Both the position numbers and the translations under genes were made by a program. Shown piece after piece: positions 1-13,877 of a DNA stretch of 13,877 nucleotides. A model generated the notes under the pieces. That model ran no database searches, was not told the origin of the DNA, and was given only the letters and a program-made list of their open reading frames with translations. Source of the DNA: Sulfurihydrogenibium sp. (GTDB taxonomy: Bacteria > Aquificota > Aquificia > Aquificales > Hydrogenothermaceae); NCBI GenBank assembly GCA_037442825.1, contig JBBIPN010000035.1, positions 1 to 13,877 on the forward strand, given 5' to 3'. Positions within the stretch are counted from its first letter, which is position 1. Each line of letters opens with the position of its first letter.

Positions 1-2190
1 TTAGTTTATGATGCTTTCAACGATATTGTTGAGTTATCAAAAACCAATAATTATGCAAAGGAAGTTTTAGAATCTTGGGCAAATGCTGAATGGTTTTTAA
101 ATAAAGATCCAATTCCAGAAAAAATTGAAGTTATTGTATTTAAAGTACCGGGTGAGACAAACACAGATGATTTCTCTCCAGCTACAGAAGCATCTACAAG
201 AAGTGATATTCCACTTCATGCATTGAGTATGTTAAAAGCAAAAATGCCAAATGCTATAGAAAAAATAGCAGAGCTAAAAAAATCTGGTTATCAAGTTGCG
301 TTTGTTGGTGATGTTGTAGGTACTGGTTCAAGCAGAAAATCTGCAGCAAACTCTCTTATATGGCATATAGGTAGAGATATACCACATGTACCAAATAAAA
401 GAACAGGTGGTATAGTTATAGGTGGAATAATAGCTCCTATCTTTTTTAACACACTTGAAGACTCTGGAGCTTTACCAATAGAAGCTGATGTTACAAAACT
501 TGAAACTGGAGATGTTATTGAAATATATCCATATGAAGGAAAAATCGTTAAAAATGGGGAAGTTGTGTCTACATTTAGATTAAAACCAAATACACTTCCA
601 GATGAGGTTAAGGCTGGCGGAAGAATTCCATTAATTATAGGAAGAGGTTTAACAAGGAAAGCAAGAGAAGTTTTAGGTTTACCTGAAGAAAATATATTTA
701 TAAGACCAGAACAACCACCTGAAAAAGAAGGTATAGGTTATACTTTAGCTCAGAAGATGGTAGGAAAAGCTTGTGGAATGCCAGGTGTGAGACCAGGAAT
801 GTATGTAGAACCTCAAGTGTTAACAGTAGGTAGTCAAGATACAACGGGACCAATGACAAGAGATGAAATTATAGAACTTGCTGCTTTAGGATTTAGTTGT
901 GATTTTGTATTACAAAGCTTTTGTCATACAGCAGCATATCCAAAACCAGCTGATGTAAAATTACATCACACACTACCACCGTTTATAACTAGTAGAGGTG
1001 GTGTATCACTTAGGCCAGGAGATGGTATCATTCACTCTTGGTTAAATAGAATGGTATTACCAGATACTGTTGGAACTGGTGGAGATAGCCATACAAGATT
1101 CCCAATTGGTATATCATTCCCAGCAGGTTCAGGTTTGGTAGCATTTGCTGCAGTTACTGGAACAATGCCTCTTGTTATGCCTGAATCTGTATTAGTTAGA
1201 TTTAAAGGAGAATTGCAACCAGGAATAACAATAAGAGACCTTGTTAACGCAATTCCTTACTATGCTATTAAACAAGGTTTATTAACAGTTGAGAAGAAAG
1301 GAAAGAAAAACGTATTTGCAGGAAGAATATTAGAAATAGAAGGTCTTCCGTATCTAAAAGTAGAGCAAGCATTTGAATTTGCAGACGCTTCTGCTGAAAG
1401 AAGTGCTGCTGCATGTACAGTAAGATTAGCAAAAGAACCATTAATTGAATACATAGAATCTAATATAAAATTAATAGAAGCAATGATAGAAGCTGGTTAT
1501 CAAGATGCAAGAACTTTAAGAAGAAGAGCTGACAAAATGAAAGCATGGCTTGATAATCCAACGCTTTTAGAACCAGATGAAAACGCAGAGTATGCAGCAG
1601 TAATAGAGATAGATTTAAGTGAAATTAAAGAACCTATAGTTGCATGTCCAAATGACCCTGATGATGTTGCTACATTATCAGAAGTGTTAGCTGATGAAAG
1701 AAGACCTAAGAATATTGACGAAGTTTTTGTAGGAAGTTGTATGACAAATATTGGACATTACAGAGCTTTAGGTGAAGTATTAAGAGGAGAAGGTCAAGTT
1801 CCAGTAAGACTTTGGATAGTACCACCAACAAAGATGGATGAAAGACAACTTAGAGAAGAAGGATACTATGCAGTATACGGTCAAGCTGGAGCAAGAACAG
1901 AGGTTCCAGGATGTAGCTTATGTATGGGTAACCAAGCAAGAGTAAAAGATGGAGCTGTAGTTTTCTCTACAAGTACAAGAAACTTTGATAACAGAATGGG
2001 TAAAGATGCAAAAGTTTATCTTGGAAGTGCAGAGTTAGCTGCTGTATGTGGGATACTTGGAAGATTACCAACAGTTGAAGAGTATATGAATATAGTACCT
2101 AAAAAGTTAGCTGGTAAAGAAGATGAAATCTATAAATACTTAAACTTCCATCAAGTAGGTAAAGATGAATTGATATATCTAACAGTTTAA
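1..2190 (+). CDS. acnB: Aconitate hydratase B (bifunctional aconitase 2/2-methylisocitrate dehydratase family), 5' end outside window
   Basis: Frame is open from base 1 ([32 protein letters not shown]...[10 protein letters not shown]), so the TTG at 223 is internal. AcnB motifs: [35 protein letters not shown], and the Fe-S cysteines in CPNDPDD, GSCMTN and GCSLCMGNQ. Confidence 0.97.
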
Positions 2191-2197
2191 GTTTTTT

Positions 2198-2228
2198 AAG
2201 CTGGGTGCTTTATATACCCAGCTTTTTT
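2198..2228 (+). terminator. Rho-independent terminator of acnB
   Basis: Stem AAGCTGGGT (2198-2206) pairs with ACCCAGCTT (2216-2224) and runs into a T tract ending at 2228. It starts 7 nt after the acnB stop codon. Confidence 0.85.
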
Positions 2229-2322
2229 AATAATTTATTGAAATTAAGATTTTATTTTATAGAAAAACAAACGAAATCTTAGTTTTAGGTAATGTTATCA
2301 AATTATTATTAAATTATTAATA

Positions 2323-2856
2323 CTATAAATATCTTCCAATTTCTTCTAAAAGTTCTAGTAAAACATTTTTTACACTTTCTTTATTTAATGATACTAAAGG
2401 TAAAACCTTAATTTCATCTCCTAAGTCTAAAGCTGTCCTTATATCATCAGGACTCCATGCACCTTTTAGATCTTGTTTATTACATCCTACAACAAAAGGT
2501 GCTGGATATCTTGATTCAAAATAGTTTATTATTCTTCTTGCTTCATGAAATGTAGCTGGATCTGTACTATCTACTAAAACAACAAGTCCAACCATTCCTT
2601 TACCAAGAATATCCCACATAAAATCAAATCTTGACTGCCCTGGTGTACCAAACAGATACAACACATGTTCATCGTCGATTTTAATTCTTCCAAAATCCAT
2701 CGCTACTGTAGTATATTCTTTCTTTTCTTTCTCTCCGGCTTTTGTAGTTCTCGCTTCTGTTTTTACAGTCTCTATCTCACTTATAGTATTTATAAACTGA
2801 GTTTTACCTGCTGCATAAGGTCCTGAAATGACAATTTTAATCTTCTTTTCCGACAT
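2323..2856 (-). CDS. Small Ras-like GTPase, MglA group 2/CvnD-like (ATP/GTP-binding protein)
   Basis: G1 GPYAAGKT, G2 region TTVAMDFG, G3 LFGTPGQ, RFDFMW, G4 NKQD; 177 aa. Lies downstream of a roadblock gene. Confidence 0.9.
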   Translation of the reverse strand: MSEKKIKIVISGPYAAGKTQFINTISEIETVKTEARTTKAGEKEKKEYTTVAMDFGRIKIDDEHVLYLFGTPGQSRFDFMWDILGKGMVGLVVLVDSTDPATFHEARRIINYFESRYPAPFVVGCNKQDLKGAWSPDDIRTALDLGDEIKVLPLVSLNKESVKNVLLELLEEIGRYL

Positions 2857-2857
2857 T

Positions 2858-3553
2858 TTATAACCCTTTAATCTTAGATATTATTTTATTTAACAGAACT
2901 TTTGTTAACTCAAAGCCTATTTTCCTTTCTTTTTTCCTCTCCCTTTGTATTATCCCACAAGCCAAAAATCCATATAGAGATCTCTTTACTAATAAGTCAT
3001 TTATTTTAGATAAAATAATAATATCAACAACTTTATTCTTTCCATCAATTAGATGTAATATTTTCTTTTCATAGTCTGTTAAAAAAGCTTTTTTTGCTAT
3101 CTCTTCATAATTTGGAGATTTTTCAAATACTAAATTTAAATCAGATATCTTTCTCTCTACTTCTTCTTCTGTAAGTTGTCGAGAGAGATACATTATTAAC
3201 TTTTCAAGAGGAATTTGGGTTTTTAGTTCTTCTGGATATTTTATAAAGCCAGAAGTAAATGAAAATTTACCTTCTTTTATACTTAGTAATACAGGTAATT
3301 TTGCAACCAATATATTGTAAACTTCATCAAAGGAAATATTTTCTTTTTTTAAAACAACATCAAATAGTGTATCTAAATAAACATAGAAAACTTTTTTAAC
3401 TTCTCTTATATATACTATATTACCTTCTTTAAAATAAACTGCATAGTTAGTATCATCCTTTTCTATTACAAGAATACCATCTTTTTTATCTTTTAGTAAT
3501 ACTTGAAATATATCGACAAAATTAAATACTCTAAGATCACCAGCTATCGCCAT
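2858..3553 (-). CDS. DUF4388 (PATAN-like) domain protein with probable C-terminal winged helix
   Basis: The N-terminus MAIAGDLRVFNFVDIFQVL..KKDGILVIE...VYFKEGNIVY and the later EGKFSF fit the DUF4388 pattern. LTDYEKKILHLIDGKNKVVDII...LYGFLACGII looks like a wHTH. Stop codon is 1 nt from the GTPase start. Confidence 0.8.
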   Translation of the reverse strand: MAIAGDLRVFNFVDIFQVLLKDKKDGILVIEKDDTNYAVYFKEGNIVYIREVKKVFYVYLDTLFDVVLKKENISFDEVYNILVAKLPVLLSIKEGKFSFTSGFIKYPEELKTQIPLEKLIMYLSRQLTEEEVERKISDLNLVFEKSPNYEEIAKKAFLTDYEKKILHLIDGKNKVVDIIILSKINDLLVKRSLYGFLACGIIQRERKKERKIGFELTKVLLNKIISKIKGL

Positions 3554-3560
3554 TTTTTTA

Positions 3561-3920
3561 TCATCCTAATTCTTGTTCAAGTTTTTTCACTGTTCTTTGA
3601 ATTTCCATTAAAAGTAATCCTAATTTAGCATTTACAGGTGCCAACACACCTAAAACTGCTATATCTTTTACACCAGTAAAAATTACATAACCTGAAGAAC
3701 CTTTAATATAAAGTTGCTCTAAATTTCCTTTTTGTAATTCAGACGTTACTCTCTCTCCAAGAGATAGTATAGTAGCTCCCATAGCAGCAACTCTGTCTTC
3801 ATCCGCTGAAGACGGTAAAACGGAAGCTATAGCAAGACCGTCAACACTTACTAAAACAGCACCTTCTGCACCTGAATCTCTCAGAAAATTTTCTAAAATT
3901 TCATTATACTTAACAGCCAT
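3561..3920 (-). CDS. Roadblock/LC7 domain protein (MglB-like GAP candidate)
   Basis: GAVLVSVDGLAIAS, DRVAAMGATILSLGER and LGLLLMEI are typical roadblock motifs. Start placed at the ATG at 3920 because GGAGG (3927-3931) abuts the 3926 ATG but is 6 nt from the 3920 ATG. Confidence 0.9.
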   Translation of the reverse strand: MAVKYNEILENFLRDSGAEGAVLVSVDGLAIASVLPSSADEDRVAAMGATILSLGERVTSELQKGNLEQLYIKGSSGYVIFTGVKDIAVLGVLAPVNAKLGLLLMEIQRTVKKLEQELG

Positions 3921-3933
3921 AACCATCCTCCAA

Positions 3934-4902
3934 TTACAAATTCAATAATATAACTTTCGTATTCTCTATAAAAGTTTCTCTTTTTTTTGCTTCTGGGATA
4001 TCTTCAGCTAAACTATGAATAAATTTTAACACAGAATATTTTGTAACATTGTATGTTTTAAAGAAATCTTCTTTTTTTCTTTTCATTATAAACTTACCAA
4101 ATGGCCCTATGACTTTTATAAATTCTTTTTCGATATTGTCTAATATTTCATTGATATTATCTACAGATTCTTGATGAGTAATTTCTTCTAAAGCTTCTTT
4201 TGTTTCTTTTAATTCCTCTTGGATATCTTGATTTTGAAGTAAAATCTCTTCTAAAGAAGGTATATCATTGAGGGATGTATTATCTTTACCAATCTCTTCT
4301 TTTACATTTAATATATCTTCTAAATTTGGTATTTCATTATCTACTTCTTTTGTTTCTTCTTTTAAAATTATTTCTTGATTTGATGATAAAACTTTTTCTA
4401 ACTCTGTTATCTCTTCACTATATGTTATCTCTTCTTTTTGCTTGCTTTTTTCTTTTAAATTTTCCTTAGATTTTACTATAAGCTTTTCTTCAGATTGTTT
4501 TTCTTCTTTTTCTTTTGGCTTTAAGTATATTTCATAGTGATCTAAGAAATCTTTTTCATACTTTTTTAAATCTTTAGCTAAATCTTGAGCACCTACTTTA
4601 AGGAGTGAAAAGTTAGGTTTACCTAATTTGATAATTCCAATGGCAATATCTGGAGATAAATAATAAACCATAATAGCGTAATCTTTACCTTCTGACAGTA
4701 AAAATTCTGCATTAAAATTTTTTATAGCTTCATTGATCTCTAAAGACTTTTCAACTAATCTTGAAAAATAATCTTCTAATCTTTCTGATTTATGTATATG
4801 TCTAGATGTTAAAATTTTCCCTTTTATAAAAATACCTATAAACTCCAAATTTAGATCAGTAAAAGTCTTATTTAAAAGATTATTTATTGTTGTTAAATCC
4901 AT
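3934..4902 (-). CDS. Hypothetical protein: divergent roadblock-like N-domain, acidic linker and helical C-domain
   Basis: 322-aa ORF tightly packed in the operon. Residues ~1-114 align by eye with the neighbouring roadblock protein, ~125-250 are E/K-rich low complexity, and the C-domain carries FIKVIGPFGKFI...SLAEDIP..KKRETF. Confidence 0.75.
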   Translation of the reverse strand: MDLTTINNLLNKTFTDLNLEFIGIFIKGKILTSRHIHKSERLEDYFSRLVEKSLEINEAIKNFNAEFLLSEGKDYAIMVYYLSPDIAIGIIKLGKPNFSLLKVGAQDLAKDLKKYEKDFLDHYEIYLKPKEKEEKQSEEKLIVKSKENLKEKSKQKEEITYSEEITELEKVLSSNQEIILKEETKEVDNEIPNLEDILNVKEEIGKDNTSLNDIPSLEEILLQNQDIQEELKETKEALEEITHQESVDNINEILDNIEKEFIKVIGPFGKFIMKRKKEDFFKTYNVTKYSVLKFIHSLAEDIPEAKKRETFIENTKVILLNL

Positions 4903-4908
4903 AATAAA

Positions 4909-5277
4909 TTAAAGTTCACCTTTTTCTAACTTTTCCATTATTGTTTTCATACTTAATCTCATTCTTTCAAAAGAGTCAGCTAACTCTTCTAATTCATCTC
5001 CAGTTTTTTCTACTTTTATCTCATAATCTAAATTTCCCATGCTTACTTCTTTCATAGCATGAGATATAGATCTTAATTTTTTTATTATATTTTCTTCAAT
5101 TATCTTCCTTATTAAAAATACTGGTATTAAAAATAGTATTTGGGAGCCTATAATAGATATTAGAGCATTTATGGGATTTGAAGTTAAAAAGAAAACTAAA
5201 ACACCAACAAGTAATGCGCCAATAAAAGATCCTCCAAGAACTAAAAAAAAGATTCCATCAAGAACTGATTTCTTCAT
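4909..5277 (-). CDS. Two-TM HAMP-domain protein with no output domain
   Basis: Two hydrophobic helices (res ~8-31 and ~36-57) are followed by the HAMP pattern IIKKLRSISHAMKEVSMGNLDYEIKVEKTGDELEELADSFERM. RBS GGAGG at 5287-5291. Confidence 0.85.
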   Translation of the reverse strand: MKKSVLDGIFFLVLGGSFIGALLVGVLVFFLTSNPINALISIIGSQILFLIPVFLIRKIIEENIIKKLRSISHAMKEVSMGNLDYEIKVEKTGDELEELADSFERMRLSMKTIMEKLEKGEL

Positions 5278-5279
5278 TT

Positions 5280-5807
5280 TTATTTACCTCCGTATCCCTT
5301 ATATTTATTATCGTAAAATTTATTTTTAAACTTTAATAAAGTATACAATAAAATTGATCCAATTGCTATAGAAATTAAATTTAATATGCTGGAAATAGAA
5401 TGCAATGTTTTAAATTTATTTTTTAATAAATTAGCATTTGTAAAATCTTTTTCATCTAAATAAGAAAAATATTGTTGATTTATGGATTGTGCTAATGGAA
5501 GAATTGTCCTATCTTGTGCCATATTTATAATTACAAGTACAAATAAAAGGATTAAAAACCATTTAAAATCTTTTATAATTTCTTTATTTTTAAAAGATAT
5601 TATACCAGTTAAAGTGTAAATAGTTATTCCAGAAATCCACCAAATTTTAAAGTAGTATATAAAGTAATCATTAACTATTTCGCTTGCTGTTTTAACATCA
5701 TGAGAATGAAATATAGAAGGAGTGAAAATAAAAGTAAAGTAAAGGCTTCCCAAAATTAGAGAAGCCAGCAGTACAAAAATGCTTACAAATATATATTTAT
5801 ACCACAA
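5280..5807 (-). CDS. DUF4149/TMEM205-like 4-TM membrane protein
   Basis: Four hydrophobic segments, with FTPSIF, ILPLA and FKTLHSISSILNLI matching the family's F..LH..S..LN motif. TTG start overlaps the ndk 3' end by 11 nt. Confidence 0.65.
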   Translation of the reverse strand: MWYKYIFVSIFVLLASLILGSLYFTFIFTPSIFHSHDVKTASEIVNDYFIYYFKIWWISGITIYTLTGIISFKNKEIIKDFKWFLILLFVLVIINMAQDRTILPLAQSINQQYFSYLDEKDFTNANLLKNKFKTLHSISSILNLISIAIGSILLYTLLKFKNKFYDNKYKGYGGK

Positions 5808-6213
5808 TTTCTAATCCACTAAAGAAGAAAGGTATTTCATAAATTGCAGATTCTGGAGAATCTGAACCATGAACAGCATTCTCTCCAACATTTGTACCAT
5901 AAAGTTTTCTTAAAGTTCCCTCTTCTGCTTTAGATGGATCTGTAGCTCCCATTATCTCTCTTACTCTTGAAATAATATTTTTACCTTCCCATACCATAGC
6001 AACTATTGGTCCAGATGACATAAATTCACATAACTCATTATAAAATGGTCTTTCTTTGTGAACAATATAAAACTGTCCAGCCTGTTCTTTTGTTAATTTA
6101 AGCTTTTTTAAAGCTACTAACTTAAAACCTTCATCTTCAAATCTTGAAATGATTTTTCCTACTACATTTTTTCTTACTGCATCAGGTTTTGCTAATACAA
6201 GAGTTCTTTCCAT
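5797..6213 (-). CDS. ndk: Nucleoside diphosphate kinase
   Basis: MERTLVLAKPDAV, FYIVHKERPFY, GATDP, GTLR and the catalytic NAVHGSDS. True start is the ATG at 6213 with RBS GGAGG at 6220-6224; the ORF-track extension to 6279 runs through the promoter region. Confidence 0.97.
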   Translation of the reverse strand: MERTLVLAKPDAVRKNVVGKIISRFEDEGFKLVALKKLKLTKEQAGQFYIVHKERPFYNELCEFMSSGPIVAMVWEGKNIISRVREIMGATDPSKAEEGTLRKLYGTNVGENAVHGSDSPESAIYEIPFFFSGLEIVV

Positions 6214-6244
6214 TAGAAACCTCCAAATTATAGTTTTTAAGATT

Positions 6245-6253
6245 ATTATAACA
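6245..6253 (-). promoter_or_regulatory. Candidate extended -10 promoter for the ndk-GTPase operon
   Basis: Minus strand reads TGTTATAAT (TGn-TATAAT consensus), about 30 nt upstream of the ndk ATG. No good -35 box. AT-rich context raises the chance of a coincidental match. Confidence 0.5.
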
Positions 6254-6259
6254 TAAACA

Positions 6260-6289
6260 TTGTAAATATTGATTTTCAAATGTTAAAAT
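6260..6289 (+). promoter_or_regulatory. Candidate sigma70 promoter for the aldolase-fbp operon
   Basis: TTGTAA (6260-6265), an 18-nt spacer, then TAAAAT (6284-6289) preceded by TG at 6281-6282. An alternative TATAAT lies at 6297-6302. Confidence 0.4.
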
Positions 6290-6325
6290 ATTTTTATATA
6301 ATTTTTTATTAAAAAGGAGGGCAAT

Positions 6326-7744
6326 ATGGCTAACGTCTTATCTTCTTTAGAAGAAGTAAATAATAGACTGAAAGATGTAATAGAAATCTATGATGGAAGA
6401 GTTAGAATCTTAGACGAAGTTAAATTAAGAAATGAAGTGATTGATGATTTAATCTACACAGCTGTATTTTCAAAGGATTGCAATTTAAAGGAAGAAGTTA
6501 AGTATCTAATAAGAGAGATTGCTAATGAGTATGGTGCTATAGCTTCTTCAATACATGATTTATACATGGCGATGGGAAGAGGAGAAACAAGAGATTTTAC
6601 AACGCCAGCTGTAAATATTAGAGGTATGACTTATGATGTAGCAAGGAGAATGTTTAAAGTAGCTATAAAAAATGATATAGGTGCTATGATTTTTGAAATT
6701 GCAAAATCTGAGATAGAATACACATTCCAAAGACCTTCTGAGTATGCTTCTTGTGTATTAGCGGCAGCTATCAAAGAAGGTTATAAAGGACCTGTTTTTA
6801 TACAAGGTGATCATTTTCAGTTTAGTTCTAAAAAATATTTTGAATATCAAGAAAAAGAATTAAACGCAATAAAAGAACTTACAAAGGAAGCAGTAGATGC
6901 TGGATTTTACAACATAGATATAGATCCTTCTACACTTGTAGATTACTCGAGAGAAACACTAAAAGAACAACAGTACCATAACTATTTAAACACAGCAAAA
7001 ATGACAGACTACATAAGAGAAATACAACCAGAAGGTATTGATGTCTCAATAGGAGCTGAAATAGGGCATATCGGTGGTAAAAACTCAACTGTAGAAGAAT
7101 TTGAAGCATTTATGGAAGGATATTTAGAAACTATTAATAGAAAGCCAACAATATCTAAAATTTCTGTTCAGACAGGTACTGAGCATGGAGGTATACCTCT
7201 TCCAGATGGTACAGTAGCTAAAGTTAAGTTAGATTTTAATGTTCTTAAAGATATTGGTGAAGTCGCAAGGAAAAAATACGGTTTATCCGGAACAGTTCAA
7301 CATGGAGCTTCAACATTACCAGAGGAGTTATTTGATAAGTTTCCAGAAAATAGCTGTTCAGAAATACATTTAGCAACAGGATTTCAAAATATTATGTTTG
7401 ATTTAGCACCGCAATCTTTTAAAGAAGAGGTTTATAAATTTATAGAAGAAAACTTCAGAGATGAATGGAAAGATGGAATGACAAGAGAGCAATTTTTGTA
7501 CAAATCAAGAAAAAGAGGATTAGGACCATTTAAATATCAATGGTGGACTCTTGAAAACAAAAAAGAGATACTTGATGCTCTTGAGAGAAAATTTGAGTTT
7601 TTATTTGAAAAATTAAAAGTTTTTGGAACAAAAGAGTATACTGATAAGTATATTAAACTTATTAAAACTTCTTATGTAAAAGGTTCAACAAAAGAAGTTA
7701 AACAAAAAGCAGCAGACATAAAGCTTGAAGCAGGAGCTGATTAA
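6326..7744 (+). CDS. Class II (metal-dependent) fructose-bisphosphate aldolase-family protein, long form
   Basis: Class II motifs PAVNIR, FIQGDHFQ, IDIDPS, GAEIGHIGG, GTEHGG and VQHGAS. Strong RBS AAGGAGG. Upstream of fbp. Confidence 0.85.
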   Translation: MANVLSSLEEVNNRLKDVIEIYDGRVRILDEVKLRNEVIDDLIYTAVFSKDCNLKEEVKYLIREIANEYGAIASSIHDLYMAMGRGETRDFTTPAVNIRGMTYDVARRMFKVAIKNDIGAMIFEIAKSEIEYTFQRPSEYASCVLAAAIKEGYKGPVFIQGDHFQFSSKKYFEYQEKELNAIKELTKEAVDAGFYNIDIDPSTLVDYSRETLKEQQYHNYLNTAKMTDYIREIQPEGIDVSIGAEIGHIGGKNSTVEEFEAFMEGYLETINRKPTISKISVQTGTEHGGIPLPDGTVAKVKLDFNVLKDIGEVARKKYGLSGTVQHGASTLPEELFDKFPENSCSEIHLATGFQNIMFDLAPQSFKEEVYKFIEENFRDEWKDGMTREQFLYKSRKRGLGPFKYQWWTLENKKEILDALERKFEFLFEKLKVFGTKEYTDKYIKLIKTSYVKGSTKEVKQKAADIKLEAGAD

Positions 7745-8260
7745 TTGAGTTTAGATAAACAGATAAATGCTATAAAAGAGGTATACAGAGAGTATGAAAA
7801 GGCTGGGGAAAAAACCCGCCCTGTAATTGTTGGAAAATTTGCTTTAACTGTTTATACGCAAGGGATGTATCCAGCTAATATAATATCTCTTTTACATCCA
7901 GATATAGTCTTTTTAGAAAAGGTGTTATCTAATTTAGGCTATAAAAAGTTTGGAGATTTATGGTTGAGGGATGATATAAACATTGAAGTTAGTAAAGACT
8001 TTAAGCTAATTACAGGAATTTTAAATCAGATAGAAGTAGATAAAGAAGAAGTTTTTAATGTTTTATCATTAGAAGATTTAATATTGGATATGATGGTTTA
8101 CTGTGTTGAAGGTGATGATTTTGTTTGTGATTTAATAAAGTTGGTTGTTAAATCTTACTATAAAGTTTTAGATTTTCATTATATATATCAAAAGATAAAC
8201 GATAGAAGATTTATACCTAAACTTAAAGCATTTAAGAAGGAAGCGGAGGAAATACAATGA
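7745..8260 (+). CDS. Hypothetical protein, probable degenerate nucleotidyltransferase fold
   Basis: TTG start immediately after the aldolase stop, with AGGAG at 7732-7736, and an ATGA overlap with fbp. Carries PVIVGK.A..VYT.G.Y, LGYKK.G..W and SLEDLILD. Confidence 0.7.
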   Translation: MSLDKQINAIKEVYREYEKAGEKTRPVIVGKFALTVYTQGMYPANIISLLHPDIVFLEKVLSNLGYKKFGDLWLRDDINIEVSKDFKLITGILNQIEVDKEEVFNVLSLEDLILDMMVYCVEGDDFVCDLIKLVVKSYYKVLDFHYIYQKINDRRFIPKLKAFKKEAEEIQ

Positions 8261-9222
8261 TTGGTATGGATTTAAATAGTTTTATACTTCAACAGGAAAG
8301 GTTGTATCCACAGGCTACAGGCTCACTTTCAAGGGCTTTGGTTGCTATTGAATCTGCTACAAAAGTTATAGCTTCCCATGTAAGGATGGCTGGTTTAGCT
8401 GATGTTTTAGGATTAGCCGGGAAAACAAACATTCAAGGGGAAGAAGTTCAAAAACTTGACGAACTATCTAATAATATATTGATAAATTATTTATCTAAAT
8501 CTGGAGAGTTTTATGCACTTGCTTCTGAAGAGTTAGATGAATCTATCTTCCCAGAAGAAGGAAAAGATGGAAAATACATAATTGCATTTGATCCACTTGA
8601 TGGTTCTTCTAATATAGATGTTAATATAAGTATTGGAACTATATTTTCTATCCATAGGAAAATAAATGGAGATGTTTCTGACTTTTTACAAGAAGGTTAT
8701 AAACAAGTAGCAGCTGGATATGTTATATATGGTTCATCTACTATGTTAGTTTTATCAACAGGTAATGGTGTAAATGGATTTACATTAGATCCATCTGTTG
8801 GAATGTTTTTACTGTCTCATCCCAATATTAAAATACCTGAAAAAGGAAAGATTTATTCGATTAATGAATCAAATGATAGAAAATGGACTGATAGAGGCTT
8901 AAAAGAGTATATAGAAACATTAAAGGATGAAGGTTATACATCAAGGTATATAGGTTCTATGGTTGCTGATGTCCATAGAACATTATTAAAAGGTGGTCTT
9001 TTTGCTTATCCTGCTGATGTTAAAAGTAAAAATGGAAAATTGAGATTGCTTTATGAAGCTTCTCCAATGGCATTTTTAACTGTGCAAGCAGGTGGTCTTG
9101 CAACAACCGGAAAAGAAGATATTTTAAACATAAAACCTACAGATATACATCAAAGAGTTCCTGTTTTCTTAGGTAGTAAAGTAGAGATAGAAAACTTACT
9201 TAAAGTAATACAAAATGGATAA
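8257..9222 (+). CDS. fbp: Fructose-1,6-bisphosphatase class I
   Basis: GEEVQKLD, ASEE, FDPLDGSSNIDVNISIGTIFSI, RYIGSMVADVHRTLLKGG and GKLRLLYEA. RBS GGAGG at 8245-8249. Confidence 0.97.
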   Translation: MIGMDLNSFILQQERLYPQATGSLSRALVAIESATKVIASHVRMAGLADVLGLAGKTNIQGEEVQKLDELSNNILINYLSKSGEFYALASEELDESIFPEEGKDGKYIIAFDPLDGSSNIDVNISIGTIFSIHRKINGDVSDFLQEGYKQVAAGYVIYGSSTMLVLSTGNGVNGFTLDPSVGMFLLSHPNIKIPEKGKIYSINESNDRKWTDRGLKEYIETLKDEGYTSRYIGSMVADVHRTLLKGGLFAYPADVKSKNGKLRLLYEASPMAFLTVQAGGLATTGKEDILNIKPTDIHQRVPVFLGSKVEIENLLKVIQNG

Positions 9223-9592
9223 ATATCTAGTTCTTGCAATAGGTGGAGGTATAGGCACTATTTTAAGATATCTTACTGGTGTATTTTCTGCCAGATTTTT
9301 TGGAACAGATTTCCCATATGGGACACTAATTGTAAACGTTATAAGTTCATTTATTCTTTCTTTTTTTATGATTATCTTTTTAGAAAAACTGTCTTTAAAT
9401 CCACTTTGGCGTTTATTTATTGCTGTAGGTTTCTGTGGTAGTTTTTCGACATTGTCATCTTTAACATATGAAACCTTTGCTTTGATTATGGATGGAGAAT
9501 ATATAAAAGCTGGATTAAATGTGTTTTTAAACTTCAGTTTATCTTTTATAGCTGCTTTTATTGGTATTGTTATTGGTAGAGCTATTTTATAG
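9215..9592 (+). CDS. crcB: Fluoride channel Fluc/CrcB (atypical Phe-box)
   Basis: GGGIGTILRY, FPYGTLIVNV and GFCGSFSTLSSLTYE; 125 aa with 4 TM segments; followed by DUF190. Confidence 0.92.
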   Translation: MDKYLVLAIGGGIGTILRYLTGVFSARFFGTDFPYGTLIVNVISSFILSFFMIIFLEKLSLNPLWRLFIAVGFCGSFSTLSSLTYETFALIMDGEYIKAGLNVFLNFSLSFIAAFIGIVIGRAIL

Positions 9593-9602
9593 AGGTGTTG
9601 AA

Positions 9603-9941
9603 ATGAAATTAGAGGGAGAAGCTATTTTACTTAGGATACATATAGGAGAAACTGATAAATATGGAAAAAAACCACTTTACAAAAAGATTGTTGAAGTTTT
9701 GAGGGAAAATCATATAGCAGGTGCGACAGTTTTAAGAGGAATATTAGGATTTGGAAAGTCAACAGTTATACATTCTGCATCTATCTTAGATTTATCTGAA
9801 GACTTACCTATAATTATTGAAGTTATAGATACAGAAGATAAGATTAAAAATGTTCTTCCAAAAATAGAAGACTTTATAAAAAATGGACTTATAACTATGG
9901 AAAAAGTTAGAATAATAAAGTATGTTGCTGAAGGGGAATAA
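9603..9941 (+). CDS. DUF190 family PII-like protein
   Basis: LLRIHIGETD, AGATVLRGILGFG and LSEDLPIIIEVID. Start is the ATG at 9603 with GAGGTG at 9592-9597. DUF190 is a usual neighbour of crcB. Confidence 0.9.
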   Translation: MKLEGEAILLRIHIGETDKYGKKPLYKKIVEVLRENHIAGATVLRGILGFGKSTVIHSASILDLSEDLPIIIEVIDTEDKIKNVLPKIEDFIKNGLITMEKVRIIKYVAEGE

Positions 9942-9943
9942 TT

Positions 9944-10531
9944 TTGTTTTTAGGAATAGATATTTTAGATAATATTTTTATTGTTAGTTTAATGGATGAA
10001 AATAAAAATGTAAAAGGTCTATTTAAATTTTACAAAGAAGGTTTATTGTGGTTTATAGACCATACTAATCCTAACGTTATGGCTGTTAACTATGACTTTT
10101 GTGTTAAATCTAAAATATCTGATACAAATAAATCATTATCTAATCTTTATAAAGTAATAAAAAATGATTTTGGGTATTCAGAAATCAATAAAAAGACCTT
10201 TAGAGAAAAAGAAAAGAAAATTTTAAAATCTGATATTGAAGAGTTTTGGAAAAAAGTTATCAGGAAAGATATACTACCTTCAGATACAGTAGAAGGTTTA
10301 GAACAAAGGTTGTACAATTTACCAAAAACAGGTATAAGATTAAATAAAAAACTGTTATCTATAAATAAAAAATACATAGCAAAAGAAATCGATTCTGTTG
10401 TACTATCTTTTGCTGCTTTTAGCTATTACAACAACAGATTTGAACATATAGAAACAGAAAATGGTGTTATTATAACACCTAAATATATTTATGTAATGAA
10501 AAAAGATAGAGAAGAAAAAGAAGAAGGTTAA
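9944..10531 (+). CDS. DUF429-like RNase H-fold protein (predicted nuclease, divergent)
   Basis: N-terminal FLGID strand, GLEQRL..L, EIDSVVLSFAA and terminal E.GVIITP resemble DUF429/COG2410 by eye. TTG start 2 nt after the DUF190 stop, with AAGGGGA upstream. Confidence 0.55.
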   Translation: MFLGIDILDNIFIVSLMDENKNVKGLFKFYKEGLLWFIDHTNPNVMAVNYDFCVKSKISDTNKSLSNLYKVIKNDFGYSEINKKTFREKEKKILKSDIEEFWKKVIRKDILPSDTVEGLEQRLYNLPKTGIRLNKKLLSINKKYIAKEIDSVVLSFAAFSYYNNRFEHIETENGVIITPKYIYVMKKDREEKEEG

Positions 10532-11250
10532 TTTAGTTTGATATGGTAAAAAATTAATCCTATATATTCTCTTATAGCTTTTGTAGAGTCTTGAAGAACA
10601 TTCATCTTAGGAAAATAACTGTATAAAGTATATTTTTTATCCATTTTAAAATCTGTAGGGTAAGGTATAACATCTAATCCAGCTTTTTTAAAGGTATAAA
10701 CAGCCCTTGGCATATGGTAAGCAGATGTTATAAGAATCACTTTTTTAAAGTTATACTTTTCACAAAACTTTCTAGTAAAAACAGCATTACCAAACGTATC
10801 TCTACTATTTACATCTGTAAAAATATACTTTCTATCTATCCCTAACTCTGTTAAAATCTGTTTCATTGATTCTGATTCAGGCAAATTAGTAATTGCAGAG
10901 CCGCCTGAAAGGATTATTGGAACATTTAATCTTTTATGTAAAACAAAACCTGCCAAAACCCTTTTAAAAGAATCCTCTGTTAAAATACCTGTATTGTAAC
11001 TTCCACCACCTAATACAACAATAACATCTCCATTTGTATCTGAAGGTATTAAATATTTAGTTTCTAAAGGTTTTAATAAAAAATCTTTTACTGGCTCTAT
11101 TGATAAAATGTATACTGTTAAACCAGATATTAATGATATTATAAAAACTTTTCTATTTTTTCTTCCTAAAAAAGCTAATAGGAAAAATAAAACTAAAAAT
11201 ATTCCTGGTGGGATTATAAAAAATGTAATTAGTTTTTTTATAAAAAACAT
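10528..11250 (-). CDS. YdcF/ElyC/SanA (DUF218) family membrane protein
   Basis: Two N-terminal TM segments, VIVVLGGG, IILSGGS, SRDTFGNA, LITSAYHMPRA, PYPTDF and REYIG. Confidence 0.9.
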   Translation of the reverse strand: MFFIKKLITFFIIPPGIFLVLFFLLAFLGRKNRKVFIISLISGLTVYILSIEPVKDFLLKPLETKYLIPSDTNGDVIVVLGGGSYNTGILTEDSFKRVLAGFVLHKRLNVPIILSGGSAITNLPESESMKQILTELGIDRKYIFTDVNSRDTFGNAVFTRKFCEKYNFKKVILITSAYHMPRAVYTFKKAGLDVIPYPTDFKMDKKYTLYSYFPKMNVLQDSTKAIREYIGLIFYHIKLN

Positions 11251-11325
11251 CTTCCCTCTATCTTTATCATAAATTTTGTAGAAAACTATTATATAATGTT
11301 TAAAAAATTGTAAGAGGTGATTCTA

Positions 11326-12714
11326 ATGGAAGCACTTTCTCAAAATGTTAAGTTTGATGTAGATATGATAAAAAAGTACGATAAACCAGCACCAAGATAT
11401 ACAAGTTATCCTCCTGCTACTGAGTTTACAGATGAGATAGATAAAAGTGAGTATGTTAAAAAAATTATTAAATCTAATGAAAGAAAGACACCTTTATCTT
11501 TATACTTTCATATACCATTTTGTGAAAATGCTTGTTATTTTTGTGCTTGTAATGTAATAATAACAAGAAGAAAAGATGTTGTTAAACCATACTTAGATTA
11601 CCTTTATAAAGAGATGGATCTATATAAAAATCTCATTGATGTAAACAATAGAAAAGTTGTTCAACTCCATTGGGGTGGAGGGACACCTAATTACCTATCA
11701 GATGAAGAAACAGTAGAACTATTTCAAGAGATAAAAAAACGTTTTAGCTTTGATGAAAATTCAGAAATTTCTATTGAGATAGACCCAAGGCATGTTGATA
11801 GAGATAGGATTTTTCTATTAAAAGAGATAGGTTTTAATAGAGCAAGTTTTGGTATTCAAGATTTCAATCCAAAAGTTCAAGAGGCAGTAAACAGAATACA
11901 ACCAGAAGAGATGATTTTTAATGTTATGAAATGGTTTAGAGAATCTGGTTTTGAAAGTGTAAATATAGATTTAATATATGGATTACCTTATCAAACCCTT
12001 GAAACATTCTCTGAGACAGTTGATAAAACTATAGAACTTAATCCAGATAGGATAGCTGTATTTAACTTTGCATATGTACCATGGCTTAAGAGACTACAAA
12101 GGAATATTAATGAAAAAACATTACCACCACCAGAAGAAAAATTAAAAATACTTCAAATGACAATAGATAAACTAACGAAAGCTGGATATATATTTATTGG
12201 AATGGACCATTTTGCAAAACCAAACGATGAACTTACAGTAGCACAAAGAGAAAGAACATTACATAGAAACTTCCAAGGTTATACAACAAAAGCAAATGCA
12301 GAACTTTTTGGTTTTGGAGCTACATCAATAAGTATGCTCTATGATGGCTATGTTCAAAACTACAAAGTTTTAAGAGATTACTATGAAACTATAGAAAAAA
12401 AACAACTTCCAATAGAAAGAGGTGTATATCTAACACAGGATGACATTATAAGAAGAGATGTTATCATGAAACTCATGTGTCATTTTAGATTAGTAAAATC
12501 AGAAGTAGAAGAAAAGTTTAAGATAGTGTTTGATGAATACTTTAAAGAAGAAATGAACATCTTAAAAGATATGGAAAAAGATGGTTTACTTGATTTATAC
12601 AAAGACAGAATAGATATAACACCCATAGGAAGACTTTTAATTAGAAATATTGCATCATCTTTTGATATATACCTTAGAAATAAAAAAGAAAGGAGATTTT
12701 CAAAAGCTATTTAA
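11326..12714 (+). CDS. hemN: Oxygen-independent coproporphyrinogen III oxidase (radical SAM)
   Basis: PRYTSYPPA, SLYFHIPFCENACYFCAC (CxxxCxxC), HWGGGTP, IGMDHFA and LHRNFQGY. ATG 11326 preferred because GAGGTG at 11314-11319 works as its RBS. Confidence 0.96.
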   Translation: MEALSQNVKFDVDMIKKYDKPAPRYTSYPPATEFTDEIDKSEYVKKIIKSNERKTPLSLYFHIPFCENACYFCACNVIITRRKDVVKPYLDYLYKEMDLYKNLIDVNNRKVVQLHWGGGTPNYLSDEETVELFQEIKKRFSFDENSEISIEIDPRHVDRDRIFLLKEIGFNRASFGIQDFNPKVQEAVNRIQPEEMIFNVMKWFRESGFESVNIDLIYGLPYQTLETFSETVDKTIELNPDRIAVFNFAYVPWLKRLQRNINEKTLPPPEEKLKILQMTIDKLTKAGYIFIGMDHFAKPNDELTVAQRERTLHRNFQGYTTKANAELFGFGATSISMLYDGYVQNYKVLRDYYETIEKKQLPIERGVYLTQDDIIRRDVIMKLMCHFRLVKSEVEEKFKIVFDEYFKEEMNILKDMEKDGLLDLYKDRIDITPIGRLLIRNIASSFDIYLRNKKERRFSKAI

Positions 12715-13436
12715 TGGGATTTAAATTTATTTTTTCTTTTATACTTATTTTAGTTGCAATTTTTGTTTCTTATAAAGAAAAGATAGGATTAGAAAAAGAT
12801 ATACTTTATAGTAGTATAAGAGCTTTTATCCAGCTTATCTTACTTGGTTATGCATTAATTTATATCTTAAAATTAAAAAATCCTTTTGGATTTATTCTTA
12901 TACTATTTTTTATGGTTTTAGTAGCTACATATACAGCTCAAAGAAGAGTAAACATCTATAAAGGGTATAAAGTAGCTTTTATATCTATATTTTTGTCTTC
13001 ATCAATAATAATTTTTTTACTAATTATTTTTAATATTCTCTCTTTAATAGCAAATGAGATTGTACCTATTGGAGGTATGATTATAGGAAACGCTTTAAAT
13101 GCATATACACAAACAATAGAAAGGTTTAGAAGTGATGTAAAAAATAATTTAGATATAATTGAAGGATTTGTGGCTTTAGGTGTTCCAATAAAGGAAGCTT
13201 TTAGAATACAGATAACTAAGTCTATAAAAGCTGCAATGATTCCAATTTTAAATAATTTACAAACATTAGGTATTATATGGATTCCTGGTATTACAGCTGG
13301 AATGATATTAGCTGGAGCATCTCCAATTAGTGCAGTATTTTTTCAACTTGTAATTATGTTTAGTATGGTTGCTGTTGCTACACTTACTTCTTACTTTGCA
13401 ACAAATTTTAGCTATAAAATAATATTAACTTCTTAA
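12714..13436 (+). CDS. UPF0014 family ABC permease (FetB/YbbM-like iron export)
   Basis: RAFIQLILLGYAL, VPIGGMIIGNA, IKAAMIP, LGIIWIPGITAGMILAGASP and FQLVIMF. TAATG overlap with hemN. Confidence 0.88.
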   Translation: MGFKFIFSFILILVAIFVSYKEKIGLEKDILYSSIRAFIQLILLGYALIYILKLKNPFGFILILFFMVLVATYTAQRRVNIYKGYKVAFISIFLSSSIIIFLLIIFNILSLIANEIVPIGGMIIGNALNAYTQTIERFRSDVKNNLDIIEGFVALGVPIKEAFRIQITKSIKAAMIPILNNLQTLGIIWIPGITAGMILAGASPISAVFFQLVIMFSMVAVATLTSYFATNFSYKIILTS

Positions 13437-13877
13437 CATCTCCTTAACTTTTTGAAAAATTTCCTCTGGTGTTATTGATGTTAAACATTCAAAAGTATTA
13501 TATTTACAGCTATTTTTACCATGTAAACTGCAAGGTTGACAAGGTAAATTTTTAAATATATAACTTCCCTCATCTTCTAAAGGTGCAAAACCAAAATAAG
13601 GATGTGTAGAACCATATACCATTAAAACCTTTACTCCTACGGCTCTTGACATGTGGGCAACTGATGAATCATTACTAATTGTTAACTTTCCTAAAGATAT
13701 CACTGATAAACTCTCTCTCAATGTTAATTTTCCTCTTAAATCTATAATCTTACTATCGTACACATTTTTATCTAAATCTTTATCTTCTTTAGAACCAACT
13801 AAAATGACGTTATAACCATAATCTAATATTAACTTTGCAACTTTATCATAGTATGGATATATCTTGCTAATATACCT
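13425..13877 (-). CDS. Glycosyltransferase family 9 (LPS heptosyltransferase-like), 5' end outside window
   Basis: Frame is open to the window end (RYISKIYPYYDKVAKLILDYGYNVILVGSKED...). Contains DLRGKLTLRE, SNDSSVAHMSRAVG, YGST and LPCQPCS...C...CL. Confidence 0.9.
   Translation of the reverse strand, partial: RYISKIYPYYDKVAKLILDYGYNVILVGSKEDKDLDKNVYDSKIIDLRGKLTLRESLSVISLGKLTISNDSSVAHMSRAVGVKVLMVYGSTHPYFGFAPLEDEGSYIFKNLPCQPCSLHGKNSCKYNTFECLTSITPEEIFQKVKEMLRS

Follow-up and report, generated by a model that had tools for sequence, protein, structure and literature searches.

The five minus-strand genes at positions 2323-5277 of the window, i.e. of the whole 13,877-nt stretch of DNA that was analysed, encode what sequence motifs identify as a Group 5 MglA module together with two further proteins, a HAMP membrane protein and a roadblock-DUF8082 adaptor. 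These two are likely a docking pair which would hold a roadblock regulator at the inner membrane in a kinase-free arrangement, a reading to which we give somewhat better than even odds (roughly 0.55). What is new in the locus is this pair of extra genes, the MglB-PATAN-MglA core having been known before. It was listed in 2015 for Sulfurihydrogenibium, Persephonella and Aquifex (Wuichet and Sogaard-Andersen, PMC4316618, table S2), and a sequence-only reading of this DNA had allowed that related clusters may have been noted in genome surveys. The Group 5 systems of Aquificae have the same three genes in the same order, a GTPase of 177 amino acids in the case of Sulfurihydrogenibium, the same G2-G4 motifs and the Asp-Gly pair of MglB, but unlike the five-gene locus the published table has no HAMP or roadblock-DUF8082 gene (PMC4316618). 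Group 5 neighbourhoods were called variable in the same study. The literature search found no experimental or functional study of a Group 5 MglA system, and the five-gene combination was in no paper of the literature searched.

The genes of the locus, all on the minus strand, and the evidence for each are as follows.

2323-2856, minus strand: Group 5 MglA-family small GTPase by motifs, 177 aa (Pfam ATP_bind_1/Arf, alignment, motif counts, tree)
2858-3553, minus strand: DUF4388/PATAN-wHTH protein, 231 aa (Pfam, structural model, fold search, hhalign)
3561-3926, minus strand: MglB/roadblock protein, 121 aa, probably 119 aa from 3920 (Pfam Robl_LC7, E 3e-20; PDB hits)
3934-4902, minus strand: adaptor, 322 aa, with roadblock fold, linker and DUF8082/STAC bundle (AlphaFold2 model, Foldseek, VIA, profile match)
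4909-5277, minus strand: 2TM-HAMP membrane protein, 122 aa (Pfam, hydrophobic segments, aligned relatives)
5280-5807, minus strand: DUF4149 membrane protein gene, ending 2 nt upstream of the HAMP gene (Pfam)
5797-6279, minus strand: ndk, nucleoside diphosphate kinase gene, overlapping the DUF4149 gene (gap -11 nt; ORF list and Pfam)

From the HAMP gene to the GTPase gene the gaps are 6, 7, 7 and 1 nt. The gap between adaptor and roadblock genes becomes 13 nt if the roadblock gene begins at its second Met (3920), a start favoured because of its better GGAGG spacing, and with it the ORF list reproduces the five same-strand genes with gaps of 1-13 nt that had been described from the sequence. The unit was also said to be without a kinase, and there is no kinase gene in it; the genome has one weak Pkinase match, outside the unit. 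The earlier description did not include ndk and the DUF4149 gene, which run into the five-gene unit on the same strand and occur together in 19 of the 21 family loci whose contigs reach upstream. The DUF4149 gene is probably co-transcribed with the HAMP gene, and ndk, the true start of which probably lies about 22 codons inside the listed ORF, is the probable first gene of the transcription unit.

The Pfam matches agree with the previous designation of the last gene as a small GTPase. It has GPYAAGKT as G1, Lys46, Thr-Thr without an Arg finger as G2, GTPGQ as G3 and NKQD (126-129) as G4. Since Group 5 is defined by the lack of the Arg finger, GTPGQ and a G4 of this type (PMC4316618), the GTPase is by its motifs an MglA of Group 5 and not a conservon CvnD. 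The Group 5 characters found were Thr in the place of the Arg finger, GTPGQ, a canonical G4 [NT]KxD, an MglB with Asp-Gly and a PATAN neighbour; the intrinsic Arg finger and TVPGQ of Group 1 are lacking. Of the Group 5-like rows of the alignment 90 of 91 have Lys46, as do all 31 conservon rows, which agrees with a switch I lysine in the MfpB-MfpD model, the equivalence of the two being one that we infer. In a tree of 67 of the 127 rows, which was built without the PMC4316618 reference sequences and in which the Group 5-like rows do not form one clade, the GTPase fell in an Aquificota clade (SH-aLRT 98), outside Group 1 and the conservons.

The PATAN domain (Pfam DUF4388, residues 4-130, E 4e-20) of the neighbouring protein is followed by a winged helix at about residues 155-207 and a terminal helix. 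The presence of both DUF4388 and a wHTH, as first proposed, is supported by Pfam and, in the structural model (pLDDT 89.9), by many wHTH chains matched in the VIA fold search with Z 5-6, the PATAN half being barely covered. A Foldseek search with the whole protein gave no match at E 0.001. Among the best wHTH matches are DNA binders and also wHTHs that bind peptides or act as scaffolds. The C-terminal half aligned with DUF742/CvnC in hhalign (94.7 %, E 5.7e-8; reversed control 0.2 %), and this makes the earlier statement that a DUF4388-wHTH protein occupies the CvnC position stronger than originally put. The reverse HMM search with this half against CvnC gave E 0.14 or worse, the best match of a CvnC HMM to a relative had E 1.7e-4, and Pfam DUF742 did not match the protein. 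As MfpC (DUF742) has been reported to be a GEF and PilB1 and PilC are binding partners of PATAN domains in Synechocystis, we infer that the DUF4388 protein is a candidate GEF and/or output component.

These similarities raise the question of a true conservon in which the CvnA kinase has been trimmed to its membrane-HAMP part, which we consider very improbable. Like the actinobacterial conservons/AGPS (CvnA-D, MfpE-B), the locus has a membrane HAMP protein first, a roadblock protein, a wHTH protein with a CvnC-homologous C-half and a GTPase without an Arg finger; the gene order and the TT/GTPGQ motifs are shared, and a tree in which the Aquificota and conservon GTPases are joined was not rejected by the AU test (p 0.249), which is compatible with a sister relation. 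Conservons are, however, defined with a kinase and in Actinomycetota. The locus has no histidine kinase, the CvnC-like part is fused to PATAN, and an extra adaptor is present. Of the 31 conservon rows, 30 have the Phe of the Group 2 motif NxFD and all have the Asp and Arg of DAR; both motifs are absent here, and the conservons form a clade of their own (SH-aLRT 100). The tail of the HAMP protein resembles those of other output-less HAMP proteins. The conservon lineage previously assumed was therefore not upheld, as the GTPase lacks NxFD and DAR and lies outside the conservon clade, and a HATPase/kinase module is missing.

The HAMP protein has two hydrophobic segments beginning near residues 9 and 38, separated by a very short loop, a Pfam HAMP domain at residues 63-109 (E 2e-11) and a conserved tail of 13 residues with which the chain ends, as anticipated from the sequence (2TM and HAMP). 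It is thus both sensor-less and output-less, HAMP being the sole cytosolic domain. A broken gene or pseudogene was ruled out by the constant length of 122-144 aa in 57 aligned relatives. The protein, which has almost no loop on the periplasmic side, would more probably serve as an anchor, or as a relay for a partner in the membrane, than to sense a ligand. The idea of a cut-down CvnA was not confirmed, as the protein fits among the output-less HAMP partners of DUF8082/STAC known from many other settings. Ser79 is invariant, but its phosphorylation, by analogy to a HAMP threonine described in the preprint cited below, was rejected, the analogy being one of position alone and the unit having no kinase.

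The adaptor had been suggested to contain a cryptic roadblock. Residues 1-121 of its AlphaFold2 model indeed match MglB in Foldseek (E 1e-6) and in VIA (Z 14-15.5, rmsd 2.2-2.5, 113-121 residues aligned), which supports a predicted roadblock fold; by sequence the similarity to MglB is weak (hhalign 3.5 %). The domain lacks the Asp-Gly pair. The acidic, Glu-rich linker has low model confidence, variable length and three short (I/P)xxLExIL-like repeats, and the C-terminus (248-322), not recognised earlier, is a DUF8082 (PF26309)/STAC four-helix bundle with invariant Gly266-Pro267. With the DUF8082 profile, 30 positions of Af1502 (PDB 5a1q) matched at E 1.4e-4; the profile also matched a cyanobacterial Ser/Thr kinase that carries two bundles and whose gene adjoins a HAMP-terminal one. 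No stretch of the DUF8082 alignment was sufficiently conserved to serve as a metagenome query. For the N-terminus of DUF8082 proteins beside tandem 2TM-HAMP genes, the comparison (profile excluding the target) gave a probability of only 38.7 %, E 3e-4, of one and the same domain. The stand-alone roadblock protein, already noted as such and matched by Pfam Robl_LC7, carries Asp29-Gly30, a pair that MglB proteins of Groups 2-5 typically have (PMC4316618), and is likely the GAP.

The locus has the characters of an output-less HAMP/STAC pair: HAMP is the only cytosolic part of one protein, and the neighbour has a four-helix bundle with a GP motif. In Aquificota, a HAMP match lies on the same strand and at most 2.5 kb away for 75 of 89 DUF8082 matches, a count that is not independent, since the genomes are kin, and HAMP domains are common. 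The HAMP partners inspected were HAMP-terminal membrane proteins, and the pairs occur in at least four different gene settings; several of the 14 matches without a nearby listed HAMP are at contig ends or have unlisted matches. A Cache_heme-HAMP receptor and a Ser/Thr kinase of Pseudomonas azotoformans were reported in a 2026 preprint to bind with a Kd of about 90 nM, and a 3.47 A cryo-EM map places IGP(L/I)AR helices on the output-less HAMP (bioRxiv 10.64898/2026.05.25.727664). As in that pair, an output-less HAMP membrane protein here adjoins a bundle protein of the IGP-motif type, binding having been demonstrated in Pseudomonas; unlike it, there is no periplasmic sensor, each chain has one bundle, the bundle is on a roadblock and not on a kinase, and a GTPase module is the neighbour. 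The genes of the STAC protein Af1502 and of the output-less HAMP receptor Af1503 are neighbours (PDB 5A1Q; PMC4834066), again a receptor with HAMP only whose gene is coupled in the genome to that of a four-helix LGPx(x)A protein. Af1502 is a monomer when alone, and a role of STAC in transport has been proposed; this archaeal protein stands alone and is associated with transport genes, and the passages covered mention no roadblock or GTPase, unlike the locus here (PMC4834066). Based on the Aquificota adjacency and the cryo-EM precedent, the HAMP protein probably serves as a docking partner by which the roadblock adaptor is tethered to the membrane, rather than being a cut-down CvnA.

Synteny in related genomes had been proposed as a check, and the gene order is conserved in the host family. 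In 23 of the 30 family genomes having the GTPase, HAMP, DUF8082 and GTPase follow each other in this order over at most 4.5 kb, which argues that the arrangement is not due to chance. All five genes are present in 18 of 23 annotated family loci, and three more are interrupted by contig ends. Among the loci examined, the five-gene form was restricted to the host's Aquificota family.

The HAMP and adaptor genes could instead be a separate signalling cassette in the same operon which has no effect on the GTPase, and MglB-PATAN-MglA would then be the entire functional module. We regard this as unlikely. It would agree with the related families, in which the GTPase core has no HAMP/adaptor add-on beside it: in family f2 the core is alone at all six annotated loci (L043-L048), and in family f3 there is no more than PATAN-GTPase. 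In addition, 2TM-HAMP/DUF8082 pairs occur away from the GTPase (L070, L071, L074), with one genus having a 2TM-HAMP pair and a DUF8082 protein far from it, and family f5 has PATAN-DUF8082 and heme-sensor-HAMP pairs with no GTPase in the retrieved flanks. The HAMP gene has been lost from the locus in two near-complete genomes of one genus (G011, G125), where the adaptor with its DUF8082 is kept and a search for a stand-alone 2TM-HAMP found none. However, the adaptor has the fold of roadblocks, a family of GTPase regulators, and the gaps are only 6-13 nt. In the five of 34 family genomes without the GTPase there is likewise no DUF8082 match and no strong 2TM-HAMP match, i.e. all parts are absent together. 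HAMP/DUF8082 pairs also flank a Group 1 MglA-MglB locus in family f2, which is a second association with an Mgl GTPase.

In the docking-pair mechanism that we propose, the 2TM-HAMP protein would dimerise and its HAMP would be bound by the DUF8082/STAC bundle of the adaptor, as in the Pseudomonas receptor-kinase pair. Two adaptors joined via their roadblock domains would supply the two bundles, both of which are in one chain in the Pseudomonas kinase. The degenerate adaptor roadblock, lacking Asp-Gly, would bind MglB much like MglC and so place or tune GAP activity at the membrane. The CvnC-like half of the DUF4388 protein would promote nucleotide exchange, and its PATAN half would relay the output, for which the type IV pilus motor is the most likely target. 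That the switch is anchored at the membrane is plausible in view of the docking precedent in the Pseudomonas pair. The small GTPase, roadblock GAP and second, divergent roadblock resemble the MglA-MglB-MglC system of Myxococcus and Thermus (Group 1), but here there is no intrinsic Arg finger or TVPGQ, the second roadblock is fused to a putative membrane-docking bundle and the unit has no RomR partner.

A tethered module might also have gene expression or solute transport as its output and not pili, with the wHTH acting on nucleic acid or HAMP-STAC regulating a membrane protein, e.g. DUF4149. This is quite unlikely in our view: the homologous DUF742 wHTH was reported to act as a GEF, peptide-binding and scaffold wHTHs are among the matches besides DNA binders, and the tested role of PATAN is binding of the pilus motor. 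On the other hand, the wHTH fold is real, conservon outputs are transcriptional or translational, and STAC domains have been linked to transport. Furthermore, the DUF4149 gene adjoins in 20 of the 21 family loci reaching upstream and is near the GTPase core in 4 of 6 f3 loci. PilB/PilT-type ATPases are present in the host genome. For the possible link to polarity, pilus motility or streamer growth first proposed, pilT does not discriminate: 117 of the 118 Aquificota genomes have it, whether they carry the module or lack it.

As a tentative and rather doubtful extension of the docking-pair reading, the locus may be a kinase-free relay from receptor to G-protein, i.e. from a HAMP-only protein via STAC and a roadblock scaffold to a Ras-like GTPase, the PATAN output being joined in one chain to a CvnC-like GEF. 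In that case a single ancient GAP-GEF-GTPase core, with membrane inputs that can be interchanged, would exist in two forms, the conservons and the Group 5 systems, and the locus would be the bacterial counterpart of roadblock scaffolds that, like Ragulator, are anchored at a membrane. Group 5 MglA GTPases are found in several deep-branching phyla, and the locus offers small thermostable proteins to which three predictions apply: that HAMP binds STAC, that the adaptor binds MglB and that the C-half of the DUF4388 protein acts as a GEF. If true, these predictions would reveal which targets other than a kinase an output-less HAMP protein can signal to, give a role to DUF8082 and PATAN-wHTH proteins and tie conservons to Group 5 systems.

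An NCBIfam scan of eight proteins gave none above the cut-off, the Rfam search gave no match, and ESM Atlas matches (0.82-0.87) are leads only. The promoter scan, with 32 sites compared to 24.9 +/- 4.2 in shuffled sequence, was uninformative. One clear hairpin was found at 2198-2224 on the plus strand, which fits the convergent aconitase gene.

ORF calling placed the five minus-strand genes of 2323..5277 where the sequence-only reading had put them:

4909..5277, minus strand, 2TM-HAMP protein of 122 aa
3934..4902, minus strand, adaptor of 322 aa
3561..3926, minus strand, MglB roadblock of 121 aa
2858..3553, minus strand, DUF4388 (PATAN-winged helix) protein of 231 aa
2323..2856, minus strand, Group 5 MglA GTPase of 177 aa

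The intergenic gaps are 6, 7, 7 and 1 nt (the second is 13 nt from the roadblock's second Met), and Pfam assigned, in order, HAMP, nothing (the 322-aa protein), Robl_LC7, DUF4388 and small GTPase. An ndk gene and a DUF4149 membrane gene on the same strand lead into the unit; the spacings are -11 and 2 nt. All five genes are single-copy in their own genome, except that DUF4388 has a second, orphan copy (258 aa, 44 % identical; its winged helix contains an insertion) on contig C25 (L068:5089-5865, G000:C25:8088-8864), immediately 5' of a long ORF resembling proA.

In alignment the GTPase has Thr-Thr at G2 without an Arg finger, GTPGQ and NKQD. Section 15 of PMC4316618 defines Group 1 MglA by the Arg finger and TVPGQ, and the conservon Group 2 by NxFD and DAR; by these definitions the GTPase belongs to Group 5. 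Among 127 aligned GTPases, 30 of the 31 conservon rows have the Phe of NxFD and all 31 have the Asp and the Arg of DAR, residues absent from the GTPase, and the conservon membership suggested earlier was thus not borne out. (Five Group 1 rows aligned badly near G2 and were left out of the motif counts there.) In a quick tree of 67 rows picked from this alignment, with four Group 1 rows as outgroup, the GTPase falls in a 13-row Aquificota clade (SH-aLRT 98), separate from 19 conservon rows (100). Joining the two was not rejected (AU test, p 0.249), and they may therefore be sister groups; that the unit is a truncated conservon nevertheless seems quite improbable. The supplementary table of PMC4316618 has entries for MglB>PATAN>MglA as Group 5 in Aquifex, Hydrogenobacter, Persephonella and Thermocrinis, and for two Sulfurihydrogenibium with a 177-aa GTPase, so the three-gene core has already been catalogued. 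Several genomes of Aquificota families f1 and f3 encode additional, more divergent Group 5-like GTPases (L056-L067; 35-47 % identity); most have neither a roadblock nor a PATAN gene next to them, and three are located near fliS.

The new part is the combination brought by the two added genes. The AlphaFold2 model of the adaptor (14 sequences) has pLDDT of about 85 at both ends and below 50 across much of the middle, which is variable and 25 % Glu; full-length relatives range from 283 to 605 aa. The cryptic roadblock proposed for this protein was recovered in the predicted model at residues 1-121, which resemble MglB (Foldseek E 1e-6) and match roadblocks with VIA Z 14.4-15.5. The Asp-Gly pair kept by the MglB gene was found in none of 20 aligned adaptor N-termini. 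A precomputed domain call assigns the last 75 residues, with an invariant Gly266-Pro267, to PF26309/DUF8082, and a profile of this bundle built from 26 rows matches Af1502 (PDB 5a1q; E 1.4e-4, 30 positions), a STAC protein that PMC4834066 links genomically to Af1503, a HAMP-only receptor. Full-text literature searches, mostly outside subscription journals, returned no paper on DUF8082, none combining the STAC, HAMP, roadblock, GTPase and Af1503 themes, and none since 2015 on Aquificae Group 5 MglA/roadblock. Every part has a precedent; no paper in the literature searched describes a sensor-less HAMP combined with a roadblock-STAC adaptor and a Group 5 GTPase.

Of 118 Aquificota genomes, 75 contain matches to the bundle profile, 89 in all. 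At least 75 of the 89 have a same-strand HAMP within 2.5 kb among the HAMP matches listed (150 of 185 places, plus 5 from loci examined), a raw count inflated by kinship and with no HAMP-density null behind it. At the loci examined the HAMP is the C-terminus of an output-less membrane protein, in four settings:

Window locus: the Group 5 unit
L070:4611-6054, L071:4718-6201, L074:5735-7166: tandem 2TM-HAMP genes with a DUF8082 protein of 220-230 aa
L078:5773-8830, and L079, L081, L088, L089, L176, L177, L184, L185 (family f2): Group 1 MglB-MglA locus with a DUF8082 protein of 355-395 aa and a Tll0287- or dCache-HAMP protein
Family f5: PATAN-DUF8082 with Tll0287-HAMP

The tandem genes lie far from the GTPase, and those of L070 are convergent with a PilB/GspE-type ATPase gene. 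The f2 protein of 355-395 aa has no Pfam match before its terminal DUF8082; its locus encodes a Tll0287 heme-sensor-HAMP protein, some genomes having a second, dCache-HAMP pair, and these proteins are candidates for a gas or redox input to MglA. In other phyla DUF8082 matched in 8 of 30 genomes, and a HAMP-terminal gene was visible in 5 of 12 short loci, among them one with a Ser/Thr kinase carrying two bundles. A second stand-alone HAMP membrane protein of 144-152 aa, with no adjoining DUF8082 match, is present in some Hydrogenothermaceae genomes (L072:5605-6042, L073:5920-6378, L075:5712-6146).

The GTPase (threshold E 1e-50) was found in 84 of the 118 genomes (completeness >=90 %), including 29 of 34 other Hydrogenothermaceae. 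Within this family the expected synteny holds: HAMP, DUF8082 and GTPase matches are ordered within 4.5 kb in 23 of the 30 GTPase-bearing genomes, the own genome counted. Three of the other seven (G003, G122, G124) are visibly cut at contig ends, two (G117, G129) fell outside locus inspection, and in G011 and G125 the locus is without a HAMP gene and a genome-wide search gave no match to a stand-alone 2TM-HAMP. Gene-by-gene annotation of 23 family loci gave 18 with all five genes, 3 cut and 2 without HAMP; ndk and DUF4149 are upstream in 19 of the 21 extending that far. Named relatives of the HAMP protein are from Sulfurihydrogenibium, Persephonella and Venenivibrio, making Hydrogenothermaceae the most likely origin of the window. 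The f2 loci have roadblock-DUF4388-GTPase only and the f3 loci DUF4388-GTPase only, and in 80 loci from 2/64 of an all-prokaryote scan, Chloroflexota being mostly PATAN-GTPase, our profiles found no 2TM-HAMP or DUF8082 match beside GTPase relatives. That HAMP and adaptor form an independent cassette, as these loci and the GTPase-distant pairs might suggest, is doubtful. In several cyanobacterial Group 5 loci a protoglobin gene lies beside roadblock, GTPase and DUF4388 (L147:4666-5223; L129, L132, L133, L134, L140). In G001 an in-frame fusion joins the N-half of the roadblock to the DUF4388-protein C-half (L006:1685-2149, 154 aa), either through a deletion or as an assembly artefact.

The DUF4388-protein model (pLDDT 89.9) has a winged helix at ~155-207. 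Its assignment to the CvnC position gained support from profile-profile comparison of 57 C-halves with 21 conservon CvnC (94.7 % and E 5.7e-8 over 76 columns that extend through the terminal helix, against 0.2 % for a reversed control), one-way HMM searches being weaker (best E 1.7e-4 and 0.14). The DUF742 protein MfpC is reported as a GEF (PMC11343762) and the roadblock MfpD as a GAP, for which an Asp-Lys mechanism was modelled (PMC13015309; PMC12236503). In VIA the winged-helix half of this protein scored best against 8fw5_C, a chain of a GATOR1-Rag-Ragulator entry (Z 8.7, rmsd 2.5, 74 aligned, 5 % identity), suggestive of a GTPase regulator, though the score is near common-fold level.

We consider it slightly favoured (probability about 0.55) that MglB would act as GAP and the CvnC-like half as GEF, while a HAMP dimer would hold two adaptors whose degenerate roadblocks might position or tune MglB at the membrane. 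The HAMP protein may dock the adaptor by analogy with a kinase in preprint 10.64898/2026.05.25.727664, whose two IGP-motif helical bundles reportedly bind a HAMP-terminal receptor (Kd ~90 nM) and are ordered in a 3.47 A map. The HAMP gene missing in G011 and G125, the core without the added genes in other families, and the weak sequence likeness of adaptor and MglB count against this model.

An output to pili or polarity is tentative, rather less likely than not, and the least certain element. PATAN domains bind Synechocystis PilB1 and PilC (10.1101/2021.06.11.447907), the own genome encodes pilus ATPases, and Sulfurihydrogenibium mats express pili (PMC6918859); the relevant part of PMC12393216 gives Thermus precedent only, and pilT is in 117 of 118 Aquificota genomes, module present or not. 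Output through transcription, to which the winged helix might point, or through transport appears unlikely. Elsewhere in the window ORF calling and Pfam gave:

6326-9222, plus strand, consecutive class II aldolase-like (divergent) gene, 171-aa gene without Pfam match (7745-8260) and FBPase-like gene
9944-10531, plus strand, 195-aa protein with a probably spurious Evf match below cut-off (E 4e-5)
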